NCBI GenBank assembly: GCA_045106415.1
Contig: JBGCEP010000027.1
Coordinates: 89,553 to 153,552, forward strand
Direction of reading: 5' to 3'
Length of the DNA stretch: 64,000 bases
From: Oligoflexales bacterium
GTDB taxonomy: Bacteria > Bdellovibrionota_B > Oligoflexia > Oligoflexales > Bog-1112
A model generated the notes under the pieces. That model ran no database searches. It was not told the DNA's origin and saw nothing but the letters and a program-made list of their open reading frames with translations. Positions 1-64,000 of the stretch are shown here, piece by piece. Every line of letters starts with the position of its first letter. Within the stretch, counting starts at the first letter, position 1. Position numbers and translations under genes: made by a program.

Positions 1-562
1 TTTTAGGCAAATAACGGTAAGCACTGCTATCACTCAGAGCACCACCAATACGCGGCAGAATTTGATGAAAATAAAACTGAAAGAAACGACTCAGCATCCC
101 TGATTTTGGCAAGAAAAACTCTAATATCAATAAACGCCCACTTGATGTCAACACTCGGTGAAACTCACGAATTGCTTTTTTCTGATCAACCACATTACGC
201 AAGCCAAACGATATAGTCACACAATCAAAGCTATGTGGTGCAAAAGCTAAGGCTTCTGCGCTCATCGTTTGTAAATCAGCAACAATATTATGTTTTTTCA
301 GCTTCCGCTCACCGAGAGCTAACATTCCTTTTGAAATATCAACTCCTTGCAAATGCGACGTTTGATTCGATGCTGCAATCAAAACATCAGCAGTACCTGT
401 TGCCACATCTAATAGTCGTGCATTTTTGGGAATGTTTCGTATAAGGTGACGACGCCATCGGCGATCTTGTCCAGCACTCAAAATTAAATTTAACATATCA
501 TAGCGAGGAGCAATTTTATCGAACATGCCCGCAATTACCTGCTCACTTTGAGGCTTTACCAT
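1..562 (-). CDS. ubiE: Ubiquinone/menaquinone biosynthesis C-methyltransferase (3' end runs off the window)
   Basis: Not in ORF track. Manual translation from ATG at 562 gives MVKPQSEQVIAGMFDKIAPRYDMLNLILSAGQDRRWRR...LLDVATGTADV...FDCVTISFGLRNVVD...GRLLILEF, which are UbiE/MenG motifs. Confidence 0.9.
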   Translation of the reverse strand, partial: MVKPQSEQVIAGMFDKIAPRYDMLNLILSAGQDRRWRRHLIRNIPKNARLLDVATGTADVLIAASNQTSHLQGVDISKGMLALGERKLKKHNIVADLQTMSAEALAFAPHSFDCVTISFGLRNVVDQKKAIREFHRVLTSSGRLLILEFFLPKSGMLSRFFQFYFHQILPRIGGALSDSSAYRYLPK

Positions 563-659
563 GCGTGTACCCTTTCAAAAAATCATAGAAAACAGCATAT
601 GTAGGATATGCGGAAATAGACCTGTTTGAAAGAAGTGTTTTGCATTTCACTTATAAAAA

Positions 660-920
660 CTAACTTGCACCTTGATCAGTAACTTTTTCTAATTGTTTAC
701 GAATCAAATTTTGGCAAAAATCTGCAAGAACCACAGGATCCTCACCATGACAGATCAAAGACCCAAGACGATGGGCCATTAAACCTGAAATTTCATGAGG
801 CTGAGTTCCTGCCATCACACAGTCTAATATCCATTCGTCAAGCTGATCAGCAAAATTTTTCATCCTAAGAACATCTTCAGCTTGTCGTCGATCTTGCGGA
901 AACTGAATCACATCACCCAT
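660..920 (-). CDS. Small hypothetical protein (MGDVIQFP...)
   Basis: ORF with a strong AGGAGG RBS before ATG 920 and a sigma28-like promoter upstream. Confidence 0.7.
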   Translation of the reverse strand: MGDVIQFPQDRRQAEDVLRMKNFADQLDEWILDCVMAGTQPHEISGLMAHRLGSLICHGEDPVVLADFCQNLIRKQLEKVTDQGAS

Positions 921-948
921 CACTTCACCTCCTGTCTTTGACACAGCC

Positions 949-975
949 TTATCGGCTCTTTCAAGAAAAAGATAA
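949..975 (-). promoter_or_regulatory. Putative sigma28 (FliA) promoter
   Basis: TTAT-N15-GCCGATAA on the - strand; perfect -10 box. Confidence 0.55.
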
Positions 976-1006
976 AACTTAACAAATAGTGATTAATAAC
1001 AGAGCC

Positions 1007-2299
1007 CTACATAAGGGAGTTTGGATTCAGTAAAGCGTCTCTCATCGCAGCTAAAAACTTAGCTCCACCCTCTCCATCCACTGCTCGATGATCAAACGTC
1101 ACACCCATTTGACAAGTCGGGTGTATAACAATTTGATTATCCACAACTACAGGCTTCTGCGTAATCGTCCCAATACTCAAAATACCAACTTGCGGCTGAT
1201 TCAATATAGGCTGTGAATGTAAGCTTCCAAACATACCCGGGTTTGTCACAGTAAAAGTCCCTCCTTGAGTTTCATGAGACTTGAGCCCACCGTCACGCGC
1301 TCTTTGCGCAAGGTCATTTAATGTCTGCGACATCTCTTCCAGGGTCAATTCATCTGCTTTTTGAATAACGGGAACCACAAGCCCTTGAGGTGTTGCAACC
1401 GCACATCCAAGGCGAATTTCATCGTAATATAAAATATCCGTGCCATCGACAGCCGCATTTAAGTCCTCTCGCTTTTTCAGCGCTACGGCTGCTGCTTTTA
1501 AAAACCAAGCCGTCCACGTCACTTTTATTGGAGATTTCGACCTTTGAATACGAACAGCTTCCAAATCCATCTCAAACGTTGTCGTGACATGAGGAGCAAT
1601 TTTTTCAGAATGCACCATGTGCTCTGCTGTCAAACGGCGCACTCGGCTCATTTCCTCCCGGCGGATCTTGACACCATTTAAATACTCATCCCCATCAATA
1701 CGATCTACTTTTAGCCGCTCGACTTCAGCACGATACAGCTGAGGCCCTCCTGAAGAAGAGTCTTGGAGGTGGAGAAGAATATCATCGCGCACAATACGCC
1801 CTTCTGGGCCACTACCAATGATATCGCTCAGTGCCACTCCCTCGTCTTTCGCCAATCGGCGAGCAAGAGGCGTTGCTCTAACAGGACCTGCATATGAACC
1901 AGGTATTCTTACAGACGATGCAATACGGCCGACATCACGGGAGGAAGGTTCTTTTTTATTCTTCCTCCCGGCACCAGTCGCAGGCTGAGAATGGTGAAGG
2001 TTGGAAGGTTGAGGAGGATGATCATCACTCATAACGTCAGCAATCCACGCCACTGCATCACCCACTTGAATCGTCTGTTCAGGATGGACGTATTGAGCAA
2101 CAAGATACCCACCCTGGGTCGCTGATATCTCTGTATCAACTTTATCGGTCGAGACATCTAAGATAGCCTCTCCTTGCACAACTTTATCACCCACAGATTT
2201 TAACCAACGTGAAACCACTGCTTCTTGAACACCTTCTCCCATTGAAGGAAGGCGAGTTGCTTGCCCTTCTATTTCCATAGTTCTGCCCTCAGTTTTCAC
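1007..2299 (-). CDS. 2-oxoacid dehydrogenase E2 (dihydrolipoamide acyltransferase)
   Basis: One lipoyl domain (STDKVDTEI), E3-binding domain (ATPLARRLAK), catalytic GTFTVTNPG and DHRAVDG motifs. Substrate specificity not determinable. Confidence 0.92.
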   Translation of the reverse strand: MKTEGRTMEIEGQATRLPSMGEGVQEAVVSRWLKSVGDKVVQGEAILDVSTDKVDTEISATQGGYLVAQYVHPEQTIQVGDAVAWIADVMSDDHPPQPSNLHHSQPATGAGRKNKKEPSSRDVGRIASSVRIPGSYAGPVRATPLARRLAKDEGVALSDIIGSGPEGRIVRDDILLHLQDSSSGGPQLYRAEVERLKVDRIDGDEYLNGVKIRREEMSRVRRLTAEHMVHSEKIAPHVTTTFEMDLEAVRIQRSKSPIKVTWTAWFLKAAAVALKKREDLNAAVDGTDILYYDEIRLGCAVATPQGLVVPVIQKADELTLEEMSQTLNDLAQRARDGGLKSHETQGGTFTVTNPGMFGSLHSQPILNQPQVGILSIGTITQKPVVVDNQIVIHPTCQMGVTFDHRAVDGEGGAKFLAAMRDALLNPNSLM

Positions 2300-3666
2300 A
2301 GGTGAATAGCCCCCCCTAAACCAGCATGAGCGGCTTCTTGAATTGTTTCACTCAATGTAGGGTGCGGGTGAATAGCTTGCCCAATCTCTTCGAGTGTTGT
2401 TTCAAGCACTTTTCCTAAAACAAACTCAGAAATCATCTCCGTCGCTTTAGTCCCGACAATATGGACCCCCAAGAGCTCTCCATGTACAGGCTCTGAGAGT
2501 ATTTTAATAAATCCTACAGTCGCTCCATCAATTTTCGCTTTTGCCATGGGTGCAAATGGAAATTGAGTCTTTTTGTACTCAACACCCAACTCTACAAGTT
2601 GTTTCTCAGTTCGTCCTACACTCGCGACCTCAGGATACGTATAAACAGCTGAAGGATTCGTATCGTAGTTGATACATTTCGGTTGATGCCCAGCCATAAC
2701 TTCTACAGCATGCAAGGCCTCTGAAGAAGCTGTATGAGCCAATGCAGGCGTTGCAATGACATCACCAACAGCAAAAACTCCTGAGCAAGTTGTTCTATAA
2801 CTTCGATCGACAGGAATAAATCCTCGCTCGGTATGTACACCTATCTTTTTTAAGTTCAATTCCTCAGTCACTGGTTCCCGCCCTATGGAAACCAAAACCT
2901 TATTGTATTGTGAGGTTTCCCCATCTTTTAATTTCAATTCACAACCGGTGTCATGTTCTCTCACAGCTTCAACTTGAACACCTGTTTTAATTTGGACACC
3001 TTGTTTTTTAAGCTGCCGAACAAGCTCTTTCGCGCATTCTTCATCTTCACTAGGAATCACCTGTTCGCCCATCTCAAGAACATCAACAGCAGAGCCAAAG
3101 CGAGCGAAGATAGAAGCAAACTCTAAACCAACAACACCACCGCCAATCACAGCCATTTTTTCAGGCACATGATCTAAAGACAAAATAGAATCTGACGTTA
3201 AAATATGTTTTCCCGTCGATATTGCAAAGGGTAATTCTCGAACTTTTGAGCCTGTGGCAATTAAAGTCTTCTCAGCCTTTAAAGTCTCTTCCCCAACTTG
3301 GATTGTTTTTGAATCCAAGAAAGAAGCGGCACCTTCAAAGACATCGATTTTATTTTTCTTCATCAAAAAACGAAGGCCTTTTCGCTGTGCATCCACAACA
3401 CCTTGTTTTTTATCCATAATTCTTTGCCAATCATACGCTGGAGTCCCAATATCAAAACCTTCTTTTTCAATATCTTTTAACTTGCTCCACACTCTCGCTG
3501 ATTCAACCAATGCCTTCGTCGGAATGCACCCTACATTTAAGCACGTTCCCCCTAAATGAGCTCTTTTCTCGATTAAAGCGACTTTCATTCCACATTGTGC
3601 AGCTCGAATAGCCCCAACTTCTCCAGCAGGCCCAGCACCAATCACAACCAAATCATATATTTTCAT
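2296..3666 (-). CDS. lpdA: Dihydrolipoyl dehydrogenase (E3)
   Basis: GAGPAG FAD motif, GGTCLNVGCIP redox disulfide, HPHPTLSE. Start moved to ATG 3666 (GGAG RBS). Confidence 0.95.
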   Translation of the reverse strand: MKIYDLVVIGAGPAGEVGAIRAAQCGMKVALIEKRAHLGGTCLNVGCIPTKALVESARVWSKLKDIEKEGFDIGTPAYDWQRIMDKKQGVVDAQRKGLRFLMKKNKIDVFEGAASFLDSKTIQVGEETLKAEKTLIATGSKVRELPFAISTGKHILTSDSILSLDHVPEKMAVIGGGVVGLEFASIFARFGSAVDVLEMGEQVIPSEDEECAKELVRQLKKQGVQIKTGVQVEAVREHDTGCELKLKDGETSQYNKVLVSIGREPVTEELNLKKIGVHTERGFIPVDRSYRTTCSGVFAVGDVIATPALAHTASSEALHAVEVMAGHQPKCINYDTNPSAVYTYPEVASVGRTEKQLVELGVEYKKTQFPFAPMAKAKIDGATVGFIKILSEPVHGELLGVHIVGTKATEMISEFVLGKVLETTLEEIGQAIHPHPTLSETIQEAAHAGLGGAIHL

Positions 3667-3857
3667 CTTTATTCTCCAGCGAGTACAGCATGTGTGCATA
3701 AAGAGGTTACCATCGTCACGCTGATTTAAAAAAGAAAACAACCCTCATTTTCCACATCAGTCTCAAAAAAACCTATCAAAACAAAAACTTAAACAGACAC
3801 TAGCTTTTGAGAAAGCTTTCTCAGAAAGATGAAATATAAACTCATGAGTCACTTTCT

Positions 3858-3884
3858 TGAGTTTTGTTTTCAAAGCTCCGATCC
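3858..3884 (+). promoter_or_regulatory. Putative sigma28 promoter
   Basis: TGAG-N15-TCCGATCC about 30 nt before the likely start. Confidence 0.35.
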
Positions 3885-3914
3885 GTAGATGGAGATATAA
3901 AAGGAGAAAAAAAG

Positions 3915-4946
3915 TTGGCAGGTAAAAGCATCGTACTGCAAACCTCCCAAATGGTCTTTAAAGAAGGGGACCCATCAAACGGTATGTTCTTGGTACGCTC
4001 AGGGGAACTTGAAGTCTACCTTGAAAAGGATGGGAAAACGATCGTTCTAGCTTCAGTCGTAGCTGGTGGGATGATAGGAGAAATGGCTCTTTTCGATCAA
4101 AACCCTCGATCAGCATCTGTGCGAGCAACAACAACCTCTGAAGTCACTCATATTTCAAATGAAGACTTCTCAAAACTCATGAAACAAATTCCTAAGTGGT
4201 TTACATCCTTAATGGGGACTCTTTCAACAAGGCTCCGAGTCACAAACGATCGACTCAAAGCAGTTGAAAACGCTACAGCCAACCCTGCTGATAATAGCTC
4301 TAGCTCCACAAAAGAATTAAGTGAAGAAAAACAAGGGAATAGTCTACAACACGTTTTAAAGATGCTTTATATTTTTAACTTAATTATACATAAAGATGCT
4401 GTAAAGGAAGGGAAACACTGGCAGTTAGAACGACCAACTCTCAGTAAAAATATAGAATTGTTCTTTACTGATCAAATGAGAGAATTTAACAACATTATTT
4501 CAATACTAGAAGAGCACAATTTTTTACAACTCACGACAAATAGCTATAAAGTTGACATCATCGATATTGCCAACAAAGGCATCCTCAACCTCCTTATTGA
4601 ATATATTTCCGATTTTCATAAAGCTGGGGGCGCAGCTCTGAGCTCTGACGGGATTTTGCTTTTAAAATGCTTAGTTTCATATAGTAAAAAAGCAGGGTAT
4701 GAGACCTTCACCGCATCTCTCCAAGAGTTGGCACTTGAAGCTAAATCCATGGGGGTTGAAGACACCCCAGACTGGAAGAGTCAACTTCCTATATTTAAAA
4801 TCATCCACCCAGAGCTCAAACTCACAAAGACATCAGATGGGAAACTTGGTATAAAAAGCACACCAAAAGCCATAGCAGAACTCATGAGTTACCACACAAT
4901 CATGACAAAAACGCTCGAAGATCCAGAACCCAAAAATAACTCCTGA
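3915..4946 (+). CDS. Cyclic-nucleotide-binding (CRP-like) domain protein with long C-terminal region
   Basis: FKEGDPSNGMFLVRSGELEV and GEMALFDQNPRSASVRA cNMP motifs. Likely TTG start at 3915 after AGGAG. Confidence 0.8.
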   Translation: MAGKSIVLQTSQMVFKEGDPSNGMFLVRSGELEVYLEKDGKTIVLASVVAGGMIGEMALFDQNPRSASVRATTTSEVTHISNEDFSKLMKQIPKWFTSLMGTLSTRLRVTNDRLKAVENATANPADNSSSSTKELSEEKQGNSLQHVLKMLYIFNLIIHKDAVKEGKHWQLERPTLSKNIELFFTDQMREFNNIISILEEHNFLQLTTNSYKVDIIDIANKGILNLLIEYISDFHKAGGAALSSDGILLLKCLVSYSKKAGYETFTASLQELALEAKSMGVEDTPDWKSQLPIFKIIHPELKLTKTSDGKLGIKSTPKAIAELMSYHTIMTKTLEDPEPKNNS

Positions 4947-4980
4947 ATTTTAAAGAAAAAAATGAAACTCATCAATTCCA

Positions 4981-5009
4981 TTGACTCTCTGGATTGGTGT
5001 CGTTAGAAT
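4981..5009 (+). promoter_or_regulatory. Sigma70-type promoter of tig
   Basis: TTGACT-N17-TAGAAT. Confidence 0.6.
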
Positions 5010-5063
5010 TCGCCCTCATCCGCATTGTGAGCGGACTTAACGACCATCTCAGCGGAGAGTAAA

Positions 5064-6317
5064 ATGGAAGTCTCAGTTGAAGAACTCAACGAAGTTCAAA
5101 AGAAAATTCAAGTCAAATACCCTGAAAACACTGTTGGTGAATATTTTCAGAGTGCATACTCAAAGATTAGAGGACAAGCACGCATCAAAGGGTTTCGCCC
5201 AGGGAAAGCTCCTCTTTCTATGCTTCGCAACTCTCATGGTGATGCCGCTATTCAACTTGTCATGACCAAGATTCGCGAAGATATATCTACAATTGATTTT
5301 TATCAAAAACAAGATGTTGAGCCTTTCGGAACTCCAGCAATTTACATTGATAAAGACCCAAAAGAGGGTGAGGACTTTGAGTTTCACCTTATTGTTGACG
5401 TACCACCAACTTTCACACTGACAGATTGTGAAAACAAAGAAGTTGAGTGCCCTCAATATGATATTGATCTCGACGTTGAAGTCGACCAAGAGATCTCACG
5501 TAGAGCTCGCAACCAAGCCACACAAACACCAGTCGATGACAAAGAGCAAGGCGCTGAGAAAAATCACGCTGTAAGCCTCACTTGCCGTTTTTTAAATGAC
5601 AAAGGTGACGTCATTAGCGAGCATGATGAGAAAAAACCCCTCGAAGCCATTCTAGACGAGCAGTCTCACTTAGACCCATGGATCGTTGATGGCATTCTGG
5701 GTATGAAAGTTGGTGAAAACAAGACTCTTGACCACGAATATGAAGGCCAAAAGATCCAGCTGGAACTCGGACTTTTAAAAGTTTCGACACTCAATACACC
5801 ACCTATTGATGACGAACTGGCGAAAGATCTAGGTTTTGAAAACCTTAATGAAATGAAAAAAGACATCAAAGCTCGACTCGAAAAAGAACTCGAAAAAAGC
5901 AATGAGTCTCTCAAAAAAGAGTCTATTCGAGCTCATATTTTGAAAGAACACCCATTCCAAGTTCCTCCTTCACTGGTTGACAATATTATCGACCACCGAC
6001 TTTTAAGAATGGGTTATCCAAAAGACCAGCTTCAAAATAAAGAAATCCGTGAGCAACAGCTTACCCCAGCTCAAGAAGAAGCGCGCTTTCACTTCCTTGT
6101 CGCAGAACTTGGAAAAAAGCATAATTTAACACCAACAGAAGAAGCTATCACCGAAGAGCTTACTCGCGCTGTTAAAGAAAACCCACAGCTTCAACAAGGC
6201 AACCAAACAGCTTTGATGCAAAACATTCAGTGGGATCTTCTCAGCAAAGCTATTTTTGACCACTTCGCTTCAACTCTTTCTTTCAAAATAGAAAAAATGG
6301 AACCAGAAGCTCCTTAA
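5064..6317 (+). CDS. tig: Trigger factor
   Basis: Ribosome-binding motif GFRPGKAP, FKBP-like middle (GILGMKVGE), located upstream of clpP-clpX. Confidence 0.93.
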   Translation: MEVSVEELNEVQKKIQVKYPENTVGEYFQSAYSKIRGQARIKGFRPGKAPLSMLRNSHGDAAIQLVMTKIREDISTIDFYQKQDVEPFGTPAIYIDKDPKEGEDFEFHLIVDVPPTFTLTDCENKEVECPQYDIDLDVEVDQEISRRARNQATQTPVDDKEQGAEKNHAVSLTCRFLNDKGDVISEHDEKKPLEAILDEQSHLDPWIVDGILGMKVGENKTLDHEYEGQKIQLELGLLKVSTLNTPPIDDELAKDLGFENLNEMKKDIKARLEKELEKSNESLKKESIRAHILKEHPFQVPPSLVDNIIDHRLLRMGYPKDQLQNKEIREQQLTPAQEEARFHFLVAELGKKHNLTPTEEAITEELTRAVKENPQLQQGNQTALMQNIQWDLLSKAIFDHFASTLSFKIEKMEPEAP

Positions 6318-6334
6318 AACGCTAGAAAAATCTT

Positions 6335-6369
6335 AAGAAGAGCCTCATTTTTTGTTGAGGCTCTTCTTT
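6335..6369 (+). terminator. Intrinsic terminator-like hairpin after tig
   Basis: AAGAAGAGCCTCA / TGAGGCTCTTCTT inverted repeat. Confidence 0.7.
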
Positions 6370-6845
6370 ATGCACCGCCACTTCCAAAGCCCAGAAGACA
6401 CTCTTTATGTATCAAAGCTAAAGACTCAATCTGCCACTTAGAATGATTCTAATAACTTTTTTGAAGGTCTTTTTTCTTATCATTAAAACTGCTTCCTAGA
6501 GCAGACAAAAATTCATAAGATAAAGAAGCCTTTCTGCTCATCTAAGCGCGGACATATCTGATACGAATTCTTTTTAAAGACCGCTGTTTCCTACCAAAAA
6601 ACGCCAAAGTATAATAAATACAAACCTCACAGCCCCTACTTTAAAAATACTTTTAATTTTAAGCACTTAATCAACATCATCAGTGACGGGAATCATTAGA
6701 TTTTTTTAACGCACTGCTGTCAGCCTTACTAAAGTTGCAAAAAACAACAAAACCTCAAAAACAACCTTGCAAACACGAGTCTAACTTAAGAAAAACAGCG
6801 ATCCTTTTGTCTATGACAAAAAAAACTCTCACAAAGACAAGTGAT

Positions 6846-6872
6846 TCAATCTTCTTCGAAAGATTCCGATAA
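6846..6872 (+). promoter_or_regulatory. Putative sigma28 promoter of clpP operon
   Basis: TCAA-N15-TCCGATAA. Confidence 0.5.
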
Positions 6873-6889
6873 GATCAACAGTTTCAGAC

Positions 6890-6920
6890 TTGTACTTGAT
6901 TCATATCTGACATATTGTCA
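6890..6920 (+). promoter_or_regulatory. Putative sigma70 promoter of clpP with a palindrome over the -10 box
   Basis: TTGTAC-N17-TATTGT; TGACA-tat-TGTCA at 6908-6920. Confidence 0.4.
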
Positions 6921-6978
6921 AAGCGTGAGGCAATTTTGGGTTGCCAACCGCGTTCACCCTCCGAAATGAGGCCTGAAA

Positions 6979-7578
6979 ATGTCACTTGTCCCTGTAGTTA
7001 TTGAAAACACCAGTCGCGGCGAACGTTCCTGGGATATTTATTCACGGCTCCTTCGCGACCGTATTATTATGCTCGGAACCCCTGTCCGCGACGACATAGC
7101 AAATGTCATCGTAGCTCAGCTGTTGTATCTAGAGAGTGAAGACCCAGATAAGGATATTCACCTCTACATCAACTCTCCGGGCGGCTCCATTACCGCAGGT
7201 ATGGCTATCTACGATGCCATGCAGCACATCCGTCCTGACGTGAGAACATATTGTATTGGGCAGTGCGCAAGCATGGGTGCTTGGTTACTCGCAGCTGGCG
7301 CTCCTGGCAAAAGATATGCACTCCCTAACTCAAGAGTCATGATTCACCAACCTTTAGGTGGCGCTACTGGTCAGGCAACGGATATTGATATTCAAGCTCA
7401 AGAAATTTTGAATATCAAAAAACGCATGTGTGAGCTTCTTGCAGAACATACAAATCGCGATCCTGCACAAATAGCAGAAGACACAGACCGTGATAATTTT
7501 ATGTCTGCTCAGCAAGCCAAAGAATACGGTCTTGTTGATGAAGTTGTCAGCAAAACGCCACAGGCACCTAAAGATTAA
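6979..7578 (+). CDS. clpP: ATP-dependent Clp protease proteolytic subunit
   Basis: [21 protein letters not shown] (catalytic Ser), MIHQPLGG. Confidence 0.98.
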
Positions 7579-7593
7579 TTAGAGGAGCGCAAC

Positions 7594-8901
7594 ATGGCGA
7601 CAAAAGATAGTGGCCTCAATTGTAACTTTTGCGGCAAAGGCCAAAGAGAAGTTCGCAAACTCATTGCCGGGCCCAATGTTTATATCTGCGATGAGTGCAT
7701 CCAACTTTGTAATGACATCATTGCAGAAGAAGTTGATAAAGAAGAAGTTCTTGAGGGCCCACATAAAGTTCCTAACCCAAAAGACATCACCAAAGTCCTT
7801 GATGATTACATCATCGGTCAGTACAAAGCGAAAAAAACACTCGCCGTCGCTGTCCACAATCATTACAAGCGCATTGATGCCAAGTCGTCAAACCAAGATG
7901 GTGTCGAACTTTCAAAATCAAACATCCTTCTTATTGGCCCAACAGGTAGCGGAAAGACACTTCTCGCACAAACCATGGCCCGTATCCTGAATGTGCCATT
8001 CACAATATCTGATGCCACAAACTTAACCGAAGCTGGTTACGTCGGCGAGGATGTTGAAAACATTATTCTTAACCTCCTTCAAAGCGCTGACTACGACGTC
8101 GACACTGCACAGCGTGGGATTGCCTATATCGACGAAGTCGATAAAATCGCTCGTAAAGGAGAGAACACATCCATCACTCGAGATGTATCGGGTGAAGGTG
8201 TTCAACAAGCGCTTTTAAAAATTGTTGAAGGAACAATAGCAAACGTTCCCCCCAGAGGTGGACGTAAACACCCTCAGCAAGAGTTCTTGCAGGTGGACAC
8301 TACGAATATCTTGTTTATTTGCGGGGGCGCTTTCGCCGGCCTTGAAAACATCATTACGCAGCGCATTGAAGTTGCCACAATGGGTTTTGGAGCTGACATT
8401 TCAAGCCACAAGGCTGAAAACAAAAAAGACCTTCTTCTCAAGGTTCAAACTGAAGACCTTATGAAGTTTGGACTTATTCCTGAGTTTATCGGTCGAGTCC
8501 CAGTCATTTGCGCTCTACAGGAGCTAGATGAAGAAGCCCTCATTCGCATTTTAACAACACCAAAAAATGCAATTGTGAAACAATTCAAAAAACTTTTTGA
8601 ATTTGAAAACGTTGATCTCAAGTTTTCTGATGGAGCTCTCAGAGCCATCGTCAAAGAGGCTATTAATAGAAAAACCGGAGCTCGTGGCCTTAGGGCTATT
8701 CTAGAAGAAGCCATGCTAGACACTATGTATGAATTACCTAGTATGGAGGGCCTTGGCGAGGTCATTATCACTGAAGAAACCATCGACCTGGGCGCAGACC
8801 CTATTATGGTTTATCGCCAAAAAACAGAAGATACCCCTCCAGCAGAAGACGAAGACACTCCCCCAGCACCGACTGGAACCCTTGGCCCTAAGCCCCAGTA
8901 A
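7594..8901 (+). CDS. clpX: ATP-dependent Clp protease ATP-binding subunit
   Basis: N-terminal C4 zinc finger, [19 protein letters not shown] loop, TGARGLR. Confidence 0.98.
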
Positions 8902-9031
8902 CATCCGTTTCCTGTCGACAAAGATCGCACTCGGCAGGAAACGCTACCCTCACTCTCTCGCCTCTATGGTTCCTTTAAGCTAGAATAAGTTAAAGTTAAA
9001 AATTTCGATGATTTCGGTGAAGGGGAGCTGC

Positions 9032-19959: not shown

Positions 19960-20127
19960 ATGGCAAAGTCAACAAGAAGAGAAAAAGTAAAATTGGTATC
20001 AACAGCAGGAACAGGGTTCTACTACACCTTGAATAAGCTCAAAGGCCAAGATAAACTTCTACTGAAAAAATACGATCCTAAAGTTCGTAAGCACGTTGAA
20101 TTCAAAGAGGCTCGACTTACAAAGTAA
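19960..20127 (+). CDS. rpmG: 50S ribosomal protein L33 (cysteine-less type)
   Basis: [22 protein letters not shown]...[23 protein letters not shown]. Confidence 0.97.
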
Positions 20128-20160
20128 GCCGTATTTCTTCATAAAAGAATTCTCATACAT

Positions 20161-20201
20161 GAGAGCCTACAAGATTTCGCACTTGTGGGCTTTCTGTGTT
20201 T
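20161..20201 (+). terminator. Intrinsic terminator after rpmG
   Basis: GAGAGCCTACAAG / CTTGTGGGCTTTC stem followed by a T-rich tail. Confidence 0.65.
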
Positions 20202-20278
20202 AAAAACATCTGAGAGCCATCTTGTTATACACATACAGACAAAGAAAGCTCACGAACTTCAACGCATCTGAGGTTTTC

Positions 20279-22660
20279 ATGAAATGGCTGCGCTGCGTCA
20301 TCGTTACGCTTTGTCAAATCACATGCCATTCAGCATATTGCACAAGCGACATCCAACTCCTTCCTCACCAACAGAAGGTCTTCGACTATCTCGAGGAATA
20401 CCCTGAGCTCAAAGGGCTTATTCTTTATCATGCTCTCGGCTCTGGAAAAACAGTCACATCCCTCTACTACGCAAAACACCAATCCAAAAACATTAAAATC
20501 TTAGTTCCCAACTACTTAAAGGCTCAATGGGTCCAAGAAATAAAAAAAATCGGCATCGACCCACAAAAAATTGAAATTTACAGCTACAACAAACCTGGCG
20601 ACACAAGCAACCTTGAAAAAATTGACTTCTCAGAGAGCCTGGTCATTATTGATGAAATTCAAAAACTTGTTGAGCGTGTTCGCTATTCATCAAATCCCTC
20701 AGATTTAAAGGTGTACTGGAATCTAGGGAAGTCAAAAAAAATACTTCTCCTCACTGGAACCCCTATCTTCAATGACGCAGCAGATATTGGCTACATAGGG
20801 AATCTTATTAAGGGCGGCTCTTTTTTTCCTTTTCATCCTGATGAGTTCAAAAGAAAGTATATGGAAATCAATCTTGCTCCATCACTTTTCAGAGGTCACC
20901 TCACAGAAAGCAAACTCTTCTCTATTGGCCTCCCTATTTATGGCAGCCTTCTAGCAACATCACTCAGTTCCATCGCTGGGACCAGCTTTGCTGTACCAGC
21001 AATTGCTATGCTAAGCAGCTCCGCTTTAAACGTCACAAATCAACAGTTTCCAATTCAACAAGTTCACTTTCGAAGATTCAACGCTTCTCGATTTTCAGGC
21101 TTTGCAAATCGCTATATCTCTTTTTATGAAACAGCCCACAACGACCTATCCGACTACCCAAGCAAGACTATCCACAAACGCGAAGTTGAATACACAGCAG
21201 CACAAGTTGATTTTTACATGGACTTCATAGACGGGGTTCTCCCACACGACAGACTTGAAAGAATCGTCCACGACGAAACTCGGTCATACACAAAAGCAGA
21301 ACTCAGAGTTCGCAGCGCACAGATTCAGCAAAACATACTCAAGCGTCACGACGCAGGTCGCGAAATTGGAAACCTGAGTCTAACAGGCCCAAAAGGGTTC
21401 GAGGTTTCAAAAAAGTTTATCGAAGTAGAAAAAATCATTTCTTCTAAACCTGGCCAAGTTGCTATTTATTCCTCCTATTACCACAACGGCCTTGTGCTTT
21501 TTGCAGATTTCCTAAAATCTAAGGGACACTCATTTGACGTCCTTCATTCGGACGACACACCTGAAAAAATGAAAGCAATCCTTGACCGATTTCATACAGA
21601 AACAAACCGAATTCTGTTGATCCACCCAGATATCACAGAGGGGATATCACTCAAAGGTGTCGAACAGTTCCATTTACTTGAACCAGTAAAAAACCTTGCC
21701 CTAGAGAAACAAATCATAGGAAGAAGCGTAAGATACCTTTCTCATCAACATCTCCCAAAAGAGCGTCGACACGTCGACATTTACGTTTGGTGCTCAACCG
21801 TGACATACGAGCGATTTTTCTTATTTCCCACAGACGCTGGCATTGTCCGTAGAGACCACTGGCTCAAACGATTTCAGGAAGTAAACCCTAATCTATGGAG
21901 CACAGGAATCGCTCAATTGGATTTAAAGTACTTTGAAAAAGACTACACTCCCGACCATCATGTCGAAAAAAACAAACTCCGCATAGCCACCGACATGCAA
22001 GCTTTCCAACAAGCTTGCCGCACATCCTCCCTTGAACACGGGGTGCAAACCCCAGAAAACTTCCTCGCCCACAAAAAAGACACCTCCACCCCCCTTTATC
22101 AGAGGCCACTTGTCTCCTTTGAGCTGGGCCTTTATCCTCTTTCCTACGAACTCACTGACACAAAAACAAAAGAAAAGCGTTTTGAGTTCACACAAAGAAG
22201 CGACCTTGGCTTCATCAACGAACTCCCCTACTCCTCACATATCAACGTCGGCTTTGGAATGAGGTTTAGCTCGGGCATGAGCACACCCTACATCAACAAC
22301 AAAAAAGCCAACAACCTTACAGAAGCTCTAGCCGACATCAGCATCTCTTTAATGAACCGCTTTCACGTCGAACCTTTTTCAGAGGAAACGTCGTCTTTTT
22401 TCTGGAAACAAGAATATGGCATGAGTGTCTTTTGGGCTTCTCCTTTTTACGGCTTAAGCCCTAGTTTTCGACAATCTATAGGCTGGGATCAAAGACTTCT
22501 CTCTCACCTTAGTATCTCAGCAGAATTGGGGGCTGAGGCACGAGCTTTCTTCAGAACAACGACTGTTAAAGACGTCACAGACCTGGAGCCTAAAAACTAC
22601 AACACGATGAAAAGCTTCCAACCTTTCATCGTGCTGAGCATGACATCTACCTACTTTTAA
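20279..22660 (+). CDS. SF2 helicase (NCLDV D6/D11-like motifs) with putative signal peptide and C-terminal beta-barrel-like domain
   Basis: [64 protein letters not shown] before ATG 20279. Ends ...[11 protein letters not shown]. Confidence 0.85.
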
Positions 22661-24042
22661 GGATGAATCATATCCTCTGCTCGCACGTACTTGTCATAAT
22701 CTTCAGCTGAAAGAAGCCCCGTTTTCACAGCCGCTTCCTTTAAAGTTAATCCTTCTTTATACGCTGTCTTTGCAATCACAGCAGCATGATCATAGCCGAT
22801 TACAGGATTTAACGCGGTAACAAGCATCAATGAACGGTTCAAATTTTCACTGATACGCTCTTTATTCGCCTCTAATCCTTCAACACAGTTCTCAGAAAAG
22901 CTTTGCGCCGCATCTGCAAGAAGACTCGCAGACTCTAAAAAATTATGAATCATGACTGGCTTAAACACGTTCAACTCAAAATGACCTTGACTCCCTGCAA
23001 TTCCGACCGCTGCATCTTGCCCCATCACATGAACCGCTACCATAGTTAGAGCCTCACACTGCGTTGGATTCACTTTACCTGGCATAATTGAACTACCGGG
23101 CTCATTTGCCGGCAGAATCAATTCTGCCAACCCACTTCTTGGCCCACTACCAAGCATACGCACATCATGAGCTATTTTCATCAGAACAACTGCAACTCTT
23201 CTCAAGGCACTACTTGCACTCACAACAGCATCATGCCCTGCAAGAGCAGCAAACTTATTAGGCGCAGTCACAAAAGGCTTCCCTGTCAAAGCAGCCAAAT
23301 GTCCCGCAACTCTTTCCCCGTATTCTGGATGAGAGTTTAAACCCGTCCCAACTGCCGTCCCCCCTAAGGCGATTTCATAAAGACCATCACGACTGCGCTT
23401 TACTTCTTCACACGCCTGCAGCAATTGATGGTGATAACCAGAGAACTCTTGCGCCAACGTTAAAGGGGTTGCATCCATCAAATGTGTTCGACCAATTTTC
23501 ACAATGCCATCAAACCTATACATACAGCCTTTAAGGCTTTTTAGTAACAGGTTCAATTTTGGGATTAACTCTTCATCAATACAATCAATCGCCGCCACAT
23601 GCATAAACGACGGGAAAGTATCATTGGAGGATTGGGATTTGTTAACATCATCGTTCGGATGAACAGGATATTTCGAACCCATTTCACCACCTGAGATTTC
23701 AATTGCTCGGTTTGAAATCACTTCATTACCATTCATATTTGTTTGAGTTCCAGACCCAGTCTGCCACACAACTAAAGGAAAATGATCATCTAAACGCCCT
23801 GCTATCACTTCATCACAAGCTTGAGAAATCAAAGATTTCTTGTCTTCAGAAAGCTTACCTAGGTCAAAATTCGTAAGCGCAGCAGCCTTTTTCACAAGCC
23901 CAATCGCGCGAATAAAAACACTAGGGAAACGGTGTCCACCAATCTTAAAGTTTCCTAAAGACCTTTGTGTTTGCGCTCCCCAATAACGATCGGAAGGAAC
24001 TTGGATTTCACCCATACTATCTATTTCTGTGCGCTCTGACAT
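22657..24042 (-). CDS. fumC: Class II fumarate hydratase
   Basis: [34 protein letters not shown] signature. Confidence 0.98.
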
Positions 24043-24113
24043 CTGACACCTCAATAAAAAAATCTCACAGCAAGATAATATATGAAAATTCTTAGCTTTT
24101 CGACATTTTCACT

Positions 24114-24140
24114 TTATCTCACGAAACAAACTTCCGATAA
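24114..24140 (+). promoter_or_regulatory. Putative sigma28 promoter
   Basis: TTAT-N15-TCCGATAA, then AGGAGG RBS. Confidence 0.5.
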
Positions 24141-24167
24141 CGCTCAGGAATTTTAGGAGGTCGCTCT

Positions 24168-24449
24168 ATGCGCATTGTAGCAAATATTCCCATCAGAAGA
24201 TTTGTACACATGACAATCACCAAAGAGTCATCCATTCATAGCATTATTGATTCATGGAGCATAGAAAGAGAAAACATCATTAAAGTCATTACCGAACATT
24301 TCATCGACATGGGAATCTTTGAGGTGTCCCCTGTCACCGACACTGAGCAAATTAGAGACTCTATCATTCACGCCCTGCACTACCACCCCGATTTCAAGGC
24401 TATGCTCATAAAAATTCATCAATCAAGAACAGCAAACACAAGAAAATAA
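24168..24449 (+). CDS. Small hypothetical protein
   Basis: 93-aa ORF with a perfect AGGAGG RBS. Confidence 0.7.
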   Translation: MRIVANIPIRRFVHMTITKESSIHSIIDSWSIERENIIKVITEHFIDMGIFEVSPVTDTEQIRDSIIHALHYHPDFKAMLIKIHQSRTANTRK

Positions 24450-24478
24450 GCACCCTCCAGACTGTGATATGGATGAGT

Positions 24479-24583
24479 TATAGAAACGCAGTATTTCTTA
24501 AATTTTTCTCGCGCCTTGATATTAGTAAAATGCCAAGTAATCTTTACTTGCACACCATTTCATTGCTCAACCTCACTTTTAAA
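24479..24583 (-). mobile_element. IS630-family transposase 3' fragment (inverted relative to the copy at 25.3-26.4 kb)
   Basis: Reverse complement encodes KITWHFTNIKAREKFKK and resembles 26280-26395 (aagattcgttgacagtttactaataccaaggcacg). Confidence 0.7.
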
Positions 24584-24584
24584 A

Positions 24585-25260
24585 ATTCGCTCCCCTATCA
24601 TACTGTGAAGAACAATTCGTACATCCCCAAAGTCTTTGGGACAGTTGAATGTCATCTCAAGTGAAATACTTCGAGCACAATTTTGTTGGAGGAAAAAAGC
24701 AGCCTATAATCATGATCTAATACCTTTTCATCTTCGCTTTGTATTCGAGTTGTCTTCAAAACCCATATCCGCTATAGACCTTGCCAATCTTGAGTCCTTC
24801 ATCATACCTTTAACGTGAAGGTCCTCAATAGCAATACAACCACAAACCTCAACACAAAGACACGTAAGCTTATGGAGAGTGTCTTGGCGTATACGAGCAA
24901 CACGAACATGATATCTTTGCGCAGTTTCTCTTTGACCTTTTACCTATTGAAAGAGACTTTTTTGTTGCGACTACAGATACGCTGAAGTCTTTGCATTTTT
25001 TTTAATCTGCTCGATACGGCCGAAGAGGCATAAAAAACTCACCACTAGAGTAGCGTAGCTAAAATCGAAATTCCTAAATCAACACCAGCAACATTCCTTT
25101 GGTTTTCAGATTTGTATTTGCATGTCGATTCCAGGTGTTTTTACGCTTAAGCTTATAAACCACCTTCCTGCAATAAGACTCACTGCTCCAGATTTGATCT
25201 CTTTTGATGGAGATTAAAAACTTTGGACCTATCCACAGAAGGCTTTCATCCGAACTTAAT
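24585..25260 (-). pseudogene. tnpB: Degraded TnpB (IS200/IS605 or IS607 family RNA-guided endonuclease)
   Basis: Frameshifted pieces: GAVSLIAGRWFISLSV; VAGVDLGISILAT (RuvC I); RIRQDTLHKLT; IAIEDLHVKGMMK...LARSIADMGF (RuvC II); RQLEYKAK; FFPPTKLCS; WGCTNCSSQYDR. Confidence 0.85.
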
Positions 25261-25289
25261 TCCTCTAGATTTTTCTTCTACCCGCCCTT

Positions 25290-26420
25290 CATGAGTTCGT
25301 CCGAGTATTCTCATTCTTTCATCTTGGGGATTTACGCCAGGAAATCGTAGATTAAAAGAAGCACAACAACCTATTCTCGTTATCAGAAATCGACACATCA
25401 GTGGTGAGCTTAAACGGACAGCGCAGGATCAACCGAGGTTCAGATCTCTGAATAAAACTAAGGAAAAACACAGAGAAAAATTGACCACTCTGACCCGCAT
25501 TGGTGCTCCGACAGAATATGCAAAATAGAGTTTACTACGACCTGCCGACAATGCTACTGAAGTGGGCATTGTTGGTAAGTAGGGTAAAACAAAATCTTAT
25601 TTACACACTCACATCCACCAAATATCGCTTTAAAAGATGGGCTTATTAACTTCTTAAAACTCTTAATACGTAAATAAAATCATCTCATAGGATTATCTCA
25701 CAACCAATTGGTTTTCATTCTAAAAAAGCACGGTTAAGCCTCACCTGAAACGACAATTTGCCTCAGCACGATTCAAATTTTGTGTGAAAAATGGAGAACA
25801 CCCTTGAAATTTATGGCCAGAAATATGACCCAGCATTTCCCGTTATTTGCTTCAATGAACACCCATATCAACTAACTAAAGATATCGTTACACCAGCAAA
25901 AACAGAACCTGTAGAGAGAAAAATGAAGATTATGACTACAAGAGGAAAACAGCACATACATTGTTTGAATGACTATTAAGCCGCTCACGTGAAAAACAAT
26001 CGTCGATGCCACTATGCGGAAAACGAAGGTAGATCATAGCAATTTCATGAAAAAAGTTTCTGCCGCCTGCCTGAGTGATAAAAAATCATTTTCTTCAGGA
26101 TAATCTCAACACTCATAATCCATATTCTTTTTATGAAAACATGCCAGCGCAAGAGGCTTTGAGCTCACCACTCGCTTTGATACGAAGCACCCACTCAAGC
26201 GCGTGAGTTAGCTTAATATGAAAGAAATAGAATGTTCGGCACTTTCAAACAATGTCTTGATAGACAAAAATTTAACAAACTTAAAAGTGAAGTCAGACAA
26301 TAGACTAAGCAACGAAACGACGCACAAATAAAGATTCGTTGACAGTTTACTAATACCAAGGCACGAAAAAAATTTGAGAAACACTACAATTATATCACCA
26401 GCTAATATGACAGCACACTA
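25290..26420 (+). pseudogene. Degraded IS630-family element
   Basis: Pieces LTTLTRIGAPTEYAK*SLLRPADNATEVGIV (HTH), MENTLEIYGQKYDPAFPVICFNEHPYQL, QDNLNTHNPYSFYE and CLDR. Right end ...ATATGACAGCACAC-TA fits an IS630 end with TA target. Left boundary approximate. Confidence 0.8.
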
Positions 26421-26473
26421 GCCTCCACAACAAAACTCTGCTATCACATGACAGAATATGGAGACACATCATA

Positions 26474-26851
26474 ATGAAAAATCTTTATGAAAAAATCGGA
26501 AGCAAAAAACTAGAAGATATTATTCGACACTTTTACGACAACGCATTCGAAGATGTCATGATAGGATATTTTTTCACTGGAAAAGATAAAGAAAAACTCA
26601 TCCGCCATCAAATCGAGTTCACAAGCCAGCTTCTTGGGTGCACAGATATAAACTATCAAGGCCAGCCTTTACCTCAAGTCCACAATAAACTTGCCGGGCT
26701 GAGAAAACCTCATTTTGATCGCAGACATCTCCTCCTCAAAGAGGCTATGTCTGCATTTCAACTTCCAAACGAGATCACAGAAGAGTGGCTAACCCTCGAG
26801 CGCCGCTTGCTCCCCTTGATCCTCGGCAGACGTACGCCCACGAAACAATAA
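26474..26851 (+). CDS. Group I truncated hemoglobin
   Basis: LYEKIG, FYD (B10 Tyr), YFF (CD1), YQGQPLPQVH (proximal His), HFD. Confidence 0.85.
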   Translation: MKNLYEKIGSKKLEDIIRHFYDNAFEDVMIGYFFTGKDKEKLIRHQIEFTSQLLGCTDINYQGQPLPQVHNKLAGLRKPHFDRRHLLLKEAMSAFQLPNEITEEWLTLERRLLPLILGRRTPTKQ

Positions 26852-28180
26852 AGAAACAGGCACGGATTCAAAACCCAATTCACGCCTCAAACCGCGCCAC
26901 ATGTAACGCTGGTAAGACTCACTTAACGCATTTGGAAAGTTACACTTCACAACAAAAGTTGGTGGGCTACACCGTACTTGAGTCGCGTAATAAAACTTCA
27001 TTCGAGCGTGCTTTTGCCTTACCAAGTGAGGGGAGTGCTTCTTTAGAAGCATCTGCAACGCTTCATTCACACGACTCGTTGGAGCTCTTTTTGCACTTTC
27101 TTCCAAGAGGTGAACAACCTGATCCATAATTTTTGGAACACGAAGATTTTCTTTCGCAGAAACAAACAGCACAGGAAGGTAGTTCAAATCTTTAAACTTA
27201 CATCGCAAGTTTTCTGTATATTGCTTTGCAGTTGAATGATCTTTCTCAATCAAATCCCACTTATTTACCACAACAAGCACTGGCTTAAACTGATGAATAG
27301 CCATATTCACAAGCCGCACATCCTGATCAGCCATTCCATCAACAGCATCAATCACTGTCACCACGCAATCGGCTCGCTGGATACCACGCAGACTTCGAAT
27401 CACACTTGCCGACTCAAGCTCATCGTGGATCTTTGTACGTCGACGCACACCAGCCGTATCAACAATGACATATGGTTTTTTATGAAAGAACAAAGTCGAG
27501 TCCACTTGATCACGCGTGGTCCCTGCAACAGGGCTCACAACCGAACGCTCCGTACCAAGCAAGCGATTCAAAATCGACGATTTTCCAACATTAGGCTTCC
27601 CTAACAAGGCAATCCGAGGCGCATCAGGGTGGTCGGCCTGGACTTTTAAAGACGAGATATTTTCTAAACGATCTTGAACCATATAGCGAAGCGTACCAAT
27701 CCCTCGACTATGCTTTGCACACAGTGGGTGCAACTCTTCTTCCCCAAGCCCCAAGGCGTGAAATTCCCATAGAGCTCCTTGATGTTCAATACCGTCAATT
27801 TTATTGACAACACATATCATCGGGCGACCAGTTTTTTGGACCTCACGAACAAGATCATGATCTCGCGGGTGAATACCTTCACGACCATCAAGCATCAGCA
27901 CCACTAAGTCCGCATCAAGAACAGCGTTCATCGTGTGACGCCACACGACTCCCCCCTCAAACGGTTGGAACATATCTTGAGGGCCCTCTAGACCACCTGT
28001 ATCAACGATCGTAAAACCATCACGACCATCTTTTTCATAACGAGCGACACCGTACAGGCAGTCTCTCGTGACTCCCGGCTGATCTCGAATAATAGATTGA
28101 TTCTGCCCTGTTAAACGATTAAATAACGTCGATTTTCCAACGTTGGGTCTGCCCACAAGAGCTACAATACCACGGATCAT
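26789..28180 (-). CDS. der: Ribosome biogenesis GTPase Der (EngA)
   Basis: Two GTPase domains (GRPNVGKST/GKPNVGKSS, DTGG/DTAG, NKID/NKWD) and a KH-like C-terminus. Confidence 0.97.
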   Translation of the reverse strand: MIRGIVALVGRPNVGKSTLFNRLTGQNQSIIRDQPGVTRDCLYGVARYEKDGRDGFTIVDTGGLEGPQDMFQPFEGGVVWRHTMNAVLDADLVVLMLDGREGIHPRDHDLVREVQKTGRPMICVVNKIDGIEHQGALWEFHALGLGEEELHPLCAKHSRGIGTLRYMVQDRLENISSLKVQADHPDAPRIALLGKPNVGKSSILNRLLGTERSVVSPVAGTTRDQVDSTLFFHKKPYVIVDTAGVRRRTKIHDELESASVIRSLRGIQRADCVVTVIDAVDGMADQDVRLVNMAIHQFKPVLVVVNKWDLIEKDHSTAKQYTENLRCKFKDLNYLPVLFVSAKENLRVPKIMDQVVHLLEESAKRAPTSRVNEALQMLLKKHSPHLVRQKHARMKFYYATQVRCSPPTFVVKCNFPNALSESYQRYMWRGLRRELGFESVPVSLLFRGRTSAEDQGEQAALEG

Positions 28181-28941
28181 ATCAACCTCTTACCATTTTC
28201 CAGGCTTTTCAAAGCCTTTTCAGCCGCCTGCTGAGAGGCTTCTTTTTTTGTTTTCGATACTGCTTGCGCGACTTTGACATCGCCAAGCATCACAGCCATC
28301 TCAAACTGTGGGGCGTGAGAAGGGCCGACCTGCGATAGCAGCGTGTAGGAAGGTGTCTGACCGTAGTCTTTCTGTGCCCATTCCTGCAAACAAGTTTTGC
28401 TATCACGAACTTGAATATCTTTTTGCATTTGTACATGATCTTGCCAGCGGCGATAAACACATTGAATCCAACACGAGGTTTTTTCATAACCCGCATCAAG
28501 AAACATCGCACCAATGACAGCTTCAAACATATTGGCCAGCAAAGAATCTTGCTCATCGGCTCTCTGGCGCTTTTCACCCATCCCAAGGGCTAAACACGGC
28601 CCAAGGTCTAAAAAACGGGATAAAGACGCTAGAGCTCTGCGACTTACTAAATTTGAGCGCTTAGAAGACAGTTCCCCTTCTGTCCATTCTTCTTCACCAT
28701 TCCAAAGCAAAGACGAAACAGAAAGACCAAGAACACTATCTCCTAAAAACTCTAACCGTTCATTCCAAGGAGCATCAACTTTTGTGCACTCCGTAGAAGC
28801 AGATCTATGAACAAAGGCTTCATAATAAAAACAAAACCGATCCTCTAAAACTCCTTCACGACTTAGAAAAGTTTTCACTTTTTGGTGAGCATCTGAATGA
28901 CACAGCCAAAAGGTCTCCCAATCAAGCGTTTTAGATTTCAT
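28177..28941 (-). CDS. rnc: Ribonuclease III
   Basis: NERLEFLGDSVL signature, FEAVIGAMFLD, C-terminal dsRBD. Confidence 0.96.
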   Translation of the reverse strand: MKSKTLDWETFWLCHSDAHQKVKTFLSREGVLEDRFCFYYEAFVHRSASTECTKVDAPWNERLEFLGDSVLGLSVSSLLWNGEEEWTEGELSSKRSNLVSRRALASLSRFLDLGPCLALGMGEKRQRADEQDSLLANMFEAVIGAMFLDAGYEKTSCWIQCVYRRWQDHVQMQKDIQVRDSKTCLQEWAQKDYGQTPSYTLLSQVGPSHAPQFEMAVMLGDVKVAQAVSKTKKEASQQAAEKALKSLENGKRLI

Positions 28942-29132
28942 ATTTGTCTGACCCCAGCACTAGGCATGACACTGCTATCACAACACGAGTCAACGCACAA
29001 AAAATACGGCTTAACTATACATAAAAACAAAACACTTTCCAATATTTTTCATAATAGCCAACCTCTTGAAATCGCTACATCCTCTAGAAAATATGTTAAT
29101 GTCAAAAGGCTTGTTGATTGCTGGAAGAATAA

Positions 29133-30227
29133 ATGACCACCCGAGTAACATTACTAAAAAAGCCAAAACTTCTTTATCAAGCTTTCTTCATCACCTTTAT
29201 GATAGGCCTCGTTTTAGGGGGTTGGTTTTTCTACTCCCACAAAAGCATGACACTCAACACCCCACAAGACATTACTCTAAGCCCGGGTCAATCCGTTCGT
29301 CACTTTGCTCAGCAATTAGAATCTCAAGGAGTCATACACTCGGCATTTACGTTTGAATTAACAGCTAGGAGCTTAGGAATAAGCGGCTCTTTTCAAGCAG
29401 GGACTTATCGTTTCACTGGTGACATTTCCTCTCTAGATATTATGCACGCTGTCCAAAAAGGCAAAACTTATAACCCTCTTACCTTAAAAATCACATTTCC
29501 AGAAGGCAGCAATCTCAAAGAGGTTTCAACCATTTTATGGCGACATCGTTTGATCTCTAAAAACTCTCTTTGGAAAGGATTTAAAGACACTCGATGGCTT
29601 CGCTCTCTTAACATTCATACTCGAACGCCTGAAGGATACATATACCCTTCAACATACATGTTTTATGGAAAAAAACCATCAGCAAAAGCCGTTATTAAAC
29701 GTGCTGTCCAAGAGTTTTTCAACACTCTTCCTAAAAATTATGAAGAGCAAGTTCAAGCAAACGGTCTCTCTCTACACGATGCTATTACGTTCGCATCTCT
29801 CATTGAAAAAGAAACCGCCCTCACCAAAGAAATGCCTTTGGTTTCTGAGGTCATTTGGGCGCGATTAAAAAACAAAGAAGCTCTTGGTATTGACGCAGCT
29901 TTGATTTACGGCATCAAAAACTACAAGGGCAACATTACCTGGAAACATCTACGTGACCGTAAAAATCCATACAACACAAGAATACACAAAGGCCTACCTC
30001 CAACACCTATTGCGTCACCGTCGATTCAAGCACTTGGTGCTGTGTTAACTCCAAGCGCAAAAGGTTATTACTTCTACGTTCTCAAACCCAACAGTAAAGA
30101 GCATCATTTTTCAAAAACCGCAAAAGAACATCAAAAACATGTCCGCTACCTTGTTCAAGCAAGCCGCCAACAAAAAGGGAAACAGCATGCCAAAGAAAAA
30201 AGCAAAAACAAAGACTCAAAACACTGA
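29133..30227 (+). CDS. mltG: Endolytic transglycosylase MltG
   Basis: N-terminal TM, TFPEG, EGYIYPSTY, ASLIEKET, PYNTRIHKGLPPTPI. Confidence 0.95.
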   Translation: MTTRVTLLKKPKLLYQAFFITFMIGLVLGGWFFYSHKSMTLNTPQDITLSPGQSVRHFAQQLESQGVIHSAFTFELTARSLGISGSFQAGTYRFTGDISSLDIMHAVQKGKTYNPLTLKITFPEGSNLKEVSTILWRHRLISKNSLWKGFKDTRWLRSLNIHTRTPEGYIYPSTYMFYGKKPSAKAVIKRAVQEFFNTLPKNYEEQVQANGLSLHDAITFASLIEKETALTKEMPLVSEVIWARLKNKEALGIDAALIYGIKNYKGNITWKHLRDRKNPYNTRIHKGLPPTPIASPSIQALGAVLTPSAKGYYFYVLKPNSKEHHFSKTAKEHQKHVRYLVQASRQQKGKQHAKEKSKNKDSKH

Positions 30228-30591
30228 GTCCGGAGCAGTCCGCCGTACAGGAGAACGTATTCCAGTACAGCTTCTCGTCGACTACCGTTCTGATGGCCAC
30301 TATTTATTTGATTTTTGCAAAGATCTCGGTGAAGGCGGTGTTTTTATTCAAACTAAAAAACCAAAGCCTCAAGGCACTATCTTGAACCTCACATTCACAC
30401 TTCCTGACAGCAGTGAGACACTTCAAACCTGTGGGACTGTCATATGGGCACAAGAACCCATAGAAGGCCGAGTCGACCTCACCCCAGGCATGGGTATTCA
30501 GTTTGACTCTTTTTCTACTGAGAATCGTCGAATTCTTGAAAAATTCGTTGATCGTTATAGCCAAGACGAAAAAACAGGCTCTTCAAACTAA
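30187..30591 (+). CDS. PilZ-domain protein (TIGR02266-like)
   Basis: RRTGERIPV (RxxxR), DLGEGGVFI (D/NxSxxG-like), PGMGIQF. Start ATG 30187. Confidence 0.88.
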   Translation: MPKKKAKTKTQNTESGAVRRTGERIPVQLLVDYRSDGHYLFDFCKDLGEGGVFIQTKKPKPQGTILNLTFTLPDSSETLQTCGTVIWAQEPIEGRVDLTPGMGIQFDSFSTENRRILEKFVDRYSQDEKTGSSN

Positions 30592-30668
30592 AAAGCCGCT
30601 GGGATTCCTCTTCAGGATTATGATACACAGCTCTTATCACTGGAGTGTTCAAACATAGGGAGAAGATC

Positions 30669-31067
30669 ATGCCTGATACTAAAATCATTTGGAAGCGCCC
30701 TGACGGTTTTCATGGGGCCAGCCCTGAAGATTACAGAACATTTGAACTTAATAACGGCACAAAACTCTGGCTGCATCGCTCTGACAAAGAAAACTACCCT
30801 TTCCGCATCGCAGGTGGTTGGCAAGATGAAGTCTCTAGCAAACGCATTAATACTCTACTGAACCTTTTAGGAGCAGAAAAATCAGATTGGAAAAACACTC
30901 TCAACTCAGATTATCAGCAATCAGGCCTGGAACATTTTTCTGAATACATTGAGAGCACCCTCAAGTGGATTGATTCCTTGCAACAAAAACTCAAAGGGGA
31001 CACTTGGGAGCAAGACATTATGGCTTCAGCTCTTACAGAGGTTTGCAACTCCCTCAAAGAACTCTAG
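30669..31067 (+). CDS. Hypothetical protein
   Basis: ORF with GGGAG RBS; W/P-rich N-terminus that looks conserved. Confidence 0.7.
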   Translation: MPDTKIIWKRPDGFHGASPEDYRTFELNNGTKLWLHRSDKENYPFRIAGGWQDEVSSKRINTLLNLLGAEKSDWKNTLNSDYQQSGLEHFSEYIESTLKWIDSLQQKLKGDTWEQDIMASALTEVCNSLKEL

Positions 31068-31905
31068 CTTTTCCCTCTAAGGTCACAGTTGCATGACCCT
31101 CAAGACTTAAAGGGTCGTGATCTTTTTGCAGTTGTGATTTCAGCCAACTCCACCTTTTATTCGCGACCTGTAAATCAAAGTCGTTCACAAGTGGGTGAGC
31201 ACCTGTATATAAGAACAGTGAACAATTCCAATTATGATGTGAACAAAAATCATGCATTTTATCTAAATTTCTGACTTCATCATCAACAAATACAAGGTGC
31301 CTTAGTGGGTATTCCATACTTTTTAACACAGCGTCAAGAGCCATTCCCTTATGCTGACCAGAGGTATAAATCACCCCTTCGTCCAGAGAGATCGCTCGAA
31401 CCAGATCAGGGTGCTTCAAAATTCTTTCTTTTTGTTCTTCAAATCGATCAGCGAACCGCATCTGATTATCCCTTAAGTGCAAATGCGTTGCATGAGAGAG
31501 CTCAAGCCCTCGTGCGGTAAGGCCTATAATATCAACATTTTTTTCTCTTAAAGCCTCAAGAAAACGAGCCGTATGAGGTTCCGCAGGTTGAAACTTCACC
31601 AAGTTATAAACAGCTAAAAGGTCCACCACTGCCATTCGAAAAGCTGTATGCGAGTTATGACCCTCTTTCAAGTAATGTTCAATCCTTGTGTAAGACCACT
31701 GCGGCATGCCAATTTGGTGATCAGGAACCAGCAGCGTTAAATCAACATCGAAAGCCACGAGACTTTCATCTTTTATTGCACTTTGAACATCTTGAATTTT
31801 ATCTATTTTTTGGTACATCACACTTTTTTCCTGTTTCATTTCCGTGCACGAAGCCTCGAAAAACATAAGACTAATTATTCCTAATAACACAGGCCAATTC
31901 ACCAC
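31054..31905 (-). CDS. Exported HAD-superfamily protein (DUF2608-like)
   Basis: AFDVDLTL, GLTARG, KG, VFVDDEVRNL motifs; signal-like N-terminus. Confidence 0.8.
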   Translation of the reverse strand: MVNWPVLLGIISLMFFEASCTEMKQEKSVMYQKIDKIQDVQSAIKDESLVAFDVDLTLLVPDHQIGMPQWSYTRIEHYLKEGHNSHTAFRMAVVDLLAVYNLVKFQPAEPHTARFLEALREKNVDIIGLTARGLELSHATHLHLRDNQMRFADRFEEQKERILKHPDLVRAISLDEGVIYTSGQHKGMALDAVLKSMEYPLRHLVFVDDEVRNLDKMHDFCSHHNWNCSLFLYTGAHPLVNDFDLQVANKRWSWLKSQLQKDHDPLSLEGHATVTLEGKARVL

Positions 31906-32047
31906 AACTCCACCTACCTACCAACAACAGCCATCAACTTCTTGTGATGGCAAGATGAATACAACGCGGCCATTCTTGAAATTTAAATATCATATCAACT
32001 ACAATCATGGCACTATTATTGAAAGAGAATATGCAAAGGAAATCAAT

Positions 32048-33103
32048 GTGTCTATAGACTTCCTACAAAAAAAATGGTCTGAGGCATCCTACGGATCTCA
32101 AAGCTCTGAAAATGAATGGGTGAGATTTGCTGGAATGATCACAGCAGCCACTCTTCTGCCATGGTTATGTATTCCTTTCATCATGTCGATACAACCGAGC
32201 GCTCCAAGCTTAACGACACTTTTCTCTCTTTTTGTTTTCATTGGCGGGACAGCACACGTTGGGGCTTCAAGTTTTTTTCTTTACACGCCTGAATTCCGAG
32301 ATCACCGCACACAAAGAGCAAAAACATATTGGATTGGGCCTCTGGCGCTCACTTTTTTTCTTGCAACTGGTTTTACATGGGGGCCTGATAGCTTTCAAAA
32401 AAATGCCATCCTCATTTACTTTATTTGGCAAACATGGCATTACCAGAGACAAAATTTCGGCCTCCTTTCCATGGCTGGAATCTCAACACAAACAGGCCCA
32501 GTCACAAAATGGGAAAGGGTTGCTCTCGACGTTGGTGTTCTTGCTGGTATCGGTGGTTTGTTCTTCAAAATGAACATTGCTCAAGGAACACTTCTAGAGC
32601 CATTCGCACAAGGCCTTTATACGGCTGGCTCCCTACTCATCTGCGTGAACCCTATTCTCGTTGTTTATGTCTTCATAAAAAATCCTCATTTTTTAGAAAA
32701 ACCTACACGACCTTTTTTCTTTTTACTGGGCGCGTTTTTTTATCTTCCAACATTTTTATTTAAAAGCCCTGAGGCTTCTATTTTAAGCTATGCACTCGCA
32801 CACGGATGGCAATACCTTGTTTTCATGACCTACGTCGCTCAAAGAAAACCACAACATCAGCGCCAAAACATGAAACTCTTCCTTTACTGTTGTTTTGGTG
32901 GAGGAATTATACTCTCTTTGCTTGGAGATCAGAGCTTGTGGGGCTCTTGGGGACCTGGGGTATTTGGGGCTTATCTAGGGCTCATTATTTGGCACTTCAT
33001 CACTGATGCTGATATTTGGCGATTACGAGAGCCATTTCAACGACAATACATGAATGCCGCGTTTCCTTTCCTTAACCCTAAAGCCAATAAGGCCGCACCA
33101 TGA
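32048..33103 (+). CDS. Polytopic membrane protein with His motifs
   Basis: About 8-10 hydrophobic segments; GTAHV, WHYQRQNFG, HGWQYL, WHFITDADIW. Likely GTG start at 32048 after AAGGA. Confidence 0.75.
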   Translation: MSIDFLQKKWSEASYGSQSSENEWVRFAGMITAATLLPWLCIPFIMSIQPSAPSLTTLFSLFVFIGGTAHVGASSFFLYTPEFRDHRTQRAKTYWIGPLALTFFLATGFTWGPDSFQKNAILIYFIWQTWHYQRQNFGLLSMAGISTQTGPVTKWERVALDVGVLAGIGGLFFKMNIAQGTLLEPFAQGLYTAGSLLICVNPILVVYVFIKNPHFLEKPTRPFFFLLGAFFYLPTFLFKSPEASILSYALAHGWQYLVFMTYVAQRKPQHQRQNMKLFLYCCFGGGIILSLLGDQSLWGSWGPGVFGAYLGLIIWHFITDADIWRLREPFQRQYMNAAFPFLNPKANKAAP

Positions 33104-33576
33104 TACTTCCACAAGGTCGCTTCATTTCTTTCTTCTTCGCTTTCTGCTCCCTCGCTCTTACATGGGCTCTTCAAAATAAAGCCTTACCTCTTCCATATCA
33201 ACTCGATTGGAAAACACCCTCTATTCTCCTCACGTCTTTTCACCAACCTGAACCCTGGGGTGTTTGGACACAAGGACTTGAGTCTGAAATCATATTCAAA
33301 AGGCCTCTGCCTAAAAAAATTCGACTTGAAATAAAAGCAAAAGGTTTTGCTCAAAACACCAAAGAAATCACAACCATTCTCTGCGGCACAACAAAGCACC
33401 AAGTCTATTTCTCTGCACAGGGAAACACACACACTATGGACTGCCTAGATATGGATCAAACACCTCGAATCTACATTCAACTTCTTTCTGCGAAATCTCC
33501 AGCAGAAATAAGCCCAAGCCAAGACCATCGGGTTTTAGGCATTGGAATTGAAAAATTAAAAATTCACGCGTTATAA
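33100..33576 (+). CDS. Exported beta-sandwich protein (DUF7024-like)
   Basis: FHQPEPWGVWT and SPAEI...DHRVLGIGI motifs; ATGA overlap with the upstream gene. Confidence 0.65.
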   Translation: MILPQGRFISFFFAFCSLALTWALQNKALPLPYQLDWKTPSILLTSFHQPEPWGVWTQGLESEIIFKRPLPKKIRLEIKAKGFAQNTKEITTILCGTTKHQVYFSAQGNTHTMDCLDMDQTPRIYIQLLSAKSPAEISPSQDHRVLGIGIEKLKIHAL

Positions 33577-33636
33577 ACACTACGAATAACAGCTTTGCTT
33601 CTCAAGCACTCGACAGCGCTTGAAATATTCAAGCTT

Positions 33637-34041
33637 TCACTCTGGCGCACCACATTGCAGCCACACCAAAATTCTTGCGATATCATCTTTTTCAATATCA
33701 CGCCCTGGAGGCATTGCTCTTGGTGATTGGTTCAACTGCTCTAATATCTTGGCTCGATAAATCATAATTTCACGATGTGTGTCAAAATTCACAAGCACAG
33801 GAGCACCAAATCTTTCATCACCAGACCAGTATGAACTGTGACAATCTTGGCAATAATTTAAGAAAAACCCCTTCGCAAAATGCTCATAAGTGTCATTAGG
33901 AGATTGATTACAAAAAACACTAGAAGGCACTATAGAGCCTCGAACATTTGGAATTTTAACCTGATTTGAATCTTCAACCGTTCCAGGCTGCGCACCACAT
34001 TTTACAAGAAAAAAACAAACAGCAATAAAAAACACTCTCAC
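33637..34041 (-). CDS. Monoheme cytochrome c lipoprotein
   Basis: Lipobox-like LVKC, CQDCH heme motif, distal MPP. GTG start after AGGAG. Confidence 0.8.
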   Translation of the reverse strand: MRVFFIAVCFFLVKCGAQPGTVEDSNQVKIPNVRGSIVPSSVFCNQSPNDTYEHFAKGFFLNYCQDCHSSYWSGDERFGAPVLVNFDTHREIMIYRAKILEQLNQSPRAMPPGRDIEKDDIARILVWLQCGAPE

Positions 34042-34042
34042 C

Positions 34043-35257
34043 TCAGACTCCTTCAAAATCAATCAAAAAAGAAGCTGGACTCACGTTCTTCATAAGAGGA
34101 TTTTGAGGCCCAATCCATCGTAAAAACAACGCCGCAAAAATATTTTTCATTTGCAACGAAACACCATATGTTTCATCGATAGAACCTAAAAGAAAATTCA
34201 GAGGTTGTTCTAAACAGTTTTCAGTTACACCACCAAAACTCTGCCCTCCCCGCAAGCTCTCTCCCCACAGTAAACATGACGTCACCGGCCAATGTGATCG
34301 GCTTCCAAGAGAATTTAAAACTGGGTTCCGCCCCATTTCACTCTTTACAACAACAATCATTCTTTTTAACAGATCAAGGCTATCTGCATATTGAAAAAGA
34401 CTTACAAGATCTTGAAATAAACTCTCAAAATTCACAGCTTGTTGAGCATCATGATCTGCATGAATGTCCCAACTTCTGTGGTCTTCTATAGAAGCTGCAA
34501 TGGTGCGATTTTCAGAAAACATGTCACACGCAAGTTTTGCTCTTTTTAAAAACAGAGAATCTGAAGCAAGAAAATCTTGAGATTCTCGTATAAGTTTAAA
34601 CTCAGCTTCTGCTTTCCGAGCTTTTTGGACAATTTTCATTTTTTCGGTCGACAAGCCATGGTTAGAATATTGGCTTAAAAGGTTTGAATAATTTTTTCTT
34701 GTATATAAATCAATCAAACTCAATTCTTGTTCAGAAAAAGCTGTGTTCTGAGAAGGTGTTTCAAATAAATCATCAGACCACAGCTGTGTATAACCAGATA
34801 AATGGCCAGGCATCATTTGTGAACCAAAAACAACGTGCGGCAATACAAAAGATGGAGCTGCGCGATACGCATAAAAAGCAGGCCAACTCACCCAGCGTTT
34901 TGAATCAGAATGAAGAACCCCATCAGAAAAGCGCCTTGCTTCTTCTTGCTGTAAACTTGGACAGTGAATTCCGTTCACAACACAAGCATTTTGCCCCCAC
35001 CGCGAAAAGAACTGATCAACCGAAGGCCTCGATGAATGCTTTACATATGGGAGAATAGAGGTATCAATTTGTTGACCAGGCTCAAGCTCTCTTAGAGGAC
35101 TTTGCGTCGTTTCAAACACCATAGATGAGTCCCAACCACCCGAACAATGAACCACCATAAGAAACGGAGGTTGTGTCGGTTGAGCAAACCCCTTTGGGAT
35201 CAAAGACTGAGCACCGAGTGCTCCAATATTTTTCAAGCATTGCCTTCTTGTGATCAT
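34043..35257 (-). CDS. DUF1501-family Tat-exported protein
   Basis: TRRQCL Tat signal, SGGWDS, WDIHADH, SEMGRNP, RSHWP. Confidence 0.85.
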   Translation of the reverse strand: MITRRQCLKNIGALGAQSLIPKGFAQPTQPPFLMVVHCSGGWDSSMVFETTQSPLRELEPGQQIDTSILPYVKHSSRPSVDQFFSRWGQNACVVNGIHCPSLQQEEARRFSDGVLHSDSKRWVSWPAFYAYRAAPSFVLPHVVFGSQMMPGHLSGYTQLWSDDLFETPSQNTAFSEQELSLIDLYTRKNYSNLLSQYSNHGLSTEKMKIVQKARKAEAEFKLIRESQDFLASDSLFLKRAKLACDMFSENRTIAASIEDHRSWDIHADHDAQQAVNFESLFQDLVSLFQYADSLDLLKRMIVVVKSEMGRNPVLNSLGSRSHWPVTSCLLWGESLRGGQSFGGVTENCLEQPLNFLLGSIDETYGVSLQMKNIFAALFLRWIGPQNPLMKNVSPASFLIDFEGV

Positions 35258-36874
35258 TTACACTCCAATGAATTCATAGGAAAGAAACACCCCTACCAAA
35301 ATACACACCCAACGTCGTCGCGATTGAACAGAAAGATCTGAAGAAAGATCTGAAGAAAGAGCCGCAGCATTATTTCCCAAGCTCATAAGTCTATCAACCG
35401 TTTGATCCGTGGTTAGAATCTGTAGTCCTGTCATACGCTCCCATAAAGAGACGATTTGTAATCGAATCACCTCATCAGAGTCACTCGACCCGGCACCGCC
35501 TGGCAACATGACAAAAACCTTACGCGATTGAACCTGGACATGATCGGCAAGTTCTATTTCAACGATTTTTTCAGCAAGTTGAAAAACAAAAGTTTTCAAA
35601 CTACGCAAATATCTTCCTGATGGAAGCTGGTACTCTCGATCTGCTCTTTCATCTAAACTGGGAGATAAACTGATCGGAGGAAGCGGTGCATGATCTACTC
35701 CAACAAGTTGTTTCGCCATATGATCCCACTGCCATCGATCTAAAAGGCGAAAGCCTTGATTATTATTTGTGTCTACATTGCCAAAAAAAGGCTCCTTCAA
35801 ACTCACCGCTTGATAAACGTCATGAAACGACTGTGCATATGGTTTCAGTTCAAGAGTTTGAAATACTTTTTCCATTAATTTTTTATCTTCCGATAGGACA
35901 AGAGGACGCCCAAGAAGAGAAGCCATAACGACGCGGACACCACAACTATTCAAACGAGGATCTTTTATAAGAGCATGATTTAGCTCCTCTCTATTTGAAT
36001 ATTCTTCTCCACCATAAAACCCATCTCCACTCCATTCTCCTGCCACATCCCACCAACCTTGTGGGCTTGCAGTTTGCAGCATTCCGCCCAGCGCATCGGT
36101 CACATCTTGAGAACGTCTATGACATGAAATACATGCTTTATTTTGTTGTTGTGTCGTTTCTATATTAAAAATTTCTTCCGAACTTAATGCAGAAAAGTCA
36201 TGATCTGTCGATAGCGGCAAACAAAACACACGACTTAAAACATCTCTCATTCGTGAATATTCATCATGATGTTCAGGAAAATGCCCTAAAAATCCCGGAG
36301 ATGACAAGACTCCCCAATCTGCATTATTTTGATGATAATCAACCCAATAGTAGGATCCACTTGTATCTGCAGCACGCCCCGTCAAACCCAAAGAGTTCAT
36401 AAAATCTGCATTTAAAACCGTTTGTGAACCAATAAAAGAAAACCCTGGATGCAAATCTTTCGATAATATCGAACCCACATGATAAAGAACTCCATCTGCC
36501 ATATGTGTTAAAAAAGACTCATCAACGGTAGAAGATGAGGAAGCAAGAAATTTAAAATGAGACCGACTGAGCCCCCAAGATTGTCGATATCTCTGAGCAA
36601 GTCGAAAAGAAAATCTTTGATCATGAATCAGCTGCTCAAAAATAGACTCCACAGAAACATCCCCTGATTTCACCCACTCAATAACCTCAATTCCTGGGAG
36701 CTCTCCAAGCGTATCTAAATACACTTGCCTCAAGCGCCTTAAACTGTCATCTTGAGGGCTCACCACTTCTACCGCTGGTGTTTCAGGGCCTGCCCCAGGA
36801 GAAGATCCTCCTGAACCTTCAGACTGGGTCTGAGAGCATCCAAAAACAAAAATTAAGATCATAACAAAAATCAT
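35258..36874 (-). CDS. Heme-motif lipoprotein (DUF1585/1588-like partner of DUF1501)
   Basis: Lipobox VFGC, LRRLRQVYLDTLG, CISCH heme motif. Confidence 0.7.
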   Translation of the reverse strand: MIFVMILIFVFGCSQTQSEGSGGSSPGAGPETPAVEVVSPQDDSLRRLRQVYLDTLGELPGIEVIEWVKSGDVSVESIFEQLIHDQRFSFRLAQRYRQSWGLSRSHFKFLASSSSTVDESFLTHMADGVLYHVGSILSKDLHPGFSFIGSQTVLNADFMNSLGLTGRAADTSGSYYWVDYHQNNADWGVLSSPGFLGHFPEHHDEYSRMRDVLSRVFCLPLSTDHDFSALSSEEIFNIETTQQQNKACISCHRRSQDVTDALGGMLQTASPQGWWDVAGEWSGDGFYGGEEYSNREELNHALIKDPRLNSCGVRVVMASLLGRPLVLSEDKKLMEKVFQTLELKPYAQSFHDVYQAVSLKEPFFGNVDTNNNQGFRLLDRWQWDHMAKQLVGVDHAPLPPISLSPSLDERADREYQLPSGRYLRSLKTFVFQLAEKIVEIELADHVQVQSRKVFVMLPGGAGSSDSDEVIRLQIVSLWERMTGLQILTTDQTVDRLMSLGNNAAALSSDLSSDLSVQSRRRWVCILVGVFLSYEFIGV

Positions 36875-36994
36875 ACGGTTGACTCCTATCAGACCTATCG
36901 ACCACTTATAAAGGATGTCAGACAGGCAAAAACTCCCTATGACTCGAAGAGCTCTGCCGTGTTATGGTAGCGCTGCGAAATGAAAGGATACAAT

Positions 36995-37873
36995 ATGAAC
37001 ACACCCACAAATCGTAAACCCGAATGGCTTAAAACTCCTTTGCCAACCGGAAAAGTTTATTTTGATATAAAAAATGACCTCCGAGAACGAAAACTTGTTA
37101 CCGTCTGCGAAGAAGCCAAATGCCCCAATATAGGAAGCTGTTGGGCCCAGGGCACGGCAACATTTATGGTACTCGGAGAGACATGTACAAGAGCATGCCG
37201 TTTTTGTCACGTCAAGACAGGAAACCCACAAGGCTGGCTAGACTCTAACGAACCTCAACAGGTTGCTGAAAGTACAGCTGGTATGAAGCTCAAATACGTC
37301 GTCCTCACCATGGTCGATCGCGACGACCTTGATGATGGCGGCGCAGCACATGTCCGCTCTGTTGTCACAAAAGTCAGAGAACTCAACCCTGATATTAAAG
37401 TTGAATTATTAACCGGCGACTACCGAGGCGACTTTAATGCCCTCGATCACTTACTTGTGTCACCACCTGATGTTTTCGCTCATAATATCGAAACCGTCGA
37501 ACGACTCAGCCCACGCGTACGCGACGCTAGAGCAAAATACAGAACATCACTCGCTATCCTAAAGCACGCCAAACAACAACATAACAATTTGTGGACCAAA
37601 AGCTCCATTATGCTCGGCTTAGGAGAAACCTACGAAGAGGTTTTACTCTCCATGGATGACCTAAGGGAAGCAAGCGTCTCCATACTCACTCTTGGACAAT
37701 ATATGAGACCTACTAAAAAGCACCTCTCCGTCAAAGAATGGGTTCATCCCGATGTCTTTAAAGCACTCGCTGATGAAGCTTATAAAAAAGGTTTTTTAGC
37801 TGTCGCTTCTGGCCCTCTTGTGCGCAGCTCTTACCATGCTGGGGAACTTTTTAGCAAAATCCCTAAATCATAA
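36995..37873 (+). CDS. lipA: Lipoyl synthase
   Basis: CEEAKCPNIGSC, CTRACRFC, RSSY. Confidence 0.98.
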   Translation: MNTPTNRKPEWLKTPLPTGKVYFDIKNDLRERKLVTVCEEAKCPNIGSCWAQGTATFMVLGETCTRACRFCHVKTGNPQGWLDSNEPQQVAESTAGMKLKYVVLTMVDRDDLDDGGAAHVRSVVTKVRELNPDIKVELLTGDYRGDFNALDHLLVSPPDVFAHNIETVERLSPRVRDARAKYRTSLAILKHAKQQHNNLWTKSSIMLGLGETYEEVLLSMDDLREASVSILTLGQYMRPTKKHLSVKEWVHPDVFKALADEAYKKGFLAVASGPLVRSSYHAGELFSKIPKS

Positions 37874-38189
37874 ATCATTTCACTCACCAAAGTGATACCC
37901 AAAAGCTGCAGAATGCAAAAAAGCATGACGACCCAGTCTCGCAGTTAACAGAGACAAAAAGAATTCACCAAAGCTCAACAAAAACGAGGTCGTCACGTTA
38001 AAAACTCTAATAAACTCAAAGTGATGAATGTGATTTTTTATACATCTTTTAAAACTTCACGAGCAGATTCAAAAATAACATCCAATCTTACACAACCTGT
38101 TGGGTAGTGATATCAGTAAATTTCATCTCAACACCAAAAAAACATTGATACCATGTATTGCAATTGCAACTTTCAGGTCTATTTTTTTC

Positions 38190-38333
38190 TCATAAAGACT
38201 CTTCCTGACCTTCCTCACTCTCCTCTTCTTTCTCTGAAAAATCACTAAGCAAGAACCGACTCACAGGAGGAAAGTCAAGATCTGGGTTTTTTAACATTCT
38301 AAAAAAAGTCTGCATGCTAACAGGGTTTTTCAT
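38190..38333 (-). CDS. Unannotated 47-aa small protein with acidic tail
   Basis: MKNPVSMQTFFRMLKNPDLDFPPVSRFLLSDFSEKEEESEEGQEESL; GAGG RBS and a sigma28-like promoter upstream. Confidence 0.55.
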   Translation of the reverse strand: MKNPVSMQTFFRMLKNPDLDFPPVSRFLLSDFSEKEEESEEGQEESL

Positions 38334-38368
38334 AGAGCACCTCAAATAGATATTGATATTCATTTTTA

Positions 38369-38395
38369 TTATCGGCTAACTTTGTCCTCAACTCA
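38369..38395 (-). promoter_or_regulatory. Putative sigma28 promoter of the small ORF
   Basis: TGAG-N15-GCCGATAA. Confidence 0.55.
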
Positions 38396-38489
38396 AGCAC
38401 TGACTCAAACCAACTGTGCTAAACTTGCAAGTTATTTCTAGAATCTGTGATACTAAACCCAGCTCTTTCCATGCTCAGGAGATAAAACC

Positions 38490-39659
38490 ATGCCATTTCA
38501 AACCTCACCTTTTCCAGATGCATATCAGATTCAAGACCTTCTGACTGATGAACAAAAATTGCTCATCACGTCGGTCCGTGAATTTGTAAACCAAGAAATT
38601 GAACCTACGATTGCAGAGCACTGGGAGAAAGAAACATTTCCTGAAAGCATCATTCCAAAACTTGGTGAAATGGGACTTTTAGGATCAAGTCTCTCTGGTT
38701 ATGGTCTTCCTGGTATGGATCATATTTCATACGGCCTCATTATGAAAGAGCTTGAAAGGTGTGACTCTGGACTCCGCAGTTTAGCTTCCGTGCAAGGCGC
38801 TCTCGTTATGTACCCTATTCACGCCTATGGGAGTGAAGAACAGAAAAAAAAGTGGCTCCCATTGCTTGGAAGCGGCGAAAAAGTTGGCTGTTTCGGATTA
38901 ACTGAATCTGATGGCGGCTCAAACCCCGGTGATATGAAAACCACAGCAACAGAAACTGAAGATGGTTGGATTTTAAATGGTTCAAAAATGTGGATCACAA
39001 ATGGAAATATCTCAAGCATTGCCATTGTTTGGGCTCAAACATCTCAAGGCATTCGAGGGTTCATTGTACCGTGTGACAGCAAAGGCTTTGAAGCACGTCG
39101 TATGAAGCAAAAGCTCTCCTTACGGGCTTCGATCACATCAGAGCTTTACTTTGACAATATCAAACTCCCAAAAGATAGCATCTTGCCTTTAGCCGAAGGT
39201 TTAAAAGCTCCCTTAGGTTGCTTGACTCAAGCTCGCTACGGCATCTCCTGGGGAGTTCTAGGAGCTGCAGAAGCATGCTTCGACGAAGCTGTTGCGTGGT
39301 CAAAAGAACGAATTCTTTTCGGAGAGCCTCTTGCACACAAACAACTTATTCAAGCAAAACTTGCTAAAATGCTTTCCAAAATTACACAAGGACAGCTCCT
39401 CGCTCACAGGCTCGGGCAACTTAAGAATCAAAACAACATGCACTTTGCTCATGTAAGTGTTGCAAAACAAAACAACTGCGAAATTGCACTTGAAATTGCC
39501 AGAATGTCCCGCGATATCCTTGGAGCTAACGGCATCATGGGAGAGTATAAATCTATGAGACATATGTGCAATTTAGAGACAGTCATCACATATGAAGGAA
39601 CAAATGACGTTCATCTATTGATTATCGGATCTGAAATTGGTGGCAAACACGCATTTTAG
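38490..39659 (+). CDS. gcdH: Acyl-CoA dehydrogenase, glutaryl-CoA dehydrogenase-like
   Basis: ELERCDSGLRS, GCFGLTE, KMWITNG, KLSLRASIT, ARYGISWG, TYEGTNDVH. Confidence 0.88.
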   Translation: MPFQTSPFPDAYQIQDLLTDEQKLLITSVREFVNQEIEPTIAEHWEKETFPESIIPKLGEMGLLGSSLSGYGLPGMDHISYGLIMKELERCDSGLRSLASVQGALVMYPIHAYGSEEQKKKWLPLLGSGEKVGCFGLTESDGGSNPGDMKTTATETEDGWILNGSKMWITNGNISSIAIVWAQTSQGIRGFIVPCDSKGFEARRMKQKLSLRASITSELYFDNIKLPKDSILPLAEGLKAPLGCLTQARYGISWGVLGAAEACFDEAVAWSKERILFGEPLAHKQLIQAKLAKMLSKITQGQLLAHRLGQLKNQNNMHFAHVSVAKQNNCEIALEIARMSRDILGANGIMGEYKSMRHMCNLETVITYEGTNDVHLLIIGSEIGGKHAF

Positions 39660-39670
39660 CGTCAAGCAAG

Positions 39671-39700
39671 GGCCACCTTTTACACTTTTGCAAGGTGGCT
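39671..39700 (+). terminator. Hairpin after gcdH
   Basis: GCCACCTT / AAGGTGGC inverted repeat. Confidence 0.45.
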
Positions 39701-39858
39701 TAGATCCCTCTTTTCACTACGACAGCTTGTGATAGAGCTGTTGACTTTTCCGCAACAAACAATAAAAAATCATTTATTATAAAGGCGTTACATTTTTTAA
39801 GCTCAGCTCAGCTCTGACAAGGACGATCACAGGATCAGTTCTAACTGAGGTGGTGACA

Positions 39859-42156
39859 ATGCTTGATACAGAATCCATAGAGCAAATTTTTCAAGAAGCA
39901 AATAAACTTATTTTTGTGCAACAATATCAACATGCGTTTGAAATTCTTGAAAAACTAACGAAAGCGCCTGATTCTTGTCATAATCTTCTCTATCACTTAC
40001 GCAAAATTGAATTAGCGACACGATTAGAGAAATTACCTGACCTTCATCACGAATATCTCAAAGCAGATTATTTACCTGCAGAAACTCGTGAGCTCAGCCT
40101 CATCTTTGTTGAACAATACCAAGAGACTCTTTCCCCTTCAGAAAGCCTTCTAGCCTTTAAAGAAGCTATTCAAAAATATGGTGAGTCAGCCGCGAGTTCA
40201 TTTGGTATGGGTTTTTGCTTAGAATGCCAAGGTAACTCAGAAAGAGCTATCTATAACTACGAACAAAGCCTTCGCATTGATCCTGATTGGTACCCTTCAT
40301 ACTTTGGGCTTAGTCAACTTTACTATGCTTCAAGCGCAGAAACACAAGGCGATCATTACTTCTACCTTTTTGAACAATACGCTCCTTATAACCTCTACGG
40401 AAACTTTGAAACTCATAAACGTCTTAGTGACGAATACCTTGATAAACAGCAATTTGACGATGCTATTACAGCAATCCGCACTCTTAGGCAGTGGTGGGTT
40501 GAAAACAAAGGATTTGCACCCGATGAAATTCAAATCTACGAAGATCTATCTCTATCACTCATTTACCATATAAGAAAAAATTCCCACGAAGCGCTCGTTC
40601 GCCGAAAAAGTGCTGAAGAACAGGCGAAAAACCTTCTAACATCTCATGACACAACACCACAGGTTCTCTATTTTGTTGCTCGAGCTATGGAAGAATTTAA
40701 TAATCATGATACAGCCCTTATTTATTACCAAGCTATTGTTGAAAAGCCAAACGCAGAAGCAAATCTCATACAAAAAATAAGTAGCCATATTTTATCTATG
40801 GGTGAACAAACCCTTGCTATACAACTTTTAGAAAAAGCTTATCAAACTCAACCTGACAATGAAGAAATTCGTTTCTTTCTTCTTGTTGGCAGACTCAAAG
40901 CAGAAAATGTTAACCTTGAAGAATATCTTATGGATCATCAAAGATTACGAGATATTTCAAAAAACTCTGGTGGTCGAGTGGAAACATTAGCCCTTCTCCA
41001 CAGCATGCTTTCTCGAACAGACAAAGATCCTGATGTCCACAAGTACCTTGGTGAAACCTATACGAAATTAAACAACCCTGAAAAAGCATGTGAACATTAT
41101 GAAAAAATGTATCATTTAGACAAAGCTTCAACTCATACAACCTTAAAATTCGCATGGTTTCTAGCAACTCAAGGGCAAACAGAAAGAGCCGAAAAACTTA
41201 TAGAAAAAATCCAAATCGAGCCAAATGAAGATACACACTCATATACAGAAAACCTCTCATTAAAAGCCTCTATTTATGCTCTAACAGGAAACTTTGATTC
41301 CGCACATAAACTTCTACAAAACCTACAACAAAAAGATCCGTGGCACCTTCAAAACTTATTAGATACGACGTCTTGTATTCATCACATGAAGGATGCCCCA
41401 ATTGACAAGACTCTTAAAAATTTAATTAATGCCACTAACACCCCTCCAAACTGGGTTCAATATCACAAAAAAACAGATGCTTTGATCGAAAAACATGAAT
41501 ATGAGCTTGTCTACCTTAGGGAAAAAGTCGCATTTCTTTATAACGACGGTGAACCAGAGTTTTTAGAAAGATTCTTTCAAGCTGCGACATCATTCGATAG
41601 CCTTCAAGCTGCTTTTGAACTTTTGAAATTACTAAATACAAACTTTGATAATTATCTTATTTACCACACACTCGGGCTTCTCTATAAAGACCTATGGCAA
41701 CTCGAAACAGCGTGTGCATGGTTTGATATGGCAATGCGAGTTGCCCCTTCTCAAGCCAACACAGCTTCATCACAGCTTGAATTCGCAGATTGTTTAATAT
41801 GGCGAGGAGAACAACTTGAGAAGGCTTGTCACCTTACGCAAAACATCATCGAAAAAAATCACTATTCAGCTATCAATCACACTCACCTTAGCCCAGCAAC
41901 AATTCTAGCTCATGCTTCCCTTAAAAAAGGTTCACCACAAGAAGCCTATCAATGGATCCAACAAACACACCACAGATCTATTGAAAACACATATATCGAA
42001 GGCTTAATTTGTTACCGTAATGGTGATTTAACGGAAGCCAAAGCTCTGTGGAAACCATTATTATCAACACCTGCTGTCAGTCGAAGAGATCACCATATTA
42101 AACAAGAGCTCATTCGATACTACTATGAGGGGTCTTCATATCCTCAGGCTTCATAA
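39859..42156 (+). CDS. Large TPR-repeat protein
   Basis: Multiple TPR-like repeats (AIYNYEQSLRIDPDWYPSYFGLS; VHKYLGETYTKLNNPEKACEHYEK). Confidence 0.8.
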   Translation: MLDTESIEQIFQEANKLIFVQQYQHAFEILEKLTKAPDSCHNLLYHLRKIELATRLEKLPDLHHEYLKADYLPAETRELSLIFVEQYQETLSPSESLLAFKEAIQKYGESAASSFGMGFCLECQGNSERAIYNYEQSLRIDPDWYPSYFGLSQLYYASSAETQGDHYFYLFEQYAPYNLYGNFETHKRLSDEYLDKQQFDDAITAIRTLRQWWVENKGFAPDEIQIYEDLSLSLIYHIRKNSHEALVRRKSAEEQAKNLLTSHDTTPQVLYFVARAMEEFNNHDTALIYYQAIVEKPNAEANLIQKISSHILSMGEQTLAIQLLEKAYQTQPDNEEIRFFLLVGRLKAENVNLEEYLMDHQRLRDISKNSGGRVETLALLHSMLSRTDKDPDVHKYLGETYTKLNNPEKACEHYEKMYHLDKASTHTTLKFAWFLATQGQTERAEKLIEKIQIEPNEDTHSYTENLSLKASIYALTGNFDSAHKLLQNLQQKDPWHLQNLLDTTSCIHHMKDAPIDKTLKNLINATNTPPNWVQYHKKTDALIEKHEYELVYLREKVAFLYNDGEPEFLERFFQAATSFDSLQAAFELLKLLNTNFDNYLIYHTLGLLYKDLWQLETACAWFDMAMRVAPSQANTASSQLEFADCLIWRGEQLEKACHLTQNIIEKNHYSAINHTHLSPATILAHASLKKGSPQEAYQWIQQTHHRSIENTYIEGLICYRNGDLTEAKALWKPLLSTPAVSRRDHHIKQELIRYYYEGSSYPQAS

Positions 42157-42179
42157 ATCATAACTCCATACGATGGAGT

Positions 42180-43379
42180 CTATACCTTTAACGCAGCCTT
42201 TTTCATACAATCAACACCTTTGCGCAATTGCTGCTCACTCAAATAAGGAGCAGGTCCAAGCCTTAAATAATCACCTCGATAATCTGTAAAAATATATTCT
42301 TTCTTCAATTGGCTAGATATTTCTTTGGCATATGGAGTTTTAAAAGATAAGAAACCACCAACACCCTCAAGTTTCTCATCAAAAGAGAGAACCTTAGAAG
42401 AAAAGTTAGAAGTATAGAATTCTTCCAACATAGTTTTTTTCTGCCACATATTAACTTGCGATAGTAGTGCTGGTGACAATGAGTGTTCTATAAAAAAATC
42501 AAAAACAGATTTTGCTCTATAGTGACTCGTCACATCATATGTGGAACCATCAAAACGCGATGCGCCCTCTGGGTAAAAGACAGGTTCACCCTCCTTTCTT
42601 GACTGACCTATTCTTGATATTTCAGAGAACCAACCAGTCAATAAAGGCTTCTTATCACAAGAGGAAGGTCTCCTTAAAAAACAATTGCCCTCCCCTAGTT
42701 GAAGATATTTATAACCTCCTCCCAAAAGATAAGCATGTTGAAGACCTTCTTTTTTTAAATCAAAATCAATCACATTCAAAGCGTGATAAATATCCACAAC
42801 AAGATCAGCTTGTTTTTTCAGGCAGCGATCTGCGACTTCATCCATGCGCTGAATTACACGACCACTTTCAAATAAAACTTTAGAAAGAAGTACAATCGAT
42901 GTTTGGCTATCAATAGCTTCTAAAAACCGTTCAACAAAAGATGAAAATGGATCAATAGGAATCCAATGAATATCAACTCCAACTTCAGACAGACGATTTA
43001 ACTGTCTTCTCGCAGAATGAAATTCTCCCCCTGTTGTTATAATTTTTAGCTTCTGAGAATCACGTGAATAACAAGATAAAAGTCGACACAATAAATGATG
43101 TACACTCTCCCCTAAAGTATAAAGACCTTCTTTATCATTTATCAGTTGTGCGAATTTTTTTTTAACCTCATCTGCTATTTGAAAAGCTTTTTCCCATTTT
43201 TCATCTTTCAAACAAGCAGCGTCATTCCAAGCCTCAATTTGACCTCTAAGAGAGCAGTCAGGCCAAGCCTGATGAGAATGCCCTGTCAACAAGATATTTT
43301 TTGACACATAAAACTTTGAATAAAATTTCGCAATAGGGTTATCTGGCTTCTGGAAATCAGATAAATTTAATAAAGCCAT
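42180..43379 (-). CDS. kynU: Kynureninase-like PLP-dependent enzyme
   Basis: LTGHSHQAWPD, VDIYH, GGGYKYL (PLP Lys), TGWF, DYRGDYLRLGPAPY. Confidence 0.75.
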   Translation of the reverse strand: MALLNLSDFQKPDNPIAKFYSKFYVSKNILLTGHSHQAWPDCSLRGQIEAWNDAACLKDEKWEKAFQIADEVKKKFAQLINDKEGLYTLGESVHHLLCRLLSCYSRDSQKLKIITTGGEFHSARRQLNRLSEVGVDIHWIPIDPFSSFVERFLEAIDSQTSIVLLSKVLFESGRVIQRMDEVADRCLKKQADLVVDIYHALNVIDFDLKKEGLQHAYLLGGGYKYLQLGEGNCFLRRPSSCDKKPLLTGWFSEISRIGQSRKEGEPVFYPEGASRFDGSTYDVTSHYRAKSVFDFFIEHSLSPALLSQVNMWQKKTMLEEFYTSNFSSKVLSFDEKLEGVGGFLSFKTPYAKEISSQLKKEYIFTDYRGDYLRLGPAPYLSEQQLRKGVDCMKKAALKV

Positions 43380-43491
43380 AACAGACCTTTCAAGTAGAGT
43401 GTGTCACTGTATTTTTCTTCAATGTGACAAATAACATTATACATTGATATGATTTGATTTCTCAGTGGATTTGATCAAAAAAGAGGAAAGT

Positions 43492-44430
43492 ATGCGTATC
43501 GGTTACTTTGCTGACGGTTATTGGGGCCTTCCAACTCTGCATAAACTCATTGCAAATAAAAATATTCACATTGTGTTTTTAGCGTCCAGATACCATGGAT
43601 CCAACTACCTTCTAGATCCAATTGCAGAAAAAGCACAAATTCCTATTCTCAGACTTGAAGATATCAATTCAAAAAAGAGCCTTTCTATATTCGCTAAATA
43701 CCAACCCGATGTGTTGCTTTCCATGTCATTTCTGGATAAATTTCATCAAAACCTCCTCACCCTAGCCCCTTTCGGGTCATACAATGCTCACGCAAGCCTT
43801 CTCCCTGAGTACCGCGGTAGAAACTGTATTAACTGGGCTATCATAAAAGGTGAGGTCACTACAGGTGTTACAATTCATAAAATGGACCTAAACTACGACA
43901 CAGGCCCTATTGCTTATCAAAAATCTTTAATGATTGATCAAAATGAACATTTTGCTTCGATTCTCAAACGCATGGGAGAACTCTGTGCAAATGCTATAGA
44001 ATCATGGTTACAAAAAGACCAGTTTATAAAACCTCTCATTGCTCAATCAACACATTTAAAAACAGATTACCGTAAAAGAGGACCTGGGGACGAGTGGGTT
44101 GACTGGAATCAAAATGCAAAAAGCATCCACAATTTTATACGAGGGATCTCTGATCCCGGTCCATATGCACACACTCATATTAAAAATGATATCTATATAA
44201 TTAAAGATTCAAGGTGGGTATCAAGTGATGAATATAAAAATCAACTGCATGAAAACAACCATATATCGGCTCTCCCCGGTGAGATTATATCAGCTCACGA
44301 CAATCATCTTTGGGTTCAAACACAGCAAGACATCTTAAAAATAAGGAAAATAGCACTCAATGACAAAAAGACTGAGAACTCATCTCTCAGTCTTTCAAAT
44401 ATATTGGGGTCACGATTTGAAAACCATTAA
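43492..44430 (+). CDS. N10-formyl-THF-dependent formyltransferase (Fmt/ArnA-like)
   Basis: NAHASLLPEYRG, GVTIHKMD..YDTGPI; lacks the FMGTP motif typical of Fmt. Confidence 0.85.
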   Translation: MRIGYFADGYWGLPTLHKLIANKNIHIVFLASRYHGSNYLLDPIAEKAQIPILRLEDINSKKSLSIFAKYQPDVLLSMSFLDKFHQNLLTLAPFGSYNAHASLLPEYRGRNCINWAIIKGEVTTGVTIHKMDLNYDTGPIAYQKSLMIDQNEHFASILKRMGELCANAIESWLQKDQFIKPLIAQSTHLKTDYRKRGPGDEWVDWNQNAKSIHNFIRGISDPGPYAHTHIKNDIYIIKDSRWVSSDEYKNQLHENNHISALPGEIISAHDNHLWVQTQQDILKIRKIALNDKKTENSSLSLSNILGSRFENH

Positions 44431-44459
44431 TCAAAGCACGTCTCCACGCGCATGATCGC

Positions 44460-46376
44460 TTATTGCACTCGCGCTATATAACGTTCAATAACTTTGTCCA
44501 TCAAAATTAGAGGTATGTTGCCAGCTTTTAAAACTTCATTATGAAAGTTTTTCACATCATAACGAAGTTTTAAAGAATTTTTCATTTTTTCTCTTAAACC
44601 AAGCAAATGAATTTGCCCAATTTTATAAGAACAGGCTTGTGCAGGCATGACGAAATATCGCTCAATTTCTGTTGCTACTGTAGAATGCGGATACCCTGTC
44701 ATATCCATCATGACTTCAATGGCATACTCTCGACTCCATTTCTTTGAGTGAATTCCTGTATCAACAACTAAACGCACAGCTCTTAAAAGCTCATCTTGGA
44801 AATGACCAATCTTATCAAAGTTTGTTGAATAAAAATCAGATTCATATGCAAATTTTTCAGCATATAAAGCCCAACCTTCACAAGTTGCGTTCACATTTAG
44901 AATTTTTCTTAGCACATGCATTTTCGTTTCACTCTGTATTGTCATTTGAAAATGATGCCCAGGCTCTGCTTCATGAATACAAAGAGTTTCCATACCAAAC
45001 TTCGGGACTTCTTTCATATCTCTCAGGTTTGCATAAAAAACCCCTGGACGAGAACCATCTAAACTTGGTGGGTAATAATAAGCACCTGGCATCCCTTCTT
45101 CCAAATGCTCAGGGACCGCTTCTATTTCCACACCTGATTCAGGCTTCAAGTCAAAAAATTTTCCTAAATCACGACGAGATCGTTTTAAAATATCACGATA
45201 CCTTTGAAGACAAATCTGTCGATCTTCATCAGTATTTTCAAAAAGAAAAAAAGAATCCTTGCCCAGTTCTTGTAAGAGTTCTCCAACTGTTTTAGAAACA
45301 TCATTTCTATTTTCTTGAATAAAAATATTTCTGACTTTTTCATGGATTTTTTTAACTTCAACTAAACCAATCTCATGAATTTCATCTGCAGTCAGATCAG
45401 TTGTTGTTTCTTCTTTTAATAACAAACGATAATAATCAGCACCAGAAGGCAAAGACCAAACGCCTCTGTTTTCAACAACATCTAAATGTTCATAATAATC
45501 TTTTAAGCGTACATATGCAGGCTGCACTGTCTTTTCCAATAAATCCTTCACCTGAGTTAAAAACTCATCTCCATCGTCAACAGGATGGTTGATAAAAAAA
45601 CTCTCAACATATTTAAAAAACATATGTTCAGAAACATTTTCTTCTATGTGATCAGATATGATTTGTAGACATTTATCAATTGCAAATTTCGGAGGCATAA
45701 TTCCTAAAGACCGAGATTCCTCCTGAGTTCTTATAATTTGACTCAAAACCTCAGGGATCGAAGCAAGCCTTTTTATATAAAGCTTTACATCTCTCACTTT
45801 TTCTAATGTATGCATTTGTGTAAATGTTTGATCTAAATCTGATAGCACACCAAACATTTGGTTCATAAAGTATGTATGAAAAATAAAATCTTTCTTTTCT
45901 ACATTTCGTTCCACCATCCATTTCACAAAATGAAAAGAGACCCACTCTGAATCACTTAAAACCGAATCATCAAATTGATCTAACAGTGCCAAATGCTTTT
46001 CTGCTTGTTTTTGTTTAAGTCTCAAAGACTCTGGAGACCTCTGGCTCAAATAAGAATTATGAGAATAAACACCTAAACTCTCAAAAAGACCTAATGTCGT
46101 TAAAAGCTCAGGATCACCAGAAACGTAATCAATAAAAATACGATCAAAAAGAGAGTCAACTGTCGTCGGAACTTCTTGTTGCCAATCAAAAACATCCGGA
46201 TGCCTCACCTCTTGCCGAGCCTTCTTAACTAACTCCTCTGCTTTATCTTTGTTGCCTTTTGAAACTTGTAGGAGTGCTTCCCAGTAAAAGTGAGGGTTTT
46301 TCTCTCCATCAAATACACCAGCATAAAGAGTTGACGACAACACCATAAATACTCCGACACATGAAATCCACTTCAT
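44460..46376 (-). CDS. DUF885-family exported protein (putative metallopeptidase)
   Basis: Signal peptide, HEAEPGHHFQ, EGWALYAE, RAVRLVVDTGIH, PAQACSYKIG. Confidence 0.9.
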   Translation of the reverse strand: MKWISCVGVFMVLSSTLYAGVFDGEKNPHFYWEALLQVSKGNKDKAEELVKKARQEVRHPDVFDWQQEVPTTVDSLFDRIFIDYVSGDPELLTTLGLFESLGVYSHNSYLSQRSPESLRLKQKQAEKHLALLDQFDDSVLSDSEWVSFHFVKWMVERNVEKKDFIFHTYFMNQMFGVLSDLDQTFTQMHTLEKVRDVKLYIKRLASIPEVLSQIIRTQEESRSLGIMPPKFAIDKCLQIISDHIEENVSEHMFFKYVESFFINHPVDDGDEFLTQVKDLLEKTVQPAYVRLKDYYEHLDVVENRGVWSLPSGADYYRLLLKEETTTDLTADEIHEIGLVEVKKIHEKVRNIFIQENRNDVSKTVGELLQELGKDSFFLFENTDEDRQICLQRYRDILKRSRRDLGKFFDLKPESGVEIEAVPEHLEEGMPGAYYYPPSLDGSRPGVFYANLRDMKEVPKFGMETLCIHEAEPGHHFQMTIQSETKMHVLRKILNVNATCEGWALYAEKFAYESDFYSTNFDKIGHFQDELLRAVRLVVDTGIHSKKWSREYAIEVMMDMTGYPHSTVATEIERYFVMPAQACSYKIGQIHLLGLREKMKNSLKLRYDVKNFHNEVLKAGNIPLILMDKVIERYIARVQ

Positions 46377-46603
46377 AAAACTCTCTTCTTTAAATATTCT
46401 TCAAGTACACACTTAACTCAGTCAATCATGACTCCTCAGTAAGAAGCTATAGTTAATTTAAGTCTGAATAAATCAGCTCTTTTTCTCAAAATGATTTTTA
46501 CAATCAAATACTCTCATTTGTACACCCCACCCAAAGTATAGCGTAAGCAATTGATTTTAAATGAGATTTTCAACTAAAACCATCAGAGAAACACAAAAAT
46601 ATA

Positions 46604-46632
46604 TTGCATTTTAATTTCCATTATGCCATAGT
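46604..46632 (+). promoter_or_regulatory. Sigma70-type promoter of the DEAD-box helicase gene
   Basis: TTGCAT-N17-CATAGT with extended TG and a GC-rich discriminator. Confidence 0.5.
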
Positions 46633-46859
46633 GCGCCATCTGATGCGGACTCACCTCGTCAGCCACAACCAAGATCTGCGCGACTCTGTAGCCAACCTGA
46701 TTAAAAGGCACGATCCCCTGACTCCTTGTTCGAACCCGTGGTTGATATATATGAATCCCTAGCGAATATTCGCTCTATGAAAAAGCCACATGTGTGGCAA
46801 AGTCTATGGTCATCCTGAGGTGACGGTAGACTCACTCGTCCTCTATGAAGGAGATCCTG

Positions 46860-48524
46860 ATGGATACCAAAACCCCCGAAGACCAAGTTACAGACGTTGC
46901 AACAGAAACAACTCCTGCTGAAGTCACTTCTAAAGAAACGACTCCTACTGAAGCAGCTCCTGCTGTTGAACCAGAAGTTACAGTGACTTTTGAAGACTTA
47001 AAACTCCGCAGTGACCTTATAGCAAGCATTAAAGCAGCTGGTTTTACGTCTCCACGACCCATCCAAGCGAAAGCTGTGCCACTAGCTCTTGAAGGCCGTG
47101 ACCTTATCGGACGCGCACAAACAGGAAGTGGCAAAACAGCAGCTTTTGTTCTACCTGCAATCCACAATATGTCTCAAAAACCAAAAGTAAGCACATTAGT
47201 TCTTGTTCCTACAAGAGAACTCGCAGAACAAGTTGTTCAAGAGTTCACACGATTCGGTGCTCCTTTAGGTCTACGCGTTGTGAGTATCGTTGGTGGGCAA
47301 CCAGGCATGCGTCAAGTTGAACTTGTCAATCGCGGAGTGCATATTGCTGTAGCAACTCCAGGCCGTATGCTTGACCATATTTCTTCTGGGCGCCTACGTA
47401 ACTTCACACCGAACATGGTTGTTCTTGATGAAGCTGATGAAATGCTTGATATGGGATTCATTGATGACATCCGCAGTATTCTTTCAACTCTCCCTGCTGA
47501 GCGTCAAACAATGTTGTTTTCAGCAACCATGCCATCTGCGATTGCAAACCTTGCACGCGAACAGCTTAAAAACCCAATTGAAGTTTCATGCTTAAACAGC
47601 GGTGAAAGACACGCAAATATTGAACAAGTTCTTCATGTCATGCTTGGCCGTCAACGCGAACAAGCTCTTCTAAGAGTCATCGCACACGAACAACCTGAAA
47701 AAGCTATTATTTTCTGTAGAACTCGCCGCGATGCTGACGAACTGAACGAGCGTCTTAATTCACAACAAATGCGCTCACAGGTTCTTCACGGAGATCTAAG
47801 CCAAGCGACTCGAAACCAAGCGATTCGCTCTATACGTGAAGGTCGCACTCGCTACCTTATCGCAACTGACGTAGCTTCACGTGGCCTTGATATTCCTAAT
47901 ATTTCTCACGTTTTCAACTTCCATATCCCTGAAAACGAAGAGCGTTATACTCACCGTATCGGCCGAACAGGTCGTGGCGGTGCACACGGACGTGCAATTA
48001 CACTTATTACACCTCCAGAACTTCGTAGCAGCTACTACCTCAAAAAAGGAATTGGAAAAAATATCCAACTTGCCCCAATTCCTCAAAAAGACGCTGTCGA
48101 GCAAAAACAACGTCAAAGCTTGTGGAACCAAATTCTTGAAACAGAAGTTCACGAAAACGCAGCTGAGTTCTTAAAACAACAAAGCCCATCCGACTTAGAA
48201 GCACTAGCAACAAAAATGCTTACAATTCTTAGTCAGCAAATCCGTGTCCCTGGACCACAAGAAGTCGGCATCCCGGCAGAAGAGCTCACTCAAATCGCAC
48301 AAGGTGGCGGTGGTCATAGCCGCTCAAGACAACACCGCAGCGGCCAAAGACCTTTCTCATCATCAAGCCGTCGACCACGTCACGGACAAAGTGGTGGGCA
48401 AGGTGGCGGTAGCTACGGAAGACCATCTCGCGGTGGACCACGAAGTGGTGGTAGCTACGGACAATCTTCGTCATCATCATCTCACTCACGCCCAAGAAAG
48501 CCACGCGCTGCAAGCAGCCGATAA
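46860..48524 (+). CDS. DEAD-box RNA helicase (DeaD/CshA-like)
   Basis: AQTGSGKT, PTRELA, TPGR, DEAD, SAT, HRIGRTGR and an R/S/G-rich tail. AAGGAG RBS before ATG 46860. Confidence 0.95.
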   Translation: MDTKTPEDQVTDVATETTPAEVTSKETTPTEAAPAVEPEVTVTFEDLKLRSDLIASIKAAGFTSPRPIQAKAVPLALEGRDLIGRAQTGSGKTAAFVLPAIHNMSQKPKVSTLVLVPTRELAEQVVQEFTRFGAPLGLRVVSIVGGQPGMRQVELVNRGVHIAVATPGRMLDHISSGRLRNFTPNMVVLDEADEMLDMGFIDDIRSILSTLPAERQTMLFSATMPSAIANLAREQLKNPIEVSCLNSGERHANIEQVLHVMLGRQREQALLRVIAHEQPEKAIIFCRTRRDADELNERLNSQQMRSQVLHGDLSQATRNQAIRSIREGRTRYLIATDVASRGLDIPNISHVFNFHIPENEERYTHRIGRTGRGGAHGRAITLITPPELRSSYYLKKGIGKNIQLAPIPQKDAVEQKQRQSLWNQILETEVHENAAEFLKQQSPSDLEALATKMLTILSQQIRVPGPQEVGIPAEELTQIAQGGGGHSRSRQHRSGQRPFSSSSRRPRHGQSGGQGGGSYGRPSRGGPRSGGSYGQSSSSSSHSRPRKPRAASSR

Positions 48525-48540
48525 GTTTTCTACTCTCATT

Positions 48541-48580
48541 AAAAAGACGACCTAAATTATAATTAGGTCGTCTTTTTTTT
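48541..48580 (+). terminator. Intrinsic terminator after the DEAD-box helicase
   Basis: AAAAAGACGACCTAA / TTAGGTCGTCTTTTTTTT. Confidence 0.9.
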
Positions 48581-48856
48581 GCGAAAAAACAATGAAAACG
48601 ATTCTATACAACGGGCTCATCAACAAAATCTGCAATGTACATAAAAAAAACATTTCACGGTTTACAGCACAATGATTTGAATTTTCTTTGTTGACAACTT
48701 CAAACAATTATGGACAATGGTTTTGAGCTTAGATGCACATTTCAACTAGAAGTCGCTTCTCCACGTAAATGGGTGATACCTGAAGCCAGGTCATCTTTTT
48801 AAGTTGAGAAAAAAGACATTGGAAAATCTCTGCTTCCGCACATGAAGGGAACCATT

Positions 48857-49135
48857 ATGGTAACGAGTTCTAAGGAAAGCAGTCTTCGTTCAACGAAGAC
48901 TCCAGATGCTCTATCAACCCCAGCCACATCATGCACAAATTGCCTACAGAAAAATCCGTCAAGAAGAAGGCACTTTAGTGAGCAAGCTTGGGCAGCACTT
49001 CTCGCATGGAGTGAAGTCTCAGTCTCATCTGTAAAACAACCGATCTGTGAGCACTGTTATGAGGAGATGCGTGAGGTCTTAATCGATCGAATTGATGAAG
49101 TCGACGCCATCCAAACGGGACAACAAGCCTCTTAG
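48857..49135 (+). CDS. Small putative zinc-binding protein
   Basis: CTNC...CEHC pairs; AAGGGA RBS. Confidence 0.7.
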   Translation: MVTSSKESSLRSTKTPDALSTPATSCTNCLQKNPSRRRHFSEQAWAALLAWSEVSVSSVKQPICEHCYEEMREVLIDRIDEVDAIQTGQQAS

Positions 49136-49213
49136 GTGATATTTACCCATCGAGAATGCGCGCAAACCTCCGATCCTAGACTTGTATGAGTCGCATGGAA
49201 TGGAGAAAGCAGT

Positions 49214-50617
49214 ATGGGTTTATCATGCTTAAAGGATAGTGTTCCGACAGATTATCAACTCGCTTTGCAGTCCTACTGGCACAGTGCACGAGACAAGTGC
49301 GTGTCTGCCATCCAGGATAAGCTACTTACTGAGGCTTGCGATGAAACTTCGCCTGCTTACTATCGACTTTGGATTGATGATTTAGCACGCCGAGAAGAAA
49401 AAGACTCTCTAGAAGAGTTAAACCGCCACCTCCTTACCCAAGGCCTCGAATGGCCTGAATTCAGCACAACATTTCGGGCATTGCGCGGGATCATCCATCT
49501 TGAAAAAGACGAATTCAAAATGGCCACTCTCTTATCTGAAACTTTTCAAGACGACGAAGAGGAGAATCCTTGGATTCTTGAGTTTCTAGAGCGTCTCAGC
49601 CATAGAACAACTCCTAAAACATACCTTAAAAACATTGAGACAATCGATTATTTCCATTATCAGACAGCTGCCACAACGCAGATCATGTTAAACCAACCAA
49701 AAGAATGTGAAAAAATTCTGAAAGTCACATGTAATAAAATTTTTACAGACTGCCCAGATTTGTTACTCTTTCAAATTCATTCAAAACTTGATGAAGCCAG
49801 CCAAATGTGGGAGTTTGACGCTCTCATTGATCGAGCCAAAACTGTCTCCCAGAGATGGAAGGAGAATATAGAAGGATGGTTCCTCCTAGGTTACCTTCAA
49901 GTTCGTGCTGAAAGGTTCCCTGAAGCCATAGAAACTCTAGAGCATGCAAATAAAATGGCTATGGGGCGAGACACTGACATTCTCACTCTGCTTGCACATT
50001 CATATATTACTCGCGCAGACCACACGCACGGCACACATCATGCACAAAAAGTACAAAGCGAAGATTGGAAACACAGTGATTCTTTGTTTCGCACATCTAA
50101 AGACCGCATGATTCAAAGCGGGCTTCCTATCCGAGAAGTGTCACTTTCCATCGAGTCTCTCAATCTTGATAAACATCTCGCAAATAACATTGAAGAGCTC
50201 CCTGGAAAAAGAGTTTGGGCTCTTTTTGTTGGAGCAAATCAATTCAATACCCTGAGAACAGAAAACGAAGAAGACATACAATATATTTTTCAGCACACAC
50301 CAGTCGTCCCTTCACCAAACGACATTGTCCTCATGTTATGGGATGAAGAGCAACAGTGCCGCCTAGCAAGTGTTTATGTCGTAGCTGGTGAGCCTACATG
50401 GCATCCTTTGCATAAAAACGAATCTATCCTTCAACTCTGCACACGACCGGAAAGAAGCATTACTCTCGATATAGAACGAACCCCAGAAGAAAAGAGAAAA
50501 AACATTTTAGAATTCGAAATAGAAGCTATTGATCATATTTTTGAGGGCATACGAACGCATAATGATCCTTATGCCGAAACCTCTTTTGAGCCCATCACTC
50601 TTGCAAAAACATCGTAA
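49214..50617 (+). CDS. Hypothetical protein with TPR-like repeats
   Basis: GWFLLGYLQVRAERFPEAIETLEHA is TPR-like; GGAG RBS. Confidence 0.7.
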   Translation: MGLSCLKDSVPTDYQLALQSYWHSARDKCVSAIQDKLLTEACDETSPAYYRLWIDDLARREEKDSLEELNRHLLTQGLEWPEFSTTFRALRGIIHLEKDEFKMATLLSETFQDDEEENPWILEFLERLSHRTTPKTYLKNIETIDYFHYQTAATTQIMLNQPKECEKILKVTCNKIFTDCPDLLLFQIHSKLDEASQMWEFDALIDRAKTVSQRWKENIEGWFLLGYLQVRAERFPEAIETLEHANKMAMGRDTDILTLLAHSYITRADHTHGTHHAQKVQSEDWKHSDSLFRTSKDRMIQSGLPIREVSLSIESLNLDKHLANNIEELPGKRVWALFVGANQFNTLRTENEEDIQYIFQHTPVVPSPNDIVLMLWDEEQQCRLASVYVVAGEPTWHPLHKNESILQLCTRPERSITLDIERTPEEKRKNILEFEIEAIDHIFEGIRTHNDPYAETSFEPITLAKTS

Positions 50618-50631
50618 GGAGATCAAATATC

Positions 50632-51627
50632 ATGTTTCGCTTTTTCTTTGCTTTTTCACACTTTCTGCTCTACGTAGTCGCTCTATCTTCAGTTTGCCTT
50701 GCGCAAGAAGACATCATCTCAGATGGGAGCGTTCTTCATATTGAAGACAAAGAGTTTAAAGTCACTCCACCCATAGGGTGGGAGGTTCATAACAGTGATG
50801 GGCGAAGTGGGCTTCTTCTACAAAAACCTTTTGTAGAAGGAATGAAATATCAACCCAACATTCGTGTCATGACTTTTCAAGAACCTAAATATATCGATGA
50901 TTACACAGCTGATCAATTTGAAGAAACCTTGATTGAAAGGTTTTCCAAATCAAGCTCATCGATTCAAAATTATATTGTAAGAAATAACCAAATGGTAAAT
51001 ATGGCTGATGGGCGAGAAGCCATTCTTTATTACACACAATTCACATTTGACAAGACTGAACTCATGCAAGCCCACCTCCTCATCTCAGGAGTAGAACGTC
51101 ATTATTTAATTTCATATACTGATCTCACTGAAAATTTTGAAGAAAACACACAGTCTGAAGGGTCTCCACTTCAAAAAGCTTGGTCTTCCATCACCTCTGT
51201 CACTCTAGAATCAGATGGACCTACACGGTTTCAATCTCCTCGATCACTACTGATCACAACTATTTTAATCATTTTCATTCTATGTTTCACATGGTTTATC
51301 CGAAGAAGAAAAGCAATCAATAAATATCAGAAGATAGACGATGATGATGATGATGATGATGATGATGAATTCAATACAGAGGACGACGATGTAGAGACAA
51401 ATATCGACTACTCTAATAATAGCAATGAATCCATCACCAAAGACATGGGCGAACCCAACAACAACTGGTCCTTTTCTACCTCTTCTGAAGCAACTCAAAT
51501 TAAGCCAATATCAAGACACAAGCAGAACCTCTGGGATGAGGCAAATCAAAAAAACTCTGACAAGAACCATGACATTGACGATGACGACAATGAAGAAGAA
51601 AACGAGTGGAACCTCCCTCAAAAATAA
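50632..51627 (+). CDS. Single-pass membrane protein with periplasmic domain and acidic cytoplasmic tail
   Basis: Signal peptide, TM LLITTILIIFILCFTWFI followed by RRRK, poly-Asp tail. Confidence 0.75.
   Translation: MFRFFFAFSHFLLYVVALSSVCLAQEDIISDGSVLHIEDKEFKVTPPIGWEVHNSDGRSGLLLQKPFVEGMKYQPNIRVMTFQEPKYIDDYTADQFEETLIERFSKSSSSIQNYIVRNNQMVNMADGREAILYYTQFTFDKTELMQAHLLISGVERHYLISYTDLTENFEENTQSEGSPLQKAWSSITSVTLESDGPTRFQSPRSLLITTILIIFILCFTWFIRRRKAINKYQKIDDDDDDDDDDEFNTEDDDVETNIDYSNNSNESITKDMGEPNNNWSFSTSSEATQIKPISRHKQNLWDEANQKNSDKNHDIDDDDNEEENEWNLPQK
51340..51366 (+). repeat. (GAT)9 microsatellite encoding poly-Asp
   Basis: Direct read of nine GAT units. Confidence 0.95.
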
Positions 51628-51976
51628 GCCTTTAATCTGTAAAATATTAAGACCTGGGAGATTTCGATGGTTTTCTTAAAAAATTTCTAGATATAGCATT
51701 GAAAAATATTTCTTTAGAGCTTTAAAAGCTAAGCCATATCTACCTCTTAAAATTTTTCTGATTTTTGTTTTAACACCACAGCATCCATGTTCTATCTCAT
51801 TAAAGTCGGGCCTTAAAACATAATTTCAAAAAGAAAACCGCAGAATAATATAGCAACCAACATAAAACCTCAGCCAACTTAAACATGACTGAAAAAACCA
51901 TGCTCCAGAATGGAAAAATAATGGTGAAGAAATTATTGACAAACTTTCCTAAGAAGGGCATAACTTTCTTCATCGG

Positions 51977-52053
51977 AGGGGCATAGCTCAGTTGGTTAGA
52001 GCGCCGTCTTTACACGGCGGAAGTCCGCGGTTCGAGTCCGCGTGCCCCTACCA
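51977..52053 (+). tRNA. tRNA-Val (TAC)
   Basis: Acceptor stem AGGGGCA/TGCCCCT, anticodon arm CCGTC-TTTACAC-GGCGG, GTTCGAG T-loop, encoded CCA. Confidence 0.97.
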
Positions 52054-52120
52054 CTCAAAACTCCCAAAATCATAGATATTAAGCTACCATGTTCTTAAAC
52101 AAAGAACAGAGGTTTTTTTT

Positions 52121-53428
52121 ATGATCTATGCAAATTCATATATTAATTTCCAGTCACATGCTCTCAGCCCTTATCACGTTGTTGATCGCGTTATAAAAAC
52201 ACTGGCCGATGCTCAATTTAAAGCTTGGCAACCAGGGACTCCACTCACAGAGGGCGGGTGGTGGCTAGCGCACCCTGACACAAAAGCTGTCGTTGCATGG
52301 AAAGTTCCCAAAAAGCCTTCTATCAAGAATGGTTACGCAATAACAGCTTCTCACGTAGACAGTCCAACACTCAGGCTCAGACTCCAACCTTTCAAAGAAG
52401 ACGATGGAGTGAACCGGCTCCTCACTCAAATGCATGGCGGACTTATACAAAGATCATGGTTTGATCGACCTTTATACGTAGCTGGCAAAGTTTGGCATCT
52501 TCAAAACTCAAAAAAAATGATGTATAAAAAGGGACTCCCAGCAGTCACAGAAACATTAGTACACAGCACGATTCCTCTTGCCGTTATTCCTGATGTTGCT
52601 ATCCACTTAGATCCTCAAAAAAATAAAGATGGTAAGATCAACCCTGAAAATGCACTTGCTGCTATGTTTGGGTGTCAAGAGACAAAAGAGCTTCAAAAGC
52701 TGTTCTGGGAAGCTCTCAAATTAGATACAAAAACACCTCCAGATGGATTTGACCTTACTCTATCTCCAGCCATTCCTCACATGCTCACAGGGGCTGATCA
52801 ATCATATATTGTTGGTCCAAGGCATGATGATTTAGCTATGGTTTTTTCTTCCCTACAAGCACTCACTGAAATCAAAGAGCAGTCTAGCAAAGTACCCGTT
52901 GCTCTTTTTCTAGATGCTGAAGAAACTGGTTCTGCCACACCTTCTGGTGCTGCGTCTTCTTTTATACGCGACACACTACTCGATATCGCAAACCAACTTG
53001 ATTCGAAAAGTGACTATAAACAACTCCAAGAAAGCTTTTTAATTTCAGCCGATATGGCCCATGCTTGGCACCCCGGCTTCCCACAACTCCATGACAGCAA
53101 CCACAGGCCCCATATCAATAAAGGCATTGTCATTAAAGAAAATGCGAACGATCGATATGCCACAACAGGATACTCAACCGCTATCATTAAAGGTTTATGT
53201 CAGTCGCAAGGACTTTCTTATCAAAACTTTATTGCTAGACAAGACATGGGATGCGGAAGCACGATAGGCCCCACCTTATCAACTGCATTATCATGTCCAG
53301 CTGCTGACATTGGACTTGCTCAATGGGCTATGCACTCAAGCGCTGAAACAATGGGTGCACATGACCTTGACGATATGATTAAACTTTTCAAGGCTTTTTA
53401 CACCGGAGAAAACAACATCGAGAAATAA
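52121..53428 (+). CDS. M18 family (aspartyl) aminopeptidase
   Basis: SHVDSP, AIHL, DAEETGS, SADMAHAWHP, CGSTIGP, MHSSAE. Confidence 0.93.
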   Translation: MIYANSYINFQSHALSPYHVVDRVIKTLADAQFKAWQPGTPLTEGGWWLAHPDTKAVVAWKVPKKPSIKNGYAITASHVDSPTLRLRLQPFKEDDGVNRLLTQMHGGLIQRSWFDRPLYVAGKVWHLQNSKKMMYKKGLPAVTETLVHSTIPLAVIPDVAIHLDPQKNKDGKINPENALAAMFGCQETKELQKLFWEALKLDTKTPPDGFDLTLSPAIPHMLTGADQSYIVGPRHDDLAMVFSSLQALTEIKEQSSKVPVALFLDAEETGSATPSGAASSFIRDTLLDIANQLDSKSDYKQLQESFLISADMAHAWHPGFPQLHDSNHRPHINKGIVIKENANDRYATTGYSTAIIKGLCQSQGLSYQNFIARQDMGCGSTIGPTLSTALSCPAADIGLAQWAMHSSAETMGAHDLDDMIKLFKAFYTGENNIEK

Positions 53429-53435
53429 CAAGACC

Positions 53436-53465
53436 TTCTCGGCACTATTTAAAAATGTCGAGAAA
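53436..53465. terminator. Hairpin between convergent genes
   Basis: TTCTCGGCA / TGTCGAGAA. Confidence 0.45.
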
Positions 53466-53480
53466 GTTCACAAGATCACC

Positions 53481-56400
53481 TTATACGAGCAAAAAATCAC
53501 AAATATCTCCAATACTGATTTCATCAGTAAAGAAATCACAAAACTCTTTTTCTTTTAATTTTTGAATATCCAGTATTTTTTCTTCAATCGTTCCTTGCGA
53601 TATGATTCTATAAACAAAAACAGGGTGTGATTGTCCAGAGCGATGAAGACGCGCAATCGCTTGATTTTCAACTGCTGGATTCCACCAAGGATCCAATAAA
53701 AAACAATAATGAGATGCTGTCAAATTTAACCCGACACCACCAGCTTTCAAGCTTACTAAAAAAATTAAACAGTCTTCACTCCCTTGAAAAGAGTCAATAC
53801 ATTTCTCACGGTCTTTGGTGGACCCATTCAAAGACTCATACAAAAGATGTCGTTTATCCAGCTCATATGAAATTATTTTAAGAAAAGATGTGAACTGTGA
53901 AAAAATAACAATTTTTTTCTTTTCTCTACAAAGAACGTCAATCTTATCAAGTAAAACTTGAACTTTACCACTATCACCTTCAGCAAAAGGAAATATTAAA
54001 CCAGGGTGACATGCAATTTGCCTCAATCTTAATAACGCTTCTAATATAAATTTTTTTGATTTTACAGGATTCAGAGCGTTTTTTTCTTTTCGAATCTTTT
54101 TTAAAAAATAAGATTTCGCATCATCATATCTTGTTTTTTGAATCACAGACATTTCACACATGAGAATTTGCGAATTCAATTTTGGGAGGGATTGTAGAAC
54201 ATCTTTTTTCTCTCGCCTTAAGAAAAAAGGCCTTATAATATGGTAAAGATCGTTTGCTTTCAATTTTTCTTGAAGTTTCACAGAGTCTGAAACTAATCCA
54301 GGATTAATGAAATCTGCAATCGACTCCAAGTCTTTCGCATTATTTTCAATAGGAGTTCCTGTCATTGCAATATTCATGTCAGATTTCAACATTTTCATCA
54401 CTTGTGCTATGTATGATTTCTCGTTTTTAATGACCTGCGCTTCATCTAAACACACCACAGAAAAATTGAACCGATTTAGTTTTTCAATATCATGTTTTAC
54501 TGTGTGATGAGTTGTCAAAATAATATTTTGATCTGAAAAACTATCTAAACGTCTATTGTCGCCATAATAAGAAAAAAAACTTAACTTTGTAAATTTTTCA
54601 ATTTCTCGTATCCAATTAAAAACTAACGTTTTGGGAACAACAATCAAATAAGGCTTCTGACTAAAAAACTTTTTTTGATCTAAAAAAGAAAGAACCTGAG
54701 CTGTCTTACCCAACCCCATTTCATCAGATAAACACCCACCAACCCCTTTCTGATTTAAAAAGAAAAGCCAATAAACCCCCATTTTTTGGTAATCTCTTAA
54801 ATTTTTATAGAATTTCAATGGCGTCTTGTGTTTCTTAAAAAAAACTCCGTCTTGAAAAGAAACATCTTTCAATCGCAAAGATTCAGGCACAGTGACTCGA
54901 CTATGACACAAATATTCTCGCAATATAAAAACATGACTTTTTTCAAAAAACATAACATCATCACGACATACACCAGACAAAAACAATAAAGAAAAATGCC
55001 TCACCCAATCTCTCGATAAGAAACCTAATCTCATATCTTGCAAAAAAATTTGACGGCACCCTCTCTCCATAACAGACTTTATTTTCAATAAAGAACATTT
55101 ATTCCCTTGAAAATCAACAAAACCTCTCCATTCAAAACCATCATGTGTTTCTTTGATTTCACCATAAACAACAGGATTTGATTGCACTTCAAAAGTATTA
55201 ACAACAACACGACAACCACTAGTAAGAATTTGATCCATTACTGCTTCAATGACAGAGTCAGGATCGGACCATCGACCACTTGAAAGCTTCTTAAACCCTA
55301 GGTGATTTAAAAAAGATAAAAAATATTCTTCCTTTTTAAGATTTCGAATCACTCTTGTGCGCGAAACAAAATCAAATAAAGAATGACACCTTCTATCCGA
55401 AGATCTAATCTTGATATTTTCATAACAGAAAAAAACATCCATTCTCAAACCACTTGATGTAAATAAACGTGTATTCAAATCAACAACCACTGAAAGATCA
55501 CAAACATTAGCATCATCGGCATCAAGCGTGTTGGAAAAAATTAACTTACCATGGGTCTTCACCTGCATCAGAACACCTGGAGTATTAAACACAGGAGCGA
55601 TTTTATGATTCAATGTATTCGCCATATCTGAATTTATCAAAAAATCTTCTTCCTCTAAAAAGAAAAGGAAATCTTTCAATTTGTTATAAGATAAATACGA
55701 ATAAACCTGATGATTATAAAAAAACAGACCAAGGTCGGGGGAACACGAAGTTTGCTGCATCGGTATTTTCAAAGAATCTTTTATAAAAAAAATCTGAATT
55801 TGAAAATCTCCAGGATTTAATCCAGATAGATTGAATTCAACATCAAGAGAAAATCTCTCATAATTATTTCTTCCATCTAAAAAAAATTCACCGTATTTGC
55901 TTTTAAAAGAAAATACATTTAAAAATTTATATTTAAAATCTTCATTTTTTATAGAAAGATCATCTTTTCCCAATGATTGATTCCAATTGAAAGGGGACTG
56001 GATATCAGTATTAGAAAAACAATCATTTGAAGAAGTTTGGTTTTCCAAATAAGAGTAAAACTCTTCTTTATCTAAGGAAATATCTTGTTTTTCACAAAAA
56101 AAACTTTGGAGACAGTGATAAGAAGACTTTCTATACTCTATAAATAAATTATTCAGATTTTTAGAATCTTCTGAAAGTTTTAAAAAAAACTCCCAATTCA
56201 CAATGGTCATATTTTCATTATGATTCATCTCTTTTAAAAAATATTTAAACTCACGTTTCTGTTTTTCGTTTGACAAAAATTCGGAACATTTTTTTAAGTG
56301 CACACACAGTGATCTTGCATCAAAAGATAAAAAATCTAAACATTCACATGTAGCGATAATATAACCATCATGTTGATCTACGTATTGAAACTTCTGATGA

Positions 56401-56537
56401 AAAACTCCAAAAAGGAGATCACCTTCTGTGCGCAAAGAACACGATACATATGATTCATCAATAATTTCAATTTGTGGAGACTCTCTCTGTATAACACTCT
56501 CAGGTTTCACAGCTAAAACACGATCAAAAAAATCCAC
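53481..56537 (-). CDS. SWIM-domain SNF2-family helicase
   Basis: CEC-x11-CVH SWIM, LRDYQ, DEMGLGKT, DEAQVIKN, TGTPIEN, FSQF, SLKAGGVGLNLT, DPWWNPAVENQA. Confidence 0.92.
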   Translation of the reverse strand: MDFFDRVLAVKPESVIQRESPQIEIIDESYVSCSLRTEGDLLFGVFHQKFQYVDQHDGYIIATCECLDFLSFDARSLCVHLKKCSEFLSNEKQKREFKYFLKEMNHNENMTIVNWEFFLKLSEDSKNLNNLFIEYRKSSYHCLQSFFCEKQDISLDKEEFYSYLENQTSSNDCFSNTDIQSPFNWNQSLGKDDLSIKNEDFKYKFLNVFSFKSKYGEFFLDGRNNYERFSLDVEFNLSGLNPGDFQIQIFFIKDSLKIPMQQTSCSPDLGLFFYNHQVYSYLSYNKLKDFLFFLEEEDFLINSDMANTLNHKIAPVFNTPGVLMQVKTHGKLIFSNTLDADDANVCDLSVVVDLNTRLFTSSGLRMDVFFCYENIKIRSSDRRCHSLFDFVSRTRVIRNLKKEEYFLSFLNHLGFKKLSSGRWSDPDSVIEAVMDQILTSGCRVVVNTFEVQSNPVVYGEIKETHDGFEWRGFVDFQGNKCSLLKIKSVMERGCRQIFLQDMRLGFLSRDWVRHFSLLFLSGVCRDDVMFFEKSHVFILREYLCHSRVTVPESLRLKDVSFQDGVFFKKHKTPLKFYKNLRDYQKMGVYWLFFLNQKGVGGCLSDEMGLGKTAQVLSFLDQKKFFSQKPYLIVVPKTLVFNWIREIEKFTKLSFFSYYGDNRRLDSFSDQNIILTTHHTVKHDIEKLNRFNFSVVCLDEAQVIKNEKSYIAQVMKMLKSDMNIAMTGTPIENNAKDLESIADFINPGLVSDSVKLQEKLKANDLYHIIRPFFLRREKKDVLQSLPKLNSQILMCEMSVIQKTRYDDAKSYFLKKIRKEKNALNPVKSKKFILEALLRLRQIACHPGLIFPFAEGDSGKVQVLLDKIDVLCREKKKIVIFSQFTSFLKIISYELDKRHLLYESLNGSTKDREKCIDSFQGSEDCLIFLVSLKAGGVGLNLTASHYCFLLDPWWNPAVENQAIARLHRSGQSHPVFVYRIISQGTIEEKILDIQKLKEKEFCDFFTDEISIGDICDFLLV

Positions 56538-56674
56538 AAATCACCCTCAACATTAAGCCCCTCTTTCTTAAAGCCTCACAGTAAAACACACATGTTAAAT
56601 CAAAATATCCAATAAACACACTGCTATATTAAGGTGTTATCAAAAAAACTTAGACACAGAGGCTGTGTGCAATC

Positions 56675-57685
56675 ATGACCTCACATACAAAAACCGAGAC
56701 GTTCTATATGAAACGCATGACTTCAAAAGAAAAAGCAGCCATCCTTCTTACAGTCTTAGGAGAAGATATTGCCTCAGAGATTTTAAAACAACTATCTGAG
56801 CAAGATACTCGCATGATCATACAAGCCATGAATGGACTTAAAACAATCGATCAAGACGATATAGATCAGCTACTCCAAGAGTTTTTGGCAAACCTTCTTC
56901 AACCGGCTACAAACATCGAAGCTGATCCTAGCTTTATGAAGAAAGTTCTAGAAAAAACACATTTAGACTCAAAAAAAATAGCTGACCTTCTACCATCTAC
57001 ACCACAATTTCGTTGCCTTGATCCCCTAAGTGGGCAGGAAGTCTCTCTTATGCTCTCACATGAACACCCTCAAACCATAGCTCTTGTTTTCACACAGTTA
57101 TCACCTCAAAAGCTGGCAGAAGCCTTTCAACATTTACCTCAAAGCCTACAAAGCGAAGTCATGCTTCGCATTGCAAATCTTGATAGAATTGAATCAGAGA
57201 CTTTATTTGAGCTGGAAGAAACCCTGGAAGAGATGCTCAAAAAATCAGAGTCGCAACGCTTTCAAAAAGTTGGTGGGATTGATAAAATAAAATCACTTCT
57301 ACAAAACACAACACCAGAAATGACTCAACAAATCCTAGAAAACTTAAAGAAAACTCAACCAGATATCGCTGAAGAAATTGAAAACAGTCTTTTTCAATTT
57401 AGCGATTTGATAAAAATGGATAAAGATTCTTTCAGAGTCTTATTTCAAAAAGTCGATCAAACAACCTGGATGATAGCCTTGCGTGGCCAAGAACAAATTT
57501 TAGACATTGCATTAACAGTTCTTTCAACTCGAGCCGCAGAAACTTTTCAAGAAGATTTTATTTCTCAAAAACCACAGAAAAAATCTGACATTGAAAAGCA
57601 CCAACAAGACATCATAACAGTTGCAAAAAACCTCGCTGCAGAAGGAATTATACGACTTCCTACTGACAACGAGGTTTGGGTCTAA
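56675..57685 (+). CDS. fliG: Flagellar motor switch protein FliG
   Basis: EKAAILL, EHPQTIAL, GG linker, LFQFSDL, STRAAETFQED. Confidence 0.9.
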   Translation: MTSHTKTETFYMKRMTSKEKAAILLTVLGEDIASEILKQLSEQDTRMIIQAMNGLKTIDQDDIDQLLQEFLANLLQPATNIEADPSFMKKVLEKTHLDSKKIADLLPSTPQFRCLDPLSGQEVSLMLSHEHPQTIALVFTQLSPQKLAEAFQHLPQSLQSEVMLRIANLDRIESETLFELEETLEEMLKKSESQRFQKVGGIDKIKSLLQNTTPEMTQQILENLKKTQPDIAEEIENSLFQFSDLIKMDKDSFRVLFQKVDQTTWMIALRGQEQILDIALTVLSTRAAETFQEDFISQKPQKKSDIEKHQQDIITVAKNLAAEGIIRLPTDNEVWV

Positions 57686-57697
57686 GAGATCAAAAAA

Positions 57698-58639
57698 TTA
57701 ATCATTAAACTCGGTATAACCAGACACAGCAGCCACACTAATGGCCTCGGCCTTCGTATAACCACCCTCACCCTCTGTGATAGTGTGAGTTAAACTTTTC
57801 AACTCATAACTCGCAAGAGTTGCACAATTTGTGCTATCAGCTACCGTTAAATCAGAAGCATTCACACAAATAGTCTCAGACGCTCGCTGAGTTCCACTGC
57901 AATCTTCTCCAGGAGGATTATTCGGGCTTCCAAAAATTCCTGATGCATACATATAATTTGCATTTGATTTCATCTGGATACCACAAGAAACTCCATTTCC
58001 TGCGCTATTTCCACCATTGGTAAACTCAAGAGCGCCGGTTGTTTCATTGGCTTTGACATGTGTATAAGCATAAGAAGGAATTTTCACTCCTTCAACAGTT
58101 TCTTGTGAAACCGCAATCTGCCAAAACTCAACCTCAGTCCCTGCTGTGTTCGCTTTTGCATAGACAATAATCCACTCATCATCACTCCCTGTAGTCCCGC
58201 GCTCCATAAGGTAAAAATGATCATCATAAAAACCAAACGCTAGTTGTGATGTTTCACTTAATGTTTCTTGGCATTGAAAGTACATAGGAAAAACATCGCC
58301 ATTCGGAAGCGCTGGTGGGGTCCACTCAGTTGCAACTTCATCAACACATTTACGTGGAGAATCTTCTGCTCTAGAATTTAAAGATGCCATTCTTTCGTCA
58401 ATTTTTTGCAGCCGGTAGCTAAAATTTGTGGGCCCAGGACTAAACAAACGCCCTTTAATCACCTCAACAGCCGTTGGGGGCGCCGTTGCTTCTTCTGTAA
58501 GGGTTAAAGCAGTCGATAACAGTCCAGCTGGGGTGCTATGTTCAACGGGTGGGTAAATTGCAGGAGCTCCAATTGACTTTCCTGACTCATCACACCCACT
58601 GTACTGCAGCAAAACAAACAATAAAGCAAATACTCTCAT
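57698..58639 (-). CDS. Hypothetical lipoprotein
   Basis: MRVFALLFVLLQYSGC lipobox; several Cys in the mature part. Confidence 0.7.
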   Translation of the reverse strand: MRVFALLFVLLQYSGCDESGKSIGAPAIYPPVEHSTPAGLLSTALTLTEEATAPPTAVEVIKGRLFSPGPTNFSYRLQKIDERMASLNSRAEDSPRKCVDEVATEWTPPALPNGDVFPMYFQCQETLSETSQLAFGFYDDHFYLMERGTTGSDDEWIIVYAKANTAGTEVEFWQIAVSQETVEGVKIPSYAYTHVKANETTGALEFTNGGNSAGNGVSCGIQMKSNANYMYASGIFGSPNNPPGEDCSGTQRASETICVNASDLTVADSTNCATLASYELKSLTHTITEGEGGYTKAEAISVAAVSGYTEFND

Positions 58640-58734
58640 TCTAAACTCTCCATCACACACTATTCATCATTCCACCTAGCTTAACGGATGAGTCTCTGAC
58701 TCAAATAGGCAAATACCTCCACACACCTCTTCGT

Positions 58735-58774
58735 AAAAAAATCCTGCATCTTCAAACTGATACAGGATTTTTTT
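58735..58774 (-). terminator. Intrinsic (bidirectional) terminator after tgt
   Basis: AAAAAAATCCTG / CAGGATTTTTTT. Confidence 0.8.
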
Positions 58775-58798
58775 ATGAAGTAATCTTATACTGTTTTA

Positions 58799-59893
58799 TT
58801 AACGAGGGTAAATGGCTTGAATCTCTTTAACTAACTCTGCGAACGTATCATTTTCAATCGACTGACGCACTCTTTCCATCAGTTTCAAGTAATACGTAAT
58901 ATTATGAACAGTGAAGAGTCGCAAAGCTGTCAATTCACCCGCGACAAACAAATGCCTCAAGAACGCGCGACTGTATGTCGTACAAGTTGAACACTCACAA
59001 TTTGCATCTAATGGCTCTTGATCATGCCTAAATCTAGCATTACGAATATTCAAACGCCCCTCAGAGGTGAATAAGGAGCCGTTTCTTGCGTTTCGAGATG
59101 GCATCACACAATCAAACATATCCACACCCAACGCCACCGACTCCACTAAGTCACGAGGTGTTCCCACACCCATAAGATAACGAGGCTTATCTGTAGGAAG
59201 CTCTTGACACGCAACATCTGTCATAGCTCTCATATCTTCCTTACTCTCTCCTACAGAAAGACCCCCAATTGCATATCCTTCAAAACCAATCTCCTGAAGA
59301 GCTTTAGCACTTTTTCTACGTAAACCTTCGTAAACCCCACCTTGCACAATCCCAAATTGACAAAGTTCATCTTTGGTTTTGCTGTCTCGGCATCGCTGTG
59401 CCCAGCGTAAAGTTCGATCAAGGGAGTCTTCAGCTTGCTTCCAAGTTGCAGGGCATGGCGTACACTCATCAAGCACCATATGAATATCTGAACCAAAAGC
59501 CTCTTGAGCCCTTACAGCTTCTTCTGGGGTAAGCAAAAACTTTCGACCATCAATATGACTCGCGAAATGCGCTCCTTCTTCTGTGAGCTTACATTGTTTT
59601 GCAAGACTAAATACTTGAAACCCCCCACTATCAGTCAAAATAGGACGATCCCAACCGACAAACTTATGCAATCCCCCGAAAGGCTCTAACACCTCAAGAC
59701 CAGGCCTTAAATACATATGATATGTATTGCAAAGCATGATCTTAGAGTCCATGCGCAGTAAATCTTCAGGAAGTAAAGTCTTGACGGTACCAAGAGTACC
59801 CACAGGCATAAAAACAGGAGTCTCAACAACTCCTCTGTGTAACTGGACTCGACCACGTCGGGCAGAGCCACTTGATTTTATAAGCTGAAACAT
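58799..59893 (-). CDS. tgt: Queuine tRNA-ribosyltransferase
   Basis: TPVFMPVGT, NTYH, TDSGGFQ, GIVQGG, DMFDCV, CECSTC...H zinc site. Confidence 0.98.
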   Translation of the reverse strand: MFQLIKSSGSARRGRVQLHRGVVETPVFMPVGTLGTVKTLLPEDLLRMDSKIMLCNTYHMYLRPGLEVLEPFGGLHKFVGWDRPILTDSGGFQVFSLAKQCKLTEEGAHFASHIDGRKFLLTPEEAVRAQEAFGSDIHMVLDECTPCPATWKQAEDSLDRTLRWAQRCRDSKTKDELCQFGIVQGGVYEGLRRKSAKALQEIGFEGYAIGGLSVGESKEDMRAMTDVACQELPTDKPRYLMGVGTPRDLVESVALGVDMFDCVMPSRNARNGSLFTSEGRLNIRNARFRHDQEPLDANCECSTCTTYSRAFLRHLFVAGELTALRLFTVHNITYYLKLMERVRQSIENDTFAELVKEIQAIYPR

Positions 59894-59902
59894 AGCCCTC
59901 TG

Positions 59903-61812
<1,910 letters not shown>

Positions 61813-61855
61813 TTAATTGCGATATTTTCATCATATCGTCCATCATGTTGAAAGT

Positions 61856-64000: not shown

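Follow-up and report, generated by a model that had tools for sequence, protein, structure and literature searches.

Can a bacterium run an ATP-driven nucleic-acid motor outside its cytoplasm? Textbooks confine helicases, like other ATP-driven motors, to the cytoplasm, on the grounds that ATP is missing from the periplasm. One open reading frame (P0001; Table 1) in the window analysed here, a stretch of 64,000 nucleotides, seems to depart from this rule: an earlier note had read it as an autotransporter-like protein, made up of an export signal, a helicase passenger and an outer-membrane barrel, and had called its architecture undescribed. The literature that we searched agrees on the last point, as we found in it no exported, secreted, periplasmic, extracellular or surface-exposed helicase and no such module. 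The passage that describes the up-regulation of helicase Bd1370 in Bdellovibrio predation makes no mention of export (PMC2797640).

The P0001 gene is surrounded by housekeeping genes (a chemotaxis receptor and a fumarase), and is therefore bacterial. Direct reading confirmed the GAGG ribosome-binding site reported ahead of the ORF, and every motif quoted in the earlier note was found in the translation. If translation began instead at an in-frame TTG (20222), the protein would gain 19 residues and its hydrophobic segment would still be N-terminal.

Table 1. Features of the P0001 locus, in window coordinates.
Feature	Position	Strand	Residues	Basis or remark
Methyl-accepting chemotaxis protein	17907..19622	-		upstream, divergent; outside the module
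Ribosome-binding site GAGG	20270..20273	+		5 nt upstream of ATG; read directly
Whole ORF, P0001	20279..22660	+	793 aa plus stop	
Signal-peptide-like segment	20279..20341	+	1-21	rule-based script; conserved position across the family
RecA-like lobe 1, SNF2 ATPase	20348..20878	+	~24-200	motifs, Pfam, model
Uncharged helical hairpin	20912..21046	+	212-256 (helices 212-233, 238-256)	model, hydropathy
RecA-like lobe 2, Helicase_C	21413..21736	+	379-486	Pfam, alignment, model
Helical C-terminal part of helicase module, conserved	21737..22048	+	~487-590	alignment, model
Flexible linker	22049..22090	+	591-604	pLDDT below 50
Predicted 8-stranded outer-membrane beta-barrel domain	22109..22657	+	611-793, ends STYF	predicted model, structure matches
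Class II fumarase	22657..24054	-		downstream, convergent; 4-nt overlap with the ORF; outside the module

An SNF2-type ATPase related to viral helicases

P0001 contains an SF2/SNF2-type ATPase with two RecA-like lobes, in which motifs I, Ia, II, III, V and VI are all intact. Lobe 1 carries LLPHQ (27-31), YHALGSGKT (50-58) with motif I, GSGKT (54-58), motif Ia, motif II, DEIQ (125-128), and TGTPIFN (159-165) with motif III, TGTP (159-162). Motif V, TEGISL (453-458), opens a longer string (453-469), and motif VI (12 residues, 478-489) opens another (478-503). The Pfam profiles SNF2-rel_dom (32 bits; cut-off 24.9) and Helicase_C (39.3 bits; cut-off 23.5) matched, as did ResIII. The helical part that follows lobe 2 finishes at an SLE/SIE motif, which is also the end point of the short forms of the family.

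The earlier note had assigned this complete ATPase to the poxvirus/NCLDV D6-D11 kind, and in the wide sense of that group, a position nearer to D6/D11-type viral helicases than to SNF2 enzymes of cells, the assignment is supported by motifs, PDB sequence matches, structure and relatives on giant-virus contigs. The only PDB sequence matches below E 1e-3 were vaccinia NPH-I (6rfl_Y, 2e-9) and VETF-S (7amv_W, 3.1e-5), and Foldseek ranks 1-4 were all NPH-I chains (E about 3e-17). Vaccinia NPH-I (D11) and VETF-S (D6) have the SNF2-like two-lobe ATPase and the YHxLGSGKT and QIIGRxxRxxSH motifs in common with P0001, but, unlike P0001, the viral D6-D11 enzymes possess no signal peptide, barrel or hairpin insertion. 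The absence of the insertion was read from P0064 and P0065, the latter a protein with NPHI_C. Viral D6-D11 enzymes act with the viral RNA polymerase, in virions and viral factories. Membership of the NPH-I (D11) family proper was rejected: Pfam gave no match in P0001 to the NPH-I C-terminal domain PF08469 at E <= 1, and the C-terminus is predicted to be a beta-barrel, which leaves P0001 a relative only. Its look-alikes in the ESM Atlas were viral SNF2 clusters, and serve here as a lead only.

Matches to bacterial helicases were less specific. RapA shares the generic SNF2 core with P0001 (Foldseek), DpdE, DrmD and PbeA gave partial matches far under their family cut-offs, and PADLOC and PHROGs searches returned generic helicase matches only. 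Membership of the Dpd, DISARM or Pbe defence systems was rejected (DpdE, 40.9 bits vs. a cut-off of 500; PbeA, 7.3e-9 over 84 residues), and no partner genes of these systems were found near the P0001 locus or related loci. RapA and the defence SNF2 helicases are cytoplasmic.

Has P0001 remained a motor? Across 20 sequences sharing 31-46% identity, residues G54, G56, K57, T58, D125, E126, T161 and P162 show no variation, and neither do the catalytic positions of motifs I, II, III, V and VI, both motif VI arginines included. Invariance of catalytic residues at this level of identity argues for selection on catalysis. The protein might instead be an exported non-motor, serving in the periplasm as a scaffold or for binding, with a helicase fold that persists although no ATP is hydrolysed. 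Such a protein would suit a periplasm generally held to lack ATP and the carrier genomes in which no TLC translocase was seen (see below), and motif II reads DEIQ or DEVQ in the fused clade vs. DEVH in short forms. However, active SF2 enzymes, Mfd for one, can also have Q as the fourth residue of motif II, and the Walker A Lys and the motif II Asp-Glu belong to the invariant set; we consider a non-motor very unlikely.

The signal-like N-terminus and the interlobe hairpin

The first 21 residues of P0001 resemble a signal peptide, with an n-region MKWLR, an h-region of ten residues and a c-region CHSAYC that has small residues at -3 and -1. By a simple rule-based script, this segment provisionally qualifies as a Sec (SPI) signal; the script found no acceptable lipobox for a bacterial lipoprotein (SPII) signal. 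The N-terminus is atypical, with four Cys and a Gln in the h-region.

The same kind of script was used to class relatives as SPI-like, lipobox-like or h-region only, some of the lipobox calls being ambiguous. The bacterial clade comprises 100 assigned proteins, of which 13 without an N-terminus were left out and 87 were scored. An uncharged hydrophobic stretch lies directly ahead of LLPHQ in 82 of the 87 (41 SPI-like, 29 with a lipobox-like Cys followed by a long linker, and 12 with an h-region only), vs. a signal-like segment in 3 of the 109 distant virus-like relatives that have an N-terminus and none in the other 106. The signal-like N-terminus noticed earlier is thus a property of the bacterial family. 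Basic residues (K/R) stand ahead of the h-region across the bacterial relatives, and an N-in/C-out topology is therefore predicted.

A second hydrophobic element lies between the two lobes. Residues 213-256 of P0001 include no charged residue, and the Kyte-Doolittle maximum of the hairpin over 19 residues is 1.51; in 76 of 85 bacterial relatives this maximum is at least 1.6. A hairpin of transmembrane grade should become stuck in the inner membrane while Sec exports the chain, a point against the export model, and it sits uneasily with the sorting of lipoprotein forms by Lol.

The nearest relatives beyond the bacterial clade are insertion-bearing helicases encoded on contigs of giant-virus metagenomes; P0149, for instance, is 78% identical to a GVMAG contig. 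These unannotated SNF2-like proteins have an internal hydrophobic insertion at the same place between lobes 1 and 2. Theirs extends further and includes one very hydrophobic segment, in contrast to the compact bacterial hairpin of about 45 residues; none of them has a barrel. Searching viral contigs with P0112 as query recovered no related loci.

P0001 might then be a cytoplasmic helicase anchored in the inner membrane, with an uncleaved N-terminal anchor, the hairpin in the inner membrane, both lobes in the cytoplasm, and no outer-membrane barrel in vivo. Helicases require ATP and nucleic acid, which are both cytoplasmic, and the strongly hydrophobic insertion in signal-less virus-like relatives suggests that the ancestral form was probably anchored in a membrane and faced the cytoplasm. 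The atypical signal of P0001 is also consistent with an anchor. However, the K/R residues predict an N-in/C-out arrangement, and an N-in anchor followed by a two-helix hairpin would put both lobes outside. The lipobox-like Cys and long linkers in 29 of the 87 relatives, the signal peptide that separately encoded partner barrels carry themselves, and a predicted barrel fold that is confidently of the outer-membrane type, with a terminal aromatic residue, likewise speak against inner-membrane anchoring, which we regard as quite unlikely.

The predicted C-terminal barrel, fused and separate

In our model of P0001, the last ~185 residues form eight long antiparallel strands (pLDDT 83.7), several with alternating hydrophobicity. 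VIA-align of the barrel model against 8-stranded outer-membrane barrels gave Z scores of 13-14.7 for the best matches (among them OprF-N 14.2, OmpA 14.0, NspA 13.6 and PagL 13.3), and of 11.9-14.2 across OmpA/OprF, NspA, PagL and OmpW. The best Foldseek matches were OpcA, OmpA, OprG and OmpW, and the barrels of Hbp and EspP appeared among the weaker ones (ranks 8, 26 and 33; TM 0.34-0.35). The domain is therefore confidently predicted, from the model, to fold as a closed 8-stranded barrel of the OmpA/OprF/NspA class, in agreement with the outer-membrane-type barrel proposed in the earlier note.

The N-terminal domain of OmpA/OprF, NspA, PagL and OmpW share this predicted fold and the terminal aromatic residue. 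No Pfam family, those of outer-membrane proteins (OMP_b-brl, OmpA_membrane and the like) included, matched the fused domain or the 21 neighbour proteins described below over its curated cut-off; the sole trace was a weak DUF2715 in two of the neighbours. In OmpA the barrel comes first and is followed by a periplasmic domain; in P0001 this order is reversed, and the ATPase would be the periplasmic domain. An 8-stranded barrel has no pore, a point against any model in which nucleic acid has to reach the motor from outside.

The same parts recur across the family, both as one protein and as two. The predicted three-part form, looked for among homologs, was found in eight other long forms (42-46% identity over 97-100% of the length), one of them a 46%-identical paralogue that lies elsewhere in the P0001 genome (G000), on a different contig. 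Among 31 distinct helicase loci, three were cut by a contig end; of the 28 informative loci, seven were fused and 21 had an adjacent gene, often divergently transcribed, for a protein of 164-422 aa with its own signal peptide. The fused domain is homologous to these stand-alone neighbours of short-form helicases (hhalign 98.1%, E 7e-14, 184 columns). Local hhalign or HMM searches linked 18 of the 21 neighbours to the P0001 barrel family and gave no secure tie for groups D (L021, L036) and E (L025), while a profile made from the stand-alone barrels retrieved seven proteins only, all unannotated. Fused forms occupy three separate places on the helicase tree, with two further fused subfamilies besides that of P0001. 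A predicted complex between the mature short-form helicase of L003 and its neighbour barrel, both supplied as alignments, scored 0.06 vs. a mark of 0.32. From these sequence comparisons we conclude that P0001 represents the fused version of a module that is conserved as two genes and appears to consist of an exported SNF2 ATPase and a small outer-membrane barrel protein.

Could the fusion be a product of misassembly or of a frameshift? The window's assembly is a metagenome bin, and run X2 provided fragments of 151-251 nt only, none of which bridges the whole linker and junction region. On the other side, one X1 contig is gapless over 20000-23000 (X1 may be the window's own source), the eight additional full-length fusions, the paralogue among them, were drawn from several sources, and the fusion recurs in the two further subfamilies. 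An artefact is close to refuted.

The description as autotransporter-like did not survive the comparison. Type Va autotransporters (EspP, Hbp, EstA) have the same order of parts, from signal peptide through passenger to C-terminal outer-membrane barrel, but their barrels are 12-stranded pores with a plug helix running through them, whereas that of P0001 has eight predicted strands in ~185 aa without a plug. At most informative loci of the family the barrel is encoded by a separate signal-bearing gene, and many relatives of the helicase bear a lipobox. Membership of type Va was rejected on the strand number and on the low TM scores of autotransporter barrels, and Pfam Autotransporter matched neither P0001 nor its barrel domain.

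P0001 could still be a surface-displayed or released effector, if the barrel passed the helicase over the outer membrane and the enzyme worked in a host or prey cell, with its abundant ATP and nucleic acid. The order of parts and the weak Hbp and EspP matches are consistent with such an effector, as are signs of host association in the genome (TLC carriers, a WRKY19-type zinc-finger protein, and a eukaryote-like kinase beside the paralogue). The genome also has three secretins, which makes it conceivable that unfused forms are secreted once Sec has exported them. A barrel of this size is nevertheless too small for a passenger channel, and a separate barrel protein in 21 of the 28 loci makes an autotransporter acting in cis impossible there. 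The lipobox forms, for their part, indicate a membrane tether, and we judge an effector of this kind unlikely. Eight strands, separate barrel genes and lipobox-bearing relatives together point to a tether and not to a translocation pore, and a tether would more likely leave the helicase on the periplasmic side. That P0001 is exported and tethered to the outer membrane appears probable to us.

ATP supply and possible function

If the helicase faces the periplasm, what would fuel it? The earlier note assumed a periplasm without ATP, and for this organism that premise has lost force: the genome of P0001 has three full genes for TLC ATP/ADP translocases (E 6e-192 to 4.5e-144), and host ATP would therefore have to cross the periplasm. 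Strong TLC matches were present in all 15 other genomes of its family, and no match better than 7e-9 was found in 25 genomes from 15 other families of the order or in 14 control genomes. TLC (E <= 1e-20) was found in 20 of the 26 distinct helicase-bearing genomes (two of the 20 at only about 1e-25) and was not seen in six (G046, G055-G059; completeness not established), counts that include related, non-independent genomes. The link between TLC and helicase is loose, because 8 of the 16 genomes of the family have TLC and no helicase found with the query used. From the translocase genes, we infer that ATP may be present in the periplasm of TLC-bearing bacteria.

Our preferred explanation is a motor that is tethered to the outer membrane, faces the periplasm and draws on ATP of the host, and taken as a whole we would give it an even chance. 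Export, orientation, ATP source and substrate are each what we infer for P0001, as follows. The chain would be exported by Sec and its signal peptide cleaved. BAM would then put the barrel into the outer membrane with both ends periplasmic, like OmpA-class barrels, and in this orientation the motor would hang beneath the outer membrane, on its periplasmic face; for relatives with a lipobox, a lipid anchor would lead to the same location. Carriers of the module mostly have TLC/NTT carriers that import host ATP, which would pass through the periplasm, and the motor could spend it on moving along nucleic acid that reaches the envelope, or on stripping proteins off it. That P0001, besides being exported and tethered, faces the periplasm and runs on ATP from a host or prey cell is about as probable as not.

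The purpose of such a motor might be the uptake or scavenging of DNA or RNA from host or prey, a role that we consider doubtful. The genome contains a ComEC-like gene in addition to the secretins. Endonuclease_NS was not found in it (93.8% complete), and no nuclease, pilus or DNA-channel gene is conserved beside the module in the helicase loci examined. The ComEA ratchet and the ComFA helicase offer a functional analogy only, in that nucleic acid would be pulled inward at the envelope; no homology or gene linkage of the P0001 module to either was seen. ComEA works without ATP, and ComFA is cytoplasmic.

The module is conserved in about 100 proteins of uncultured Bdellovibrionota-like and other small-genome bacteria. 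Tentatively, and with the balance against it, we can picture a bacterial family, living off the nucleotides of a host or prey, that took a membrane-associated SNF2 helicase of the giant-virus type, added a Sec or lipoprotein signal, and on three or more occasions, through gene fusion or fission, coupled a small outer-membrane barrel to it. What emerged would be the first extracytoplasmic ATP-driven nucleic-acid motor; fed by host ATP in the periplasm, it would act at the outer membrane, where it would reel in foreign nucleic acid or remodel it. The module documents gene flow between giant viruses and bacteria, which probably share eukaryotic hosts. Its intact SNF2 ATPase motifs, joined to an export or lipoprotein signal and a fused or linked predicted barrel, challenge the rule that such motors are confined to the cytoplasm, a rule that may break in bacteria importing host ATP through the envelope. 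If the motor handles nucleic acid there, it would represent a new way to take up or process foreign DNA or RNA.

The gene and its helicase core

The open reading frame for P0001, a signal-like segment followed by an SNF2-type ATPase and a C-terminal barrel, and the GAGG upstream of it, both reported in an earlier note, are present (see table), and all of the motifs quoted there were found in the translation. Flanked by a chemotaxis and a fumarase gene, with genes for Lon, aldehyde dehydrogenase, Der and RNase III annotated nearby in the window, it is a chromosomal bacterial gene; no operon partner was found at its locus in the window. In both sequencing runs the summed contig depth climbs about five-fold over 22929-23000, and part of the fumarase gene, 22957-22989, is also matched by another, unrelated contig; the rise probably reflects a conserved stretch common to other organisms.

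In Pfam, SNF2-rel_dom scored 32 bits against a cut-off of 24.9 and Helicase_C 39.3 bits against 23.5, and ResIII was matched as well. In a PDB sequence search only two chains had E < 1e-3, vaccinia NPH-I (6rfl_Y, 2e-9) and the small subunit of VETF (7amv_W, 3.1e-5). An AlphaFold2 model built from 20 relatives (pLDDT 83, pTM 0.73) contains two RecA-like lobes, for which Foldseek ranked four NPH-I chains first (E ~3e-17), followed by CSB, Mot1, Chd1 and RapA. These searches bear out the proposed likeness to the poxvirus/NCLDV D6/D11 group. ESM Atlas look-alikes were viral SNF2 clusters, which we treat as a lead only. Unlike NPH-I, which has its own C-terminal domain (PF08469), P0001 yielded no PF08469 match in the Pfam search and is thus a relative of the D6/D11 group outside the NPH-I family proper. 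A defence helicase was also considered and rejected, the DpdE, DrmD and PbeA matches being partial and far under cut-offs.

In 20 relatives with 31-46% identity, Walker A (G54, G56, K57, T58), motif II (D125, E126), motif III (T161, P162), motif V (T453, E454, G455, S457, L458) and motif VI (Q478, R482, R485) are invariant. Such conservation argues for a working ATPase and against an exported but inactive scaffold, which we regard as very unlikely.

Coordinates of features (window positions unless a locus or contig is named)
Feature	Position	Strand	Remarks
P0001 ORF	20279..22660	+	793 aa, read from sequence
GAGG ribosome-binding site	20270-20273	+	5 nt 5' of ATG
Methyl-accepting chemotaxis gene	17907-19622	-	divergent neighbour of P0001 gene
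Class II fumarase gene	22657-24054	-	convergent neighbour of P0001 gene
WRKY19-type zinc-finger protein	13417-14226	-	269 aa, hydrophobic/signal-bearing N-terminus, three fingers, PF24906, E 2.2e-19
ORF adjoining WRKY19-like gene	12661-13389	+	signal-like N-terminus, no Pfam family
ORF adjoining WRKY19-like gene	14756-15457	+	signal-like N-terminus, no Pfam family
P0004, paralogue of P0001 (46% identity)	L009 (G000:C70) 938-3319		
Genes beside P0004	L009 3384-5171, 5636-6682, 6804-8420		
Full-length TLC genes of G000 (L118-L120)	G000:C83:9695-11140, G000:C10:71538-73013, G000:C10:35617-37059		

Export signal, barrel and hairpin

A word-indexed search returned 76 relatives of P0001, and an exhaustive one 6451 at E <= 1e-3, 170 of them at E <= 1e-30. 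Close relatives take a long form (~790-810 aa, with a C-terminal extension) or a short form (~600 aa) that ends at a conserved S-I-E motif; one long form is the paralogue that the same genome (G000) carries on a different contig. We classed N-termini with a simple in-house script, and the assignment of P0001 (MKWLR, ten further residues, CHSAYC), which fits the SPI pattern and is unusually Cys-rich, thus rests on a script pattern. The bacterial clade comprises 100 proteins (P0001-P0061, P0078-P0108 and eight later ones matching bacterial loci best); in a quick tree that included eight signal-less rows it came out as monophyletic (SH-aLRT 99). Thirteen lack the N-terminus; in 82 of the other 87 an uncharged hydrophobic stretch directly precedes the LLPHQ motif (41 with small residues at -3/-1, 29 with a lipobox-like Cys, often then a long polar linker, and 12 with the stretch only), and five have no hydrophobic N-terminal stretch. 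By the same script, only 3 of 117 more distant matches have such a stretch (106 do not; 8 lack the N-terminus), and the N-termini of these distant proteins are lysine-rich. Thus the signal is a trait of the bacterial clade, and the signal-like N-terminus claimed earlier for P0001 is upheld as a predicted feature. Relatives on viral contigs are mostly on GVMAG contigs (best E 7e-26), and one distant relative, P0149, shares 78% identity with a giant-virus metagenome contig.

Residues 590-793, folded alone with an alignment of eight long relatives, gave eight long antiparallel strands (pLDDT 83.7). Against 48,161 chains, VIA-align placed this model near a designed transmembrane barrel (Z 14.7), the OprF N-domain (14.2), OmpA (14.0), NspA (13.6), PagL (13.3) and OmpW (11.9); the best Foldseek matches were OpcA, OmpA, OprG and OmpW, with the autotransporters Hbp and EspP lower (TM 0.34-0.35). 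Hydrophobicity alternates in several strands, the terminus is ..STYF, and no Pfam outer-membrane family matched. The domain is therefore predicted to be a closed outer-membrane-type barrel of the small 8-stranded tether class, its fold common to OmpA, the OprF N-domain, NspA, PagL and OmpW (Z 11.9-14.2). The earlier note had foreseen a closed C-terminal barrel, on which model, Foldseek and VIA-align agree, but its autotransporter-like reading fails on the model, since autotransporters have a 12-stranded pore. The same strand count speaks against P0001 being displayed on the surface or released into a host as an autotransporter would be, and we consider display or release unlikely.

Between the lobes, helices 212-233 and 238-256 form a hairpin with no charged residue in 213-256. 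Over 19 residues its Kyte-Doolittle value peaks at 1.51 in P0001; among 85 bacterial relatives 76 reach 1.6 or more, and the median is 1.99. So hydrophobic a hairpin would be likely to lodge in the inner membrane as Sec exports the chain, which is the main difficulty for an exported motor; a cytoplasmic helicase anchored in the inner membrane is a reading to which we give little credence. In the bacterial proteins the hairpin may touch either membrane, the barrel or the protein's own core. At this site the insertion of signal-less virus-like relatives is longer and contains one very hydrophobic segment, so a membrane-associated helicase seems ancestral to this branch; P0064 and P0065 of that group have no insertion, and P0065 carries the NPH-I C-terminal domain. 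In many of the signal-less, virus-like P0109-P0217 an internal segment is very hydrophobic, with 19-residue Kyte-Doolittle values as high as 2.9, and many also have a Cys among the final few residues; this may be a class of giant-virus helicases that are anchored in a membrane and possibly lipidated. P0084 (1452 aa) consists of two tandem helicase units, without signal peptide and with a hydrophobic insertion in each.

Fused and adjacent barrels

We gathered 37 loci, six of them repeat fetches, leaving 31 distinct helicase loci, three of which run into the end of their contig (L007, L012, L032). All 28 informative loci have a barrel-like partner, fused or adjacent. Helicase and barrel are fused in seven (L001, L009, L010, L018, L019, L026, L027); that the fusion is an assembly artefact is scarcely conceivable. 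In L027 the fused-type gene is broken into two overlapping ORFs (5929-6891 and 6711-8456), either by a frameshift or because that assembly contains a sequencing error. In the other 21, the gene directly beside the helicase encodes a protein of 164-422 aa that bears a signal-like N-terminus of its own and an outer-membrane-like C-terminus (..KTTYL, ..TTFF, ..KIAY, ..SFVF and others), upstream and divergent in 15 (L011, L013, L014, L015, L022-L025, L028-L031, L034, L035, L037) and downstream on the same strand in six (L016, L017, L020, L021, L033, L036).

The fused domain is homologous to eight stand-alone neighbours (hhalign 98.1%, E 7e-14, 184 columns). By local HMM and hhalign, 18 of the 21 neighbours and a second fused-domain type (L018, L019, L026, L027) belong to one barrel family, the neighbours in L016 and L017 matching that second type at 99.3%; membership was not established for L021 (60.6%) and L036 (83.7%), which matched over short stretches only, or L025 (no match). 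Fused forms occur at three separate places in the helicase tree, each beside split forms (quick search, SH-aLRT only), so fusion or fission happened repeatedly. This pattern is a classic Rosetta-stone signal that helicase and barrel work together, and since the stand-alone barrel is itself equipped with an export signal, one would expect it to meet its partner outside the cytoplasm.

Carriers, possible ATP supply and proposed working

A scan of 185,579 species representatives found 28 helicase loci in 25 metagenome-assembled genomes, labelled by their depositors as Oligoflexales, Oligoflexia, Bdellovibrionia, Pseudobdellovibrionaceae, Myxococcales, Rickettsiales/Rickettsiaceae, and Gamma- and Zetaproteobacteria; one carrier is a complete 1.52 Mb chromosome. 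G000 has three full-length genes for ATP/ADP translocases (TLC; E 5.9e-192, 7.8e-148 and 4.5e-144), a hallmark of intracellular energy parasites. Strong TLC matches occur in all 15 other genomes of its family (16/16 with G000), whereas none of 25 genomes from 15 other families of the order did better than 7.3e-9 and 14 control genomes had no match. It would appear that this entire family, within a Bdellovibrionota order, consists of energy parasites. Of 26 helicase-bearing genomes, 20 have TLC at E <= 1e-20 (8/8 in the relatives set and 12/18 further distinct genomes, G050 being counted once with G001, which gave the same places); two of the 20, G041 and G051, show only weaker matches (~1e-25), and no match was found in G046 and G055-G059, which may be incomplete. 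In 8 of the 16 family genomes TLC is present and the helicase was not found with the query used. Because related genomes are not independent, the co-occurrence is only suggestive.

Given these carriers, the G000 organism is probably an inhabitant of eukaryotic cells, inside them or on their surface, and its hosts are probably shared with giant viruses, which would give a gene-transfer route. Further hints of host association are the 'plant metagenome' label of the runs that contain the sequence, the WRKY19-type protein, whose domain is known from eukaryotes and which may be a host-mimicking factor, and a eukaryote-like Ser/Thr kinase beside P0004 (Pkinase E 2e-40, hydrophobic N-terminal region). 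Of the other genes there, one encodes a 595-aa protein that bears a lipobox and belongs to no known family, and one a 538-aa protein in which a lipase-like GHSLGG motif occurs. The earlier premise had been a periplasm without ATP or nucleic acid; with TLC carriers, ATP would have to pass the periplasm, which on sequence grounds removes the main objection to an ATPase there.

Where P0001 resides is judged throughout from sequence and predicted structure, by which it is quite probably exported and tethered to the outer membrane. It would be exported by Sec and its barrel inserted by BAM, so that the ATPase would be suspended on the periplasmic side of the outer membrane; both ends of OmpA-class barrels lie in the periplasm. 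In the lipobox forms inspected, the residue after the Cys is mostly Ser, Ala or Thr, residues that under the E. coli rule direct lipoproteins to the outer membrane. The motor could be fuelled by ATP leaking or drawn in from host or prey, and the fuller picture of a tethered, periplasm-facing and host-ATP-fuelled enzyme is as apt to fail as to hold. The literature searched contained no exported, secreted, periplasmic, extracellular or surface-exposed helicase, broader searches found nothing on a helicase-barrel module, and Pfam, NCBIfam, PADLOC and PHROG had no family for barrel or module, in keeping with the earlier note, to which no such architecture was known. The parts are of known kinds; their combination and predicted compartment are not. 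The ComEC-like gene and the three secretins of G000 are common genes, and no nuclease or channel gene is conserved beside the module in the loci compared. SNF2 enzymes move along duplex nucleic acid and displace proteins bound to it, and from this activity we tentatively propose, as a rather doubtful role, that the motor may take up or scavenge foreign DNA or RNA at the envelope.
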